Assembly: GCA_904378095.1 (NCBI GenBank)
Contig: CAJFHE010000001.1
Location: 12,018 to 76,017 of the forward strand
Origin: an uncultured Clostridia bacterium
GTDB taxonomy: Bacteria > Bacillota > Clostridia > TANB77 > CAG-508
Direction of reading: 5' to 3'
DNA length: 64,000 nucleotides
Shown piece after piece: positions 1 through 64,000 of the stretch. The translations under genes were made by a program, and so were the position numbers. How positions within the stretch are numbered: position 1 is the stretch's first letter; each line of letters opens with the position of its first letter. The notes below the pieces were generated by a model that saw only the letters and a list, made by a program, of their open reading frames with translations, did not search any database and was not told where the DNA came from.

Positions 1-51
1 TAAGATTATTTATGCTTCATAACCTGTTCTATTAAAGAAAGGATTAATAAA

Positions 52-621
52 ATGAAAATTGGAATAGATATGGATGGCTGCATTACAGATATATCAAGAT
101 TTGTAGCAGACTATGGAGCAAAGTTTTGTTATGAAAATAATATTAAGTATAGCATCAAAGAAGATGAATATGACGAGTCAAAAGCATTAGGAATATCATT
201 AGAGGATGTAGAAAAATTTTGGAATGAATACTTACCATATTATTCTATAGAATATAATCCAAGAGAATTTGCTAGAGAAGTTATAGAAAAACTAAAACAA
301 GATAATGAAATATACATTATAACGGCAAGGAATGAAGAGGGGCTTCCACCAGAGTATTATGGAAAAATGCAAGAGTTGGTAAAAGCTTGGCTAAAGAAAT
401 ATAATATCAATTATGATAGATTGATTTTTACACAGGGAAGTAAATTACCATATTGCTTAGAAAATAACATTGACATAATGATAGAGGACTCTCCTAGAAA
501 TATTTTAGATATATCACAAAAAATACCAGTGCTTTGTTTCGACAATCCATATAATAAAAATATGGAGGGTAAAAACATAAAAAGAGTATATAGCTGGTAT
601 GATGTACTTAACAATATTTAG
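52..621 (+). CDS. HAD-superfamily phosphatase, 5'(3')-deoxyribonucleotidase-like
   Basis: 189-aa ORF. HAD motif I (IDMDGC) lies right after the start. A hairpin follows the stop. Confidence 0.55.
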   Translation: MKIGIDMDGCITDISRFVADYGAKFCYENNIKYSIKEDEYDESKALGISLEDVEKFWNEYLPYYSIEYNPREFAREVIEKLKQDNEIYIITARNEEGLPPEYYGKMQELVKAWLKKYNINYDRLIFTQGSKLPYCLENNIDIMIEDSPRNILDISQKIPVLCFDNPYNKNMEGKNIKRVYSWYDVLNNI

Positions 622-715
622 TTGAAGCAGGGAGACAGGTTATGAAACAATAGTAATAAATGTTACATGACCTGTCTTCATTTCTTGTTTTAGGGACATA
701 AGAAACGCTTTTTGT

Positions 716-1102
716 TTATTGCTTCTTAATCTTAGGCTTGGCAATAAGTGAAGCAATGTATCCGAAGAAGATGGCTGCAGCGATTCCACCAGCAGAGGCT
801 TTTACTCCACCGATAAATGCTCCAAGAAGGCCTGATGTCTGTGCTTCTGTGATTGCACCTTTCGCAAGGTTTGCACCAAATCCAAGCAATGGCACAGTTG
901 CTCCACATCCAGCAAAATCAATTACATGTTGATAAATACCTAGTGCACCAAGTATTACTCCTGCAGTAACAAAAATAACTAAAATTCTTGCAGATGTAAG
1001 TTTCGTTTTGTCAATTAAAATTTGTCCAATAATACAAATTAATCCTCCAACTACAAAGCATCTAAGTAGTTGCATCCAATCTATGCTTTGCAAAAAATCC
1101 AT
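716..1102 (-). CDS. spoVAE: stage V sporulation protein AE (SpoVAE)
   Basis: 128-aa polytopic membrane ORF with a typical SpoVAE sequence (GGLICIIGQILID..GFGANLAKG). It is the last gene of the spoVAC-AD-AE order. Confidence 0.85.
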   Translation of the reverse strand: MDFLQSIDWMQLLRCFVVGGLICIIGQILIDKTKLTSARILVIFVTAGVILGALGIYQHVIDFAGCGATVPLLGFGANLAKGAITEAQTSGLLGAFIGGVKASAGGIAAAIFFGYIASLIAKPKIKKQ

Positions 1103-1181
1103 AAATCACGACTCCTTTACTAAAGTTAGAATTCAGTGAAATGCTGGTGACAAATTTAAAGATGTCACCGAATTTCAATAT

Positions 1182-2240
1182 TTACTTATTGCCAAAATCT
1201 TGTTTTTTTCCTCCGTCCCCAAAAACAAGATTTTCAATTGCTATTGCATGAGCTATTCCAGGTATGCTTTCACCTTGTTGAGAGCTTGTGGAATTCATTA
1301 ATGCACCTGTAGCAATTAAAAGCAATCTATTAATACTTTTTTCTTTCAATTTTTTATAAAAATATCCAGAGAAAACAGAGCCAACACAGCCACAACCACT
1401 TCCGCCAGCATGAGTGTCCTGTGCATTTTTATCGAAAATAAGTACGCCACAGTCGTTGTAGTTATTTTTAATGTTGTAGCCTTGAGTTTCAGCCATTTCT
1501 GTTAAAATTTCTTTTCCAACATAACCTAAGTCACCAGTTATAATTGCATCATAGTAGCTAGGTTTTCTGCCGGTATCCTGAAGATGTGTAATAAGCGTAT
1601 CTAGTGCTGCTGGAGCCATTGCGGCTCCCATGTTATTAGCATCTTTTACACCCATGTCCACAATTTTACCCGGAGTAATGTAAGTTACCTGAGGACAAAC
1701 TTTATCTAAATTAGTATTAGACAAAATCGCAGCACCTGAGCCGGTTACTGTCCATTGGGCAGTTGGCGGTCTTTGGTTACCAAGCTCTAGAGGAAACCTA
1801 AATTGCTTTTCTGCACTACAAAAATGGCTAGATGTAGCACAAAGTACATTTTTGGCAGCTCCACTATCTATAAAAATGCTTCCTAAGCTCATACCTTCAA
1901 CAAAAGTGGAGCAAGCACCAAATATTCCAAAAAACGGAATATTAATTTCTCTAAGCCCAAAACTTGAAGAAATACATTGATTCAATAAATCACCTGCAAA
2001 GCAGTAATCTATATTTTGACTGGGAATGCAAGATTTAGCAATAACAGAATTAACATTTTCTTTAATAATCTTGCTTTCTGCCTTTTCCCATGTCTTTTCT
2101 CCCCAGAATTCATCTTCTAAGCATTGGTCAAAATATTTGGCAAGAGGACCTTGTGCTTCTTTGGGACCAACAATTGAAGAAGTTTCTAAAATGTATGGTG
2201 GGGAAGAAAATTGAATGGTTTGTTTTCCTATTTTATTCAT
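1182..2240 (-). CDS. spoVAD: stage V sporulation protein AD (SpoVAD), thiolase-like fold
   Basis: SpoVAD-like ORF. The ATG at 2240 follows GGAAGGTG, and the GTG at 2249 lies inside that RBS. The last ~16 codons are encoded by a copy of the 31-nt repeat. Confidence 0.9.
   Translation of the reverse strand: MNKIGKQTIQFSSPPYILETSSIVGPKEAQGPLAKYFDQCLEDEFWGEKTWEKAESKIIKENVNSVIAKSCIPSQNIDYCFAGDLLNQCISSSFGLREINIPFFGIFGACSTFVEGMSLGSIFIDSGAAKNVLCATSSHFCSAEKQFRFPLELGNQRPPTAQWTVTGSGAAILSNTNLDKVCPQVTYITPGKIVDMGVKDANNMGAAMAPAALDTLITHLQDTGRKPSYYDAIITGDLGYVGKEILTEMAETQGYNIKNNYNDCGVLIFDKNAQDTHAGGSGCGCVGSVFSGYFYKKLKEKSINRLLLIATGALMNSTSSQQGESIPGIAHAIAIENLVFGDGGKKQDFGNK
1199..1229 (-). repeat. 31-nt palindromic element R31, copy 1 (inside the spoVAD 3' coding end)
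   Basis: cttgtttttttcctccgtccccaaaaacaag, an exact copy. Translated on the minus strand as LVFGDGGKKQ. Confidence 0.95.
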
Positions 2241-2319
2241 AAAATTCACCTTCCTAAATTATTTGCTTTATTTGAAACTTGGACAAAAAGAAGAGTTCCT
2301 TCTGTCCAAGTCGTTAGAT

Positions 2320-2763
2320 TTAAACGAAAAAAGTAGCAATAATTCCTACAATAACAGAAGTGGAAATTCCATATACAAGAACTGGTCCTGCAACTGTGAA
2401 CATTTTTCCACCAACACCCATCACATATCCCTCAGATTTATATTCAATAGCAGGAGAGACAATAGAATTGGCAAATCCAGTAATAGGAACTAGTGAGCCG
2501 GCACCTGCAAATTTACCTATTTTATTAAAAATGTTAAGTGAAGTTAGTAGAGCAGCAATACCTATTAATACAATAGAAACAACAGTGGAGCATGAAGTAT
2601 CTTCCATACCTTTGTATTTACAAAAATCAAATATTATTTGACCAATGGAGCAAATTAATCCACCAACCCAAAAAGCATTAAAGCAATTCTTAAAAATGGG
2701 GGAGTTAGGAGATTTTTTATCTACATAGTCAAGATATTCTTGTTTAGTTTCAATTTTTTTCAT
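2320..2763 (-). CDS. spoVAC: stage V sporulation protein AC (SpoVAC)
   Basis: 147-aa membrane ORF (FWVGGLICSIGQ...GFANSIVSPA), first gene of the spoVAC/AD/AE triplet. Confidence 0.9.
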   Translation of the reverse strand: MKKIETKQEYLDYVDKKSPNSPIFKNCFNAFWVGGLICSIGQIIFDFCKYKGMEDTSCSTVVSIVLIGIAALLTSLNIFNKIGKFAGAGSLVPITGFANSIVSPAIEYKSEGYVMGVGGKMFTVAGPVLVYGISTSVIVGIIATFFV

Positions 2764-2790
2764 ATTAAAATCCTTTCCAAATTTTAAAGT

Positions 2791-3003
2791 TTAATCTCTG
2801 TCTCTATCAATGACAAAAGCTAAATCCAAATCTACATAATATTGAATTAGTTTTTTGCCATCAATTTTAGCCCTTTGGTCAATTACCCTTACCTGTGTTA
2901 AATAATCAATTGTTTTTGCAGCCTCTGCAACTGCTTGAACAACAGCATCTTTCCAAGATACGCTAGATGTTCCAGTAATACTTAAATGTTTTTCTATACC
3001 CAA
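2791..3003 (-). CDS. dodecin-family small flavin-binding protein
   Basis: 70-aa ORF with a dodecin-like pattern (ITGTSSVSWKDAV..A..TIDYL..V.V..Q...IDG). TTG start sits 9 nt after GGAGG. Confidence 0.65.
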   Translation of the reverse strand: MGIEKHLSITGTSSVSWKDAVVQAVAEAAKTIDYLTQVRVIDQRAKIDGKKLIQYYVDLDLAFVIDRDRD

Positions 3004-3104
3004 TTAAAATCAACCTCCAATTTAAATAATTTCATTTATATAATTTCCAATTATTTTCAAAATATACAAAAATATTAAAAAACTTTTATATATTTTTTGG
3101 AGCA

Positions 3105-3140
3105 CAAAAAAATGTAGGTCATTTTCTAATGAACCTACAT
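3105..3140 (-). terminator. intrinsic terminator downstream of rpmB
   Basis: ATGTAGGT/ACCTACAT stem followed by a T-run on the minus strand. Confidence 0.7.
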
Positions 3141-3185
3141 TATTACGCGTAATAAAATATATATAAATTATGTATAAACATAACC

Positions 3186-3383
3186 TTAAGCTCTAGTTAC
3201 TTTTCCAGAACGTAAGCATTTTGAGCATACAAATATAGTTTTTGTATCTCCATTTACAACTGCTTTAACTCTTCTTAAATTTGGTTTAAATGTTCTAGAT
3301 GTTCTTCTACTAACGTGAGAACGAGCTATACTTATTTTATTTCCGTGTGCTATTGATTTTTCACAAATTTCACATTTTGCCAT
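3186..3383 (-). CDS. rpmB: 50S ribosomal protein L28
   Basis: MAKCEICEKS...GNKISIARSHVSRRTSRTFKPNL.RV is a typical L28. The internal ATG at 3383 is preceded by GGAGGTG. Confidence 0.9.
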   Translation of the reverse strand: MAKCEICEKSIAHGNKISIARSHVSRRTSRTFKPNLRRVKAVVNGDTKTIFVCSKCLRSGKVTRA

Positions 3384-3501
3384 GATTTTGCACCTCCTAT
3401 ATGCGTGAATAAAATTGACTATATATAAGTTTATCACAAAAATGAATAAATTACAAGCGTTTTTGGTAAATTGCAATAAAAAATTTAGTGAGTATATTTT
3501 T

Positions 3502-4242
3502 TTACATCAATTCTCTTATAACTTCGCCTGCTATTAAAAGACCTGCGACAGAAGGAACGAAACTTATACTTGCAGGGATTTTAGCATCTGTTTTAATAGG
3601 CTCTTCTGTAGAATAAAGAACCTTCAAATGATTTATATTAAGCCTTCGTAATTCTTTTCGAATAACCTTAGCGAGTGGACATACAGATGTCTTATTTATA
3701 TCTGTAATTTCAAATCTAGATGCATCTAATTTATTTCCAGTGCCCATGCACGAGATTATCTTAATATCTTTATCATGACAATATTTAATAATTTCCAATT
3801 TAGAGCTAACTGTGTCAATAGCATCAATTACATAATCAATTTTAAACTTTGTTCCGCTATTCTCAATTGTTGTAGCATTATTTAAAATTATATTATTAGC
3901 AATTGCAAATATATTTTCTATATTATCTTTATTTACAATTTCTTTGATTGAGGCAACATTTATTTGTGGATTTATTTTTAGAATTCTAGCCTTTTCTGCG
4001 TCCACTTTAGCCATTCCAACAGTCTCAGTATCCGCAATAAGCTGCCTGTTAATATTAGTAATATCAACAACATCTTTGTCAACTATAGTTATATTGCCGA
4101 TACCAACTCTAACCAGACCTTCAACAACATATGAGCCTACTCCACCTAGTCCAAAAACTATAACATTAGAATTCTTTAATTTATTTATGCTCTCTTTTCC
4201 GATGAGCATTTCCTCTCTATTAAGCCAATTTATATTATCCAT
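3502..4242 (-). CDS. tcdA: ThiF/MoeB-family tRNA threonylcarbamoyladenosine dehydratase (TcdA-like)
   Basis: 246 aa with the Rossmann motif VFGLGGVGSY and TcdA/CsdL-like length and layout. Confidence 0.75.
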   Translation of the reverse strand: MDNINWLNREEMLIGKESINKLKNSNVIVFGLGGVGSYVVEGLVRVGIGNITIVDKDVVDITNINRQLIADTETVGMAKVDAEKARILKINPQINVASIKEIVNKDNIENIFAIANNIILNNATTIENSGTKFKIDYVIDAIDTVSSKLEIIKYCHDKDIKIISCMGTGNKLDASRFEITDINKTSVCPLAKVIRKELRRLNINHLKVLYSTEEPIKTDAKIPASISFVPSVAGLLIAGEVIRELM

Positions 4243-4421
4243 TTTGTTTACATCCTTTCATGTGTATTATTATAGCATATAAAGATTTCCTTGCGCAATA
4301 TAGGGACACTTCTAAATGTGAAAGATTTTGCACATTAGGGACAGTCCTAAGCAATATGACAAAAATATTCGATATTAAATTCACTTCAAATTTGAGGATA
4401 ATTTTTTTATCTTTATATCTA

Positions 4422-4517
4422 CAAAAATGTGATAAATATTACAGAAATACTTACAAAAGTGTGATATATTATGCAAAAATATTTGCAAAAATGTGATTTT
4501 AGATGTATAATTAGTAT
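4422..4517 (+). promoter_or_regulatory. three CAAAA(A/G)TGTGAT boxes at exact 32-bp spacing upstream of DUF4143 ATPase 1
   Basis: TGTGAT starts at 4428, 4460 and 4492. The middle box overlaps a -10-like TGATATATT. Confidence 0.6.
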
Positions 4518-4543
4518 AGAATAGTATATATTAATTATAGGAG

Positions 4544-5851
4544 ATGATTTGTTTGAAGAGATTGATATTAGAACAATTAATAAAATGGAAAGAAAGTAAA
4601 TATAGGAAACCATTAATTTTAAAAGGGGCAAGACAGATTGGAAAAACATATATTTTAAAACAATTCGGCGAAGAAAACTATGAAGGAGTAGCATACTTTA
4701 ACTTTGATCATGATGAGAATTTGTATAATTTATTTAGTAATACCAAAGACCCGAAAAGAATTTTAGAGCAATTGTCATTTATATATGGAAAAGCTATTAT
4801 TCCTGGAAAAACACTAATAATTTTTGATGAGATTCAAGAATGTCCAAATGCATTAAATAGTCTGAAATATTTTCAAGAAGAAGCAAACGAATATCATATT
4901 GCTTGCGCCGGTAGTTTGTTAGGAATAAGATTATCACACACATCTTTTCCAGTTGGCAAGGTTGATTTCTTAAATATGTATCCAATGACATTTACAGAAT
5001 TTTTAATTGCAGATAATTGCGAAAATTTGGTGGAATATATGAAAAGCATAGAAAAAATAGGAGCAATTCCTGATATATTTTTTAATCAACTAGAAGAAAA
5101 GCTAAAAGCTTACTTTATAATTGGTGGGATGCCGGAAGCAGTAAAAATATGGACAGAGGAAAAAAATATTGAACTAGTAAATAATATTCAAGAAAATATT
5201 TTAAAAGCTTATGAAAGTGATTTTTCAAAACATACTAGTAATAGTGAAGCAAACAAAATTTCTTTGATTTGGAATAATATACCTTCACAGCTTGCAAAAG
5301 AAAATAAAAAATTTCTTTATCAAACAATTAAAGAAGGTGCAAGAGCGAGAGAATATGAATCAGCTTTAAATTGGTTAAATGATGCTAACCTAATTTATAA
5401 AGTGTATAATTTAACTAAAACAGATTTTCCGCTAAAAGCATACAATGATTTAAGTGCTTTTAAAATTTATATAAATGATGTTGGTTTACTTAGAAGAATG
5501 GCTAATTTAGATAGTAGAATTGTAGTAGAGGGAGATAAATTATTTGAGGAATTTAAAGGCGCATTTACGGAGAATTTCATATTAAATATGTTATGCAGTA
5601 CGTTTGATATGGTACCTAATTATTATACATTTGATAGGCATGAAATTGATTTTATTATTCAATTTAAAAACAAAATTATTCCTATAGAGGTAAAATCAAA
5701 TAAAACAACCAATAATATTAGTTTAACAAGATACAATGAGAAAAATAATAATGAATTATCAATAAGGCTTTCAATGAATAATTTGGTTAGAGATGGCAAG
5801 ATATTGAATATTCCATTATTTTTAATCGAATTTTTAAATAAATTTATATAA
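4544..5851 (+). CDS. AAA+ ATPase with C-terminal DUF4143-type domain (paralog 1)
   Basis: Walker A GARQIGKT and Walker B LIIFDEIQ. Paralog of 16911..18248. The start could instead be the TTG at 4553. Confidence 0.8.
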   Translation: MICLKRLILEQLIKWKESKYRKPLILKGARQIGKTYILKQFGEENYEGVAYFNFDHDENLYNLFSNTKDPKRILEQLSFIYGKAIIPGKTLIIFDEIQECPNALNSLKYFQEEANEYHIACAGSLLGIRLSHTSFPVGKVDFLNMYPMTFTEFLIADNCENLVEYMKSIEKIGAIPDIFFNQLEEKLKAYFIIGGMPEAVKIWTEEKNIELVNNIQENILKAYESDFSKHTSNSEANKISLIWNNIPSQLAKENKKFLYQTIKEGARAREYESALNWLNDANLIYKVYNLTKTDFPLKAYNDLSAFKIYINDVGLLRRMANLDSRIVVEGDKLFEEFKGAFTENFILNMLCSTFDMVPNYYTFDRHEIDFIIQFKNKIIPIEVKSNKTTNNISLTRYNEKNNNELSIRLSMNNLVRDGKILNIPLFLIEFLNKFI

Positions 5852-5906
5852 TATAATTGAAAAACTTGTATATTTGGGACACTCCTTGAGGTAAAAAAAT
5901 GAAAAT

Positions 5907-5989
5907 ATTACAAAATTATTACAGCAATATTAAAAATATGTTACAAATATGCCTATAGGGTTGAAAAAAGCAGTCTGATAGTATAGAAT
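5907..5989 (+). promoter_or_regulatory. promoter of locus A: three (A/G)TTACA boxes, then TTGAAA-17-TAGAAT
   Basis: Boxes at 5907, 5918 and 5940 (offsets 0, +11, +33). -35 at 5961-5966 and -10 at 5984-5989. Homologous to 45722-45804. Confidence 0.55.
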
Positions 5990-6105
5990 AACATCGAGAT
6001 AGTTGTAGGAAAACTACAATATATGAAAAGTGGATTTAATATATATAATGTCACTTTGCAAATATGAAATGAGCAACAAAAAAATAATAAATAAAAGGAG
6101 AAAAA

Positions 6106-6252
6106 ATGCAACACAAAGAAACTGCTGAAACCCTTGAGACTGTACACACACACACACACACACACAAGTATTTCTATACAAGTGTGTCAATTTGCTATGT
6201 TTACAATACAAAAGAGGAACAAACAATACCTATGCGGAAGATAGCCGAGTAG
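6106..6252 (+). other. 48-codon leader ORF containing (CA)11; encodes an HTHTHTH dipeptide repeat
   Basis: AAGGAG RBS and ATG at 6106. The stop lies in AGTAGGCTTT, the homologous position to the locus B leader ORF stop. Confidence 0.3.
6144..6166. repeat. dinucleotide microsatellite (AC)11+A
   Basis: Uninterrupted acacac... run counted directly. Confidence 0.95.
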
Positions 6253-6290
6253 GCTTTGTTTGCGTTGCACAAAATAATATAAAGGAAATA

Positions 6291-6352
6291 ATAGGCTATA
6301 TATTTGAAACAAGAAAGTTAGAAAAATGTTTCTAGGAATAGCCTATATTTTT
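6291..6352 (+). terminator. hairpin plus T-run after the locus A leader ORF (terminator/attenuator-like)
   Basis: ATAGGCTATA/TATAGCCTAT outer stem, GAAAC/GTTTC inner stem, then TTTTT. Confidence 0.5.
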
Positions 6353-6525
6353 ATAACAAAAACATGCACTTAAAAATAAATGCAAAAAACAAGCAAGCGA
6401 GGTGAGTCAAAGTGAATATAGAAGAACAAATTGAAGTAAAAAGTATAAAATTAGAAAATAAGGACAAATATGCATAAAAAGTGCAAAATATGTGAATAAT
6501 GTTAAAAAATGGAGGAGGAGTAAAA

Positions 6526-6621
6526 GTGAAAGAAAAACTAAAAAGTAATCAAGCTATCACATTAATTGCATTAGTAATAACATTAGACACTATTGGTATT
6601 ATAGCACAAATGGAAATATGA
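6526..6621 (+). pseudogene. truncated remnant of a protein with a pilin-like hydrophobic N-terminus
   Basis: GGAGGAGGAG RBS and GTG start. VKEKLKSNQAITLIALVITL... stops after 31 codons. Confidence 0.4.
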
Positions 6622-6693
6622 GTGATTATGCAAGCGCAACATCAGGAGATTTCGGAACAGGAGAAAAGAACACGCAAACAATGCTCTAAAAGA

Positions 6694-6738
6694 TTATCCA
6701 CATTTTGGGTTTACCTCAATTTGTGGGTAATTTTTTTT
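6694..6738 (+). terminator. intrinsic terminator closing locus A
   Basis: TTATCCACA/TGTGGGTAA stem followed by T8. Confidence 0.65.
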
Positions 6739-6844
6739 GTCTCAAAAGTATAGCTAAAAGAACATTTATATGATACAATATGTACGTATATAAAAGCGAA
6801 AGTGGAAGACGAGAAAATAAAGAAGACAAAGGAGAAATTGAAAA

Positions 6845-7441
6845 ATGATATCATATATAAAAGGAAGCTTAGAATTAAAAACTATAGATTATGTAGTAAT
6901 AGATGTTGGAGGCATAGGATATAAAATATTTATGTCTGCAAATTCAATTGATAGATTAGGAGAAACTGGAGAAGTTGTAAAAGTATATACGTACATGAGG
7001 GTAAGGGAAGATGATATTAGCCTTTATGGATTTTGCACAAGCGAAGAATTAAAGTTATTTGAGCAATTGCTAGGTGTAAGTGGAGTTGGCGCAAAATCAG
7101 CATTAAGTATTCTGTCTAATATATCACCTTCAAGCTTTGCATTAGCTATAATTTCAGGAGATGTGGCTACATTAAAAGGATTGCCAGGAATTGGTGCAAA
7201 ATCAGCACAGAGAATGATATTGGAGCTAAAAGACAAGATGAAAACTCAGGATGCAATAGAAACAGAATTTATCCCTACAAAGGTTGTTGCAAGAAATGAT
7301 AAGGCACGTGATGCAATCGAGGCACTTCAAGTGCTTGGATATGCACGAAAAGACATAGATATGGCAATTGGAAACTTAGATACTGCCAACCTATCTGTAG
7401 AAGAGATTATAAAGCAAGGTTTGAAGTATTTAGGAATGTAA
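6845..7441 (+). CDS. ruvA: Holliday junction branch-migration complex subunit RuvA
   Basis: MISYIKG.L......YVVIDVGGIGY N-terminus and HhH motifs (GVSGVGAKSAL, LPGIGAKSAQR). Confidence 0.9.
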   Translation: MISYIKGSLELKTIDYVVIDVGGIGYKIFMSANSIDRLGETGEVVKVYTYMRVREDDISLYGFCTSEELKLFEQLLGVSGVGAKSALSILSNISPSSFALAIISGDVATLKGLPGIGAKSAQRMILELKDKMKTQDAIETEFIPTKVVARNDKARDAIEALQVLGYARKDIDMAIGNLDTANLSVEEIIKQGLKYLGM

Positions 7442-7461
7442 ATTCAGATAAATTATAAAAG

Positions 7462-8709
7462 ATGGAAGAAGGGACGGAAATGGATTTAAATCAGCCATTG
7501 GCTTATAGAATGAGACCAAAAACATTGGATGAATACGTAGGACAAGAGCATATATTAGGAAAAGATAAAATTTTGTATAGGACAATAAAAGCAGATAGGC
7601 TATCTAGTATTATACTTTGGGGACCTCCTGGGTGTGGTAAAACATCACTTGCAAGAGTAATAAGTAATACAACTAAATATAAATTTACAAGAATAAATGC
7701 GGTAACAGCTGGAATTGGAGATATAAAAAAGGCAATTGAAGATGCACAAAATTTACTTTTAAACCCTAGTGGAAGGTGTATTTTATTTATAGACGAGATA
7801 CATCGTTTTAACAAATTGCAACAGGACGCACTTTTGCCATATGTAGAAAATGGAACTGTAATTTTAATTGGAGCTACCACAGAAAATCCATATTTTGAGG
7901 TAAATAAGGCTTTAATTTCAAGGTCAATGGTATGTAAACTTAACCCACTTACCGAAGAGGATATATACAAGGTGCTCAAGAGGTCACTAGTGGCAGAAGA
8001 GGGACTAGCAAGCTATAATATAAAAATAGAAGATGAGACATTGAAAAAAATAGCTGAAGTTTCCAATGGAGATGTAAGAACAGCATTAAATGGGCTTGAA
8101 ATAGCAGTACTTACAACAGCTATGGATAAAGATGGGTATATACATATCACAGATGAAATAGCGGCAGATTGTATTCAAAGAAGAAAAGCAGTGTTTGATA
8201 AAAATGGAGATAGCCATTATGATAACATCAGCGCATTTATTAAATCCATGAGAGGAAGCGATACAGACGCAACAGTATTTTATTTAGCTAGAGCTATAGA
8301 TGGAGGGGAGGACCCAGTATTCATAGCAAGAAGAATAGTAATTTGTGCATCAGAAGATGTGGGGCTAGCAGACCCAAACGCACTAGTAGTAGCTACAGCT
8401 GCAATGCAAGCAGTAAATATGGTGGGGATGCCAGAGGCAAGAATAATTTTATCAGAAGCGGCTTTATATGTGGCTAGAGCTAAAAAATCAAATGCATCAT
8501 ATTTAGCAATTGATAAAGCTTTGAATGATGTGCGAACAAAGGACACAGGAGAAATACCAATGCACATACGAAATGCACCAGCAGAGGGAATGAGCCAATT
8601 TGGCTACCATGAAGGTTATAAATATCCGCATGATTACCCAGGTCATTGGGTAGAGCAGCAATACTTGCCAGATAAAATGGCAGGAACCAAATATTTAGGA
8701 GAAATTTAA
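7462..8709 (+). CDS. rarA: replication-associated recombination protein A (RarA/MgsA)
   Basis: Walker A GPPGCGKTS, Walker B FIDEIHRF and the MgsA C-terminal signature (GEDPVFIARRIVICASEDVGLADP). The start may be the ATG at 7480. Confidence 0.9.
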   Translation: MEEGTEMDLNQPLAYRMRPKTLDEYVGQEHILGKDKILYRTIKADRLSSIILWGPPGCGKTSLARVISNTTKYKFTRINAVTAGIGDIKKAIEDAQNLLLNPSGRCILFIDEIHRFNKLQQDALLPYVENGTVILIGATTENPYFEVNKALISRSMVCKLNPLTEEDIYKVLKRSLVAEEGLASYNIKIEDETLKKIAEVSNGDVRTALNGLEIAVLTTAMDKDGYIHITDEIAADCIQRRKAVFDKNGDSHYDNISAFIKSMRGSDTDATVFYLARAIDGGEDPVFIARRIVICASEDVGLADPNALVVATAAMQAVNMVGMPEARIILSEAALYVARAKKSNASYLAIDKALNDVRTKDTGEIPMHIRNAPAEGMSQFGYHEGYKYPHDYPGHWVEQQYLPDKMAGTKYLGEI

Positions 8710-8745
8710 AAAAGAGTGTTCATTTTTTATGAACACTCTAAAATA
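8710..8745. terminator. bidirectional terminator between rarA and the SPFH gene
   Basis: AGAGTGTTCAT/ATGAACACTCT stem with A/T runs on both sides. Confidence 0.7.
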
Positions 8746-8747
8746 TT

Positions 8748-9740
8748 TTATTCACTTAAAGTTACGCTATTTCCGTTGCTTTGAACATCGTTAATATCCG
8801 TATTTTCTGTAGCATCAACTATTTGATTTTTCTTTGCTCTAGGTTTATCTTTTTTAAACATTTCTGCTGCTGCACCTAAGCTAGATAAAGCACTTGTTGC
8901 TTCAAATGGGATAAATACTTTGTTTGCATCTCCATTTGCTACTTCTTTTAATGCTTCTAATGATTTTAATTGAACCAATTTATCATCTGGTTTCGCTTTC
9001 ATAATTGCATCATATACCATATGTACTTCTTCTGCTTTAGCTTCTGCTACTTTCTTTATAGCTTCTGCTTCACCGGCAGCTCTTCTAATTCTAGATTCTC
9101 TATCAGCCTCTGCCTCAAGTATAGCAGCTTCTTTTTTACCTTCGGCAAGTGTGATTGCAGATTGTCTTTCACCTTCTGCTTGAAGGATTAAAGCTCTTTT
9201 ATTTCTTTCTGCATTCATTTGTTTTTCCATTGCATCACGTATATCTGGTGGTGGTGTGATATCTTTAATTTCAACTCTGTCTATTTTGCAACCCCATTGG
9301 TCTGTAGCTTCATCAAGTAATACTCTTAATTTGTCATTAATTGCATCACGAGAGCTAAATGTTGAATCTAAATCCATCTTACCAACAATATCACGAATTG
9401 TAGTAATTGCTAAGTATTCAATACCTTTCTTTAAATTTTGAATTTCGTATACAGCTTTTGCTGGGTCTGTTACTTTGTAGAACACAACTGTGTCTATTGT
9501 AATAGTAACATTGTCTTTTGTAATTACACCTTGTGGTGGAATGTCCATTGTTTGTTGCTTTAAGCTTACAACGCTACGAACGTGGTCAAAAAATGGAACG
9601 ATTATTGTAAGACCTGCGTCAGCTATTTTATAAAATTTACCAAGTCTTTCTATAATGTACACTTCAGATTGTCTTACAACTCTGATTGTTTTAAATGCGA
9701 TAATTAGTATAATAACTAGTAATACGATTAAAACCCACAT
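8748..9740 (-). CDS. SPFH/band-7 (stomatin/paraslipin-like) membrane protein
   Basis: N-terminal TM segment, SPFH core and A/E-rich coiled coil. Sits downstream of the nfeD-like gene, as is typical. Confidence 0.85.
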   Translation of the reverse strand: MWVLIVLLVIILIIAFKTIRVVRQSEVYIIERLGKFYKIADAGLTIIVPFFDHVRSVVSLKQQTMDIPPQGVITKDNVTITIDTVVFYKVTDPAKAVYEIQNLKKGIEYLAITTIRDIVGKMDLDSTFSSRDAINDKLRVLLDEATDQWGCKIDRVEIKDITPPPDIRDAMEKQMNAERNKRALILQAEGERQSAITLAEGKKEAAILEAEADRESRIRRAAGEAEAIKKVAEAKAEEVHMVYDAIMKAKPDDKLVQLKSLEALKEVANGDANKVFIPFEATSALSSLGAAAEMFKKDKPRAKKNQIVDATENTDINDVQSNGNSVTLSE

Positions 9741-9833
9741 AAAATATCCTCCTAATATTTAAAATATATAATAAAAATTAAAATCTTATTTCAGTAAAAT
9801 CTAATTGCTCTGAGTAATTAGATTATTTAGTTT

Positions 9834-10283
9834 TTATGCAGTAACTTTAGAGTCTGCACTGATTTTTCTTACTACTGCCTTAACGCCATCGATTTCTACA
9901 ATTTCAACCTCTGTTTCTTTTGATATAACTTCATCTGTATTGGACTTGGCTGACCAAACTTCGCCATCTACCTTGATTTGTCCATCACCTTCAACATTGT
10001 TGATTTCTTTAACAACGATAGCTTTTTTGCCAATTATTGAATATGCATTTGTTACAGTTTCTTTTGGAACTTTTATAAATTTATTTACAAGTGGTCTTGT
10101 AAATATCAAAAGTAAAGTTGAAGTTACAACAAAAACTATTACTTGTATCAAAATGCTATCAGTTATAAAGCTTGTAACCATTGCAAGTAAAGCGCCTATA
10201 CCAAGCCAAAAAACTAAAAATCCTATAGTTGCCATTTCAATTATGAAAAATACTCCAGCAGCTATTAACCAAAACACCCACAT
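9834..10283 (-). CDS. NfeD-family membrane protein
   Basis: 149 aa with three N-terminal TM segments and a C-terminal OB-like domain (GDGQIKVDGEVWSAKS). Paired with the SPFH gene. Confidence 0.8.
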   Translation of the reverse strand: MWVFWLIAAGVFFIIEMATIGFLVFWLGIGALLAMVTSFITDSILIQVIVFVVTSTLLLIFTRPLVNKFIKVPKETVTNAYSIIGKKAIVVKEINNVEGDGQIKVDGEVWSAKSNTDEVISKETEVEIVEIDGVKAVVRKISADSKVTA

Positions 10284-10563
10284 AACAACCTCTCTTTTCT
10301 GACTAAATGTCTTTTAAATTATATTAGGCTGATTGCTTATTCATGTATATTGAAGTAAATTTTTTTACTTAGATTAGCTCAAAGCCTAACAATAATATTA
10401 TACTATAAATTATATAAAAAGAAAATAGAAATATGAAAAATAATCGCAAAATTTAGAAGTTTTTGCGATTTGAGCAGAAGAGACGCTCCTTCTCAAAAAT
10501 TTTTTGTAGAAAAAAACATTGTTTTGTGGTATAGTAATGTCAGTAATAATTCAAGGAGGGGCT

Positions 10564-12615
10564 ATGGTAGATTTAAAACAAAATGTTCAATATGTAAAAG
10601 GTGTTGGGCCAAATAATGTGGTACTTTTGCAAAAGCTTGGAATAAATACATTAGAGGATTTAATTACTTTTTTTCCAAGAAATTATGAAGATAGGGGAAA
10701 ACCTAAAAAAATATGTGAATTAGTAGATGGAGAAGAAGCGTTAATAGATGTAGTTTGTGCAAGCCAGATGAATGAAACTAGATTTGCAAGAAACAAGGCC
10801 GTCCTAAAAATGCTTGTTAGAGATGATACTGGAGATTGCGTGCTTACATGGTTTAACCAAACTTATTTGAAAAATAAATTTAAAGTTGGAGAAAGATATC
10901 AGTTCTACGGAAAAGTTAGTGTTAAATATGGAAGAATAGAGATGGCAAGACCAGTTTTCGACAAGGAAGGGCTTAACAAAAATACTGGCAAAATCATACC
11001 TATTTATCCTCTTACATACAAATTGTCACAAAATAAAATAAGAAGTATTATCGAAAATGGATTAAAATTAACATTGGGAAAGCTCGAAGAAACAATACCA
11101 GAATATATATTAAAATCATATAATTTGGATGATATTAACACAGCAACAAAACAGATACATTTTCCTACTAATTTTGAGGAATATAGCAAAGCCAGAAGAA
11201 GATTTGTTTTTGAGGAATTACTTACTGTTCAACTTGCACTTTCTAGTTTGAAATCTAGATATGACAAAGAAACGGATGGTATAGAATTTAGCAAAGACGT
11301 AAAAATGTCAGATGTAATAAATTCACTTCCATTTAAATTAACTAAGGCACAGCTTAGAGTTTTAGAAGAGATTGACAATGACATGGAAAGCAATAAGCCA
11401 ATGAATAGGCTATTGCAAGGAGATGTAGGCTCTGGAAAAACTATAGTATCTATAATAGCAGCATATAAAGCTGCAAAATGTGGATATCAGTCTGCAATAA
11501 TGGCTCCAACTGCTATTTTAGCAGAGCAGCATATGCAAGAGTTTACAAAGATATTAGAGCCATTTGGAATTAAATGTGAGCTTTTACTTGGAGGAATGAG
11601 AGCTAAAAAAAGGAGTGAAGTATTAGAAGGATTAAAAAATGGAGAGATTGATGTATTAATTGGAACACATGCACTGCTTGTAGAAGACGTAGAATTTAAA
11701 AATTTAGGTTTAGTTGTAACAGATGAGCAACACCGTTTTGGAGTAAGACAGAGAGCAAATATTGTATCAAAAGGTACTAACCCAGATGTGTTGGTTATGA
11801 CAGCAACTCCAATCCCAAGAACATTAGCCCTTATTCTATATGGAGACCTAGATATATCTATCATTGACGAGCTACCACCAAATAGAAAGAAAATCGAAAC
11901 ATATCCTGTAACTAAAAACTATGAAAGACGAATAGAAGAGTTTATCCGCTCAAATGTAGCACAAGGAAGACAAGCATACATTGTATGTCCATTAGTAGAA
12001 GAAAGTGAAGAATTCGACAATTTTACATCTGCTGTAGAGCTTGCAGAGAAGTATCAAAAAGTAATCTTCCCTGAATTTAAAGTCACATGCTTGCATGGCA
12101 AGATGAAACAAAAAGAAAAAGATGAAATAATGGAAAAATTCAAAAATGGAGAAATACAAATACTAGTATCCACTACAGTAATAGAAGTTGGTGTGAATGT
12201 ACCAAATGCAAACATTATGGTAGTTCAAAATGCTGAGCACTTTGGGTTAGCACAACTCCACCAATTACGTGGAAGAGTTGGAAGAGGAGAATATCAGTCA
12301 TACTGTATCTTAATTTATGAAGGAAATGCTAAAACTACAAGAGAGCGAATGAAAATAATGAAAGAAACAGACAATGGGTTTATTGTAGCAGAGAAAGACT
12401 TAGAGCTTAGAGGCTCAGGAGAATTCTTTGGAACAAGGCAGCATGGGCTTCCAGAATTTAAAATCGCGAATTTATTTGAAGATGTTTCAATATTAAAAGA
12501 AGTGCAAGCACTAACAGCAAAGATAGAAGAAAAAGACCCAAAACTTGAAAGTGAAGAAAATAGAAGACTGCATAAATTGGTGGAAGAAAAATTTGCGGAT
12601 AGAATTAGTATCTAG
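10564..12615 (+). CDS. recG: ATP-dependent DNA helicase RecG
   Basis: Helicase motifs [23 protein letters not shown] and QLRGRVGRG. The ATG at 10564 follows AGGAGGGG. Confidence 0.9.
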
Positions 12616-12713
12616 TTCGGAAGAAAAGATTGACAAAGCGAAAAAAAGAGAGTAAAGTATAGGCAGAATTACGTTCATATATCTTATTTTTTAATTAGAA
12701 AGGAAGATGCAGT

Positions 12714-14201
12714 ATGATTCGTGTTCCAGACATCATGAAGGGGCGGACAGGCTACTTAGTCATGGTAGACAGATTCTGCCGGGTTGGAGAGGCTCTTCCT
12801 TCTATCGAGGGAAGAAAGCTCAAAGATTGGAATGATTCTGTTCCAAATTGGCAGCCAGATAAAGATGGAGTGTACAGAAATCAATACTTCTATGGGGGAA
12901 ACCTCAAAGGAGTTGCCAGCAAAATCGATTATTTCGATAAATTGGGTGTAGACCTTGTTTTCTTAAGTCCAATTTCTAGGACTACCACTTACCACCATTA
13001 TGATGTACAAGACCAGAGAATCATCGACCCGTATATCGGCGATTGGGATGATTTCTGCTCGCTTGCAAAGGCATTGCATGTAAGAAATATGTTATTAGGT
13101 GTAGACCTTGTGTTTAATCACATGGGAGCTGATAGCGAATTCTTTAAAAAAGCCTTAGCAGGTGATAAAAAGTACAGAGATTGGTTCGAGTGGGACAAAA
13201 CAGGCTTGCCGAAATGCTGGAGTGGTTTTAAGGACATGCCACAATGCAACAAATTAAATTCTTCTTACCAAGAATATTGTTGTGAAGTGGTGGAGCTCTA
13301 TGCTCGAAACGGTGCTGATGTAATAAGGCTTGACTTGGGAGAAAATTTACCAAGAGAGTTCTTGTTAAAAATCAGAGCTGTAGCAAAAAGGATTAATCCG
13401 AATGTTGTCATTGCAAGTGAAATGTGGAGGTTTGCCTTAGAAAAACCGAATCCACAGATTTATGACCAGCAAGTTGACAGCGTTATGAATTATCCTTTGA
13501 CCGATGCCATTTTAAGATGGATAAGATATGGAAATTATCTACATTTTAACGCGTGTATGCTAAATCTTGCTAAGTACCCACTCCAAGTAAATGATGTGCT
13601 TTTGAATTATCTTAGCACACATGATACTCATCGTGAGAGGACTATGCTTGCAGGTGAAGGCATGATAGAGGACCCGTTTTCTGGATTTATATGGGATATT
13701 GATAACAATTGGAGAGGAGTCAATCCTTTTCCTACATATGAGCTTAGAAAATGGGAATATGAGCATGATAGCATCCTAAAGCAAAATGTGAGCAAAGTTC
13801 ATAAGCTTGCTGCTTTGATGCTATACCTAATGAAAGGGGTTCCAGTAACTTTTTATGGCTCTGAAGATGGTATGAGTGGCTATAAAGACCCATTTTGCAG
13901 AAAACCAAAACAATGGAATTCTGGAAATGAGGATATGCTTAACTTCTATATCGCTCTTGGGGCTGTAAGGAAAAATAACAGGGATGTTCTTTCAACAGGC
14001 GAAAGTTTAGTGTTCATAAACGCGAATGTGGCAGAGATTATACGCAGAAGTGAAAACGGAATTGTTGTTGCGTTCTTAAACAGGAGTGAAACACCGCAGG
14101 AGCTCAATGCTTTCTATCCAGGAAGCAAAGAGATTTTCTCTTTGGAAGGCAGTACACCAAAGATTCTTGCTCCATACGGAGCATATGTTTGTCGATTTTG
14201 A
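12714..14201 (+). CDS. glycoside hydrolase family 13 (alpha-amylase superfamily)
   Basis: GH13 conserved regions DLVFNH, VIRLDLG, EMW and LSTHDT. G+C is visibly higher than in the neighbours. Confidence 0.8.
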   Translation: MIRVPDIMKGRTGYLVMVDRFCRVGEALPSIEGRKLKDWNDSVPNWQPDKDGVYRNQYFYGGNLKGVASKIDYFDKLGVDLVFLSPISRTTTYHHYDVQDQRIIDPYIGDWDDFCSLAKALHVRNMLLGVDLVFNHMGADSEFFKKALAGDKKYRDWFEWDKTGLPKCWSGFKDMPQCNKLNSSYQEYCCEVVELYARNGADVIRLDLGENLPREFLLKIRAVAKRINPNVVIASEMWRFALEKPNPQIYDQQVDSVMNYPLTDAILRWIRYGNYLHFNACMLNLAKYPLQVNDVLLNYLSTHDTHRERTMLAGEGMIEDPFSGFIWDIDNNWRGVNPFPTYELRKWEYEHDSILKQNVSKVHKLAALMLYLMKGVPVTFYGSEDGMSGYKDPFCRKPKQWNSGNEDMLNFYIALGAVRKNNRDVLSTGESLVFINANVAEIIRRSENGIVVAFLNRSETPQELNAFYPGSKEIFSLEGSTPKILAPYGAYVCRF

Positions 14202-14214
14202 AGCACGAACTGAA

Positions 14215-14240
14215 AGCAGGAGCTATTTGCTCCTGTTTTT
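14215..14240 (+). terminator. intrinsic terminator after the GH13 gene
   Basis: AGCAGGAGC/GCTCCTGTT stem plus a T-run. Confidence 0.65.
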
Positions 14241-14402
14241 AGTCTATATGCAATTCTTAAGAATCATTGTTTTAAAAACTAAGGTAGTGAATTATAACAA
14301 GTATGATTTAGAAAATTCCCTCAAAACTATTGACATTTACATAAAAAAACAATATTATATATATGAAATTTTGTAGAATTTTGTAGAATAGGAGAGAAAT
14401 AC

Positions 14403-15272
14403 ATGTATACTAAAATGCTAACCTCAAAAATGGGTGGAGAATTAGTTAGTTTCAAGCTAGATGGCGAAGAAAGAGTACACCAAGGATTAGATTGTGTAGA
14501 CGAAAATGGTAAAGTATATTGGAAAAGACATTGGCCAGTACTTTTCCCAGTAGTAGGTAAGCTAAAGAAAAATCAAACAATAATAAATAGTAGAATATAT
14601 GAAATGCCACAACATGGATTTGCAAGAGATTTTGAATTTGAACCAATAACAAAATTGGACAATTTTCATTCCTATGTATTAAGAAGCAATAATATAACAA
14701 AAAATAGATATCCATATGACTTTGAATTATATACAACTTATAGATTAGACGAAAACAAATTAACAACTATCTATAAAGTAATAAACACAGGCGATGTTAC
14801 TTTACCATTTGGCATAGGTGGACATCCTGCTTTTAAAATAGATTTAGAAGAATTAAAAAAAGGCAATTATTATTTAGAGTTTGAAGAGGACGAAGACAAA
14901 ATACATTTCCTATATTTAGTAGATGGACTAGTTGGTACAGAGTATGCTAGAAATACGATGATAGACAAGAGAAGAATTGCTATAGGGCCAGACACTTTTA
15001 ACAATGACGCATTAATAATGAAAGGCATAACATCACATAAAATAAGTTTGAAAAACAAAGCAACAGGAAAAACTTTATTAACTTTAGACTTCACAGGATT
15101 TCCTTATTTAGGAGTTTGGTCAAAACCAAATGCACCATTTATATGTATAGAGCCATGGTACTCAACAGCTGACACAATAAAAAGTACAGGTGTATTCATT
15201 CAAAAACAAGATATAATTTCTCTAAAACCAAAGGAAACTTTTGAATGTAAATATACAGTTGAATTTTTTTAA
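14403..15272 (+). CDS. aldose 1-epimerase-family (LacX-like) protein
   Basis: 289 aa with a mutarotase-like pattern (QHGFARD, GGHPAF, EPW). TTGACA-17-TATTAT promoter upstream. Confidence 0.7.
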   Translation: MYTKMLTSKMGGELVSFKLDGEERVHQGLDCVDENGKVYWKRHWPVLFPVVGKLKKNQTIINSRIYEMPQHGFARDFEFEPITKLDNFHSYVLRSNNITKNRYPYDFELYTTYRLDENKLTTIYKVINTGDVTLPFGIGGHPAFKIDLEELKKGNYYLEFEEDEDKIHFLYLVDGLVGTEYARNTMIDKRRIAIGPDTFNNDALIMKGITSHKISLKNKATGKTLLTLDFTGFPYLGVWSKPNAPFICIEPWYSTADTIKSTGVFIQKQDIISLKPKETFECKYTVEFF

Positions 15273-15297
15273 TAAAGTGAATGATTAATAACCAAAA

Positions 15298-15345
15298 TTT
15301 AGATTTTATATCTAAGCCAAGACAAGAATAGATATAAAATCTAAA
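15298..15345. terminator. 17-bp perfect-stem hairpin (bidirectional terminator)
   Basis: TTTAGATTTTATATCTA / TAGATATAAAATCTAAA. Confidence 0.65.
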
Positions 15346-15364
15346 AAAATAAGGGATGGTGTGA

Positions 15365-15547
15365 ATGGAAACATTTATTAATTTAATAGCATTAATAATG
15401 TGCTTAGCCGGGGTGGTTATGGTATATGATGCACGAATAATTACAAAAAGATTATTTGGTTTTGGAGACCAAAACCAAGCAACCTGGGGGTTAAAAATAC
15501 TAGGATTTATAGTTGCAATAATAGGAGCACTAATAATATATTTTTAG
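15365..15547 (+). CDS. small two-TM membrane protein, function unknown
   Basis: 60-aa ORF with an RBS-like GGGATGGTG and two hydrophobic helices. Confidence 0.4.
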   Translation: METFINLIALIMCLAGVVMVYDARIITKRLFGFGDQNQATWGLKILGFIVAIIGALIIYF

Positions 15548-15608
15548 AATAAAAAATGGGCAAAAGAAACTAAAACTTTTACCCGTTTTTTGTTTATGGA
15601 AAACGCCA

Positions 15609-16706
15609 TCAAGCTAAATTATTTTGCTGCTCAATTATTTTTTCTACAATTTGTATTGCATTACTTGCAGCACCTTTACGAATGTTATCTGCAACTATCC
15701 AAAGATTTACGCCTGACTCAACACTATAATCTCTACGTATTCTTCCAACGAAAACTTCATCATGTCCGGAGGCGTTTATGGCAAGAGGGTAAACAGGCTT
15801 ATCTAATTTGCTTTGTTCTGGCTCAGTAATTTTGTTCTCTAAAGTTTTTGCACTATCGTGCTTTATGGCATTTGAAACAATGTTATCTTGCACAATTAGC
15901 CCTGGAAAGTCTGACAATGTCTTTACCAAATCTTCCATTTTAAAAGGCTGTTCAAATTCAACATTGATTGATTCACTATGTGAATTAAAAACAGGAACAC
16001 GCACTGTTGTTGCCGTTATTTTTAGCTCAGGTCTTTTTAATATTTTTCTAGTTTCGTTAATCATTTTTTCTTCTTCTTTTGTATAGCCATTATCTAAAAA
16101 CACATCAATATGTGGCAAGCAGTTAGAAAAGATAGGGTAGTCAAATTTTTGTAATTCATAAGCATTATCTATCACATAGTTTTTTATTCCATTCTCCAAA
16201 TCCTCTACACCATATCTTCCAGCACCTGAAACCGCTTGATATGTAGAATACACAATTCTTTTTATTCTGTATTTATCATCCAAAGGTTTTAATACTACTA
16301 CTGCTTGAATTGTGGAGCAATTTGGGTTTGCAATTATTCCATGATTATTCTGTATTTCTTCTGGATTGACTTCGGGTACAACTAATGGTACATCTGGCTC
16401 CATTCTAAATGCACTACTATTATCTACAACAATGCAGCCTTTTGATGCTGCTATTGGAGCATATTTCTTTGAGGTTGAGCCTCCTGCAGAAAAAATAGCA
16501 AAATCAAAACCGCTATCAAATGAATCTTCTTTTAACTCTTGTACTATGTAATCTGTACCCATAAATTTAACTTTTTTGCCAGCAGATTTAGAAGAGGCAA
16601 ATAGCACATATTCCGAAATTGGCAAATTTTTTTCCTCAAGCACTTTTAAAACAGTTCTACCAACTAATCCTGTAGCACCAACTATGGCTAATCTGATTTT
16701 TTTCAC
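15609..16706 (-). CDS. asd: aspartate-semialdehyde dehydrogenase
   Basis: IVGATGLVG NAD motif, NPNCSTI active-site Cys region, Asd-like length. Confidence 0.9.
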   Translation of the reverse strand: MKKIRLAIVGATGLVGRTVLKVLEEKNLPISEYVLFASSKSAGKKVKFMGTDYIVQELKEDSFDSGFDFAIFSAGGSTSKKYAPIAASKGCIVVDNSSAFRMEPDVPLVVPEVNPEEIQNNHGIIANPNCSTIQAVVVLKPLDDKYRIKRIVYSTYQAVSGAGRYGVEDLENGIKNYVIDNAYELQKFDYPIFSNCLPHIDVFLDNGYTKEEEKMINETRKILKRPELKITATTVRVPVFNSHSESINVEFEQPFKMEDLVKTLSDFPGLIVQDNIVSNAIKHDSAKTLENKITEPEQSKLDKPVYPLAINASGHDEVFVGRIRRDYSVESGVNLWIVADNIRKGAASNAIQIVEKIIEQQNNLA

Positions 16707-16840
16707 AACAAATTCATTCCTTTCGATTTCTTTTTACAAGTAATGTTTATTAGACAATACTTTAAAAGAAATTCTTTTAAAGTATAATATGCAGTTATAA
16801 AAAAATAGTGAAATTTGATGTGTAGATACTACTAAATAGA

Positions 16841-16880
16841 GAAAACCCTATTATTAAACTAATTTTATTTAATAATAGGG
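16841..16880 (-). terminator. intrinsic terminator after DUF4143 ATPase 2
   Basis: CCCTATTATT/AATAATAGGG stem plus a T-run on the minus strand. Confidence 0.6.
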
Positions 16881-16910
16881 ATATACGTTAAAACTCTATT
16901 CCTAAAAAAA

Positions 16911-18248
16911 CTAATTTCTTTCTTTCAAAAATCTTTTTAAAAGAAAAGTTAAGAAATAAGGAAATGTATAAAATTTACCATTATAACCTATATTTTTATA
17001 TCCAAATTTTATACCATATTTTATATCTTTATAATTTTGACTATCTATAAGATTATTTAAAGAAATAGTTGTTCCATCTGTAGCTTTTACTTCAACAGGA
17101 ATTAAGGAATCTTTGTCACGAACAAAAAAATCCATTTCAATAGTTCCTTTTTCATTCTTATAAAAATATAGCGAGTACCCTTGCTTTACAAGCATATCAG
17201 CAACAATATTCTCATAAATTGCTCCCTTGTATGTGTTAAAGTTTTTATTATTTCGTAAGTCTTCCTGGGCTTCTTCATCCAAAGAGCCAATTAGAAGACC
17301 AGTATCTCTAAAATAAATTCTATAATTATCTGGATTATAATTTCCTCTTAGAGGAAGCTGTGGCTGCTCAAGACAATAGCAAACATTTATAATACCAGCA
17401 TTATTTAGCCAATCAATTGTTCCTACATATTCGCGGTTTCTTGCACCTTTCTCAACTTTTGAAATTTGAAATTTTTTATTTTTGTTACCTAAAAAAACAG
17501 GTATTTTACGATAAACATTAAGTATTTTAGCTTGGTCTAAACCGGTTGCGTACTTAGTTATATCTTCTTCGTAATCTAAAAGTATTTGTCTTTGCATTTT
17601 TAATGTCCCGCTATAATTATTATTTGTAACAAATGAATTAACTATTGCAGGCATGCCGCCTATTATCATAGACTCCTTAAAGTTGTCAAGCATAACAGAA
17701 AGCTCTGTGTTAGAAAATGGAGTTAAAGTTTTCATATGCTCATATAAATCTTCTATCTGAGCTTCTTTGTAGCCTTTAGCCCAAAGGAATTCCTCAAAAT
17801 CCATTGAATGCATTTCATAGTCTTCTTTGTTTCCAACACTATTGGATTCTATTTCATTGTAGTTAATGCCCATAAGAGAGCCAGAGCAAATAACATCATA
17901 TCTGCCATCTTGATTAAAAGATTTTAAAGATGTTGCACAATTTATACAATCCTGTAATTCATCAAAAAAAATCAAGGTATTGCCGGGTGTAAATTCGAAA
18001 TTAGGATTTCTTAAAGAGATATTTTTTATAATTGTATCAACTTCAAATCCATCATCGAAAATATCTTTGTATTGCTTCTGTAATATAAAGTTTATTTCAA
18101 TTACATTTTTGTAGTTATTTTTTGCAAAGTTTCTAATTGATTCTGTTTTTCCAATTTGACGAGCACCTTTTACTATTAATGGCTTTTTGTCTGGGCTATT
18201 TTTCCAGTCTACCAAGAATTTATCAATTTTTCTTTTTAAAAGTTCCAT
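16911..18248 (-). CDS. AAA+ ATPase with DUF4143-type C-terminal domain (paralog 2)
   Basis: GARQIGKT and LIFFDELQ motifs. The ATG at 18248 lies 7 nt after AGGTG; the GTG at 18257 is inside the RBS. Confidence 0.8.
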   Translation of the reverse strand: MELLKRKIDKFLVDWKNSPDKKPLIVKGARQIGKTESIRNFAKNNYKNVIEINFILQKQYKDIFDDGFEVDTIIKNISLRNPNFEFTPGNTLIFFDELQDCINCATSLKSFNQDGRYDVICSGSLMGINYNEIESNSVGNKEDYEMHSMDFEEFLWAKGYKEAQIEDLYEHMKTLTPFSNTELSVMLDNFKESMIIGGMPAIVNSFVTNNNYSGTLKMQRQILLDYEEDITKYATGLDQAKILNVYRKIPVFLGNKNKKFQISKVEKGARNREYVGTIDWLNNAGIINVCYCLEQPQLPLRGNYNPDNYRIYFRDTGLLIGSLDEEAQEDLRNNKNFNTYKGAIYENIVADMLVKQGYSLYFYKNEKGTIEMDFFVRDKDSLIPVEVKATDGTTISLNNLIDSQNYKDIKYGIKFGYKNIGYNGKFYTFPYFLTFLLKRFLKERN

Positions 18249-18270
18249 GATAATCACCTTCTAATAAAAT

Positions 18271-18366
18271 TATATCACAAAAATCCGACTGTATGCAACA
18301 AGAAAATCACAAAATTCCATATAGTTTAGTACTGAAAATCACAAAATTCCAATCAGCGTTTTAAAC
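18271..18366 (-). promoter_or_regulatory. three TTTTGTGAT boxes at exact 32-bp spacing upstream of DUF4143 ATPase 2
   Basis: ATCACA on the plus strand at 18274, 18306 and 18338. The proximal box forms TGTGATATAAT (extended -10). Confidence 0.6.
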
Positions 18367-18480
18367 TTGCCACAATATTTTACTATATATGAATGGAAAG
18401 GCAATTTTTATTATTTATCCAAAAAATAATTTGAAACTTTGCTAAAATGTGGTATAATATTAATATTATTGGAGGGAGAA

Positions 18481-19284
18481 ATGTATAAATTCTTTATTTC
18501 ACAAAAACAAATTGATGGAGAAACAGTTACAATAACCGGAGAAGATGTAAACCATATAGTAAATGTGCTACGACTAAAGCAACCGGACAAGATTATATTA
18601 TGCAACAAAGATGAAGGAAAAAGCTATATTTCAGAAATAATGCAAATAGAAAAATCATATATAATTTGTAAGATACTTGAAATGGTTTCTGAGACAACAG
18701 AAAGTAATGTGAATATCGATTTGTTTCAAGGTCTTCCAAAATCAGATAAGATGGAATACATTATTCAAAAGACGACAGAAATTGGAGTTAAAAATATTTA
18801 TCCAGTAAATTTTGAAAGGTGCATTGTAAAGTTAGATAGTAAATCGGAGGCAAAGAAGATTGATAGATGGCAAAAAATAGCAGAAGTTGCATCAAAACAA
18901 AGTAAAAGAGATGTTATACCTAATATAAATAATGTAATAAATATAAAAAATATTTGCCAGAATGCTAAAAAATATGATATTATATTAATAGCGTATGAAA
19001 ATGAGGAGAAGACTACATTAAAAAATGAATTACAAAAACTCAAAAATAATAAATTAAATAAAGATATCATAGAAATCAGCAGTAATGCTAATTGCAAATC
19101 TGACAGTACAGAAAAATTAAAAATAGGTATAGTAATTGGACCAGAAGGCGGTTTAAGTGAAAATGAAGTAGCAGAGTTAATGGAAGTGGGCGCAAAAAGT
19201 GTGAGTTTAGGAAAAAGAATTTTAAGAACAGAAACAGCACCATTAGTAATGATTAGTGATATTATTTATGAGTTTGATTTATAA
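18481..19284 (+). CDS. rsmE: 16S rRNA (uracil1498-N3)-methyltransferase RsmE
   Basis: MYKFFI...G..V.I.GED..HI..VLR N-terminus and GPEGGLS..E C-terminal motif. The ATG follows GGAGGGAG. Confidence 0.85.
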   Translation: MYKFFISQKQIDGETVTITGEDVNHIVNVLRLKQPDKIILCNKDEGKSYISEIMQIEKSYIICKILEMVSETTESNVNIDLFQGLPKSDKMEYIIQKTTEIGVKNIYPVNFERCIVKLDSKSEAKKIDRWQKIAEVASKQSKRDVIPNINNVINIKNICQNAKKYDIILIAYENEEKTTLKNELQKLKNNKLNKDIIEISSNANCKSDSTEKLKIGIVIGPEGGLSENEVAELMEVGAKSVSLGKRILRTETAPLVMISDIIYEFDL

Positions 19285-19329
19285 TGAGCCAGAGAGTAAA
19301 GTAAATTAATATAAAATGGGGGAATAAAG

Positions 19330-20376
19330 ATGCCTAAAAAATCAGATGTAATTAAGCAAGAACAGGATAAAAAAGAGAAAGTAGAAGAAATTAAGGAAGA
19401 GCAGATTAAAGAAGGCACCGAAAAAGCAAAGAGTAAGAAAAGTGAAAATTCTGATGCTAGCAAAAATAAAAATACTGGAACAAAGAGTTCCAATAAGAGT
19501 AATGCAACTAAAAAAACAAAAGATGCTAGAGTGAATGCAAAAGCTGAAGATAAGGAAGTAGTAAAAAAGACTGATGATAGCTCAAAAGAGCAAAAATCTA
19601 AAAATGTAAAAGAAAATAAAAGCAAAAATAAGACTAGCAGTAAAGCAGAAAATGACAAAAATGGTGATGCAAAAGAATCTGTAACTAGTCAAAAAAATGA
19701 AAATAAGAAAGATAAAAAGACATCCAAAAAGAAAAATAATAAAAAAGAAGCGGCTAGCGAAAAAGACAAAAAAGAAAAGAAGAAAGAAGTTGTTAGTGAA
19801 GAAAGTAAAAAAGAGAAGAAAAAAGATAATGTTGATAAAAATGAAGCCGTAGAAGAGGTTGCAGCAACAACTTCCGAAAAGGAAAATGTTAAATTAATCA
19901 AATTTGAAGAAATAAAAAATATTTTCAAAAAGAAAAATAAAATACCAGCTGATGCACTTAAAGAAATTAATAAACCTGTGTTTAATAATATTATAGTTGC
20001 AATAATAATAATAGTATATTTTATATTTTTAATTTTAGGTTTCTATAACATTGAAAATAGCATGTATCAAACAGATTTAAAAGTATTTGCAATGTGTATA
20101 TTATTTTTAGCAATTATTTTATTAGAAAGAGCATACAAAAAAGACAGTGGTAGAATAGCAATATTTGGAATAGAAACCATTGTGTTGGCTGTTATTACAC
20201 TTGGATTAATATATGTTAATTTAATGTTATCTTCAAGCTATGTAAACATTGTCTTAATAATTTTGTATGCAGTAGCTATATATTATGTTATAAAGTCCAT
20301 AATTGTTTATCATAAAGGAAAAAAGAAATATTTTGTTGAAAATATGAAGGAAATAATTAATACCGAAGAAGAGTAA
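19330..20376 (+). CDS. membrane protein with a ~190-aa K/E/S-rich disordered N-terminus and four C-terminal TM helices
   Basis: 348-aa ORF with a GGGGGAA RBS. The low-complexity charged half is followed by a hydrophobic half. Confidence 0.6.
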   Translation: MPKKSDVIKQEQDKKEKVEEIKEEQIKEGTEKAKSKKSENSDASKNKNTGTKSSNKSNATKKTKDARVNAKAEDKEVVKKTDDSSKEQKSKNVKENKSKNKTSSKAENDKNGDAKESVTSQKNENKKDKKTSKKKNNKKEAASEKDKKEKKKEVVSEESKKEKKKDNVDKNEAVEEVAATTSEKENVKLIKFEEIKNIFKKKNKIPADALKEINKPVFNNIIVAIIIIVYFIFLILGFYNIENSMYQTDLKVFAMCILFLAIILLERAYKKDSGRIAIFGIETIVLAVITLGLIYVNLMLSSSYVNIVLIILYAVAIYYVIKSIIVYHKGKKKYFVENMKEIINTEEE

Positions 20377-20400
20377 TATAAATGTAATTGGAGGTAGATT

Positions 20401-20664
20401 ATGCAATTAATTAATATAGGTTTTGGAAATATTGTTTCAGCAACAAGAATTGTGGCTATAGTAAGCCCAGAATCAGCGCCAATAAAAAGAATTGTTCAAG
20501 AGGCAAAAGATGATGGTACTGCTATAGATGCAACATATGGAAGAAAAACAAGAGCAGTTATAATAATGGATTCTGGTCATGTTATTCTTTCGTCAATTCA
20601 ACCAGAGACGGTCGCAGGAAGACTAGAAAAAGATGAAGATGTTAGTTCAGGCGAAGAAAGCTAA
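20401..20664 (+). CDS. remA: RemA/YlzA family (DUF370) regulator
   Basis: LINIGFGN.V...[15 protein letters not shown] signature. Confidence 0.85.
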
Positions 20665-20759
20665 AATGCTTTATATACAGAAGAAAAGCCAAGTTTGTAT
20701 CTAAAATATTACAATTTGGTATAAGAAAGAATAAAAGTGTGTTAAGGGGGAATTTAAAA

Positions 20760-20948
20760 ATGATGGTAAAACCAACAGTAAAAGAATTATTAACAAAGGT
20801 AGATAACAGATTTGAGTTAGTAGTAGTAACAGCGAAAAGAGCTAGACAAATAGCAAATGGGGCACAAAAACTAACAGATGTAAATGAGGAAGTGCCAGTT
20901 ACTATTGCTGCAAATGAAATAGCAGAAGGTAAGGTGACGATATGCTAG
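20760..20948 (+). CDS. rpoZ: DNA-directed RNA polymerase subunit omega
   Basis: NRF.LV.V.AKRARQI motif. The ATG at 20760 follows AAGGGGGAA. Confidence 0.8.
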   Translation: MMVKPTVKELLTKVDNRFELVVVTAKRARQIANGAQKLTDVNEEVPVTIAANEIAEGKVTIC

Positions 20949-21517
20949 TTTTATTGTCAGGTGTATCTGGAGCTGGTAAAGATACAATCAAAAAGCAATT
21001 AATAACTAGAATGGAAAATGTTGAATCTCTACCTTCATATACAGATAGAGCTCCTAGAGCCAATGATACTCCAGGAGTTACATATAATTTTGTGAGCACA
21101 GCAGAATTTGAAAGAATGATAAAAGATGGTGAATTATACGAGTATTCTGTTCACCATGAGCATTATTATGGAACTTCAAAAAAACTATTAAATGATAAAA
21201 TAAATAATGGAAAAATCATAGTAAAAGACATTGAAGTAAACGGTGTAGAAAATCTGCTAAAACTCTTAAAAGATGATGTAAAAATAGTTACTATATTTTT
21301 ACGTGTGCCAAAAGAAGAATTACAAAGAAGATTAGAAAATAGAATTGATAAGCCTAGTTTAAAAGAAATTCAACTAAGACTTAATAGATTTGATTATGAA
21401 GAATCAAAAATAGGAATGTATGATTACATTATTAAGAACAACGACTTAGAAAAGACTGTAAACATAATTACAACGATTATAAATAATGAATATAAACTAA
21501 AAAATCCGGAATTTTAA
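20942..21517 (+). CDS. gmk: guanylate kinase
   Basis: P-loop SGVSGAGKDT, ..DR.PR...TPGV.Y.FVS and YYGTSK motifs. The ATG overlaps the rpoZ stop. Confidence 0.8.
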   Translation: MLVLLSGVSGAGKDTIKKQLITRMENVESLPSYTDRAPRANDTPGVTYNFVSTAEFERMIKDGELYEYSVHHEHYYGTSKKLLNDKINNGKIIVKDIEVNGVENLLKLLKDDVKIVTIFLRVPKEELQRRLENRIDKPSLKEIQLRLNRFDYEESKIGMYDYIIKNNDLEKTVNIITTIINNEYKLKNPEF

Positions 21518-21541
21518 AAAACATATGATTAGTGGAACACT

Positions 21542-21566
21542 GGGGGCAGATTTTTAATCTGTCCCC
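21542..21566. repeat. GGGG(G)CAGA-N7-TCTGTCCCC hairpin (GAC-hairpin family)
   Basis: Inverted repeat read directly, 3' of gmk. Near-identical to 54737-54765, including the CATG flanks. Confidence 0.8.
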
Positions 21567-21811
21567 ATGTTGCACTTGCACACATCAAAAGTATAAATAA
21601 AAATAAAGTTACTAGCTAATGGTTAATAAAAACATATATATCTTTTCATCTGGATTTTTTTCTTTTTTTAATATATAATAAGAAAAGTGGCTTCGCCACA
21701 TGTACATTTCGCTTCGCGAATATGCACGGCCTAAGGAAACTTAACCTTGTTGCTCCGGAAATTTCTAACGAAATTTCCTATGCAATAGAGAAAAATTTTA
21801 GAGGAGAAAAA

Positions 21812-24068
21812 ATGATAGCAGAAGTCATAATACAAAGCAACGTAAAAAATCTAAATAGAGTATTTGATTATAAAATTCCAGCAGAGTACGAAGACAAAGC
21901 TTTAGAATTAATCGGGGCGAGAGTGCTAATACCATTTGGAAGAATGAAAAGCCTAGAAGAAGGCTTTATTGTAAATATAAAGCCAAGCACTGAGTACGAA
22001 GTAAAAGAAATAGCAAGAATAGAAGAGAAGTATTTAGATGAAGAGAGAATAAAACTTGCAAAGTGGATGGCAAAAAGATATTTTTGTAATATCTCAGATT
22101 GTTTAAAATTAATGCTTCCACCTGGTACAACATCGAAAATAAATACTAACAGAGTAAAAGAAAAAAATGTAAATTTTATTACTTTAAAGAAAGATGAAGA
22201 TGAAATTGAATTTGATATAGAAAATGGAAAAATAAAATCGGATAAACAGATACGTACATTAAGATTTATAATGCAAAATGGGGATTCGTTGGTTTCGGAT
22301 ATAGAGATGTTTGCAGATAGCTCTAGAGCAGTTGTAAACACACTATGTAAAAATGGATACTTAGAAATTATTGAAAAAAAGGTAGAGCGAGACCCATTTG
22401 AATTTAAAGATATACAAAGAACAGAAAAGCTAAAACTTACAGACGAGCAACAAGAGGCATTTGATACTATTTGTGATTCGATGGATGATATGCTTTTTTC
22501 TGAATTTCTACTATTTGGTGTAACAGGCTCGCGGAAAAACAGAAATTTACTTACAATTAATAGAAAAAACACTAAATGAGCATAAATCAAGCATATTATT
22601 AGTTCCAGAGATATCATTAACGCCACAGACCGTAAATAGATTTATAGCAAGATTTGGAAAAGAAAATATTGCAGTACTACACAGCAAGCTATCTGTGGGA
22701 GAAAGATATGACCAATGGCATAAGATTAAAGAAGGAAAAGCCAAAATTATTATAGGAGCACGCTCGGCAATATTTGCACCAGTAGAAAATTTAGGAATTG
22801 TAATTATAGACGAAGAGCATGATGGCTCATACAAATCTGAAATGGCTCCTAGATATGATGCAAAAGAAATAGCAAGATATATGTGCAAAGACAAAAATGT
22901 ACCACTTGTTTTAGGAAGTGCTACTCCAGACATGGAAACATACTACAAAGCACAAAATGGAGAAATAATGCTTCTAGAGTTAACAAAAAGAGCAAATGAA
23001 TCTGAGCTCCCAAACATAGAGATTATAGATTTAAGAGAAGAGCTAGCAAAAGGTAATAAATCTATGATTAGTACCAAGCTTTATGAAGAGATAGAAAAGA
23101 ATTTAAAAGACAAAAAGCAAACTATTTTGTATCTTAATAGAAGAGGATTTTCTACATTTGTAATGTGTAGAAATTGTGGATACACAGTAAAATGCAAGAA
23201 CTGTAATATAAACCTAACATATCATTCAAATAAAAACAAATTAAAATGCCACTATTGTGGATATGAGGAAAAAGTTGTGACGAAATGCCCAGAATGTGGA
23301 AGTGAGCAAATAAGATATTTTGGAACAGGCACACAAAAACTAGAATACGAAATACAAAAGTTATTTCCAAGTGCTTCAACAATAAGAATGGATATAGACA
23401 CGGTAAGCAAAAAAAATTCACATGAGCAAATTTTAGAAAAATTCAAGAATGAAAATATCGACATTCTAATTGGAACACAGATGGTGGTAAAAGGACATCA
23501 CTTCCCAAATGTAACGCTAGTGGGAGTTATAGCGGCAGATGGTAGCTTAAACATAGATGACTTTAGAGCAAATGAAAAAACATTTCAAATACTAACACAA
23601 GTAGCAGGAAGAGCAGGGAGAGGCGGAGACAAAGGGAGAGTAATAATTCAAACATATAATCCAGATAATTTTAGCATAGAATGTGCAAAAAAACAGGACT
23701 ATAAATTATTCTACAATACAGAGATATCTTTACGAAAACAATTGAAATATCCGCCATTTTGCGATATAATAGTAATTGGGTTCACATCAATATTTGAAAA
23801 AGAAGTAATGGAAGTAGCAGAAAAAATACATGCATACTTAAAAAATAGAGTAATAAAAGAAAATATTGGCATAATACTATATAAAGCACTTCCATCACCA
23901 ATCGACAAAATAAAAAATAAATATAGATGGAGAATCTTAATAAAATGTAAATTTTCAGAGGAAATAATAACACTAATGAATGATGCTTTAGAAGAATACT
24001 ATAAATTAAAAAAGAAAAACACCAGAATATCAATAGATTTAAATCCAAACAACATGATGGCGTTATAG
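21812..24068 (+). pseudogene. priA: primosomal protein N' (PriA) interrupted by a +1 frameshift in Walker A
   Basis: Frame 1 ends ...LFGVTGS then RKNRN...stop. Skipping c22532 restores GVTGSGKTEIYLQLIE...LVPEISLTPQ, continuous with the 22695..24068 ORF (Cys-rich zinc region, helicase C-terminus). Confidence 0.85.
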
Positions 24069-24078
24069 GGACAGGCCT

Positions 24079-24102
24079 AAAAACGACAAAGTTGTCGTTT
24101 TT
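24079..24102 (+). terminator. intrinsic terminator after priA, flanked by GGGACAG direct repeats
   Basis: AAAAACGACAA/TTGTCGTTTTT stem. GGGACAGG at 24068 and GGGACAGA at 24103. Confidence 0.7.
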
Positions 24103-24182
24103 GGGACAGACCTTCTTAATTTAAAGTAATAAGGAAATCAAATATACTAAATTATAATATAATAGAAGAGGAGGGGAAATTT

Positions 24183-24662
24183 GTGGCAATAAGAGAGATA
24201 AGGTTAAATGGAGATGAAATCCTAAGAAAAAAATCAAGAGTTGTTGAGGAAGTGGATGGCAAAATAAGAGAATTACTAGATGACATGTTAGAAACAATGC
24301 ACAAATATAATGGTGTTGGCTTGGCTGCTCCACAAGTAGGAATATTAAAAAGAGTTATTGTAATTGATTTATATGATGGAAATGAGCCTTTAAAACTTGT
24401 TAATCCAGTAATTTTAAAAAGAAAAGGCAAACAGGAAGTAGAAGAAGGCTGTTTAAGTTTTCCAAACCAATATGCTAAAATGATAAGACCGGAAGAAATA
24501 GTAGTAGAGGCATTAAACGAAAACGGAGAAAAAATAAAAATAAAGGCAAAAGGTTTGCTAGCACAAGCAATTTGCCACGAAGTAGACCATTTAGAGGGTG
24601 TGCTATTTGTAGATAACATGATACCAGGAACACTAGAGTACGTAAAGCCAGAGGAAGAGTAA
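24183..24662 (+). CDS. def: peptide deformylase
   Basis: Motifs GVGLAAPQ, EGCLSFP and HEVDHL. GTG start after GAGGAGGGG. Confidence 0.9.
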   Translation: MAIREIRLNGDEILRKKSRVVEEVDGKIRELLDDMLETMHKYNGVGLAAPQVGILKRVIVIDLYDGNEPLKLVNPVILKRKGKQEVEEGCLSFPNQYAKMIRPEEIVVEALNENGEKIKIKAKGLLAQAICHEVDHLEGVLFVDNMIPGTLEYVKPEEE

Positions 24663-24676
24663 GAAGGAGGCAGAGA

Positions 24677-25675
24677 ATGCTTAAAATAGTTTTTATGGGA
24701 ACACCGGATTTTGCAGCAGAGTCACTAAAAAAAGTGTATGAAGCGGGACATGAAATTGAAGCAGTTGTAACGAATCCAGACAAACCAAAAGGAAGAGGAA
24801 TGAAAATGGTTTCTTCACCAGTTAAACAATTTGCTGAAGAGAAGGGCTTAAGGATTCTTCAACCACAAAAAGTTAGAAATAACACAGAATTTATAGATGA
24901 AATAAAGAAAATTAATCCAGATGTTATATGTGTTGTAGCATATGGAAAAATTCTTCCAAAGGAGCTATTGGAAATTCCAAAGTTTGGCTGCATAAATGTG
25001 CATGGCTCACTTCTTCCTAAATATAGAGGTGCTGCTCCAATACAATGGGCAATTCTAAATGGAGATAAAACCACGGGAATTACTACAATGTACATGAATG
25101 AAGGCATGGACACAGGAGATATGATTTTAAAGGAAGAAGTCAAAATAGGCGATGATGAGACGACTGGAGAGCTATGGAGTAGACTTGCAGAAGTAGGCGC
25201 AAATTTATTAGTAAAAACATTAAAATTGATAGAAGAGGGAAAAGCTCCAAGGGAGAAGCAAGGAGAAGATTTTACATTAGCTCCAATGCTTGACAAAAGC
25301 ATGGCAGAAATTGACTGGAAGAATAAAACTGCAGCAGAAATAAAGAATTTGGTTAGAGGACTAAATCCAATAATGGGGGCATTTAGTTATTGGAATGGGA
25401 AAAAAATAAAATTTTGGAAAGTAGATATTCTTTCAGAAGAAGAGCTAAAAAATGAATATCCAGAATTGAGAGAATATGAGTATAAAATGCCTGATATTGA
25501 GCCAGGAACAGTATTGTTTTCTGATGCAAAAAAAGGATTGTATATAAAGGCAAAAGAAGGAATATTAAAAGTTCTTGAAATACAAGGAGAAAATGCAAAA
25601 AGAATGAGTGTGGGAGATTTCCTACGTGGGAATGCAATAAATGCAGGTACTCAATTGGGTACAAGTACCATTTAG
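24677..25675 (+). CDS. fmt: methionyl-tRNA formyltransferase
   Basis: MGTPDFA, HGSLLPKYRGAAPIQ. def-fmt order conserved. Confidence 0.9.
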   Translation: MLKIVFMGTPDFAAESLKKVYEAGHEIEAVVTNPDKPKGRGMKMVSSPVKQFAEEKGLRILQPQKVRNNTEFIDEIKKINPDVICVVAYGKILPKELLEIPKFGCINVHGSLLPKYRGAAPIQWAILNGDKTTGITTMYMNEGMDTGDMILKEEVKIGDDETTGELWSRLAEVGANLLVKTLKLIEEGKAPREKQGEDFTLAPMLDKSMAEIDWKNKTAAEIKNLVRGLNPIMGAFSYWNGKKIKFWKVDILSEEELKNEYPELREYEYKMPDIEPGTVLFSDAKKGLYIKAKEGILKVLEIQGENAKRMSVGDFLRGNAINAGTQLGTSTI

Positions 25676-25836
25676 AAAGTATGAAAAACCGGGACAGACG
25701 TATTTTTTGAAAAAAAGTTGCAAAATTTGTAATATAATAGTATAATATATAATGTGTGAAACTTTATTCATAAAAAGTAATACAAACATAGAATAGGAGC
25801 ATAATATAAATATAGATATATTTAAAGGAGAAAAAA

Positions 25837-27066
25837 ATGGATTATTTATTTATGATTCAGCAAGTTCTTGTCTGGTTGTTAACAATATTTTGGGGATATC
25901 AATTAATAATAAGTATATGCTCACTAGTAAAGCTTAAAGATAAGCCAATATTAGAAGAGAAGACTAATAAATTTATGGCGATTATCCCTGCACACAATGA
26001 GGAAAACGTAATTGAAGCATTAATAGAAAGTTTAAACAATCAAGATTATCCAAAGGACCACTATGATATATACGTTATTGCAGATAATTGTACAGATAGA
26101 ACAGCAGAAATTGCAAGAAATCATGGCGCAATAGTAATGGAAAGATTTGATGAGGAGCATAAAACAAAGGGTTATGCTTTGCAATGGTTTTTGAACAAAG
26201 AAATTGAAGAAGATGCTGATTATGACGCATTTTGCGTTTTCGATGCAGATAATATAGTTGATAAAAATTTCTTAAAAGCCATGAACAAAAAGCTTTGCCA
26301 AGGTGAAGAAGTCGTACAAGGATATAGAGATATCAAAAACCCAACAGATAGCTGGGTTTCAGCTGGATATGCATTGTTTTATTGGACAATGAACAGATTT
26401 TATCATTTAGCAAGATATAATTTAGGACTATCTCCATTAATAAATGGTACTGGATTTATGGTTAAATTTGATGTCATAAAACCAGAAGGATGGAACACTA
26501 AAACATTAACAGAGGATATTGAGTTCTCGTTAAAAAGAATTATAACAGGAAAAAGGTTAGGATGGGCAACAGATGCCATTGTTTATGATGAGCAACCAGT
26601 TGGATTTAAACAATCATGGAAGCAAAGAACAAGATGGACAGTAGGTCATATTCAATGTATGACAGAGTACACAAAACCACTTGCTACAGCAGTTAAAGAA
26701 AATAAAACAATGATGAACTTTGACGGACTATTATACATTTTAGGAAGTATACCAATGTTTATTTTGACAATAGTATTACTTGTTCTAAACTTTGTAATAT
26801 TCGCAGCTAATGGAATGACTGTGGCTGACTTAGTTATAAACTGCTTAAGATATTTAATACCAACATTCTTATTACCAATATTTACAGCATTGCTTATTAT
26901 GATATTGGATAAGAAGCCTATTAGACCAATGATTAAAGGATTGTTATGCTATCCATTATTCTTGGGCTCATGGTTATTAATAAACTTTAAATGTTTATTT
27001 AAACGTGACACAAGTTGGGATAAAATTGAGCACGTTAGAAATATAAAAATTAAAGATGTAGCTTAG
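25837..27066 (+). CDS. membrane-bound family-2 glycosyltransferase (processive type)
   Basis: IIPAHNEE, DADN and the Q-x-x-RW motif (KQRTRWTVGH). N-terminal TM and C-terminal TM bundle. Confidence 0.8.
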   Translation: MDYLFMIQQVLVWLLTIFWGYQLIISICSLVKLKDKPILEEKTNKFMAIIPAHNEENVIEALIESLNNQDYPKDHYDIYVIADNCTDRTAEIARNHGAIVMERFDEEHKTKGYALQWFLNKEIEEDADYDAFCVFDADNIVDKNFLKAMNKKLCQGEEVVQGYRDIKNPTDSWVSAGYALFYWTMNRFYHLARYNLGLSPLINGTGFMVKFDVIKPEGWNTKTLTEDIEFSLKRIITGKRLGWATDAIVYDEQPVGFKQSWKQRTRWTVGHIQCMTEYTKPLATAVKENKTMMNFDGLLYILGSIPMFILTIVLLVLNFVIFAANGMTVADLVINCLRYLIPTFLLPIFTALLIMILDKKPIRPMIKGLLCYPLFLGSWLLINFKCLFKRDTSWDKIEHVRNIKIKDVA

Positions 27067-27183
27067 AAGAAAAGCAAATAAGGTATGAATTACTTTATTT
27101 GCTTTTTTAATGCAAAAACTAAAGACATTTATTCAAATAAATGTTATAATAAAGCACATAAAAAACAAAAAAGGGGAAAACAT

Positions 27184-28689
27184 ATGAAAATAAAAGATAA
27201 AACAACAATTTTACATATAGCAATTATAGTGCTAGGAATAATTTTTATTTCATTGTCGACATTTCACTCTAATCTGTGGTATGACGAATCATATTCTGTA
27301 GCAATTTCAAACCGAAATTTTGCAGATATTTGGAGTATAGGTGGCCATGATGTCCACCCAGTGCTATATTATTGGATTTTGCACATTATAAGAATGATTT
27401 TCGGAAATCAAATAATGATATACAGATTATTTTCTGTGCTAACAATTTCTGTTTTGGGAATCCTTGGATTTACACATATTAGAAAAGACTTCGGAAAAAA
27501 TGTAGGACTACTATTTTCATTTTTTGTATATTTTTTGCCAATAAACGTAGCGTATGCAGGAGAGATACGAATGTATGGCTTGGCAATGCTTTTAGTTACA
27601 CTTATGGCAATTTATGCATATAGGATATACAAAAATCCGAATGAGAAAAATATAAAAAATTGGATACTTTTTGGAGTATTTAGCTTGGCATCAGCATATA
27701 CTCATTATTATGCTTTGGCAGCAGCAGGTATAATAAATCTAGCATTGCTAATTTATTTTATAAGAAAATCTGTAAAGGAAAAGAAATTTGGTAACAATCT
27801 AAAAGTATTCATTATAGTAGGAGTTATACAAATTGCTGCATATTTGCCATGGCTGATGTATTTATTACTTCAAATAAGTCAAGTATCAGCTGGATTTTGG
27901 ATAGTATTTACATTCCCAGATACACTTATAGAAATGTTTACATTCCAATTCTCTGGAAATCTTCCAGATTCAACATATATTCCTAATTGGATAGCAGGAA
28001 TTTTTGGATTAATAATTTGCGTTTATGTAATTTGTCTATACATTAAAAACAGAAAGAATAAAGAAGAAAATAGACCTGCCAAATATGCAATAATAATGTA
28101 TGGATTAACTTTGCTAGGCGTATGCATCATGTCATTTATCATGCAAAGACCAATTTTGTATGCAAGATACATGCTATGTATTACGGGATTATTCATATTC
28201 TTTATTAGCTATATAATTGGAAAATACGGAAACAAATACATAACTTTAGTAGTGTGTATAATATCAGTAATTCTTGCAACCTATGTGAATATATTATTAA
28301 TACAACAAAATTACGATTCAAGCAATGTAGAGCCAATTGAATATCTAAAAGCAAATGTTCAAGAAGGGGATATATTAATTTATGGGAATGAAGGATGTGC
28401 ATTTGTTGTGTCAGCTAACTTTCCAGAGCAAAAGCAATATTTTTGGGACGAAGCAAATTGGAATATAGATGAGGCAATAAGTGCTTATGGTCCAAACATG
28501 ACGATAATACATAATTTGGACGAAATAAAGGAGGATAATGCTAGAATTTGGGTAATAAACGGCTCAAACTACGCTATTGCGGATTCGCTAGTAGAAGAGT
28601 TGGAAGCAAAGATTGTATCTAAGGAAGCGTATTCAACTGCTTACAAGGATTACAATTATACTATTGCGTTGGTAGAGATTGACAAATGA
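27184..28689 (+). CDS. polytopic membrane glycosyltransferase, GT39/ArnT/PMT_2-like
   Basis: About 11 TM helices with a DE motif in the first loop (WYDESYS) and a soluble C-terminal domain. The ATG at 27184 follows AAAGGGGAA. Confidence 0.6.
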   Translation: MKIKDKTTILHIAIIVLGIIFISLSTFHSNLWYDESYSVAISNRNFADIWSIGGHDVHPVLYYWILHIIRMIFGNQIMIYRLFSVLTISVLGILGFTHIRKDFGKNVGLLFSFFVYFLPINVAYAGEIRMYGLAMLLVTLMAIYAYRIYKNPNEKNIKNWILFGVFSLASAYTHYYALAAAGIINLALLIYFIRKSVKEKKFGNNLKVFIIVGVIQIAAYLPWLMYLLLQISQVSAGFWIVFTFPDTLIEMFTFQFSGNLPDSTYIPNWIAGIFGLIICVYVICLYIKNRKNKEENRPAKYAIIMYGLTLLGVCIMSFIMQRPILYARYMLCITGLFIFFISYIIGKYGNKYITLVVCIISVILATYVNILLIQQNYDSSNVEPIEYLKANVQEGDILIYGNEGCAFVVSANFPEQKQYFWDEANWNIDEAISAYGPNMTIIHNLDEIKEDNARIWVINGSNYAIADSLVEELEAKIVSKEAYSTAYKDYNYTIALVEIDK

Positions 28690-28715
28690 TGCTTAATATA
28701 TAAATTTAGTGGATA

Positions 28716-28749
28716 TAACCGAGATAAAATACATGTTTTATCTCGGTTA
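28716..28749 (+). terminator. intrinsic terminator
   Basis: TAACCGAGATAAAA/TTTTATCTCGGTTA 14-bp stem. Confidence 0.65.
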
Positions 28750-28862
28750 ATTAACAAGAATAAAATTATTCTTGCGACTTGCTGCATAAAATGGTATAAT
28801 CTTGTATGTAGAATTTTTAATTGCATAATGCAAAAACTACGACTAAAAAAGGAATGATAAAA

Positions 28863-29699
28863 ATGATTTTAGAAAAAATAAAAGTGTATGCTTTTGTAGG
28901 ACCGTCAGGAACTGGCAAAAGTTATAGGGCTCAATTGGTAGCAAATGAAAATAATATACATTACATTATAGATGATGGGCTTTTAATTCATGATAATGAT
29001 GTGGTTGCAGGAAATTCTGCTAAAAAGGCGCCTACGAAAATAGAAACAGTAAAAAAAGCTATATTTATAGAAAAAGAAGATAGAAATGAGATGAGAGATG
29101 CCTTAAAGAAGATAAAACCTGATGCCATTCTAATACTAGGTACATCTGATGGTATGGTAGAAAAAATAGCAGATAATTTAGGCTTGCCACATCCAGAAAA
29201 AACTATATATATTAATGAAGTGGCTACAGAAACAGAAATGGAGACTGCAAAAAGAATAAGAACAACAGAAGGAAAACACGTTATACCTGTTCCAACTTTT
29301 GAGATAAAAAGAGATTTTGCTGGTTACATATTGGACCCTCTCCAAATTTTTAAATATAGAAGGAATGATGAGCCGTACATATCAGAAAAGTCAATTATAA
29401 GGCCTACTTTTAGTTACTTGGGTAAGTTTACAATATCTGATACAGTGTTTAGACAAATTACAGAATATGTCGCTAAGAAGACTGAAGGAATACATAGAGT
29501 TTCAAGAGTAAGAGTAGAGAATACAGTTGGCGCTACCAACATTTATGTGGAAGTTTATGTAATATTTGGATATAATATTGTAAATGTTTTAAGAGATTTT
29601 AAACAAAAAGTAAAGAAAGAAATTGAAAGATTAACAACAATGAATGTGCAGGAAGTTTCAGTTATGGCAAAGGGAATTCACATGCCAGAGAATAAGTAA
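28863..29699 (+). CDS. P-loop NTPase domain fused to an Asp23/Gls24-like domain
   Basis: GPSGTGKS Walker A at the N-terminus. The C-terminal half resembles Asp23-family proteins (ISDTVFRQI..YVA....GIHRV). Start choice is uncertain (28854 or 28863). Confidence 0.5.
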   Translation: MILEKIKVYAFVGPSGTGKSYRAQLVANENNIHYIIDDGLLIHDNDVVAGNSAKKAPTKIETVKKAIFIEKEDRNEMRDALKKIKPDAILILGTSDGMVEKIADNLGLPHPEKTIYINEVATETEMETAKRIRTTEGKHVIPVPTFEIKRDFAGYILDPLQIFKYRRNDEPYISEKSIIRPTFSYLGKFTISDTVFRQITEYVAKKTEGIHRVSRVRVENTVGATNIYVEVYVIFGYNIVNVLRDFKQKVKKEIERLTTMNVQEVSVMAKGIHMPENK

Positions 29700-29753
29700 A
29701 AAAATATGAGAAATAATAGGTAAAAAAGAGAAAAAGACTCTTGGGAGGTAAAA

Positions 29754-31049
29754 ATGTCATTTATAGTAGCAATTGATGGACCAGCAGGGACTGGAAAAGG
29801 AACAGTAACAAAGATTTTAGCTAAAAAATTTAAATTGATAAATGTAGATACAGGAGCAATGTATAGATGTGTAGCTCTAGATATGCTAAATAAGGGTGTT
29901 AAGTTAGAAGAATTAGACAAAATAAAAGAAATTTTAGAGAATATTAATATAGAATTAAAACACGAAAATAATAAGGATTTAGTATTCTTAAACGATGAAG
30001 ATGTGACAGAAAAAATAAGAAGTAAAGAAGTATCTGGTTTTGTGTCACAGGTATCTAGCATTAAAGAAGTGCGTCTTAGTATGGTTGGACTTCAAAGAAA
30101 GATGGCTGAAGGAAAAGAAGTAATTATGGAAGGTAGAGATATTGGAACATATGTATTTCCAGCAGCCGATGTTAAAATCTACCTAGATGCAGATTTGGAA
30201 GAAAGAGCAAGAAGAAGATTCAAGCAAAACAAAGAAAAGGGAATAAACACGCCATATGTAGAAGTGCTTGAAAATATAAAGATGAGAGACGAAAACGATA
30301 AGTCAAAAGAAATTGGCGCATTAAAACTTGCTCATGATGCAGAAGTGATTGATAGCACAAGCATGAGCATCAATCAAGTTGTTAGAGAAATTAGTAGCAT
30401 AATCCAAAAAAAGAAAAATGAAATAAAAATGCAAGGAAAAATATATAAAGAGCGTAAAGAAAATGCTTGGAAAAAATTTGTAAGGAAAGTAGTAAAAGTA
30501 TTTTTGTCAGCTTTATACCATATTGCGTATAGAGTGAAGATAAATGGCTCTGTTCCAAAAGAAGGAGCATATATATTGTGCTGCAACCACATAAATTATT
30601 TAGACGCAGCTGCAATAGTGCTATTTAATAAAAGAAAAGTAAAGTTTGTCGCAAAAGAAGATTTGTTTACACATGGCATATTATATTGGCTAGGTCATTT
30701 ATTTGATGCAATCCCAATAAAAAGAGATATGCAAGACATAGAAGCAATGAAAAGATGCTTAAGAGTGCTAAAAAAGGGCGAGCTTCTAGGAATTTTCCCA
30801 GAGGGAACTCGTAAAGGTATGGAAAAGAACATGAAGGCAAAAAATGGCGCAGCATATATGGCGATCAAATCAAATGTAAAAGTAATTCCAGTAGGAATAC
30901 ATGGAACTTTCAAACCTTTTAGCAAAGTGTATGTAAATTATGGGGAGCCAATAGATTTAAGTAAATACAAAAACCAAAAGGACAAGTTAGATGAAGCAAC
31001 AGAAATAATTATGGAGCAGATAGTTATGTTGACAAAAAAAGAGGATTAG
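29754..31049 (+). CDS. cmk: fused cytidylate kinase / 1-acyl-sn-glycerol-3-phosphate acyltransferase
   Basis: N-terminal half has IAIDGPAGTGKGT and GRDIGT (Cmk). C-terminal half has NHINYLD (HX4D) and FPEGTR (PlsC/LPLAT). Single uninterrupted 431-aa ORF. Confidence 0.85.
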   Translation: MSFIVAIDGPAGTGKGTVTKILAKKFKLINVDTGAMYRCVALDMLNKGVKLEELDKIKEILENINIELKHENNKDLVFLNDEDVTEKIRSKEVSGFVSQVSSIKEVRLSMVGLQRKMAEGKEVIMEGRDIGTYVFPAADVKIYLDADLEERARRRFKQNKEKGINTPYVEVLENIKMRDENDKSKEIGALKLAHDAEVIDSTSMSINQVVREISSIIQKKKNEIKMQGKIYKERKENAWKKFVRKVVKVFLSALYHIAYRVKINGSVPKEGAYILCCNHINYLDAAAIVLFNKRKVKFVAKEDLFTHGILYWLGHLFDAIPIKRDMQDIEAMKRCLRVLKKGELLGIFPEGTRKGMEKNMKAKNGAAYMAIKSNVKVIPVGIHGTFKPFSKVYVNYGEPIDLSKYKNQKDKLDEATEIIMEQIVMLTKKED

Positions 31050-31094
31050 AGTATAATAGAGAAGTTAGATTATTGGAGTAGAGGAGTAAATAAA

Positions 31095-32906
31095 ATGAGA
31101 AACGATAAAATAAGAAATGTAGCGATAATTGCACACGTTGACCATGGAAAAACAACTTTGGTTGATGCATTGTTAAAACAAAGCCATGTTTTTAGAGAGA
31201 ATGAGCAAGTCGATGAGAGAATAATGGATTCAAATGACCTTGAGAAGGAAAGAGGAATCACAATTTTATCTAAGAACACATCAGTTATGTATAATGGTGT
31301 AAAGATTAATATAGTAGACACACCAGGACACGCAGATTTTGGTGGAGAAGTTGAGCGTGTTTTAAAAATGGTTGATGGTGTACTTTTATTAGTTGACGCT
31401 TTTGAAGGACCAATGCCTCAAACAAGAGAAGTGCTAAAAAAATCATTGGCATTAAATTTAAAACCAATAGTTATAATCAACAAAATAGATAGACCAGGAG
31501 CAGAGCCACTTAAAGTAGTTGACCAAGTGCTAGAGCTATTTATAGAATTAAATGCAAATGATGAGCAATTGGACTTCCCTGTAATATATGCATCAGCAAA
31601 AAACGGAATTGCAAAAATGCATTTGGAAGATGAAAGCGATAATGTTAACTGCATTTTCGACACAATTATAAGTACTATAGAAGCACCAAACTGTGAAACA
31701 GATGGAGCTATGCAAATGCTAGTATCTAACATAGATTATGATGATTATTTAGGAAGAATAGCAGTAGGTAGAGTTGAGCGTGGCACAATTAATTCTGGAA
31801 TGAGTGTCGCTGTATGCAAAAACGACAAGAACGAAAATGGTAAAATAGCAAAATTATTTACTTATGAAGGATTGAAAAGAGTTGAAAAAGAAGAAGTGTC
31901 AGCAGGAGATATTGTATGTATATCAGGAATTCCAGAGATTAACATAGGGGATACAATCTGTGACATTAACAATCCAGAAAAAATACCATTTGTAGACATC
32001 GACGAGCCAACAGTATCTATGACATTTAGCGTAAATAATGGACCATTTGCAGGAAGAGAAGGTCAATTTGTAACATCAAGACACATTCGTGATAGACTAA
32101 TGAAAGAGTTAGAAAGAAATGTAAGCTTGCGTGTAAAAGAAACAGACTCTGCAGATAGCTTTGAAGTATGCGGACGTGGAGAATTGCACTTATCTGTATT
32201 AATCGAAACAATGAGAAGAGAAGGATTCGAGCTATTAGTATCTCGTCCAAAAGTAATTTTTAAAGATATTGATGGTGTAAAATGTGAGCCAATAGAGAGA
32301 CTTGTAGTAAACGTTCCAGACGACTCAATAGGAAACGTCATAGAAAAATTAGGAAGACGTAAAGCAGAAATGATAAACATGGAGCCAGCGGAAGCCGGAC
32401 ATACAAAAGTAGAATTCAAAATACCAGCAAGAGGATTAATTGGATATAGAACAGAATTCTTAACCGATACAAAAGGTGAAGGAACGATGAATAGCACATT
32501 TGACTGCTATGAGCCATACAAAGGCGATATTCAAGCTAGAACAAGAGGCGTGCTAGTTGCATTTGAGCAAGGCACATCAGTAACATATGGATTGTACAAC
32601 GCACAAGAAAGAGGAGAATTATTCATAGGTGCTGGTGTAGAAGTATATGAAGGTATGATAGTTGGAATAAACTCAAGAAATGAGGACATTTCAATAAATG
32701 TATGTAAAGAAAAACACTTAACAAATACAAGAGCATCTGGATCAGATGACGCACTAAGATTGGTGCCACCAATTCAACTATCACTAGAAAAAGCAATAGA
32801 ATTCATACAAGATGATGAACTTGTTGAAGTTACTCCAAAAAATATCCGTTTGAGAAAGAAAATATTGGATAGTAAGACTAGGGAGAGAGAAGCCAGAAGA
32901 AAATAA
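31095..32906 (+). CDS. typA: translational GTPase TypA/BipA
   Basis: AHVDHGKTT, DTPGHADF and NKID G-motifs with full BipA-like length. Confidence 0.95.
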   Translation: MRNDKIRNVAIIAHVDHGKTTLVDALLKQSHVFRENEQVDERIMDSNDLEKERGITILSKNTSVMYNGVKINIVDTPGHADFGGEVERVLKMVDGVLLLVDAFEGPMPQTREVLKKSLALNLKPIVIINKIDRPGAEPLKVVDQVLELFIELNANDEQLDFPVIYASAKNGIAKMHLEDESDNVNCIFDTIISTIEAPNCETDGAMQMLVSNIDYDDYLGRIAVGRVERGTINSGMSVAVCKNDKNENGKIAKLFTYEGLKRVEKEEVSAGDIVCISGIPEINIGDTICDINNPEKIPFVDIDEPTVSMTFSVNNGPFAGREGQFVTSRHIRDRLMKELERNVSLRVKETDSADSFEVCGRGELHLSVLIETMRREGFELLVSRPKVIFKDIDGVKCEPIERLVVNVPDDSIGNVIEKLGRRKAEMINMEPAEAGHTKVEFKIPARGLIGYRTEFLTDTKGEGTMNSTFDCYEPYKGDIQARTRGVLVAFEQGTSVTYGLYNAQERGELFIGAGVEVYEGMIVGINSRNEDISINVCKEKHLTNTRASGSDDALRLVPPIQLSLEKAIEFIQDDELVEVTPKNIRLRKKILDSKTREREARRK

Positions 32907-32934
32907 GATGAAATTGTGAAAATTGGGGACAGTT

Positions 32935-32955
32935 GTATTTGTCCCTGATTTCCTA
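32935..32955. repeat. GGGGACA-N8-TGTCCC hairpin (GAC-hairpin family) 3' of typA
   Basis: Read directly. Shares the right flank GTCCCTGA(T/A)TTC with 55436-55458. Confidence 0.8.
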
Positions 32956-32984
32956 TTTTGACAAAAAAGAAAGGGTAGGTTAAT

Positions 32985-33572
32985 TTGAATAAAGAAGAAT
33001 TAGCAAAAATAAAAGAGAAAGCGCTTGAAGACCACATTCCAATAATAATGGATGATACATTGGAGGTAATAGAAAAAGAGTTAAGAGATGTAAAACCAAA
33101 CAAATTCTTAGAAATTGGCACAGCTGTTGGATATTCTGCAATATGCTTTTCTGAATTCTTAGGAGAAGATGGAAGGATAGACACAATTGAGAGAGAAGCA
33201 GATAGAGTAATTCAGGCAAGACAAAACATAAAAAAAGCAGAAGTAGAAGAAAAAATAAATATCATTGAAGGCGATGCTGTAGAAATATTGCCAACACTTA
33301 ATGAAACATATGACGTTGTTTTTATAGATGCTTCCAAAGGCAAATATCCATTCTTCTTAAAGGAAGCACTAAGAATGCTTGGACCAAACGGCATAATCTT
33401 TGCAGACAATGTACTATATAAAGGATATGTAATGAGCGACTATAATAAGCACAAACAACGTACAGCAGTAAGAAATTTAAGAGAATTTTTAAAAGAATTA
33501 CAAGAAAATGAGACTCTTGATACTAAAATTCTAGAAGTTGGAGATGGTTTAGCAATTGCAAGAAAAAAATAG
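32985..33572 (+). CDS. class I SAM-dependent O-methyltransferase (YrrM/TrmR-like)
   Basis: EIGTAVGYS SAM motif and FIDA. TTG start. U32 peptidase nearby, as in yrrM-yrrN/O clusters. Confidence 0.7.
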   Translation: MNKEELAKIKEKALEDHIPIIMDDTLEVIEKELRDVKPNKFLEIGTAVGYSAICFSEFLGEDGRIDTIEREADRVIQARQNIKKAEVEEKINIIEGDAVEILPTLNETYDVVFIDASKGKYPFFLKEALRMLGPNGIIFADNVLYKGYVMSDYNKHKQRTAVRNLREFLKELQENETLDTKILEVGDGLAIARKK

Positions 33573-33808
33573 TATGTAAATAGAAATAAACAAAATAGGA
33601 TTAAATAAACTTAGAAAAAATATAGAGAATAAAATAATAAAAAGGCTCCCCTGAGAACATCAGCTCTCAGGGGATTATTAAAGGAGGCGCCAATAAGCTC
33701 TCTTGTACTCTGTAAAAAATTAAAACTGAAAAATATCCTCCTATTAGCAAAAAAATGCTATTAACATAATATATTATACACTATTATTTCAAAAAAGTCC
33801 AGTATTTT

Positions 33809-33839
33809 CTTGTTTTTTTCCTCCGTCCCCAAAAACAAG
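33809..33839 (-). repeat. 31-nt palindromic element R31, copy 2
   Basis: cttgtttttttcctccgtccccaaaaacaag, an exact reverse complement of copy 3. Abuts the stop of the 33840..34442 gene. Confidence 0.95.
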
Positions 33840-34442
33840 TTACATTAAAAAATATTTTATGCATGATAAAACTGTATCTGTAACAAAAACTGCAAAGAGA
33901 ACATACACACTAATCACTTGAATCCTATATGGTATTTTAGAAAGCACTATATTTATTTTCTTTTTGAAGAACGGATAAATAAAATTAACAAATAGGATTG
34001 CAATTATACCCCATGCAAAGCTATAAAAAATACTTACACGACCATTTAAATTCATAAATTCACTTGTATAATCCCACCATTTTAAAGAAAATAATGCTTC
34101 CATTCCATAACTTACAACATACTCAAAAACAGTAAATAAAATTGCTGCATACACGAATAATTTTAAATTATGCTTTTTATATGTGCTAAAGAATATGATT
34201 AGCATTAACGCTCCCCAGCCATAAATTGGACAAAGTGGACCAAAAAGAAATCCTCTTTTAGTAAAATGCCCTAAAGAATAGAAACTAAAACAAGTTTCTA
34301 AAAGCCATCCAACAAATGAGAATATTAAAAAATATATAAAATACAAGTATATTCTTGGAAGTTTCTTTTTTTGCGGTTTATCTTCAGCAACCGTTACTCC
34401 ATTATTTGTATTATTAATGCTCTGCTCCATATCAAAATACAC
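33840..34442 (-). CDS. polytopic membrane protein, PF06541/DUF1113-like ('ABC-transporter type IV' family)
   Basis: GW..E....RGFLFGP..PIYG.G and WWDY....NLNGR patterns. Bracketed by inverted R31 copies. Confidence 0.6.
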   Translation of the reverse strand: MYFDMEQSINNTNNGVTVAEDKPQKKKLPRIYLYFIYFLIFSFVGWLLETCFSFYSLGHFTKRGFLFGPLCPIYGWGALMLIIFFSTYKKHNLKLFVYAAILFTVFEYVVSYGMEALFSLKWWDYTSEFMNLNGRVSIFYSFAWGIIAILFVNFIYPFFKKKINIVLSKIPYRIQVISVYVLFAVFVTDTVLSCIKYFLM

Positions 34443-34529
34443 CCTTTCATAAAATTACAGTATATATAATAGCAGAAACAAAGCAAAAAGTAAATTGAAT
34501 TAAGAAAAGTTTAAGTAATGAATAGAAAA

Positions 34530-34560
34530 CTTGTTTTTGGGGACGGAGGAAAAAAACAAG
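34530..34560 (+). repeat. 31-nt palindromic element R31, copy 3 (archetype)
   Basis: CTTGTTTTT-GGGGACGGAGGAA-AAAAACAAG: 9-bp stem and 13-nt loop. Confidence 0.95.
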
Positions 34561-34628
34561 TTTTTTTCATTTGTAATTTTTGCAAATATATAGTATAATA
34601 GATATGCTAAAAAAGAGGTGACAAATAA

Positions 34629-35126
34629 ATGAAGTTAAATATAGTATTAGTTGAGCCAGAAATACCACAAAATACAGGAAATATTGCAAGAACCTGTGCT
34701 GCTATCGGAGCAAAATTACATTTGGTACATCCACTGGGATTTAGCATATCAGAAAAAGCAGTAAAAAGAGCAGGTCTTGATTATTGGGATAAATTAGAGA
34801 TTGAAGAGCATTTATCTTTTGATAAGTTTCTAGAAAAATACAAACCAGAAGAGAACAACATGTTTTTTGTAACTACTAAGGGAAAGCATGTATATTCAGA
34901 GCCAAACTATGGAGATATGGAAGAGGTATTTGCATTATTTGGCAAAGAAACAAAAGGACTTCCAGAAGATACTTTACAAAAATACATAGATAAAACTATT
35001 AGAATACCAATGAGACCAACACTTCGCTCATTGAATTTGGCTAATTCAGTTGCAATTGTAGCATATGAAATTATGAGGCAAGAGAAATTTGAGGGGTTAG
35101 AGGAGATTAGTAAATATTTTGATTAA
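34629..35126 (+). CDS. trmL: tRNA (cytidine/uridine(34)-2'-O)-methyltransferase TrmL (SpoU family)
   Basis: IVLVEPEIPQNTGNIARTC N-terminus. About 160 aa with SPOUT-fold length. Confidence 0.85.
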   Translation: MKLNIVLVEPEIPQNTGNIARTCAAIGAKLHLVHPLGFSISEKAVKRAGLDYWDKLEIEEHLSFDKFLEKYKPEENNMFFVTTKGKHVYSEPNYGDMEEVFALFGKETKGLPEDTLQKYIDKTIRIPMRPTLRSLNLANSVAIVAYEIMRQEKFEGLEEISKYFD

Positions 35127-35171
35127 GAATTGAAAAAGAATTTGTGACATAAGAAAGGAATGTGATAAGAG

Positions 35172-36401
35172 ATGAAGAAACCAGAATTATTAGCGCCAGC
35201 AGGTTCATTTGAAAAGGCAAAAACAGCATTCTTATACGGAGCAGACGCCGTATATTGCGGTACAGGAAGCTTATCGCTTAGAAGCAGAGCAGAAGTAGAT
35301 GATGATGATTTGGCTAAAACAATAGAATATGCACACAGTATAGGCAAAAAAGTATATGCCGCAATTAATATTTATGCTTGGGATGAATATTATGAGGAAA
35401 TAAAGAAGCAAGCACAAATGCTAAATGACATGAAAGTAGATGGAATTATAGCATCTGATGGTGGAGTTATAGACATTCTAAAGGAATATGCACCAGATGT
35501 GGATATTCACATTAGCACACAAGCTAATACTGTAAGTTATCACTCGGCAAATTTTTGGTATAAAAATGGAGCTAAGAGGGTAATTCTTGGCAGAGAGATG
35601 AATAAAGAGCAAATAAAAGAAATAATGGAGCATAAGCCACAAGATTTAGAAGTGGAAATATTTGTACATGGTGCAATTTGCTTTGGATATTCTGGAAGAT
35701 GCTTTTTAAGCGATTTTCTAGCCTCAAGAAGTGCAAACCTTGGTGATTGTGCACAAAGTTGCAGATGGGCATACAATGTATATGTAGAAGAGCACAATAA
35801 GCCTGGAAATTTAATGCCAGTAGAGCATGACGACAAGGGTACATATATCTTTTCTTCTAAAGATTTATGCTTGATTAAAGAAATACCAGAAGTAATTGAC
35901 ATGGGCATAGACAGCTTGAAAATAGAAGGAAGGTTAAAAACAGAGTATTACTTAGCATCTGTAGTAAACGCATACAGAAATGCAATAGACGACTATATGA
36001 AAGAGCAAGATAAATACGATTACACTAAATACCTAAAAGAGCTTGAAAAAACAAAAACAAGAGGACTAACAACATTCTATTTTAATGATAGAAATAATAA
36101 GGATTTTCAAGAATATGATGGAAAACAATACAATCCAAATTATGAGTTTGGTGGAAAAGTAATAGAATACAACGAAGATAAAGCCATAATAGAAATTAGA
36201 AACAAGCTTAAAGTTGGGGATACAATGGAAATACTAATTCCAGGAGATATAACTCCATGTGAGTTCAAAATAGAAAAACTTTGGGATACGGACACGGATA
36301 AAGAAGTGGAATTTGTAAATCCAGGAAAATTTGGACAAAGCATAAAGATGCATCTACCAATTGAGTGTAAAAATGGATGGATTTTGAGAAGAAAGAAATA
36401 A
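35172..36401 (+). CDS. peptidase U32 family protein
   Basis: KPELLAPAG....A...GADAVY start and E.F.HGA.C...SG.C.LS motif. Confidence 0.85.
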   Translation: MKKPELLAPAGSFEKAKTAFLYGADAVYCGTGSLSLRSRAEVDDDDLAKTIEYAHSIGKKVYAAINIYAWDEYYEEIKKQAQMLNDMKVDGIIASDGGVIDILKEYAPDVDIHISTQANTVSYHSANFWYKNGAKRVILGREMNKEQIKEIMEHKPQDLEVEIFVHGAICFGYSGRCFLSDFLASRSANLGDCAQSCRWAYNVYVEEHNKPGNLMPVEHDDKGTYIFSSKDLCLIKEIPEVIDMGIDSLKIEGRLKTEYYLASVVNAYRNAIDDYMKEQDKYDYTKYLKELEKTKTRGLTTFYFNDRNNKDFQEYDGKQYNPNYEFGGKVIEYNEDKAIIEIRNKLKVGDTMEILIPGDITPCEFKIEKLWDTDTDKEVEFVNPGKFGQSIKMHLPIECKNGWILRRKK

Positions 36402-36418
36402 TAAATTGAAAATATATA

Positions 36419-36444
36419 GCCTTCTATATTAAATTATAGAAGGC
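36419..36444. terminator. bidirectional terminator
   Basis: GCCTTCTATA/TATAGAAGGC stem between convergent genes. Confidence 0.6.
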
Positions 36445-36445
36445 A

Positions 36446-37271
36446 TTAATTTTTCTCTAACTTTCCAGCAACTTTAAATCCAATTACAAAAAGAATAATA
36501 GACACAAACCCAGCAAAATTAAAATAAATTGGATGGTATAGCACAAGCACACTGCCTAAAGTAAAACCAATTATTGAATAATAAGTTGGCATATAAAAAT
36601 GCTTTAGTAAGAGCTTGATTACTACTAAGAAAAAAGCACAACCAATAACAAGGCCAATACCCATAGGAATGAGAACACTAAATTGAAGAGTTGCAATACT
36701 TGCTAGATAAGTAGGATACACACCGCATGCACATCAAAATAAGGGTATTGCTAACTCCAGGAAATACAACACCAATTGACATTAAAAATCCGGATAAAAC
36801 CAAAAATGATATGCTAAAACTATTTTGAGTTTGTGAAAGATTTAGTTTGCTCTCTAAATAGACTAAAAAACATCCAACAATAAACGCAGCAAAAGCAAAG
36901 AGCAAATATCGTAGCTTAAAACTATGCTCAGTATTTACTTTTTTTATTAAAACGGGAATACTCCCTAAAATTAGCCCAATAAAACAAAAGCTAGTTTGTG
37001 TAGGAAAACGCTCAAATAGTGCTTTCAATATATTTCCAAATAGAAACACACCAAGTATGCCACCTAGAAAAATGGGAAATAAAAACGAAAAATTCTTTTT
37101 AAAATTTTTGAATAATCCAAAAAGAGAATTTATTAATTTATCATATAATCCTAATATAACACAAAGAACACCACTGCTAACTCCAGGCAGAATAGCACCA
37201 GCTCCCAATAATATACCTATTAGAAAATTTTGGATTTTTTTCAAAAGAATCACCATTAAATTATTATGCAA
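36446..37271 (-). pseudogene. DUF368-family membrane protein split by a frameshift
   Basis: The 197-aa ORF (GAILPGVSSG...PGVSNTLILM) and the 91-aa ORF (YPTYLASIATLQFSVLIPMGIG) overlap at 36678-36721 in different frames. Together they make one DUF368-length protein. Confidence 0.65.
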
Positions 37272-37371
37272 GATTTAATAAGGTTATGATAGAAATCTTT
37301 TTTCGCCGGTCATGCACTTTCCATCACAATACACAATATAATTTAGGTATAAGGAAAACGGAGGTGCATTT

Positions 37372-38085
37372 ATGTTTACTGCATTATGTGGAAGTATAGG
37401 AGCTATCACTTTTTTTGAATTCTTAAAATCAGCAGTATTTTTGCTAGGATATATATCAAGTAACAATTTATTTCCAGAGCCATTATCACCAGAAGAAGAA
37501 AGAAAATATTTAGAGCAAATGAAAAATGGAGACGAAGACGCTAGAAACATCCTGATAGAGAGAAACCTAAGGCTTGTTGCACACATATGCAAAAAATATA
37601 GTACCGCAAAGGCAGAGCAAGAAGATTTAATTTCAATAGGGACCATAGGATTAATAAAAGGCATAAATAGCTTTGAAGCATCTAAAGGAGTAAGGCTTGC
37701 AACATATGCAGCAAGATGTATTGATAATGAAATTTTGATGTATTTGAGAAGTACAAAGAAATTAAATGCAGAGGTATATTTGGATGACCCAATAGGAAAA
37801 GATAAAGATGACAATACAGTTACATTGCAAGAAGTGTTAGAAAATGATGAGAAAAGTATTGAGGAAGAGGTGGATTTAAAGTTTAAAATAAAGAAAATGT
37901 ATCAAAAAATAAAAGAAGTACTAAAGGGAAGAGAAAAGTCAATAATAGAGCTTAGATTTGGATTGAATGGTGCAAAACCAAAAACTCAGCATGAAATAGC
38001 AGAGATGATGGGAATATCACGCAGCTATGTTTCTAGGATAGAGACAAAGGCAATAGGAAAGCTGGCTAAGGAATTTAAGGAGTAA
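37372..38085 (+). CDS. sigK: sporulation sigma factor, pro-sigma-K type
   Basis: Hydrophobic pro-sequence, then NNLFPEPLSPEEERKYL and ERNLRLVAHI..KY. Regions 2 and 4 are present, and no skin-like element interrupts the gene. Confidence 0.75.
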   Translation: MFTALCGSIGAITFFEFLKSAVFLLGYISSNNLFPEPLSPEEERKYLEQMKNGDEDARNILIERNLRLVAHICKKYSTAKAEQEDLISIGTIGLIKGINSFEASKGVRLATYAARCIDNEILMYLRSTKKLNAEVYLDDPIGKDKDDNTVTLQEVLENDEKSIEEEVDLKFKIKKMYQKIKEVLKGREKSIIELRFGLNGAKPKTQHEIAEMMGISRSYVSRIETKAIGKLAKEFKE

Positions 38086-38141
38086 AAAAAGTTGTCAAAA
38101 TACAACAAATGTGTTAAAATTATACTTATTCAAGAAAAGAA

Positions 38142-38690
38142 ATGGAGAAACAAATGTATAATAGAAGCAAAAATCTAATGAAATTTGTAGATGACTATGT
38201 TTTGGTAGATATAGAGACCACTGGCTTATCTCCAATAAATGACGAGATAATTGAAATTGGTGCAATTAAAGTGGAAAACAACTTAATAGTGGATTCGTTT
38301 AGCCAGCTTATCAAGATAAATAGAAGCTTATCACCATTTATTACAAATCTTACTGGAATTACAAACGAAATGCTAAGAACAGGCAAAATGCCAATTGAGG
38401 TATATCAAGAATTTGTGAAGTTTGTTGGAGAGAATGTTATAATTGGTCATAATGTAAATTTTGATTTAGGATTTTTAACAAATAAATGCAAAAAATACAT
38501 TGATTATAATTTGACAAATGATTATATAGACACTTTATACATGGCAAGAAGATTGGTGCCAAATAGTGTTAATTACAAATTAGGCACACTTGCTAAGTTG
38601 TTTGGCATTAGCTATGAAGGTGCACACAGAGGCTTGAAAGATGTGGAGATTACGTATGAGGTGTACAATAGACTAAGAAAATTATCGTAA
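38142..38690 (+). CDS. DEDDh 3'-5' exonuclease (DnaQ/PolC-exonuclease-like)
   Basis: Exo I VDIETTGL, Exo II GHNV.FD, Exo III H.GL.D. Confidence 0.8.
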   Translation: MEKQMYNRSKNLMKFVDDYVLVDIETTGLSPINDEIIEIGAIKVENNLIVDSFSQLIKINRSLSPFITNLTGITNEMLRTGKMPIEVYQEFVKFVGENVIIGHNVNFDLGFLTNKCKKYIDYNLTNDYIDTLYMARRLVPNSVNYKLGTLAKLFGISYEGAHRGLKDVEITYEVYNRLRKLS

Positions 38691-38704
38691 AAGACGATAG
38701 GCGT

Positions 38705-38762
38705 TTAGTGGAACTAAGATGACAGATTTAAAACAGTCACTTAGCTCCACTAATTTTTTTGT
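38705..38762 (+). terminator. long-stem intrinsic terminator
   Basis: TTAGTGGAACTAAG/CTTAGCTCCACTAA stem followed by T7. Confidence 0.7.
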
Positions 38763-38889
38763 CATAAAATTTTGTTCAAAAAAATGGCAAAATAAAAAAC
38801 AAAAAAAATCACATAATAATATTGAAAAAAATATAGGTTCCATTAAACCATTTTTTCAATTTAAAAATTAATGGAGAAAGGTGATTTTT

Positions 38890-39993
38890 ATGACAAAGAA
38901 GATATTAAGTGTTATAGCAATTGTTGCTTTAATATTTTGTACTTTACAATTTAATGTTTATGCAGCTTCAATTCCATTAAATTCTGTAACAGTTGATGTA
39001 AGCAAAGAAAAAATAGCGCCAGGTGAGGAAGTTACTGTAACAATAAATTTTGGTACAGAGCTTGGAGCATATACATTTGATGTTGCATATGACAACAACA
39101 TTTTTGATTACGTAAGCTCAGAAGGAGGAACGCCAAATGATGATGGTACACGTGTAAGAGTAACATTCTATGACAGTACAGGAGGAACTAACCCACGCTC
39201 TAATATGACAGTTACTTTTAAATCGAAAGACAGCATAGAAGCAACAAATCCAACAGATTTTTCTGTTACAGCAGAAGGTTTGGCAAATAACGATGCATCA
39301 CAGGAATATGATGACATTACTACGCCTATCAAAAAAGATGTAACAGTAGAGCCAAATTATGTGGACTATACAATTAGTTTGAATTATTCTGGAGATGTAA
39401 TTGTAGATGAAGAAAAAGCTATGGAGTTAATTACAGCATCTAGCATGGGAAGAAATTATGACCATGTTAAACTAACAGCAGAAGTTACTAAAAAGCCATC
39501 TGATGCAGCAACTGTTAAATTATTAGCTACAGAAAGAACAAGACAAGAAATTGATTTAATTCAAGATGGATGGGGCGAGCCAGATGGATATGCATTAGGT
39601 GGAAAAGACGTAGAGCAAGTACTAGACATTAGAGGTACATTTAGCGAAATTGGTGCATACACAATAAAAATAAGCTTACTTGATAAAGATAATTCTGATA
39701 GCGTAATTGCAACAAAAGACTTCAATATTAATGTAACAGAAGTTTCATCTGGAAATACTGGAGATGAAGGAAATAATGAAATTCCAGGAGGAGTTACAGA
39801 TAATGAAGAGAACAACAATGTACCTGGAGCATCAGACGAAAACAATCAAAATGGAAATGTAGAAAATGAGGAAGAATTACCAGAAAATCTACCCAAAACT
39901 GGTATGACCCAATATGTATATATAATTACAGCAATTGCTGTTTTGGGAGCAGTATATATATCTTTAAAAAGTGAAAAATCAAAACAAAAATAA
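38890..39993 (+). CDS. LPXTG-anchored surface protein with an N-terminal cohesin-like domain
   Basis: Signal peptide, cohesin-like VTVDVSKEKIAPGEEVTVTINFG...FDVAYD, and C-terminal LPKTG + TM + KSEKSKQK sorting signal. Confidence 0.7.
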   Translation: MTKKILSVIAIVALIFCTLQFNVYAASIPLNSVTVDVSKEKIAPGEEVTVTINFGTELGAYTFDVAYDNNIFDYVSSEGGTPNDDGTRVRVTFYDSTGGTNPRSNMTVTFKSKDSIEATNPTDFSVTAEGLANNDASQEYDDITTPIKKDVTVEPNYVDYTISLNYSGDVIVDEEKAMELITASSMGRNYDHVKLTAEVTKKPSDAATVKLLATERTRQEIDLIQDGWGEPDGYALGGKDVEQVLDIRGTFSEIGAYTIKISLLDKDNSDSVIATKDFNINVTEVSSGNTGDEGNNEIPGGVTDNEENNNVPGASDENNQNGNVENEEELPENLPKTGMTQYVYIITAIAVLGAVYISLKSEKSKQK

Positions 39994-40000
39994 TCTATAA

Positions 40001-40030
40001 AAAGGCGATGAAATAAAAAGCATCGCCTTT
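40001..40030 (+). terminator. intrinsic terminator
   Basis: AAAGGCGATG/CATCGCCTTT stem. Confidence 0.6.
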
Positions 40031-40085
40031 ATGACTATAATTATATGGATTACATATGAGTACACAGAAAGGAAAAAACTAAAAC

Positions 40086-40724
40086 ATGTTTAGAAAATTT
40101 TTAAAATTGCTAATTATTCTTGCAATATCTATTTTGATTGGAAACATGGTATATGGAATGTATCAAGAATTTGAATTAAGCAATGGACCAAGTGTAGTAG
40201 CAGAGCCAAATGACATTTACTTAAATTCAGAAATAGAATTAAATGAGTTGGCAGACAATTTAACTAATAAAACAGCAGAAAACGAAGGGGAGAAATTAAA
40301 TAGAGCATTTGAAAAAATAGATGAAGAGTATAAAGGGTATAAAGTTTCTGCCAAGCTTATAATACCTAAAATAGAGCTAAACACATATGTCCTAGAAAAA
40401 TATGGCACAGACACAATGGAATTATGTCCCACTAAATATTTTGGAGCAGAGCCAAACGAAGCAGGCAACTTTTGCATAGCAGCTCACAACTATAACAAAG
40501 AAAATATGTTTAATCATATTATAGAATTAGAAAAAGGGGACACAATAATACTAATAGATAATAAAAATGGCGAGGTAGAGTACGAGGTATATGATGTGTA
40601 CAAAGTAAAGCCAAATGAAACTGAGCCGCTGTCGCAAAAAACTGAAGGCAGAACAGAGCTTACACTAATTACGTGCAGCGATTATTCAAGTAAGCGAATT
40701 ATTGTGAAAGCTAGAAAAGTTTAG
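40086..40724 (+). CDS. sortase (class not assigned)
   Basis: N-terminal TM, catalytic His region (CIAAHNY), TLITC Cys motif, C-terminal Arg. Confidence 0.8.
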   Translation: MFRKFLKLLIILAISILIGNMVYGMYQEFELSNGPSVVAEPNDIYLNSEIELNELADNLTNKTAENEGEKLNRAFEKIDEEYKGYKVSAKLIIPKIELNTYVLEKYGTDTMELCPTKYFGAEPNEAGNFCIAAHNYNKENMFNHIIELEKGDTIILIDNKNGEVEYEVYDVYKVKPNETEPLSQKTEGRTELTLITCSDYSSKRIIVKARKV

Positions 40725-40739
40725 AAGGAGGTTAGTATT

Positions 40740-43031
40740 TTGAAGAAGAAGATAGTAGTAAGTTTGGGCATAATAGCAACATTTGCTATCATCTTTATAG
40801 TGATATTTACAATATTCAATTCCAATAAAACGGAAAATGCCATAGAGGGAACAAGATTGTCAAATGGCATGCTTCTTTCTAATGCATTTCCAGATATTTA
40901 TCAGCCATATATAGATGAGCTAAAAAAGAAGTATCCAAATTGGGACTTTAAGGCGCTATACACTAACTTAGACTGGAAATATGTAATAGATAATGAGAAC
41001 GTTTTTGGAAAGAATTTAGTACCAAAGTCATATAGTGACAGTTGGAAAAATACTAAACAAGGTGAATACAATGTGGAAGTAGATAGTGGCTGGGTAGATT
41101 CGTCAAGGGCAGCTGTTGAGTTTGCCATGGACCCACGAAATTTCCTAAACTATGTACGTGTGTTTCAATTTGAAGAATTGTCGTATAATTCCAAGACAAA
41201 TACTATTTCCAGTATAGAAAAGATTTTGTATGGTACAGAATTTTACAATAGAATTGTAGAATACAAGAATTCTAGTGGTACAAACATTGTAACAGACAAA
41301 AAATATTCAGATTTGATTCTTTCAGCAGCTAAAACCTCTGGTGTAAGTAGTTTCCATCTTGCTTCAAGAATAAAGCAAGAGGTGGGACCATTTTTGTCCC
41401 ATAGCTCAATTAGCGGAACAGTCTCAGGCTATGAAGGGTTGTACAATTTCTATAACATTGGTGCAACAAGCTCATCAGAGACAATGGGCGCTATAATAAA
41501 TGGGCTTAAATATGCTAAAGATGGAAAAGGTGCTTCTACTGCAATTAAAAATAAGTACCTGATTCCATGGAATACAAAGGAAAGAGCAATTACAGGTGGG
41601 GCAATTTTCATAGGCTCAAGCTATATTAACCAAGGACAAAATTCAATATATCTGCAAAAATTCCATGTTTATGATACTTCAAGTGATGAGTTATTTTGGC
41701 ATCAATATATGACAAATGTGCTTGCACCATATAGTGAGTCAAAATTAATATATAACGGATATTCAAATAGCGGATTGCTAGACTCTTCGATGTCCTTTGT
41801 AATTCCTGTTTATGAAAATATGCCAGATTTGCCTTGTACAAGTCCAGCAATTTCTGCAAGTGATTTTTTGGCAGACAATACCAAGGTATATGCAAATGTG
41901 GAAACAAGCCTAAATGTAAGAACAGGGCCAGGAACTTCTTACGAAACTCTTACAAGCGTGCCAGGAGGAACAACAATGACAAGAATTGCAAAAGGAAAGC
42001 AAAAGGGAGAGTTATGGGATAGAGTGAAATTACAAAACGGTTTAGTGGGATACGTTTTCCAGACATATGTGGAAGAGGTACCTGATGTAGAGGTAGAAAA
42101 AATAGAGCTATCTTTGGACAAAAGCACGATAAATAAAGGAGAAAGAATTAAAATAAAAGCTAAAGTTAGCCCTGATGATGCAGTGGAGAAAAGTTTGAAA
42201 TTCAGCTCAAACAATACAAGTGTTGCAACTGTGAGCTCAGATGGCTATATTTTAGGAGTGGGATCTGGAACAGCTAAAATAACGGCTACTGCTACCAATG
42301 GTGTAAAAAGTGAAATTAGTATAAAGGTATATAGCCCGGTTACAGATTTAGTGGTAAGTACTGAGCATGTTGTACTTCAAGTTGAAGAAAAATTTAAGCT
42401 AAATGTTAGCGTATTGCCAGATGATGCGGATAATAAAAAAGTCACTTTTAAATCGGAAAATGACGGGATAGTAAATGTAGATACAGATGGTGTTTTGACT
42501 GGTATTTCAGAAGGAGACACGAAAGTAAGCATCATGTCTGAGGATAGTGGCATTTCAAAGACAGTCGCAGTAACAGTAATTAGAAAATTAGCAGAGGGAG
42601 AGATAGTATTCGATGAGAGTTTAAATGTGGATGCAAACGAGATAACAGGTTTGGAAAATAAAAATAATACGGTAGACAGCATTTTGCAGAAAATAAAGAC
42701 AAATTATACTGTAGAAATATACAACTCAGCTGGCAAAAAAATAGAAGGTAGTGCTTTAGTTGGAACTGGAAGCACGATAAGAATATTGTACAGCAGCAAT
42801 AATACAATAGTTATGGAATATAATGTAATAATGTATGGAGATGTAAATGGAGATGGCAAAATAAACAGTATAGATTTGCTAGTATTACAAAGACATATCC
42901 TAGAAACGCAGAAGCTTGAAGGAGTATTTGTTAAAGCAGGAAATGTAAGAAAGAATGGCAAAAATCCAAGCTCTGTGGATTGTTTGTTAATACAAAGACA
43001 TATACTTGGATTGCAAAGTATAGAGCAATAA
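40740..43031 (+). CDS. multidomain peptidoglycan hydrolase: GH73 glucosaminidase, SH3b, 2x Big_2, dockerin
   Basis: TM/signal anchor, glucosaminidase region (HLASRIKQEVG...YNFYNIGA), SH3b (NVRTGPGTSY), two Big_2 repeats, and C-terminal DVNGDGKINSIDLLVLQRHIL plus a degenerate second dockerin segment. Confidence 0.75.
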   Translation: MKKKIVVSLGIIATFAIIFIVIFTIFNSNKTENAIEGTRLSNGMLLSNAFPDIYQPYIDELKKKYPNWDFKALYTNLDWKYVIDNENVFGKNLVPKSYSDSWKNTKQGEYNVEVDSGWVDSSRAAVEFAMDPRNFLNYVRVFQFEELSYNSKTNTISSIEKILYGTEFYNRIVEYKNSSGTNIVTDKKYSDLILSAAKTSGVSSFHLASRIKQEVGPFLSHSSISGTVSGYEGLYNFYNIGATSSSETMGAIINGLKYAKDGKGASTAIKNKYLIPWNTKERAITGGAIFIGSSYINQGQNSIYLQKFHVYDTSSDELFWHQYMTNVLAPYSESKLIYNGYSNSGLLDSSMSFVIPVYENMPDLPCTSPAISASDFLADNTKVYANVETSLNVRTGPGTSYETLTSVPGGTTMTRIAKGKQKGELWDRVKLQNGLVGYVFQTYVEEVPDVEVEKIELSLDKSTINKGERIKIKAKVSPDDAVEKSLKFSSNNTSVATVSSDGYILGVGSGTAKITATATNGVKSEISIKVYSPVTDLVVSTEHVVLQVEEKFKLNVSVLPDDADNKKVTFKSENDGIVNVDTDGVLTGISEGDTKVSIMSEDSGISKTVAVTVIRKLAEGEIVFDESLNVDANEITGLENKNNTVDSILQKIKTNYTVEIYNSAGKKIEGSALVGTGSTIRILYSSNNTIVMEYNVIMYGDVNGDGKINSIDLLVLQRHILETQKLEGVFVKAGNVRKNGKNPSSVDCLLIQRHILGLQSIEQ

Positions 43032-43055
43032 TCTAAAAAGATAAGGGAGAGTGCA

Positions 43056-44369
43056 ATGAAGAAAAAGTGTATAATTCTTGGTAAATTAATTGTATTTCAA
43101 ATAGTTGTAGTAGCACTTCTGTGCTTGCTAAGTGTGAAAGGTTTTGCAGTAACAGAAATTAATTTAACAGCAAATAAAGATAATGTTGATGTAGGTGAAG
43201 AATTTAGCATAACTGTGAATGAAACTAGTTCAAATATTGCAGCATATACTATATGGATATACTTTGATAGTCAAATGGTAGAATGTGTATCAGCTGCTGA
43301 TAATCTTAATGTGGTAGAAAATAAAGCTATTTACACATGGTTTTCTGAAAATGGCGTCAATGAAGATTTAGATGAATTAGTGCAAATAGAATTTAAAGCA
43401 AAACAAGATGGAGTGGCTTCATTTGCAGCAACTGGTGAATTCTATAACCAAAATGGGGAGCAAATAGATGTAAAATATAATCAGGTAGAAGTAGAAATAG
43501 GCAACTATGTTAATCAATATGCTACAACACAGAATGGTAAAAATGATAGCGAGCAGGCAGAAAAAACAGCAAACAGCAGTAGTGCTAAGTTGGAAATAAT
43601 GAGATTAAATCAGGAAGGAGTGAATCCAGACTTTAATCCTGATATACATGAATATTATTTGATAGTTAATGAAGATACAAAAAAGCTTGATATAACTGCA
43701 GTGCCTGAAAATAGAGAGGCAGAAGTAAAAATAACAGGAAATGATAATTTGAAAAACGGATTAAACAAAATAGAAATCTCGGTTACATCAAAAGATAAAA
43801 CCAGCACAGAAGAATATATTATAAACGTAACTAAAACAGACGATGCAGAAGCGGCAAATGCAGATTTGGAAAAATTAGCAGTAGAGAATTATACGCTTTC
43901 ACCTGATTTTCAGAGTACAGTAACAAATTATACGGTAGAAGTATCAAATGAAGACGAGAATTTGAATATATTAGCCATAGCACAAAAAGAAAATGCAAAA
44001 GTAAAAATAAGTGGAAATCAAAATCTAAAAATAGGACAAAATGAAATTGTAATTACTGTGACAGCACCAAATGGAGCCACAGAAAAAAATTACATTATCA
44101 ATGCATATAGAAGGGGCGAAGCGGAGGAGAACGCATTTAAGCAAGAGCAGCAAAATGCAATAGAGCAAGCAAATGAGATTATGGAGCAAATGGATGAAAA
44201 CGGAAATGGTAATACGCAAGAGACAGGTGAAAAAAGCGAAAACAATGGCATCCAAGATGAAGCAAGGAACGTAGAAGATATGATTTTTATGATTGCTGGC
44301 ATAGTACTGTCAATAATAGTGCTGGGAATTGTAGTTATTAGAATAAGGTCGGGCAAAATCAAAAACTAG
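43056..44369 (+). CDS. membrane-anchored surface protein: cohesin-like domain, 2x cadherin-like beta-sandwich, C-terminal TM
   Basis: Signal peptide, cohesin-like NLTANKDNVDVGEEFSITVN...IWIYFD, two L..L.V....L.P.F....Y.Y repeats and a C-terminal TM helix. Confidence 0.6.
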   Translation: MKKKCIILGKLIVFQIVVVALLCLLSVKGFAVTEINLTANKDNVDVGEEFSITVNETSSNIAAYTIWIYFDSQMVECVSAADNLNVVENKAIYTWFSENGVNEDLDELVQIEFKAKQDGVASFAATGEFYNQNGEQIDVKYNQVEVEIGNYVNQYATTQNGKNDSEQAEKTANSSSAKLEIMRLNQEGVNPDFNPDIHEYYLIVNEDTKKLDITAVPENREAEVKITGNDNLKNGLNKIEISVTSKDKTSTEEYIINVTKTDDAEAANADLEKLAVENYTLSPDFQSTVTNYTVEVSNEDENLNILAIAQKENAKVKISGNQNLKIGQNEIVITVTAPNGATEKNYIINAYRRGEAEENAFKQEQQNAIEQANEIMEQMDENGNGNTQETGEKSENNGIQDEARNVEDMIFMIAGIVLSIIVLGIVVIRIRSGKIKN

Positions 44370-44466
44370 TAAACATAACATTCTAAAAGTTGACTATTTT
44401 TCCAAAATGTGCTATAATTAATAAGTCAGTGACAGAAAAAATATAGTAAAAATACGGGGGTATAAT

Positions 44467-45408
44467 ATGGAAAAGGAAGTTTTAATTTTTGGACATAAGA
44501 ATCCAGATACAGATTCTATTACATCTTCAATGGTAATGGAGAACTTGGAGAGAGAATTAGGTAATAAAAATGCAAAAGCAGTTAGAACAGGTGATGTTAA
44601 TAAAGAAACACAGTTCGTTTTAAATTATCTTGATATGGAAGCTCCAGAGCTAATTGGAAATATTAATGATAATCAAGAGGTTATATTAGTAGACCATAAC
44701 GATGCTGCACAATCAGCAGATAATATAGAGCATGCAAAGGTTTTAAAAGTAATAGACCACCATGCTGTAAACTTTACAATTTCAAGCCCTTTATACTATA
44801 GAGCAGAGCCAGTTGGATGTACAGCAACTGTATTGTATGAATTATATAATGAAAAAAGAATAGAAATAACTAATAAAATTGCAACTCTAATGCTTAGCGC
44901 TATTGCTTCTGATACATTGGTATTAAAATCACCAACAACAACAGAAGTTGATAAAAATGCTGTTAGAATGTTAGAGAAAATAGCAGGATTAGACCTTACT
45001 AAATATGGTGTAGATATGTTAAAAGCAGGAACAGACATAAGCGATTTTACACCAGAGCAAGTAATAAATATAGATTCAAAATTATTTGAGCAATCAAATA
45101 AAAAATTCAGAATAGCACAAGTAAACACAGCTGACCTAGACTCTATATTTAAAAATCAATCATATTTCGAGCAAGCAATAAATAACGATATACAAAAAGA
45201 AAACTTAGACTTTTATGTATTTGCTGCAACAGATATAATCAATTCAAATTCAAAAATTATATCACTTGGAAATGATGCACCAGTTGTAGAAAAAGCATTT
45301 GGCGTATCTGTAGATAATCATACAGCAATGCTTGAAAATGTAGTGTCAAGAAAAAAACAAATGCTACCACCAATTTTGGATGCATTGAACAATAATATAA
45401 ATTTATAA
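44467..45408 (+). CDS. ppaC: manganese-dependent inorganic pyrophosphatase (family II, DHH)
   Basis: FGH.NPDTDSI, VDHH and DHHA2-type C-terminus. TTGACT ... TGcTATAAT promoter upstream. Confidence 0.9.
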   Translation: MEKEVLIFGHKNPDTDSITSSMVMENLERELGNKNAKAVRTGDVNKETQFVLNYLDMEAPELIGNINDNQEVILVDHNDAAQSADNIEHAKVLKVIDHHAVNFTISSPLYYRAEPVGCTATVLYELYNEKRIEITNKIATLMLSAIASDTLVLKSPTTTEVDKNAVRMLEKIAGLDLTKYGVDMLKAGTDISDFTPEQVINIDSKLFEQSNKKFRIAQVNTADLDSIFKNQSYFEQAINNDIQKENLDFYVFAATDIINSNSKIISLGNDAPVVEKAFGVSVDNHTAMLENVVSRKKQMLPPILDALNNNINL

Positions 45409-45409
45409 T

Positions 45410-45440
45410 CTTGTTTTTGGGGACGGAGGAAAAAAACAAG
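45410..45440 (+). repeat. 31-nt palindromic element R31, copy 4
   Basis: Exact copy starting 2 nt after the ppaC stop. Confidence 0.95.
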
Positions 45441-45492
45441 ATTCACAATAACGCAGAAAATATAAAACAAATTTAAATATTTTAATAATTTA

Positions 45493-45532
45493 AAAAAATG
45501 AACTAAAACACTTGAATTTTAGTTCATTTTTT
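45493..45532. terminator. bidirectional terminator
   Basis: AAAAAATGAACTAAAA/TTTTAGTTCATTTTTT 16-bp stem. Confidence 0.65.
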
Positions 45533-45563
45533 GATAATATAAATAAGTCAGTAGCAAATATGT

Positions 45564-45646
45564 GCCGATGTGGCGGAACTGGCAGACGCACCAGACTCAA
45601 AATCTGGCGGGAAACCATGTGGGTTCGAGTCCCACCATCGGTACCA
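45564..45646 (+). tRNA. tRNA-Leu (anticodon CAA)
   Basis: Cloverleaf folded by hand: acceptor GCCGATG/CATCGGT, anticodon stem CCAGA/TCTGG with loop CTCAAAA, long variable arm, T-arm GTGGG-TTCGAGT-CCCAC, encoded CCA. Confidence 0.85.
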
Positions 45647-45721
45647 ATGGAAAAACAACTATAAATAGCTTGTATCTGAGAATACAGGCTGTTTTTATGC
45701 TCATGTGAGTGACAAACGAAT

Positions 45722-45804
45722 ATTACAAAAATGTTACAGAAATATTAAAAGAATATTACAAATGAGCTAAAAGGATTGAAAATAATATACTAAAAGGATA
45801 TAAT
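45722..45804 (+). promoter_or_regulatory. promoter of locus B: three (A/G)TTACA boxes, then TTGAAA-17-TATAAT
   Basis: Boxes at 45722, 45733 and 45755 (0, +11, +33). -35 at 45776-45781 and -10 at 45799-45804. Same architecture as locus A. Confidence 0.6.
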
Positions 45805-45873
45805 TGATTTGTACTTATGGTTAAATAAAATGCAGAAGCAAATAAAGTAAAAAAAGGAAGAAAGTGGGAAAAC

Positions 45874-45954
45874 ATGAAAAAAACGAAAACCTTGGAAAGC
45901 ACTGATATACTAGAGAGAGAGAGAGAGAGAGAGAGCTACATCCTAGAAAAGTAG
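45874..45954 (+). other. 26-codon leader ORF containing (AG)12; encodes an ERERERE repeat
   Basis: ATG at 45874. The stop lies in AAGTAGGCTTT, homologous to the locus A leader stop. Confidence 0.25.
45912..45935. repeat. dinucleotide microsatellite (AG)12
   Basis: Uninterrupted agagag... run counted directly. Confidence 0.95.
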
Positions 45955-46078
45955 GCTTTATTTGTGATGCAAAAACTAACTGCAATGCAAGCATAAAAAA
46001 CAGTAAAAAATTAGCAAAAAAAGAATATATAATAAAAAAATGGGTAGACTATGGAAAGCAAGAAAAAGCGAGAAATAG

Positions 46079-46951
46079 TCTGCCTTTTTATATTCTATAG
46101 AAGCAAGAAAAAACACACCAGTATCAGATGACCAAGGAAATACAGTAGTAATACCAGGAGGATTCCATTTAGATGAAGATAGTGGAACGAGTGTAGAAGA
46201 AGGAATAGTAATAGAAGATGGTAGTGGTAACCAATTTGTATGGATACCAACAGGAACATACAATGTAACCGAGGCAGTGGATAATGATGGAACAAAAGAT
46301 GGAAAACTAACAAATAATTTAAGTAGAAGAACATTTACAGACACAGGAGCAACAGAGGTAAGTGGAGATAATGTAATTGAAGATTACTTTTATGGAGAAG
46401 GAGATAGTCGTTCAGTAGCATATTCACAAATAGGAGCATTTAAAGACAGTGTAAGTAAAAATGGTGGATTCTATATTGGTAGATACGAATTAGGTACAGG
46501 AAATGTAGTAAAAGCGGGAGTAGCTCCATATACAAATATAACAAGAGATACAGCAAAAAGTCAGATAGAGGCGATGTATAGTGGAAATGGTTATGTAACA
46601 AGTGAGTTAATAAGTAGTTATGCATGGGATACAGCATTAAACTTCATATGTCAAACAAATATTGCAGGATATACATTAGCTAGAACAACAAGTAGTAGTT
46701 ACGGTAATATATATACAGGAAGTAGGCAAAATACAGGAGCATATGAAGCAGATAATTATAGTAATATCCATGATTTACTAGGTAATTGTAGAGAATGGAC
46801 TACAGAGTACTTTAGTCGTAGCTACGGTCCTTGCGTGTCTATGGGTGGCAATTACAGCACCGGCCTCTACTACGCAGCCGTTCGTAGCAACAGCAGTACG
46901 AGCTATTCCAACGATGACATCTCAGCCCGTGCCCAGCTTTATTTAAAGTAG
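46079..46951 (+). pseudogene. FGE-sulfatase / C-type-lectin-fold protein lacking an in-frame N-terminus, with a DGR-VR-like 3' end
   Basis: The frame is open from 46079 with no ATG (first start-like codon is GTG 46277). GGFYIGRYE and HDLLGNCREWTTE are SUMF1/FGE-like motifs. The last 126 nt are compositionally aberrant. Confidence 0.65.
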
Positions 46952-47174
46952 TTCTGTAACCTGCAAAAAAATAGAGAAGATGAACAAAAGAGAAAATTGG
47001 TAAAAGTAGTTGCATTAAAACATGCGTGTTTATGAGATAATAAACATGTAAAAAATATAGCATAAAGACCTTGCCAAGGAAAAACAAGCGGTGTATAATA
47101 TGTGTGTAATAACATTATATTATTCACCGCTTTGCTAATAAGAGTAGCTAAAAGTATAGCTAAAGGAGATAGCC

Positions 47175-48440
47175 ATGGATATTACTAAAGCTAAAGAAAT
47201 AAATGTAAATTTATATACCAGATACAAAATGCTGTCATGGGATTTGCTTTTTTACTATGCTATCATTTTCTTGTTTTTTACTCAAACCAAAGGCATAAGT
47301 GCAGCGGATGTGCTACTTGCGGAGTCTTTTTATCCTATTTTTAAAATTATCTTTCTTATTCCGGCAACTATTCTAATTGATTCATTAGGTAAGAGAAAGA
47401 GTTTAATTATAGGCAACTTTTTCTTATTCTTGTCAATTTTGACATATATAATTGGATTAAATTTTGTTTTTATAGTTGTAGGGGAGTTATTTTCTGCAGT
47501 AGGCTTCATCATAAAAGGTGTATGTGAGTCTAATATGATTTATGACTCTCTTGAAAAAGATGAAAAAAGAGGTACAAGATTTGCAAAAATAGAGGGAAAA
47601 GGTACGTCATACTATTATTACATAGATGCAGTTTCATCAGTGATTGCAGGTTTATTGTTTTCTATAAATGGCTATATTCCAATGATTTTGTGCTTGATTT
47701 GTACTGCTATTTCGCTATATCTTTCTACTAAATTTAAGGATATAGATGAAAAGCACAAGGTAGATAAATATAAAATATATAAAGAATGCAAGGATTTGTT
47801 TAATTCATTTAAGCTATTTGGAAAGTCTCCAAGACTTAAAAATTTGATATTCTTTGGTGCGTTAATTTCAGCAATAATACTATCTTTAACAATGCTTAGA
47901 AGCAGCATTATGCAAGATATTGGCATACCTTCTGAATATTTTGGAATTATTTTTGCGGTACTTGGGCTTGTTTCTGGAATTGCTGCAAAAAATGAAAATA
48001 GATTCCACAAGAAGTTTCGCAACAGAACTCTTACAAGTCTAGCAATTCCTTTGGTGTTTTCATGCATTGTTATAGGTGTTTTTTGTAGTGCAAATTTAGG
48101 ATACGGAGCTAATGTGGCTGTGGTGTTAATGGCATTTTTAGTGCAATACATTGCAAGGGGACCATTTTATCCATTAATAAAACAATACATGAATAATTTT
48201 ACAACCGCAAGTTTACGCAATAAAATATCATCATCGTTTAATTTACTAGAAAATATTTTAAGATTTTTGATAACATTTGCAGCATCAAATTTACTTAGAG
48301 TAACGACCACAGCCAATACATTTACTGTGCTTGGTTGCATATTGAGTATTATTGTTGTGCTTATGCTAGACAACATGAAGAAAAAGGTAGGGTTAAAGCC
48401 AGAGCAGTATTCGAGCAGAGATACAAAAATATTGTTGTAA
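47175..48440 (+). CDS. MFS-type transporter
   Basis: 421 aa with about 12 TM helices in a 6+6 layout and a central charged loop. Confidence 0.7.
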   Translation: MDITKAKEINVNLYTRYKMLSWDLLFYYAIIFLFFTQTKGISAADVLLAESFYPIFKIIFLIPATILIDSLGKRKSLIIGNFFLFLSILTYIIGLNFVFIVVGELFSAVGFIIKGVCESNMIYDSLEKDEKRGTRFAKIEGKGTSYYYYIDAVSSVIAGLLFSINGYIPMILCLICTAISLYLSTKFKDIDEKHKVDKYKIYKECKDLFNSFKLFGKSPRLKNLIFFGALISAIILSLTMLRSSIMQDIGIPSEYFGIIFAVLGLVSGIAAKNENRFHKKFRNRTLTSLAIPLVFSCIVIGVFCSANLGYGANVAVVLMAFLVQYIARGPFYPLIKQYMNNFTTASLRNKISSSFNLLENILRFLITFAASNLLRVTTTANTFTVLGCILSIIVVLMLDNMKKKVGLKPEQYSSRDTKILL

Positions 48441-48458
48441 ATATTTGACGCTTATTTT

Positions 48459-49436
48459 TTACAAAAATAACCCAACCATATATAAACTAAAAATCAATAA
48501 CAATACAAATCCTTTAAATCTAGTAATAGTATTTTTCTTCCCAATAAAATTAAACATCCAAAGTATAAATGTAGATATGCATAATAAAATTAGATTTTGA
48601 TTGAATTTGCTAGAAAATTCTAAAGGTGTAATTACAGCTCCAACTCCTAAAATCAAAAATAAGTTAAGTACACATGAGCCTACTAAATTTCCTACAGCCA
48701 AATCTGTATCTTTTCTAATTACTGCTATAATAGATGTGATAAGCTCTGGCATAGCAGTACCAATAGCGACTATTGTTAATCCTATTACTCTTTCAGATAT
48801 GTTAAAATGCTCGGCAATTAGGGTAGCATTATCTACTACAAAATCTCCACCAAATTTTAATAAAACAACACCAATTACAATAAATATTATGGAAAGAAAC
48901 ACATTGATTTTTTTAGAGTTTCCACTAATTTTATCTTCTTTATATGATTTCGCAATATCTTTTATTTCTGTAAAAATAGGGTATGTAAAATAAACTGCAA
49001 ATAAAATCAAAAGCAAAATTCCATCTATTCTATCAATAAAAGCACTGCTACTACTTAAAGAGCTTAACTCCATTATTAATATAACAATGGCAGCAAATAG
49101 AGCGATAGGAATGTGGATTTTTTTAGCTTCATTATCTATTACAAGAGGACGAATGAGTGCCATTAAACCTAATATAAATAATATGTTACAAAGATTGCTA
49201 CCAATAGCATTACCTATAATTAAATCTGTCGCACCAGCCTGAGCAGAAGTGATAGTTATAATTAATTCCGGAGCAGAAGTTCCTAATGCTACAATTGTTA
49301 AACCTATTAGCATTTCTGGTATGCGAAACTTAGTAGCAATATTGCTAGCACCTCTTACTAAAAGGTCAGCACCTATTACCAACAGCACAAAACCTAAAAT
49401 TACCATTAGTATATTTATAAACATATAATCCTCCAA
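48459..49436 (-). CDS. Ca2+/Na+ antiporter (CaCA/YrbG family)
   Basis: Two alpha-repeat motifs (GTSAPEL and GTAMPEL) and 10 TM helices. Confidence 0.85.
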   Translation of the reverse strand: MEDYMFINILMVILGFVLLVIGADLLVRGASNIATKFRIPEMLIGLTIVALGTSAPELIITITSAQAGATDLIIGNAIGSNLCNILFILGLMALIRPLVIDNEAKKIHIPIALFAAIVILIMELSSLSSSSAFIDRIDGILLLILFAVYFTYPIFTEIKDIAKSYKEDKISGNSKKINVFLSIIFIVIGVVLLKFGGDFVVDNATLIAEHFNISERVIGLTIVAIGTAMPELITSIIAVIRKDTDLAVGNLVGSCVLNLFLILGVGAVITPLEFSSKFNQNLILLCISTFILWMFNFIGKKNTITRFKGFVLLLIFSLYMVGLFL

Positions 49437-49522
49437 ATTTCTATCTTTTAAAATTATACACTTTTTTTATTAAGTTATTCAAGTGTCAAGCTAAAATTTG
49501 TAAATTCTTGATTGTTAATAAA

Positions 49523-49553
49523 CTTGTTTTTTTCCTCCGTCCCCAAAAACAAG
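49523..49553 (-). repeat. 31-nt palindromic element R31, copy 5
   Basis: Exact copy in a divergent intergenic region. Confidence 0.95.
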
Positions 49554-49648
49554 TTTATAAAAAATATTTATAATTTTTCTTGATTTATTGTTATACAAAT
49601 GATAAAATATTTAAGTAAAAGTGGAAATTAAGGAGGAAGTACTAAAAA

Positions 49649-50068
49649 ATGAAGAAAAAAATAGCTACCATAGTTATGATAACTATATTTGCACTAGCTT
49701 TATTTACAACATTTGTAAGTGCTACAAATGCAAGCACAAATACAGCGGATTTACAAAATGATTCAACTGTAAATCTTGTACAAATAAAAGATAGAGAGCT
49801 AGAAACTTTGCAAGATTATCAAGAATCTTATGGAGACGCCACATATGGTTTTGTAGCGTATGTATTAAATATTATTAGAATATATAGCATACCATTTGGA
49901 TTTGTAGGAATTGCAATAAGTGGTATTTATAGATATATCATAGGAATAAGAAAGCTAGATGTACGTGACAAAGGTTTTGGAGCTATGATAGGTATTATAA
50001 CAGTAATGGTGATTTGTCAAATTTTGCCATTAGTATTCGCGATAGTTGTAAAAGGCTGGAGGGGTTAA
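49649..50068 (+). CDS. small secreted/membrane protein (signal peptide + 2 TM), function unknown
   Basis: AGGAGGAAG RBS. 139 aa. Stop lies 3 nt before the next start. Confidence 0.5.
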   Translation: MKKKIATIVMITIFALALFTTFVSATNASTNTADLQNDSTVNLVQIKDRELETLQDYQESYGDATYGFVAYVLNIIRIYSIPFGFVGIAISGIYRYIIGIRKLDVRDKGFGAMIGIITVMVICQILPLVFAIVVKGWRG

Positions 50069-50071
50069 CAA

Positions 50072-52468
50072 ATGAAAGTATTATTTGCCGTTAATAATGA
50101 AAGTATTTCTGAATCAATTATTAAGAAATATCAGCAAGAATACAAAGAGATTATATCAAGTAAAAATGTATATTACTTTGATGCAATTACTAGAGAATTG
50201 CAGAAGGATAAATCTTATGACAGAATTGTTATAAGTGAAGATGTAGAGCCATTTGCTAATAATAATTATGGCGTTATAGACAAATTTATATTTGAAAGAT
50301 TAGACAGTATAAGTGATGAAGCTACATCTAATAATGGACAAGATATTCCAATAATACTAATCTGTGCAGATAGAAGAACAAAATCTGAAAACTTTTTTGT
50401 AAAAATATTTGGAATTGGAATTTATAGTGCATTAATTGGTCAAGATAGAACAATATCTAAAGTATGTGAATTAATTAACAAACCTCGTAGCAAGAAAGAT
50501 GCAAAGATTTATTATAGAATTGATACTGATGATGTAGATTATAAGGCAGAAGGTGAAGGCGATGTTAATGAGGTTGAAATTCAAAATATTTTAAATCATT
50601 ATAAAAGATTAGGAAAAAACGAAGAAGAATATGTAAAAAGCTTTGATAATATAGCTGAGCAATATACAGATGCACAATTGAAAGTAATTTGTAGGTTTTT
50701 ACCTTTAAATGTAAAAGCAGTTCTAGAAGCAAATTCACCAAAATATCAAGAATTAATTACATTTGGAACAGTAACTCCAAATACTAGTCAGCTTGGAGGA
50801 AGAAAAGCTAAATATGTTCCTAATAAAGAATATCAGGATACAAAAAAAGCAAATAAAAGTGGAAGCTCAGATAATTTAGAAATCATAGAAAAGAATATAG
50901 GTAAATCAGAATTAACTAAACCTGTAGTTATTCCATCGGTTGCAGGAGTAAGAAGACAAGAAGAAACTATAGAAACAACGCAAAATAACAATTTTAACTC
51001 ACAAGCAATGCAAACAGCGGTGCAGAACGAAACGCAGGCTACCACAAATACATTAGAAAAAGATGCTCTTAATCAGGATGAAATAGAAAATATTTTACAA
51101 TCAGTAGAATCTAACATCTCTGAGCAAAGTGCAGAACCACCAAAAAGAAAAAGGGGTAGACCAAAGAAAAATCCAGATGGTGCAGCTACTGTACAGGTTA
51201 CTACAGAAGAGCAACCTAAAAAGAGGAGAGGCAGACCAAGAAAGGTTGATGTGGCAGCTCAAAATGCTGATAATGGAAATGCCGAGCAGGTAGAAACTAG
51301 CGAAGCTGTAAATCTATTTGATATGGCAACAGACAATGAGGATAATGGAGGATTAATATTACCAGGACTAGATGATGAGCAAGTTGCAACAGAGCAACCT
51401 AAAGGAGAAAGCGAAGTAGATTTATTTAATTTAGGAAATAGTAATGAAGAAGAGCCAATTGCTTCCAGCAATACTGAGAATATTATGTATCAAAATCAAT
51501 ATGCTCATCAAAATAATAGTTTTTCAAAAACGTCTACTACTCAAGAGCTTGAAACATCACATGCATATAATCCAAATGAGGCTGCAGATTTTAAAAACTT
51601 ACTTAGTATGTCAAATAAATTAGTTGCTTTTGTAGGCACATCTAAAAATGGTACATCATTTTTAGTAAATAGTGTGGCAGAAAATTTATCAAGAAAAGGA
51701 ATAAAAACTGCTATATTAGATTTAACTCAAAATAAAAATGCATATTATATATATACTCAAAATGATGAAGAACTAAGAAAAATAGCATTTTCTTGCATGG
51801 AGAATTTGGAAAATGGAATAGATAAGGGAATAGAAGTAAATAAAAATTTAACAGTATTTACAACTTTACCAGATAGAAATGTACAATATAACGACTACAA
51901 AAATATAATTGCAACTTTAAATAAAAACTATTCTTTAGTAATAATGGATTGCGATTATGAAACAAATTATGCATATTTTGATTTTGCGCAGGAGATTTAT
52001 TTGGTGCAAAGCTATGATATATTAACAATACAACCATTGACAGCATTTTTAAGAAACCTAAAAACAAACAATATATTAGATCCAAATAAATTAAGAATAG
52101 TGCTAAATAAGGTTTTAAGAGTAAGAAGTATATCAGATAAAGTTATAATTGGAGGCATGTCTTCATATAATGACCCTTCTATGTCATACATGACAGAGTT
52201 ATTTGATAAAGATAATGTACAATATTGTACAATACCATTTGACCAAGAGGTATATTCAAAATATTTAGATGGATTAGTAAATTGCGAAATATCAACTAAA
52301 GGATATCCTAAAAATTTTAATGCTAGTTTAGAAAAATTAGCTAATATGATATATCCTTTACTAAATAATGATAAGCCAGCAAATAAATTTAATGCTTTTA
52401 ATCAACCAACAAATGGCTTTTCAAGCAATATGAATGCAACTTTAAATAAAATGAAAAATAGATATTAA
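50072..52468 (+). CDS. pseudo-receiver domain + disordered linker with two AT-hooks + degenerate ParA/MinD(TadZ/CpaE)-like domain
   Basis: N-terminal CheY-like alternating pattern lacking obvious acidic-pocket residues. KRKRGRPKK and KKRRGRPRK. C-terminal VAFVGTSKNGTSFLV...AILDL...LVIMDCD. Confidence 0.55.
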   Translation: MKVLFAVNNESISESIIKKYQQEYKEIISSKNVYYFDAITRELQKDKSYDRIVISEDVEPFANNNYGVIDKFIFERLDSISDEATSNNGQDIPIILICADRRTKSENFFVKIFGIGIYSALIGQDRTISKVCELINKPRSKKDAKIYYRIDTDDVDYKAEGEGDVNEVEIQNILNHYKRLGKNEEEYVKSFDNIAEQYTDAQLKVICRFLPLNVKAVLEANSPKYQELITFGTVTPNTSQLGGRKAKYVPNKEYQDTKKANKSGSSDNLEIIEKNIGKSELTKPVVIPSVAGVRRQEETIETTQNNNFNSQAMQTAVQNETQATTNTLEKDALNQDEIENILQSVESNISEQSAEPPKRKRGRPKKNPDGAATVQVTTEEQPKKRRGRPRKVDVAAQNADNGNAEQVETSEAVNLFDMATDNEDNGGLILPGLDDEQVATEQPKGESEVDLFNLGNSNEEEPIASSNTENIMYQNQYAHQNNSFSKTSTTQELETSHAYNPNEAADFKNLLSMSNKLVAFVGTSKNGTSFLVNSVAENLSRKGIKTAILDLTQNKNAYYIYTQNDEELRKIAFSCMENLENGIDKGIEVNKNLTVFTTLPDRNVQYNDYKNIIATLNKNYSLVIMDCDYETNYAYFDFAQEIYLVQSYDILTIQPLTAFLRNLKTNNILDPNKLRIVLNKVLRVRSISDKVIIGGMSSYNDPSMSYMTELFDKDNVQYCTIPFDQEVYSKYLDGLVNCEISTKGYPKNFNASLEKLANMIYPLLNNDKPANKFNAFNQPTNGFSSNMNATLNKMKNRY

Positions 52469-52499
52469 GAAACATAGAAAATAAAAGAGGTGATATCTT

Positions 52500-53594
52500 T
52501 TGATAATAGTAGTAATATTAATACTAGTGGTTATTATAATATTACTTATGGTGTACAACATGTCCATACACAAAAAAATCCAGAATTTTAATAATCTTAA
52601 TCAAAAAATAACAAATTTAAATATTTTACAAGACTTTATGGATACGATTAGTGAATCGACATCAGTAGAAGAAAAAATAAATCAAATAAATAACATCATT
52701 ATTGAAAGATATCAAATCGATTATTCTACAATTGTTGTATATGATGGAACAAAATATGTTGTAAAAGCGTCAAATGTAGATGGAAAACATTGGAATGCAT
52801 TAAGTAATTTACAGTCTGAAGATTTATTTAAAGAAAGCGTACAGACATCTGTACCTAAATATGTTACAGTAGAAAATGAAAGTGAAAGATTACCATATCA
52901 AAAAATGGAATTTGCTAGAGCAAAATGTGCAATGTTTTTCCCTTTATATATTGACAATGTATATATTGGGTACTGGCTATTAGAAGGCAGCAAACCACAT
53001 GAATTTGACTCAATAGATACTACAATATTAGAGGTAATTAGAAATAACATTGTTGCTATTTTAAAAACAGTTGAAAATCAAAAAATTATTGAAAGTATAG
53101 TTAGAAATGATAAATACAGTGAGCTAAAAACAGCAGAATACTTATACGGAGAAGGAAGAAAAACAATTGATAAATATACAACTTCAACAGTGTGTATGTT
53201 TAGAATAATTAATTTGGAAGAAATAAATGAAGATATAAGTAGAAAAACAGGAGATACAATTATAACTAAAGTATGTGAAGCTGTAAGAAGTAATCTTTCT
53301 AGTGAATACATCTTTGTAAGGTATATGGGACCAAAGTTTGCAATTGTATTTTCTGGAATAGATAAAAAAGCGGTAGCAAGCTTTATGGAGCAAATTAAAG
53401 AGCAGGTTGAAGCTATAGAGCTAGAGCCTGTTGATGTGGAATTTGAAGATCAAGAGGAAGTTTTAGCTAAGCCAAAGATAAATATCATAATGTCTACATA
53501 TTATAAAGGAACTGCATTGGAGGGAGTGTTAAAGAAACTTGAAGAATATTTAGATAAAGCTGATAAGAATGAAAACAAAATAAATGAATTATAG
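52500..53594 (+). CDS. membrane-anchored sensor-like protein with a degenerate GGDEF domain
   Basis: N-terminal TM. The C-terminal pattern matches GGDEF topology (...GDTIITKVCEAVRSNL...VRYMGPKFAIVF), but GGDEF is replaced by MGPKF. Confidence 0.5.
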   Translation: MIIVVILILVVIIILLMVYNMSIHKKIQNFNNLNQKITNLNILQDFMDTISESTSVEEKINQINNIIIERYQIDYSTIVVYDGTKYVVKASNVDGKHWNALSNLQSEDLFKESVQTSVPKYVTVENESERLPYQKMEFARAKCAMFFPLYIDNVYIGYWLLEGSKPHEFDSIDTTILEVIRNNIVAILKTVENQKIIESIVRNDKYSELKTAEYLYGEGRKTIDKYTTSTVCMFRIINLEEINEDISRKTGDTIITKVCEAVRSNLSSEYIFVRYMGPKFAIVFSGIDKKAVASFMEQIKEQVEAIELEPVDVEFEDQEEVLAKPKINIIMSTYYKGTALEGVLKKLEEYLDKADKNENKINEL

Positions 53595-53606
53595 GAGGTA
53601 TGTAAT

Positions 53607-53864
53607 ATGTCAAACATGGATGAAACAGTAAGTTTTAAGGTAGAGAGAGATAAAAGCATTAAAGCCAGAGAAATTCTAAAAGAAGTATATAATGCTTTAC
53701 AAGAAAAAGGTTACAACCCAATAAATCAAATAGTGGGATATATCTTATCAGGAGATCCTACATATATAACAAGCCATAATAATGCTAGGAATTTAATTAG
53801 ACAAATAGAAAGAGATGAATTGCTAGAGAAAATGGTAAAAAATTATATAGGATTAGATGAGTAA
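53607..53864 (+). CDS. ireB: IreB-family regulatory phosphoprotein (UPF0297)
   Basis: [20 protein letters not shown] signature. Confidence 0.85.
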
Positions 53865-54292
53865 TGAGAAAATTAGGAATAGATTATGGAGATAGCAGAG
53901 TAGGACTAGCTATAACGGATGAACTTGGAATAACTGTTCAAGGCTTAGAAACTGTGCATCATAAAGGAAATGATAAAATAGTATTAAAAAGATTGGAAGA
54001 AATATGCAATCAATACGAAATTGATACTATGGTAGTGGGCCTTCCAATAAATATGGATGGAAGAAAAGCTGAGAGAGTTGAAGTTACAGAAAAGTTTATT
54101 CATAAATTAAGATGCAAATTTAACAAAATAAAAATAGAAGAAATAGACGAAAGGCTTACTACTGTTGCTGCTCATAGAACTATGAATTATCTTAATATAA
54201 ATAAAAATGAAAAAAAGAATATTGTGGATACCATATCGGCTGTGTACATTTTAGAAACATATATGAATAAAATAAAGAATACAAAAGAGTAG
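53864..54292 (+). CDS. ruvX: Holliday junction resolvase-like RuvX/YqgF
   Basis: LGIDYGDSRVGLAI.D and VVGLP.NMDG motifs. Confidence 0.9.
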   Translation: MRKLGIDYGDSRVGLAITDELGITVQGLETVHHKGNDKIVLKRLEEICNQYEIDTMVVGLPINMDGRKAERVEVTEKFIHKLRCKFNKIKIEEIDERLTTVAAHRTMNYLNINKNEKKNIVDTISAVYILETYMNKIKNTKE

Positions 54293-54406
54293 TTGATTAT
54301 ATGCAATCTAAAAGTTGGTATAGTATTTAAAAAATAACAAATAATATGAAGTAGTTATTAATATTGTAGAAATACAAAAATATAAATTTTGAAAGGAGAA
54401 TAAAAA

Positions 54407-54727
54407 ATGAATGACGATGTAAACAATGTTCCAAACGAGCAAGAAGGAGAGGAACTAGATAATATAATAGTGTTAAATGATGAAAACGGAGATGAAATTG
54501 AATTTGAATTCTTAGATTTAATCGAATACGAAGGAGAAGAATATGTAGTATTATTGCCACATGATGAGGAAGAAGATGCAGATGAAGTTGTAATACTAAA
54601 ATTAGAAGACACAGATTCAGAAGATGAGGAATCATATGTTAGTGTTGATGACGAAGATGTATTACAAGCTGTATTTGATATTTTTAAAGAGAAATTCAAA
54701 GATGAGTTTAATTTCATAGACGAGTAG
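54407..54727 (+). CDS. DUF1292-family acidic protein
   Basis: D.NG.E..FE.LD.IEYEGEEYVVLLP pattern in the usual ireB-ruvX-DUF1292 order. Confidence 0.8.
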   Translation: MNDDVNNVPNEQEGEELDNIIVLNDENGDEIEFEFLDLIEYEGEEYVVLLPHDEEEDADEVVILKLEDTDSEDEESYVSVDDEDVLQAVFDIFKEKFKDEFNFIDE

Positions 54728-54736
54728 AGAGTGAAA

Positions 54737-54765
54737 CATGGGGACAGATTAAATCTGTCCTCATG
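54737..54765. repeat. CATGGGGACAGATT-A-AATCTGTCCTCATG hairpin (GAC-hairpin family)
   Basis: Read directly. Followed by a partial duplication of GTTTTTGGAGACG and R31 copy 6. Confidence 0.85.
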
Positions 54766-54778
54766 TTTTTGGAGACGT

Positions 54779-54809
54779 CTTGTTTTTGGAGACGGAGGAA
54801 AAAAACAAG
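54779..54809 (+). repeat. 31-nt palindromic element R31, copy 6 (one substitution, GGAGAC)
   Basis: cttgtttttggagacggaggaaaaaaacaag. Confidence 0.9.
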
Positions 54810-54916
54810 ATTTTACTTAGTAAAATATAAATAGTATAAGAAATTTTAATCAAACTAATGCAAAATATGTAATAATATGTTACAATAGAATTAGATTTTA
54901 AAAGGAGGAAGCACAG

Positions 54917-55390
54917 ATGAAAAACTTTTCTAGTTGGTTAATAGCAATTTTTGCTTTTATGTTTTGGGCATTCAGGTTAGTAGGAACTGCATTAAATTCA
55001 GTAGGTATTGATTTTATGTTTGTACCTTCAAATATGACTATGGAGATAGTATTATTATTCATAACATTTATTTGTATATGTTTTATGGTAAAAAGAAAAT
55101 TGTTGGCTGCAGTAATTTATTTAGTGTGTCATTTTGCATACTATGGTCCAACATTTATAGAGCATTTTATGGGAATAATAAATCAGACATTACCTATGGA
55201 AATGTATATGACTACATTATTTGAAATGTTTGCATTAGTATTGGCTATTGCAGCTGTATTTGATGTTCTATTAGATAAAAACAGAAAAGCACATCCAACT
55301 GACAAGAAAACTGACTGGTTTTATACAAACAAAGATTATGATAGAAAACTAGATGAGAGAGCTGACAAGAATAATTATAGAACGCTATAA
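54917..55390 (+). CDS. four-TM membrane protein, function unknown
   Basis: 157-aa ORF with an AGGAGGAAG RBS. Confidence 0.5.
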   Translation: MKNFSSWLIAIFAFMFWAFRLVGTALNSVGIDFMFVPSNMTMEIVLLFITFICICFMVKRKLLAAVIYLVCHFAYYGPTFIEHFMGIINQTLPMEMYMTTLFEMFALVLAIAAVFDVLLDKNRKAHPTDKKTDWFYTNKDYDRKLDERADKNNYRTL

Positions 55391-55435
55391 TTTGAAATAT
55401 ATTTTAACTTAATTAGTGAAATACTGGGGACAGAC

Positions 55436-55458
55436 TTACATCTGTCCCTGAATTTCAC
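55436..55458. repeat. GGGGACAGA-N6-TCTGTCCC hairpin (GAC-hairpin family)
   Basis: Read directly, 3' of the membrane-protein gene. Confidence 0.85.
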
Positions 55459-55511
55459 AAGGCGAGAAAATTATTACATATTTTAGTTTAAAATAGTAAA
55501 GGAGGTAAAGA

Positions 55512-55817
55512 ATGGCCAAGGATTTGATGATTAGAAGTAGTAGTGCTGAATTCTTAATTTTTGAAAGACAAACTCATAATAAAGGAATACAAGTTAGATT
55601 TGAAAATGGCGATTTATGGTTGACTCAAAAAGCAATGGCAGAACTGTATAACTGTTCACCTGATAATATAGGATTACACTTAAAAAATATTTATAATGAT
55701 TTAGAACTTGATAGAAATTCAACTACCGAGGATTTCTCGGTAGTTCAAAACGAAGGAACAAGAGAAGTTACTAGAAAATTAAAATATTGTATAAATCGGA
55801 TTTTGATTTATTGTTAG
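55512..55817 (+). pseudogene. RhuM-family protein, 3'-truncated (N-terminal ~90 aa only)
   Basis: IQVRFENGDLWLTQKAMAELY......I..HLKNIY...EL matches the RhuM N-terminus. It ends abruptly (..RKLKY then CINRILIYC*), where full-length members continue for more than 200 aa. Confidence 0.55.
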
Positions 55818-55854
55818 AGAAAGTGGAAAAAGAAAAAGGAAAAGGATAAAAAAT

Positions 55855-56448
55855 ATGGATTGTGTATTTTGCAATATTGATAATAGTAAAGTTGAAAATA
55901 CAATTATTGACGAAAGTGATAATTTTTTTGTATTACCTACTATAGGTTCTTTGGTTAATGGGTACTTACTTATAGTTAGTAAAAGACATATAAATTCTAT
56001 GGCTGAGTTAATGGAAAATGAAAGAATAGAATATGAATTTTTAATAAAAAAATATAGAAATTTATTTAGAAATAATTATAATAAATTTCCGATTATTTTT
56101 GAACATGGTTGTCCTGTTGTAGATAGTGACATGAAAGCGAACAGTATAGTACATGCTCATACTCATATTGTTAATCACAAATTAATAGATGAAAATGCAA
56201 TTATTAAAAGATTAAATTTTAATAGAATTGATAATCTAAGTTATATATCGAAAGAAAAAAATTATATAATGTATATAAATCCTGAGAATATTTGCTATCT
56301 AACAAATCAGTTTGAACCAGTAAGTCAAATGATGAGAAAAATAATAGCAAAAGACTTAGGTTATGAAACTAAATTTGATTGGAAAAAAGAAATGTTTATA
56401 GAAAATATTAATTCTACTATAAAGAAATTTAAGAAAGGAAGTGATTAA
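55855..56448 (+). CDS. HIT-family (histidine triad) nucleotide hydrolase/transferase-like protein
   Basis: C.FC N-terminus and HAHTHIV histidine triad. The stop lies 2 nt before the rbgA start. Confidence 0.65.
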   Translation: MDCVFCNIDNSKVENTIIDESDNFFVLPTIGSLVNGYLLIVSKRHINSMAELMENERIEYEFLIKKYRNLFRNNYNKFPIIFEHGCPVVDSDMKANSIVHAHTHIVNHKLIDENAIIKRLNFNRIDNLSYISKEKNYIMYINPENICYLTNQFEPVSQMMRKIIAKDLGYETKFDWKKEMFIENINSTIKKFKKGSD

Positions 56449-56450
56449 TA

Positions 56451-57353
56451 ATGGCAGATCAACAAAATTCGATAAACATAAACTGGTATCCTGGACACAT
56501 GGCAAAAACCAAGAGGCAAATTCAAGAAGATTTAAAATTAATTGATGTTGTGGTTGAAATATTAGATGCTAGAATACCAATGTCTAGTAGAAACCCAGAT
56601 ATTGAAGAATTAATAAAAAATAAAGATAGACTTATTGTACTTAATAAATATGATTTGGCAGATGAAAAGCAAAATCAAAAATGGATACAGTATTTTAAAA
56701 ATAATGGATTGCAAGCAGTATTGGTTAATTCTAATACAGGAGAGGGCATTAATCAAGCGGTTAAAAAAATAGAAGAAATATATGAAGCGACGCAAGAAAA
56801 ATTTGAAAATAAAGGTAGAGTTGGAAAAGCAATTCGAGTTATGATATTAGGCATACCAAATGTCGGCAAATCATCTTTCATTAATCGTTTGACGAAAAAG
56901 AATTCTACTGTAGTAGGAAACAAGCCAGGTGTTACAAGGCAAAAACAATGGATACGAATTAATGGAAACATAGAATTGCTAGACACACCAGGTGTGTTAT
57001 GGCCAAAGTTTGAAAGCGAAGAAGTTGCTTTAAATTTAGCATTTACAGGAACAATAAAAGATGATATTTTGCCAACAATAGAAATTGGTTTTAGTTTACT
57101 AAAAGTATTAGTATATAAACATTTAGAGCTATTAACAGAAAGATATAAATTAGATAAAAGAGATGTCGAAAATATTTTAAATTTAGAAGATTTAGAAGAG
57201 AATGAAAGAATACTTGAAATAATGCATTTGATTGGCAAAAAAAGAGGAGCACTAATTTCAGGTGGCAACATTGATGAAGAAAAGACAGCAAAGATAATAT
57301 TAGAAGATTTTAGAAGCGGAAAAATAGGAAGAATTACATTGGAAGAAGTTTGA
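56451..57353 (+). CDS. rbgA: ribosome biogenesis GTPase A (YlqF/RbgA)
   Basis: INWYPGHMAKT, circularly permuted G-motifs (NKYDL ... GIPNVGKSS ... DTPG). Confidence 0.9.
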   Translation: MADQQNSININWYPGHMAKTKRQIQEDLKLIDVVVEILDARIPMSSRNPDIEELIKNKDRLIVLNKYDLADEKQNQKWIQYFKNNGLQAVLVNSNTGEGINQAVKKIEEIYEATQEKFENKGRVGKAIRVMILGIPNVGKSSFINRLTKKNSTVVGNKPGVTRQKQWIRINGNIELLDTPGVLWPKFESEEVALNLAFTGTIKDDILPTIEIGFSLLKVLVYKHLELLTERYKLDKRDVENILNLEDLEENERILEIMHLIGKKRGALISGGNIDEEKTAKIILEDFRSGKIGRITLEEV

Positions 57354-57402
57354 TAATAAGAAGAGTTGCATCCAAAATTACGAAACTAAAAAGGAGAAAT
57401 AG

Positions 57403-57801
57403 ATGGAATTTATAGATAGAGAAAAGAGTATAGAAGAAATAAATACATTATCACCTCTTACATGGGCATATGTAGGAGATGCAGTTTATGAATTGTATAT
57501 TAGAATGCATCTGGTGAATAATACAAAATTAAAACCACATAAGTTACATATTGAGGCTATAAAATATGTTAAAGCTAAAGCACAAGCAGGCATTCTAAAA
57601 AACATAGAAAATAGCTTAACAGAAAAAGAGCAGGAAATAGTAAAAAGAGGGAGAAATGCAGAAAATCACCATCTTCCTAAGAATGCGACTGTTCAAGATT
57701 ATATGTATTCAACAGGATTTGAAGCACTAATAGGGTACTTATATCTAACAAAACAGGATGATAGACTAAAAGAAATTACGGAGATGTGTATTAAAGCGTA
57801 A
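57403..57801 (+). CDS. mrnC: mini-ribonuclease III
   Basis: L.WAYVGDAVYELYIR signature, about 130 aa. Confidence 0.85.
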   Translation: MEFIDREKSIEEINTLSPLTWAYVGDAVYELYIRMHLVNNTKLKPHKLHIEAIKYVKAKAQAGILKNIENSLTEKEQEIVKRGRNAENHHLPKNATVQDYMYSTGFEALIGYLYLTKQDDRLKEITEMCIKA

Positions 57802-57819
57802 ACAATATAAAAAATAATA

Positions 57820-57857
57820 AAAGATGTATTTCTTATAATAAGAAGTACATCTTTTTA
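57820..57857. terminator. bidirectional terminator between mrnC and tRNA-Glu
   Basis: AAAGATGTATTTCTT/AAGAAGTACATCTTT stem plus a T-run. Confidence 0.65.
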
Positions 57858-57859
57858 GT

Positions 57860-57934
57860 TGGTGACCCCTACGGGAATCGAACCCATGATTCAGCCTTGA
57901 GAGGGCTGCGTCTTAACCGCTTGACCAAGGGGCC
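57860..57934 (-). tRNA. tRNA-Glu (anticodon CUC)
   Basis: The reverse complement GGCCCCTTGGTCAAGCGGTTAAGAC...CAGCC-CTCTCAA-GGCTG...GGGTTCGATTCCC...GGGGTCACCA folds as a cloverleaf. Confidence 0.85.
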
Positions 57935-58009
57935 ATAAACTTAACATATATAAATATAACATAAAACTATGCCAGTAGTCAAGAGGAAAAAGAAAAAATG
58001 TGCAATAGA

Positions 58010-58771
58010 TTAATCCTGTGTTTCGGCACACATAGAGCTTCGTACTCTATCTTTTAAATCTATTATAGCATCTTTTTTTCCAAGTAATTTATTTGGATAT
58101 ATAGGTTTTTGTATAACTAATGTTATTGTAGTTCTGGTTTTTATTAAGTTACTTATTTTTTTAGGTTTGTTAAATTTTATAACCATTGGCACGACTGGTA
58201 CATTATTTCTTACAGCAAAATCAAATGCTCCGTTTTTAAAGTGCCTTATTTTTTCATAGTGAGGCCACAATGAGCCTTCAGGATAGAAGTGCACAGTTTT
58301 ATTGTTTCGTAAAAGCTCATCTATTGAGTCCATAAATGCCTTTGTATATTTTATGTTTTTAGGAATAGGTACAGCATTCAAAAGCTTTATTATTCTACGC
58401 ACAACAGGAATTTTAAAGTTGGTTTCTAATGATGTGTAGAATGTTTTTTGTGGAGCATTTGCAAGACCAACCATGGTACAGTCCAAAGGATGAACATGGT
58501 TTGACACTGTAACTTTTCCAGAAGTAATACCTTCTAAATTTTCTCTACCTTCTATTTTAAATCCATAAAAGAATTTAGTAATAAAAATCAAAATAGGATA
58601 TGCTATCATATAAAGTAAATTAGAAAAGGTATTAAATAGAAAGTTATCATTTACAAAATTAAAATTTTCATCAATTTCGAACTTACATGGCTGCCAAAAA
58701 TGTAATATGTGAGAATCTTCAGGAAGATTTTTTTCTTCTTCTTTATTTATATTCTTTAATTGCATCTTCAA
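58010..58771 (-). CDS. lysophospholipid/glycerolipid acyltransferase (PlsC/LPLAT family)
   Basis: NHVHPLD (HX4D) and YPEGS motifs. Overlaps the upstream GT4 gene by 29 nt. Confidence 0.75.
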   Translation of the reverse strand: MKMQLKNINKEEEKNLPEDSHILHFWQPCKFEIDENFNFVNDNFLFNTFSNLLYMIAYPILIFITKFFYGFKIEGRENLEGITSGKVTVSNHVHPLDCTMVGLANAPQKTFYTSLETNFKIPVVRRIIKLLNAVPIPKNIKYTKAFMDSIDELLRNNKTVHFYPEGSLWPHYEKIRHFKNGAFDFAVRNNVPVVPMVIKFNKPKKISNLIKTRTTITLVIQKPIYPNKLLGKKDAIIDLKDRVRSSMCAETQD

Positions 58772-59873
58772 ACATCTCCTCCATTTTCTTTATACTATCT
58801 TTTAACCTATACTTTTCAGCACTTTGAGAATATTTTAATTCCATTTCTTTTCTGTAATCTTCATTTTCTATCCAAAAATCTATTTTATTTGCTAAGTCTG
58901 TACTATTTCCTGCTTCAAATAAACTTTCTTTTACTAATGCAAATTGCTTTGTTGCAGAATTTGGACTATTAGCAATAATTGGAACATTTCCACATGCAAA
59001 AGCTTCAATACAAGAAATAGCCTCAATTTCAGCGTCTGCGCTATGCACATATAAATCTGTTGATTTTAACAAATCAATTAAATCATCTGTATTATAAAAT
59101 TTCATAACAGGAGGATTAATTAATTTTTCTCCTAATTTTTTGTATTTGGCTTCTTTAGGACCTTTTCCTGCTAATACAAGCTGGATTTTATCAGCATGTT
59201 TTGATTTAGAAATTGCATCAATCAATACATCTTGTCTTTTTTCATTAGAGTATCTACCAATCATTGTAATAACAAATTTATCTTTAAATTCTGGTAATTT
59301 CTCTTTACCATAGTACTTAAATTCATCATCTACTCCATTAGATATTACATGTAGTTTTGCTGTATATCCATGCTCTTTTAATTCATTAGCAATAAACTCG
59401 CTTGGACAATGTATATGCGAAAAATGATTAAAAAATGAATCTCTATAATGTGTGTATATAAAATCATTTACTTTTGTATTAGTTCCAAGACCAATAGAAT
59501 ATGTAATATTTTCAGGCTGTACATGAAATGCAGCAGTATGTGGAATATGTAATTTTTCACATATTTTAAGTCCTGCTTTAGATATAAAAAATGGCATATA
59601 AAAATGAACAATATCTACACTAGAAATTGCTTTTTCCAAAACTTCGGTATTAGGAATTGCAAAACTCATTCCCTGAGATTTTACTATGTGTGAAATTCCA
59701 GGTGGCAAAGGAAGCTCTTTTAAATTAAATTTATACTCATCTTTTTTATCGCCAGTACTTACTACATATACTTCATTTCCAGCAGATTGCAAACCTTTTG
59801 TAAATCTTCTTGCAGAAATAGTAGTACCATTATTAGAATTATCAAATTGGTCTATTACAATTAAAATTTTCAT
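58743..59873 (-). CDS. GT-B glycosyltransferase, family 4-like (glycolipid synthase-like)
   Basis: MKILIV.DQF....NGT N-terminus and E...C.EAFACG C-terminal motif. Confidence 0.75.
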   Translation of the reverse strand: MKILIVIDQFDNSNNGTTISARRFTKGLQSAGNEVYVVSTGDKKDEYKFNLKELPLPPGISHIVKSQGMSFAIPNTEVLEKAISSVDIVHFYMPFFISKAGLKICEKLHIPHTAAFHVQPENITYSIGLGTNTKVNDFIYTHYRDSFFNHFSHIHCPSEFIANELKEHGYTAKLHVISNGVDDEFKYYGKEKLPEFKDKFVITMIGRYSNEKRQDVLIDAISKSKHADKIQLVLAGKGPKEAKYKKLGEKLINPPVMKFYNTDDLIDLLKSTDLYVHSADAEIEAISCIEAFACGNVPIIANSPNSATKQFALVKESLFEAGNSTDLANKIDFWIENEDYRKEMELKYSQSAEKYRLKDSIKKMEEMFEDAIKEYK

Positions 59874-60056
59874 AGCTAATTTTTTTACTCCTTTACTACA
59901 AAATTATACATTATATAGCAAAAAAATACAAGTGTTATAAAATAGCAATTGCTATTACAGAGCAACAATGAATATTTTAAATACTTATTGATAAATCTGC
60001 TAAAATATGGTATATTTTCTAAAGAATGTATAAATAATAACAATGGGTGAAGAAAT

Positions 60057-60899
60057 ATGTGGGCTTTAGTAACAGGTGCCTCTTCTGGCATAGGAAGAGA
60101 TATGGCAAGATATTTATATAATTTAGGATATAGTTTGATTCTAGTAGCAAGAAATAAAGATGGACTAGATGCTGTAAAAAGCGAGTTAGAAGAAAATTCA
60201 AATTTGGATAAAAAAGAGAAAATATCGGATAAAAATAATGATGAAATTCAAAAAATAAAGAGTAAAGAAATTTCTAAAAAACAACAAATATTAGTAATTT
60301 CAAAAGATTTAAGTAAAAAAGAAGAATGTATGAATTTATATGAAGAAACTAAGCACATCTCTTTAGATTTACTAGTAAACAATGCAGGTTTTGGAGTGTT
60401 TGGAGAATTTATAGAAACAGATATAGATAAAGAAATTAGTTTGATAAATACAAACATAACCGCAGTTCATATATTAACTAAGTTATATTTGAAAGATATG
60501 ATAAAGAAAAACAGTGGGCATATATTAAATGTGGCATCTATTGCAGGAATGGAGCCAGGACCATTGATGGCAGCATATTATGCTTCAAAATCTTATGTTA
60601 TAAGACTTTCTAGAGCAATAAATAAAGAGATAAAAAAGAAAAAATCAAATGTGAAAATAAGTATTCTTTGCCCAGGACCTGTGGATACAAACTTTAATAA
60701 TGTGGCAAAAGTTGTATTTAAAGCGCCAAGTATGCCTAGCGAAAAAGTAGCAAAATACGGAATTGACAAAACACTTAAAGGAAAACTTATAATAATACCG
60801 GGAGTATTAAATAAAAGTGTTAGATTCTTTTCTAAAATAGTACCAGATTGTATTTTAGAGGAATGTGCTTATCACATTCAAAGAAGAAAAAAGATTTAA
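60057..60899 (+). CDS. short-chain dehydrogenase/reductase (SDR)
   Basis: TGASSGIG, NNAG and YYASK motifs, with a K/E-rich insertion after beta-2. Confidence 0.8.
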   Translation: MWALVTGASSGIGRDMARYLYNLGYSLILVARNKDGLDAVKSELEENSNLDKKEKISDKNNDEIQKIKSKEISKKQQILVISKDLSKKEECMNLYEETKHISLDLLVNNAGFGVFGEFIETDIDKEISLINTNITAVHILTKLYLKDMIKKNSGHILNVASIAGMEPGPLMAAYYASKSYVIRLSRAINKEIKKKKSNVKISILCPGPVDTNFNNVAKVVFKAPSMPSEKVAKYGIDKTLKGKLIIIPGVLNKSVRFFSKIVPDCILEECAYHIQRRKKI

Positions 60900-60912
60900 G
60901 AGGAGAAAATTA

Positions 60913-62118
60913 GTGAAAAAAAATTTTACAAAAATTGTACTATATATTGCGAGATTCTGTATGAGTATAATATATTTCTTTATTAAGTTATTTACAAGAC
61001 AAAAGAACAAAATAACAATGCTCAGTAGACAGTCAGACAATATAAATATAGATTTTAGTTTGTTAAGAGAAGAATTAGAAAGTCTAGCGAAGAATGAATG
61101 TGATTTTAAAGAAAAAGAAAAAACGATAAATACAAGTTCTGGCAATAATAATTCTGACAATAATAGAAACTTAGAAATTAAAATTTTGTGCAGAAGGATT
61201 CCAAAAGGATTATGTGGAAAAATAAAATACTGTTTCTATATTATTAAATGTATGTATCATATTTCTACATCAAAGATATGCATAATAGATGGATACAATA
61301 TATCAATAAGTGCTCTTAAGCATAAGAAAAACCTCGAGATTATTCAAATATGGCATGCAGCAGGAGCTATTAAAAAATTTGGATATCAAGTGCTAGATAA
61401 GAAAGAGGGAAGAAGTAGTACTGTAGCTAAAATAATGAGAATGCATGCTAACTATACATGTGTTACATGTACTAGTGAAGAAACTAGAAAAATATATTCC
61501 GAGGCATTTAATACAGATATAGAAAAAGTAAAAGTCCTAGGAATGCCACGTATAGACTATATTTTAGGGAAAAACAATGAAATAAATAAAAATATAGAAG
61601 AAATATATAAAGAATATCCAAAATTAAAAGAAAAAAAGACAATTCTATATGTGCCAACATTTAGAAAAGATAAAGAAATAGATATAAATAGAATTATAAA
61701 TGCAGTAAATGCCAAAAAATACAACTTGATAATTCGATTACATCCTTTGGACAAAACAAAAATAGAAGAAGAATATATTGTAGATAAAAAATATAGTACA
61801 TCTGATTTGATAAAATTGGCGGATTACGTAATAACTGATTATTCAGCAATTGCATTTGAAACTGCAACCTTAAACAAACCACTTTTTTTCTATGTGTATG
61901 ATATTAAAAAGTACGCGGATAATAGAGGATTAAATATAAACTTAATGAAAGAGATGAATTCTTCTACCAAAGAAAATATTGAAGATATAATAGAGATTAT
62001 AGAAAATAATACTTATGATTATAAATCATTAGAGCAATTTAAAAATAAATACGTACAAACAGCAGATACTAACAATACTGAAAGAATTGTAAAATATATT
62101 ATGACTGCATTAGCATAA
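60913..62118 (+). CDS. CDP-glycerol glycerophosphotransferase (TagB/TagF family)
   Basis: QIWHAAGAIKKFG, YVPTFR and TDYS motifs. GTG start after GAGGAGAA. Confidence 0.75.
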   Translation: MKKNFTKIVLYIARFCMSIIYFFIKLFTRQKNKITMLSRQSDNINIDFSLLREELESLAKNECDFKEKEKTINTSSGNNNSDNNRNLEIKILCRRIPKGLCGKIKYCFYIIKCMYHISTSKICIIDGYNISISALKHKKNLEIIQIWHAAGAIKKFGYQVLDKKEGRSSTVAKIMRMHANYTCVTCTSEETRKIYSEAFNTDIEKVKVLGMPRIDYILGKNNEINKNIEEIYKEYPKLKEKKTILYVPTFRKDKEIDINRIINAVNAKKYNLIIRLHPLDKTKIEEEYIVDKKYSTSDLIKLADYVITDYSAIAFETATLNKPLFFYVYDIKKYADNRGLNINLMKEMNSSTKENIEDIIEIIENNTYDYKSLEQFKNKYVQTADTNNTERIVKYIMTALA

Positions 62119-62187
62119 AAAAAGGTTGAAAAAGATTGATATTTGTTATAGAATAAGAAAAAGTTGAAGTTTTTAGGAGAAGGGCTA

Positions 62188-63453
62188 ATGAAAAAAATAA
62201 GAGCAGTAGCAACAAGAATTGCAGAAAAGAGTGTTTTTTTTAGAAATATACTAAGAAAAACTCTAAACATATTACGAAAAATAAAATATAAATTAAATAC
62301 TCTAGGAGTAAAAGTAGATGATAATATAATAATATTTTGCTCGTTTAATGGCAAATCATATTCATGTAGTCCAAAGGCAATATATAATTTTATGTTAAAT
62401 AATGACGAATATGCAAACTTCAAATTTGTTTGGGCATTTGATAAAAAAGACAAATACGATTTTTTAAAAGAAAACAAAAATACATTAGTTGTAAAGATAA
62501 ATTCTAAAGAATATCAAAAATATCTTGCAACAGCCAAATATTGGATTTTTAATTATAAAATACCAGATTATTTATATCCTAAAAAAAATCAAGTATTTAT
62601 GCAATGTTGGCATGGCACACCACTTAAAAGATTGGGATGCGATTTAATTCATTTTGACAATGTATTAAATACAATGAAAGGAATGAAGAAAAGATATAAA
62701 ATAGAAGCATTAAAATTTACCTATTTTTTATCACCATCAAAGTTCGCTTCTGAGAAGTTTATATCAGCATGGAATTTAAAGGAAATAGGTAAAGAAAATA
62801 TAATAGTTGAAAAAGGTTATCCAAGAAATGACTTTTTATTCAACTATACAGAAGAAGATGTAAAAAACATAAAGAAAAAATTAGGAATTGAGCAAGATAC
62901 TAGAAAAATTATTCTTTATGCTCCAACATATCGCTCGAATCAGCATGAAGCGGGAGTTGGCTATACATATAAAGAAGAAGTGGATTTTGAAAGTTTAAAA
63001 GAAAAATTTGGCGACAAATATATTATCTTGTTTAGAGCACATTATTTTATAGCAAATGCATTCGATTTTGAAAAATATAAAAATTTTGTATATGATGTGT
63101 CTAAAATAGATGATATAAACGAATTATATATTATAGCAGATTTACTAATAACAGATTATTCTAGTGTATTTTTTGATTATGCTAATTTAAAAAGACCTAT
63201 GATTTTCTATATGTATGATTTGGAGCACTATAGGGACAAGTCAAATGGCTTTTATATAGACTTATCAGAATTACCAGGAGCAATAACCGAAACTCAGCAA
63301 GAGCTAGAAAATGAAATACAGAATATAGACAAAAATTTTAAGTATGACGAAAAATACAAAAGATTTAATGAAAAATACAACTATTTGGATGATGGACATG
63401 CAGCAGATAGAGTAGTAGAGGAGTGTATTAAGTTTGATAGAAAAGAGCAATAA
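62188..63453 (+). CDS. CDP-glycerol glycerophosphotransferase (TagF family)
   Basis: QCWHGTPLKRLG, YAPTYR and TDYSSVFFD motifs. The ATG follows AGGAGAAGG. Confidence 0.8.
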   Translation: MKKIRAVATRIAEKSVFFRNILRKTLNILRKIKYKLNTLGVKVDDNIIIFCSFNGKSYSCSPKAIYNFMLNNDEYANFKFVWAFDKKDKYDFLKENKNTLVVKINSKEYQKYLATAKYWIFNYKIPDYLYPKKNQVFMQCWHGTPLKRLGCDLIHFDNVLNTMKGMKKRYKIEALKFTYFLSPSKFASEKFISAWNLKEIGKENIIVEKGYPRNDFLFNYTEEDVKNIKKKLGIEQDTRKIILYAPTYRSNQHEAGVGYTYKEEVDFESLKEKFGDKYIILFRAHYFIANAFDFEKYKNFVYDVSKIDDINELYIIADLLITDYSSVFFDYANLKRPMIFYMYDLEHYRDKSNGFYIDLSELPGAITETQQELENEIQNIDKNFKYDEKYKRFNEKYNYLDDGHAADRVVEECIKFDRKEQ

Positions 63454-64000
63454 AAAAGTAAGTATAATAATACCAGTGTACAATGTGGAAGATTATATAG
63501 AAAGATGCTTAAATTCATTGGTTTTACAAACTTTAGAAGATATTGAAATAATAGTAATAAATGATGGAAGTACAGATAATAGTCAGGAAATAATTGAAAA
63601 GTTTGCAAAAAAATATCCAGATAAAATAAAAGCATTTGAAATAGAAAATGGAGGAGCAGCACAAGCAAGAAATATCGGATTAGATAAAGCAACAGGAGAA
63701 TATGTGGGCTTTGTGGATAGCGATGATTATGTGGCAAAAGACATGTTTGAGCAGCTTTATAATAAAGCAATAGAAGATAATGCAGATATAGTTAATTGTG
63801 CTTATTATAGAGAAAATGAAAACAGATGCATAGAAAAAGAAACTGAAATAAATGATAATTTTGGAAAAAGTGTTTTAGAAGAACCAGACATAATGGTAGA
63901 TAGTGTACCATACATTTGGAATAAAATTTTTAAAAGAGACTTAATAGAAAAAAATAATATAAGGTTTCAGAAATTAAGAATATACGAAGATTTAGTATTT
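63434..64000 (+). CDS. family-2 glycosyltransferase, 3'-partial (runs off the window)
   Basis: Open frame from TTG 63434. VSIIIPVYNVEDYIERCL, INDGSTD and VDSDD motifs. Absent from the ORF track because there is no stop codon in the window. Confidence 0.8.
   Translation, partial: MIEKSNKKVSIIIPVYNVEDYIERCLNSLVLQTLEDIEIIVINDGSTDNSQEIIEKFAKKYPDKIKAFEIENGGAAQARNIGLDKATGEYVGFVDSDDYVAKDMFEQLYNKAIEDNADIVNCAYYRENENRCIEKETEINDNFGKSVLEEPDIMVDSVPYIWNKIFKRDLIEKNNIRFQKLRIYEDLVF

Follow-up and report, generated by a model that had tools for sequence, protein, structure and literature searches.

A module of three co-directional genes, g1, g2 and g3, is kept in small-genome gut Clostridia and fits no described family. 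Our reading of it, a tentative one, is that g2 is a membrane-associated scaffold of ParA/MinD type that grips AT-rich DNA and that, with g1 and an accessory g3, forms a membrane-to-nucleoid tether or positioning module. The window (the whole stretch of DNA analysed, 64,000 nucleotides, 30.7% G+C) carries the three open reading frames at 49649-53594 on the + strand, and ORF calling gave the 3-nt and 31-nt intergenic spacing already reported in the preliminary description, whose motif positions are off by 1–4 nt only. The locus is laid out as follows:

49580..49608, + strand: promoter-like site upstream of g1, TTGATT-17-TAAAAT with TG extension (consensus match only; such matches are no more frequent in the region than in shuffles)
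about 49630-49637, + strand: ribosome-binding site of g1, AAGGAGGA
49649-50068, + strand: g1, ORF of 139 aa, small membrane protein
50072-52468, + strand: g2, ORF of 798 aa
52500-53594, + strand: g3, ORF of 364 aa with TTG start
53607-53864, + strand: ireB (Pfam E 1.9e-40)
53864-54292, + strand: ruvX (Pfam E 7.9e-40)
54407-54727, + strand: DUF1292 (Pfam E 1.6e-16)

Because no terminator-like site was found on the + strand between g1 and DUF1292, transcription may run from g1 through ireB-ruvX. These neighbours give no direct functional clue for the module.

Co-occurrence of the three genes beyond this genome, a survey proposed in the preliminary description, is nearly complete in 80 species loci screened only for the window's own genes (g1 in 79/80, g2 in 80/80 and g3 in 79/80), with the trio directly 5' of ireB-ruvX-DUF1292 in about 78 of the 80. 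The latter three genes are syntenic in 76–78 of these loci and also in the distant loci L081–L084 and L086–L088; in L081, L082, L086 and L088 g3 is missing and g1-g2 is followed directly by ireB. The pair g1-g2 is the conserved core, and g3 and the AT-hooks of g2 are each absent from some lineages. The g1 protein, in which a signal-peptide-like N-terminus, a variable exposed segment of ~40 aa and a conserved two-helix TM hairpin enclosing a basic loop (GIRKLDxRDKG) can be read from the sequence, is encoded directly 5' of g2 in 79 of the 80 species loci. It also accompanies distant relatives of g2, in 7/7 distant loci that cover the region upstream of g2, aligns with its L081 orthologue at 36% identity (E 1e-27), and has no significant Pfam, NCBIfam or PADLOC match. 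The g2 family comprises 712 cluster representatives and has no Pfam or NCBIfam model, in agreement with the earlier remark that the architecture was not recognised as described.

The AlphaFold model of g2 (m18adefba26ea, AF2) contains an N-terminal (βα)5 domain with a helical bundle, a disordered linker and a C-terminal domain, with pLDDT values of 82–98 in the folded parts. Mean column conservation is 0.84 in the N domain, 0.76 in the C domain and 0.31 in the linker. The features of g2 are:

50072..50551, + strand: (βα)5 α/β domain, residues 1-160 (AF2 pLDDT 89-98; receiver-like topology)
50564..50767, + strand: five-helix bundle, residues 165-232 (AF2 pLDDT 91-96; strongly conserved)
50768..51583, + strand: disordered linker, residues 233-504, ~270 residues (pLDDT <50)
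51140..51175, + strand: AT-hook 1, PKRKRGRPKKNP, residues 357-368 (RGRP core)
51215..51247, + strand: AT-hook 2, PKKRRGRPRKV, residues 382-392 (RGRP core)
51308..51328, + strand: short linear motif V(D/N)LFx(L/M)(G/A), residues 413-419 (conserved island in linker)
51356..51370, + strand: short linear motif ILPGL plus acidic residues, residues 429-433 (invariant in close homologues)
51416-51436, + strand: second copy, VDLFNLG, residues 449-455 (conserved island in linker)
51584..52366, + strand: ParA/MinD (SIMIBI) fold domain, residues 505-765 (Foldseek; AF2 pLDDT 82-96)
51635..51658, + strand: non-canonical P-loop GTSKNGTS, residues 522-529 (Thr at the two lysine positions of ParA/MinD)
52418..52465, + strand: C-terminal tail, FSSNMNATLNKMKNRY, residues 783-798 (short amphipathic helix of basic character that follows a disordered spacer)

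The ParA-like C-terminal domain with a non-canonical P-loop, proposed earlier, is confirmed at the level of fold. Its best Foldseek match against the PDB is the ParA-family ATPase 3ea0 (E 2.2e-7, prob 1.00, TMt 0.73), followed by MinD, BcsQ, FleN/FlhG, Soj and TadZ, all at 10–17% identity, and BcsRQ structures are among the top fold matches. Sequence searches barely detect this kinship (Pfam CbiA weakly in 17/46 family members, best 2.5e-5; MipZ in 5). In the P-loop, Thr stands at both lysine places (T523 and T528) and a family-specific Lys at 525; of 79 sequences with a recognised P-loop, 70 carry GTSKNGTS exactly and 9 a conservative variant, and the pattern across the whole family is VG[TAS]xKxG[TVI][ST]. 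Residues G522, K525, G527, D550, T552, D626 and D628 are nearly invariant, their mapping onto MinD (G10...K11, K16, D38, D125) coming from a low-confidence global hhalign that is consistent with the fold match. The P-loop variant, together with D550 and D626, is nearly invariant in sets of 74 and 46 diverse relatives, which favours a retained nucleotide/Mg site over a decayed one. Nucleotide binding is probably retained, with low or altered turnover, since the Gly frame, Lys525, switch-I Asp550 and Walker-B Asp626 are kept; as both P-loop lysines are gone, the domain may instead bind no nucleotide at all. [quoted passage not shown] Since the lineage also encodes a canonical Soj/ParA (L054, E 2.6e-60), g2 is a specialised ParA-like protein that exists beside it.

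The C-terminal tail, absent from the preliminary description and likely to bind membranes, is a candidate membrane-targeting sequence. In the window clade it carries a conserved FSxxMNxTLNKMK and a helix at 786-797 (AF2); the weak amphipathicity of this helix (μH 0.33) counts against the scaffold reading. In distant members the last residues follow [KR][KR]G[LIF]F[GK], a pattern similar to the C-terminal membrane-targeting sequence of MinD. The membrane side of the scaffold reading is favoured because the genes for the membrane proteins g1 and g3 are strictly co-located with g2 (each in 79/80 loci) and because these distant tails are MinD-like.

AT-hooks are eukaryote-style DNA clamps that bind the AT-rich minor groove, and the Q/N/E-rich disordered centre with two canonical cores noticed earlier is borne out in g2. 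The linker is N/E/T/Q-rich and net acidic (-15), and its length and sequence vary across orthologues. Within it the AT-hooks (KRGRPKK) are the best-conserved elements, with column conservation of at least 95%; the RGRP core of both is invariant in 27 close homologues and, among 80 g2 sequences scored (the window protein and 79 orthologues), is present in exactly two copies in all but one, which has three. The preliminary description had made its proposal depend on this conservation. A scan of all ORFs of 100 aa or more in the window and 80 related loci (about 392,000 residues) found RGRP only in g2. The Pfam AT_hook model scores below its cut-off of 17.4 on the window protein (15.3 bits, E 0.018) and matches 18/46 family members (best 4e-5). 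The DNA-gripping side of the scaffold reading is favoured because no part of the linker is better conserved than the two AT-hooks and because RGRP is confined to g2 in the residues scanned. Further islands are the LPG of the ILPGL motif, at least 80% conserved across 78 species, and related (M/L)PG(F/L)+acidic repeats in P0155, a distant member without AT-hooks. Many full-length relatives lack any AT-hook, with linkers that are coiled-coil-like, Pro-rich or N/Q-rich, and their genomes are equally AT-rich (24–38% G+C); this excludes DNA tethering as an ancestral or universal role of g2, and the earlier proposal that nucleoid tethering is delegated to AT-hooks fails as a description of the family.

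In the N domain, β strands at 2-6, 29-32, 51-55, 94-97 and 119-121 are interleaved with helices (AF2), N8-N9 occupy the place of the receiver acidic pair and the near-invariant E56 lies at the end of β3; the bundle helices span 167-180, 184-197, 200-208, 212-221 and 223-230 (AF2). What had been called a CheY-like N-terminus stands as a confident (βα)5 domain, but homology to receivers is not established, hhalign against a receiver profile being not significant; in BFVD, g2 matches a receiver-domain protein of 125 aa (prob 0.99, TMt 0.57, E 0.07), the aligned part of g2 being unspecified. [quoted passage not shown] We consider it unlikely that g2 is a TadZ/CpaE-like localisation hub, in which the N domain and atypical ParA-like domain would position an envelope machine whose genes lie elsewhere (pilus, secretion apparatus or cell-wall synthesis complex), with g1 as component or substrate and the AT-hooks as a clade-specific add-on. 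The parallel, drawn in the preliminary description, holds for architecture only (an α/β N domain and an atypical ParA/MinD domain without the canonical Walker-A lysine): E. rectale TadZ (3fkq, E 7e-5) is only the 27th fold match, no closer than MinD, BcsQ or FleN, and the K/R-G-G part of its motif is unmet in g2. The L086 g1 orthologue reaches 25.8 bits on Pfam T4SS_pilin across the whole TM hairpin (cut-off 26.6), but window g1 has no such match. A hub would also accommodate the dispensability of AT-hooks in many relatives, a gene for a PBP5-type carboxypeptidase that immediately precedes the module in four distant loci, and the presence of SepF-YggT-DivIVA near the module in L085; against this, and as observed earlier for adjacent genes, no Tad/Flp gene (TadA/CpaF, TadB/C, prepilin peptidase or Flp) occurs among the Pfam-scanned window neighbours (about 34.6–63.5 kb) or the called genes of 8 distant loci.

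The third protein, g3, has the following features:

residues 1-20, + strand: N-terminal TM helix (read from sequence)
52662-53054, + strand: GAF-like region, residues 55-185 (GAF_2 E 0.003, below cut-off; also seen in 2/5 orthologues)
53178-53570, + strand: degenerate GGDEF domain, residues 227-357 (Pfam GGDEF 36.3 bits, cut-off 23.8, E 6e-9)
53319..53339, + strand: RYMGPKF instead of RxGG[DE]EF, residues 274-280 (alignment with the L083 orthologue)

By its Pfam score g3 carries a true GGDEF domain, degenerate as described before, and by its signatures it is a catalytically dead pseudo-enzyme: RYMGPKF is present in 78/78 sequences, and upstream of it the DxD metal site has given way to MFRIINLEEIN and DxLTGLxNR to DKYSELKTA. 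Its ancestor was probably an active cyclase, because one distant orthologue, in L083, keeps GGEEF and looks intact (FDIDFFKKVND, LTGLHNR, RFGGEEF; GGDEF 135 bits). The earlier suggestion of a c-di-GMP-sensing partner finds no support: where an I-site would have RxxD, the g3 of the window has SSEY, which leaves a receptor role unsupported, and nothing indicates ligand binding. A BcsERQ-like module, with c-di-GMP or GTP as the nucleotide signal that governs assembly of the ParA-like scaffold through the g3-g2 pair, g3 being an active cyclase in some lineages and turned pure receptor or adaptor in the window lineage, is similarly improbable. It would account for the intact-looking L083 protein in the same g1-g2-g3-ireB order, for strong purifying selection on the degenerate form and for fold matches of the g2 C domain to ParA/MinD-family complexes with c-di-GMP-binding partners (BcsE-BcsRQ with c-di-GMP and ATP, 6ybb; c-di-GMP-bound FleQ-FleN, 8pb9; PMC7439463). 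However, the I-site is absent from L083 as well, the window clade retains none of the GTP/metal signatures, several lineages that keep g1-g2 (the four loci named above) lack g3, and no c-di-GMP riboswitch or other Rfam element was found upstream.

Least probable, and very doubtful, is a nucleoid-associated or transcriptional regulator that silences or shapes DNA through its AT-hooks and N-terminal domains and uses its ParA-like domain only to oligomerise: the AT-hooks are conserved, RGR-type AT-hook-like motifs are DNA-reading elements of bacterial xenogeneic silencers (PMC8476142, PMC4466236) and the order of receiver-like domain and helical bundle recalls the layout of response regulators, but the bundle has no family match and no detected HTH or other DNA-binding family, much of the g2 family lacks AT-hooks, and a membrane location is suggested both by the close linkage of g2 with the genes of two membrane proteins and by the MinD-like tails in relatives.

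In the scaffold reading, g2 would be the centre of a chromosomally fixed, lineage-wide module with g1 and g2 as core and g3 as accessory. Its ParA/MinD-fold domain would serve as a dimerisation or assembly switch with low or altered nucleotide turnover, as in TadZ, Lys525 being seen as a relocated lysine, and would be held at the membrane by the basic amphipathic tail, to which g1 (through its basic cytoplasmic loop) and g3 probably add anchoring. The acidic disordered tether would reach from this anchor into the cytoplasm, where in the window clade the two AT-hooks would grip the AT-rich chromosome by its minor groove; the DLFxLG and ILPGL motifs may serve other, putative partners, and the receiver-like domain with the helical bundle may be a regulatory or partner-binding end. 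The net effect would be chromosome organisation or positioning of the envelope or division site.

Among known systems, c-di-GMP-binding partners work with ParA/MinD-family proteins, as in BcsE-BcsRQ. There, BcsE-GGDEF* binds the MinD-family protein BcsQ without needing c-di-GMP, and BcsE/BcsF bring BcsRQ to the membrane (PMC7439463); the dead GGDEF domain of g3 may dock on the ParA-like domain of g2 in the same way. The distant g2 tails resemble the MinD membrane-targeting sequence; in the window clade a conserved basic helix takes their place. The proposed membrane-to-nucleoid scaffold is analogous in logic to Noc, RacA and MinD–DNA tethering.

The cluster consists of three co-directional genes, encoding a small membrane protein (g1), a putative scaffold protein with a ParA/MinD-like C-terminal domain (g2) and a degenerate GGDEF protein (g3), in a window of 30.7% G+C. 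A six-frame ORF list confirmed the arrangement reported in the preliminary description, with gaps of 3 nt (g1/g2) and 31 nt (g2/g3), and every motif quoted there was present, the coordinates being shifted by 1–4 nt. The anatomy proposed at that stage was also right, with an α/β N-terminal domain, a disordered linker bearing AT-hooks and a ParA/MinD-fold C-terminal domain in g2, followed by a degenerate GGDEF domain in g3. The cluster is followed by ireB, 12 nt 3′ of g3, then by ruvX and a DUF1292 gene (Pfam E-values 1.9e-40, 7.9e-40 and 1.6e-16, respectively).

Features of the g1–g2–g3 cluster (window coordinates; genes from the six-frame ORF list).
49649–50068, + strand: g1, small membrane protein, 139 aa
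50072–52468, + strand: g2, putative scaffold protein, 798 aa
52500–53594, + strand: g3, degenerate GGDEF protein, 364 aa, TTG start
51140–51175, + strand: AT-hook 1 of g2, PKRKRGRPKKNP
51215–51247, + strand: AT-hook 2 of g2, PKKRRGRPRKV
51635–51658, + strand: P-loop of g2, GTSKNGTS
53319–53339, + strand: RYMGPKF motif of g3

The sequence before g1 contains a strong ribosome-binding site and a promoter-like site that includes a TG extension; promoter-like matches in this region are no commoner than in shuffled sequence, so the promoter-like site carries little weight. No terminator-like site was found on the + strand between g1 and the DUF1292 gene, and co-transcription of the cluster with ireB–ruvX is possible. 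Just 5′ of the promoter-like site, the intergenic region from which the Ca2+/Na+ antiporter gene and g1 diverge holds a 21-nt inverted repeat (window 49511–49565; 90% complementary, 13-nt spacer, core AAACTTGTTTTT/AAAAACAAGTTT), which is conserved in none of the 88 related loci.

When g2 was used as a database query, >6,900 proteins matched, none of them with a Pfam domain or name; neither g2 nor g1 is covered by a Pfam or NCBIfam model. When 1.84 billion 50%-identity representatives were searched exhaustively with a profile, the family came to 712 members at E ≤ 1e-3 (242 at E ≤ 1e-30). Relatives of g2 are encoded in 98 stretches of GTDB species representatives, 80 of which were examined as species loci; all 80 originate from uncultured gut Clostridia (Clostridium sp. 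CAG:567 and CAG:273; human, rabbit, mouse and rumen MAGs), with two of the assemblies being single chromosome-level records of 1.57 and 1.70 Mb. Searching these loci with the window's genes by tblastn recovered g1 in 79/80, g2 in 80/80 and g3 in 79/80, so that the co-occurrence of the trio, which the preliminary description had set out as a check on its reading, is borne out. Screened in this way for the window's own genes, the flanks are constant in order downstream, with ireB in 78, ruvX in 78 and the DUF1292 gene in 76 of the 80 loci, and variable upstream of g1 (PpaC in 15/80 and a Ca2+ antiporter in 6/80).

Eight more distant loci with g2 relatives (L081–L088) divide the module further. 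The g1 gene lies beside g2 in all seven loci that contain the region upstream of g2 (L081–L087). Absence of g3 was observed in L081, L082, L086 and L088, in which ireB directly follows g2, and in L085, in which the g1–g2 pair lies away from ireB and 3 kb from sepF–yggT–divIVA. The g1–g2 pair is therefore the core of the module and g3 is accessory. A gene for a PBP5-type D-Ala-D-Ala carboxypeptidase (Peptidase_S11/PBP5_C) is located immediately 5′ of g1 in L081, L082, L085 and L086, and Spo0A is encoded a few kilobases downstream in L081, L082 and L086; together with sepF–yggT–divIVA, these neighbours may hint at a link to the envelope, to division or to sporulation. In the species locus L054, a canonical Soj/ParA gene (E 2.6e-60 to B. 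subtilis Soj) is present at about 14948–15800, ~4 kb downstream of the cluster, and g2 therefore does not replace ParA.

The other Pfam-scanned genes of the window are housekeeping or surface-related, among them genes for a sortase, dockerin/Big_2 and cadherin-like proteins, PpaC, an MFS transporter, a Ca2+/Na+ antiporter, the YlqF GTPase, mini-RNase III and teichoic-acid transferases. Neither the window nor the called genes of the eight distant loci revealed any gene for pili, flagella, cellulose or conjugation close to the cluster. A mobile defence island was considered and rejected, as a PADLOC scan returned no defence-system match and the chromosomal position of the cluster, fixed across species, argues against such an element. 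Upstream of the cluster, window 40086–44369 encodes the sortase, a 763-aa SH3/Big_2/dockerin protein and, at 437 aa, a protein that combines cadherin-like β-sandwich domains with a TM anchor at its C-terminus; a dockerin is unusual for a ~1.6 Mb genome. Just 3′ of tRNA-Leu(CAA) (45564–45646), a 224-aa ORF with a GTG start and no Pfam match (46277–46951) overlaps long reverse-strand ORFs and has homologues in only 5/80 loci, and this may be a variable or inserted segment.

An alignment of g2 with 27 homologues is nearly invariant over residues 1–232 and 505–798, separated by a hypervariable, indel-rich centre, and in 78 species-level orthologues the commonest residue of a column averages 0.84 in frequency over the N-terminal part, 0.31 over the linker and 0.76 over the C-terminal domain. 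AlphaFold prediction from the shallow alignment of 27 close homologues gave a mean pLDDT of 46; the final input of 74 sequences, including distant 50%-cluster representatives, raised pLDDT to >90 in both folded parts, with values <50 over residues 234–497. The top Foldseek match of the C-terminal domain in the PDB is the ParA-family structure 3ea0 (E 2.2e-7, probability 1.00, TM-score on target 0.73), followed by MinD, BcsQ, HypB, SegA, FleN/FlhG and Soj, with TadZ (3fkq) at rank 27 (E 7e-5). There are 129 matches at E ≤ 1e-3, at 10–17% identity to g2, and the best 50 of these are almost all ParA, MinD, BcsQ, FleN, NifH or HypB. With pLDDT of 82–96 across this domain, we regard a ParA/MinD fold as established for the modelled C-terminal domain.

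By sequence criteria, membership of g2 in the ParA/MinD group is not established. The window protein reaches the gathering score of none of the Pfam models CbiA, ParA, MipZ and AAA_31 (CbiA 12.5 bits, cut-off 25.4), and weak matches occur in 17 (CbiA, best E 2.5e-5) and 5 (MipZ) of 46 diverse relatives. Sequence and profile searches of the PDB with a single sequence, two profiles and the C-terminal domain alone left the folded domains unmatched and returned only low-complexity matches to the linker. An hhalign comparison of the C-terminal domain with E. coli MinD and B. subtilis Soj was not significant and served solely as a tentative residue map, which agrees with the fold match. On this low-confidence map to E. 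coli MinD, G522 corresponds to G10, T523 to the signature lysine K11, K525 to G13, G527 to G15, T528 to the canonical lysine K16, S529 to T17, D550 to D38 and D626 to the Walker B aspartate D125.

The P-loop GTSKNGTS does not match the deviant Walker A motif xKGGxxGK[ST], having threonine at both lysine positions (T523 and T528). A P-loop could be identified in 79 of the 80 g2 sequences, reading exactly GTSKNGTS in 70 of these and GT[ST]K[NAC]GTS-type variants in the others, and it follows the pattern VG[TAS]xKxG[TVI][ST] over the best 150 50%-cluster representatives; such conservation is not that of random decay. G522, K525, G527, D550, T552, D626 and D628 are nearly invariant in diverse relatives, and D626 (in LVIMDCD) and D550 (in AILDLT) fall on the expected strands, the residue mapping being that of the non-significant global hhalign. 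Retention of the glycine frame and two acidic residues, together with a new fixed lysine, suggests that the nucleotide/Mg site is rewired rather than lost. [quoted passage not shown]

The N-terminal domain of g2 is predicted to be a (βα)5 fold, with strands at residues 2–6, 29–32, 51–55, 94–97 and 119–121 alternating with helices, an order compatible with the CheY type. A predicted five-helix bundle follows (residues 167–230), so that this bundle and ~270 disordered residues separate the (βα)5 domain from the ATPase-like domain. The BFVD database gave a match to a 125-aa phage 'receiver domain' protein (probability 0.99, TM-score on target 0.57, E 0.07), for which the aligned part of g2 is not reported. 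Receiver homology is not claimed here, because hhalign of the N-domain profile against a profile of 21 receivers (CheY, Spo0F, PhoB and 18 receivers from the loci) returned a probability of 1.5%; Pfam Response_reg likewise matched none of 46 relatives. N8–N9 lie after β1 at the position of the acidic pair (SNE, SDE or RDD in relatives), β3 ends in a near-invariant E56 instead of Asp, and no Lys follows β5; the acidic pocket, phospho-acceptor Asp and conserved Thr/Ser and Lys of receivers are thus absent. If it is a receiver at all, the domain would be a pseudo-receiver.

The linker is disordered and carries a net charge of −15, and its best-conserved elements are two (K/R)RGRP(K/R)K motifs (columns ≥95%), whose RGRP cores are invariant in orthologues. 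Both KRKRGRPKK and KKRRGRPRK have the R-G-R-P core and basic flanks of an HMGA-type AT-hook and lie in the region with pLDDT <50; Pfam AT_hook scores 15.3 bits in the window protein, under the cut-off of 17.4, and matches 18 of 46 relatives (best E 4e-5). Exactly two hooks are present in 79 of 80 g2 sequences (the window protein and 79 orthologues) and three in the remaining one, and RGRP occurs in no other ORF ≥100 aa in the 1.28 Mb of window and loci. Two hooks are present in 83 of the 150 family representatives and none in 55, of which many are fragments. Full-length members without hooks also exist (P0155, P0172, P0181, P0213, P0231, P0242, P0252, P0263 and others), with linkers that are E/K/R/A coiled-coil-like, Pro-rich or N/Q-rich. 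Hooks are therefore not universal in the family, and the proposal of the preliminary description that they carry nucleoid tethering receives only partial support. An association of hooks with genome AT-richness was rejected, since the loci of hook-less relatives have 24–38% G+C and AT-richness alone does not explain the hooks.

Further conserved islands in the linker are PVxIP (residues 284–288; window 50921–50935), two copies of V(D/N)LFxLG (residues 413–419 and 449–455; window 51308–51436) and ILPGL with acidic residues (residues 429–433), with (M/L)PG(F/L) plus acidic residues repeated in the hook-less distant relative P0155. The consensus for β-clamp binding is QL[SD]LF, and V(D/N)LF was not adopted as such a motif because the residue preceding it is variable and never Gln.

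The protein ends in FSSNMNATLNKMKNRY, a short conserved basic helix after a disordered spacer (AlphaFold helix 786–797; window 52418–52465). The tails of many distant relatives read KKGLFG, RRGIFG, KKFFG, KKGLFK or KFKLFGK, with [KR][KR]G[LIF]F[GK] C-termini in P0213, P0231, P0238, P0242, P0245, P0252, P0260 and P0196, and in some distant members (e.g. P0231, P0242 and P0252) a GLFGxLK-like motif directly follows the N-terminal domains. The membrane-targeting sequence of E. coli MinD is ...KKGFLKRLFGG, and the relatives' tails resemble this sequence, which suggests that the ParA/MinD-like domain associates directly with the membrane. The hydrophobic moment of the window-clade tail is modest (0.33), for which reason membrane binding in this clade is treated as putative.

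The g1 protein starts like a signal peptide; an exposed, variable segment and a conserved TM hairpin, whose loop is basic, follow. It shares 36% identity with its L081 copy (E 1e-27). Pfam T4SS_pilin (PF18895) covers the whole hairpin of the L086 orthologue (L086:4577–4996) at 25.8 bits, under the cut-off of 26.6, and matches neither the window protein nor nine other orthologues (1/11 in all). This could make g1 a very remote VirB2-like hairpin protein; alternatively, the match may be an artefact of membrane composition.

In g3, the Pfam GGDEF domain (PF00990; 36.3 bits, gathering score 23.8, E 6e-9), also matched in 5/5 diverse orthologues, follows a TM helix at the N-terminus and a weakly scoring GAF-like region (E 0.003, below cut-off; 2/5 orthologues). 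The orthologue at L083:7899–8960 (GCA_002402315.1), in the same g1–g2–g3–ireB order, scores 135 bits and has all catalytic signatures intact-looking (DKLTGLHNR, FDIDFFKKVND and RFGGEEF). At the aligned positions the window protein reads DKYSELKTA, FRIINLEEINE and RYMGPKF, and the catalytic GG[DE]EF, DxD and DxLTGLxNR are absent; RYMGPKF is conserved in 78/78 g3 sequences, with a related xGPK[FL] in L084 and L087. Since L083 keeps every signature in the same arrangement, the window g3 looks like a pseudo-enzyme that arose from a cyclase of the active type and has been conserved. The RxxD I-site five residues upstream of GGDEF is missing (SSEY in the window protein, SEDD in L083), so that g3, as judged from its sequence, lacks the canonical c-di-GMP receptor site, and Rfam detected no riboswitch upstream of g1, in particular no c-di-GMP riboswitch; the c-di-GMP-sensing partner first envisaged for g2 is thus not upheld.

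The spatial organisation of bacterial cells is mainly the work of ParA/MinD proteins, which have roles in chromosome and plasmid segregation, division-site choice and the placement of flagella, pili, carboxysomes and cellulose synthase. Our preferred reading, held tentatively, is that g2 is a membrane-associated ParA/MinD-type scaffold acting as a membrane–nucleoid tether or positioning device, each binding step of which we infer alongside the observed folds, motifs, conservation and synteny. The C-terminal domain would dimerise or assemble at the membrane via its tail, g1 and g3, with the degenerate GGDEF domain of g3 docking on the ParA-like domain by analogy with the Bcs system. The long acidic tether would project inward, its two AT-hooks in the window clade clamping AT-rich DNA, and the N-terminal domains and linker motifs might recruit or sense further partners. 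The alternatives weighed below and this reading are not mutually exclusive.

Taken jointly, though somewhat doubtful as a whole, the module would be a spatial-organisation system not recognised before and widely distributed among a large group of gut Clostridia that are low in G+C and mostly uncultured. It would combine a new ParA/MinD-fold branch, in which both P-loop lysines are replaced and a relocated lysine (GxxKxGT[ST]) is fixed, with a membrane end formed by a MinD-like tail and two dedicated membrane partners, a chromosome end of eukaryote-type AT-hooks on a long disordered tether, and an accessory pseudo-enzyme subunit from an active diguanylate cyclase. The family adds a divergent branch, with a rewired and conserved P-loop, that is invisible to Pfam, NCBIfam and PDB sequence searches, and its proposed architecture is new in taking DNA contact from canonical AT-hooks in a disordered tether and not from the ATP-dimer surface. 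The GGDEF partner presents, in one gene position, a series from an active-looking cyclase to a conserved pseudo-enzyme. The family, which comprises 712 clusters at 50% identity and reaches 98 or more GTDB species, is found in human and animal gut Clostridia with genomes of 1.5–1.7 Mb, which are uncultured but abundant and whose cell-biological machinery is, to our knowledge, essentially unstudied.

In architecture, g2 most resembles TadZ/CpaE, the ParA/MinD-like factor that localises Tad pili, with which it would share a non-phosphorylatable, receiver-like α/β domain ahead of an atypical ParA/MinD domain, and a role as a TadZ-like hub for an envelope machine encoded elsewhere was weighed on these grounds. 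The canonical Walker A lysine is lost in both, and the G-x-[ST] end of GTSKNGTS is common to the TadZ Walker A-like consensus K/RGGxGxS/T, as given in a preprint (bioRxiv 10.64898/2026.07.08.737194). The K/R-G-G of that motif is, however, T-S-K in g2, the domains of g2 are separated by a 270-residue disordered linker with AT-hooks, and a helical bundle and a C-terminal tail are additional in g2. TadZ is structurally no closer to g2 than MinD or BcsQ, the N-domain lacks receiver homology detectable by profile, and no tad locus surrounds g2, with no Tad genes among the Pfam-scanned genes of the window and the called genes of the eight distant loci. We consider such a hub unlikely.

The E. coli-type cellulose secretion proteins BcsQ–BcsR–BcsE(–BcsF) offer the same kinds of parts, namely a ParA/MinD-fold protein, a degenerate receiver (a putative one in g2), a degenerate GGDEF domain, small partner proteins and membrane recruitment, and BcsRQ is among the top Foldseek matches of g2. 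In that system, the degenerate GGDEF domain of BcsE binds the MinD-family protein BcsQ directly without need of c-di-GMP, and BcsE/BcsF bring BcsRQ to the membrane (PMC7439463). That the cluster is itself a BcsERQ-like second-messenger module seems improbable. Its parts are distributed differently from those of Bcs: the receiver-like domain is fused to the ParA-like protein, g3 is membrane-anchored with a GAF-like domain and has no I-site, no cellulose synthase lies near g1–g3, and BcsQ keeps a functional ATP site and has no AT-hooks. MinD, the membrane-binding ATPase of the division site, shares the fold of g2 (4v02, 1g3q and 6riq; TM-score on target ~0.7), the positions of the switch-I and Walker B aspartates on the low-confidence alignment, and the [KR][KR]G[LIF]F[GK] tail of distant family members. 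It differs in that K11 and K16 of Walker A are Thr in g2, MinC and MinE do not adjoin, g2 has large N-terminal extensions, identity is 12–17% and the window-clade tail is unlike the MinD membrane-targeting sequence.

The logic proposed for g2 as a membrane–nucleoid tether is that of Noc, RacA and MinD–DNA tethering, all membrane–nucleoid bridges, of which Noc is ParB-like and RacA combines an HTH with a coiled coil; each has a membrane or pole end and a chromosomal DNA end joined by a long flexible or coiled link. Noc and RacA have no known sequence or fold relationship to g2, whose DNA binding would instead come from AT-hooks in a disordered tether. These hooks share with the HMGA type (eukaryotic HMGA, Myxococcus CarD and the RGR motifs of Lsr2 and H-NS) the (K/R)RGRP(K/R)K core and basic flanks, in two copies ~25 residues apart within a disordered region, but sit in the acidic linker of a ParA/MinD-fold, putatively membrane-associated protein. 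A nucleoid-associated regulator is a very unlikely description of g2. Literature searches combining AT-hooks with ParA/MinD-type proteins found nothing comparable.

The closest known systems are thus TadZ/CpaE in architecture, MinD in fold and, in relatives, tail, and BcsQ with BcsE/BcsR/BcsF in its three module types, here redistributed. The module falls outside the definition of each, having neither the tad locus and K/RGG motif of TadZ, nor the Walker A lysines and MinC/MinE of MinD, nor the cellulose synthase and I-site of Bcs. We propose that g2 represents a ParA/MinD-fold family that is both new and deeply divergent, is built to a new architecture and keeps a conserved set of partners.
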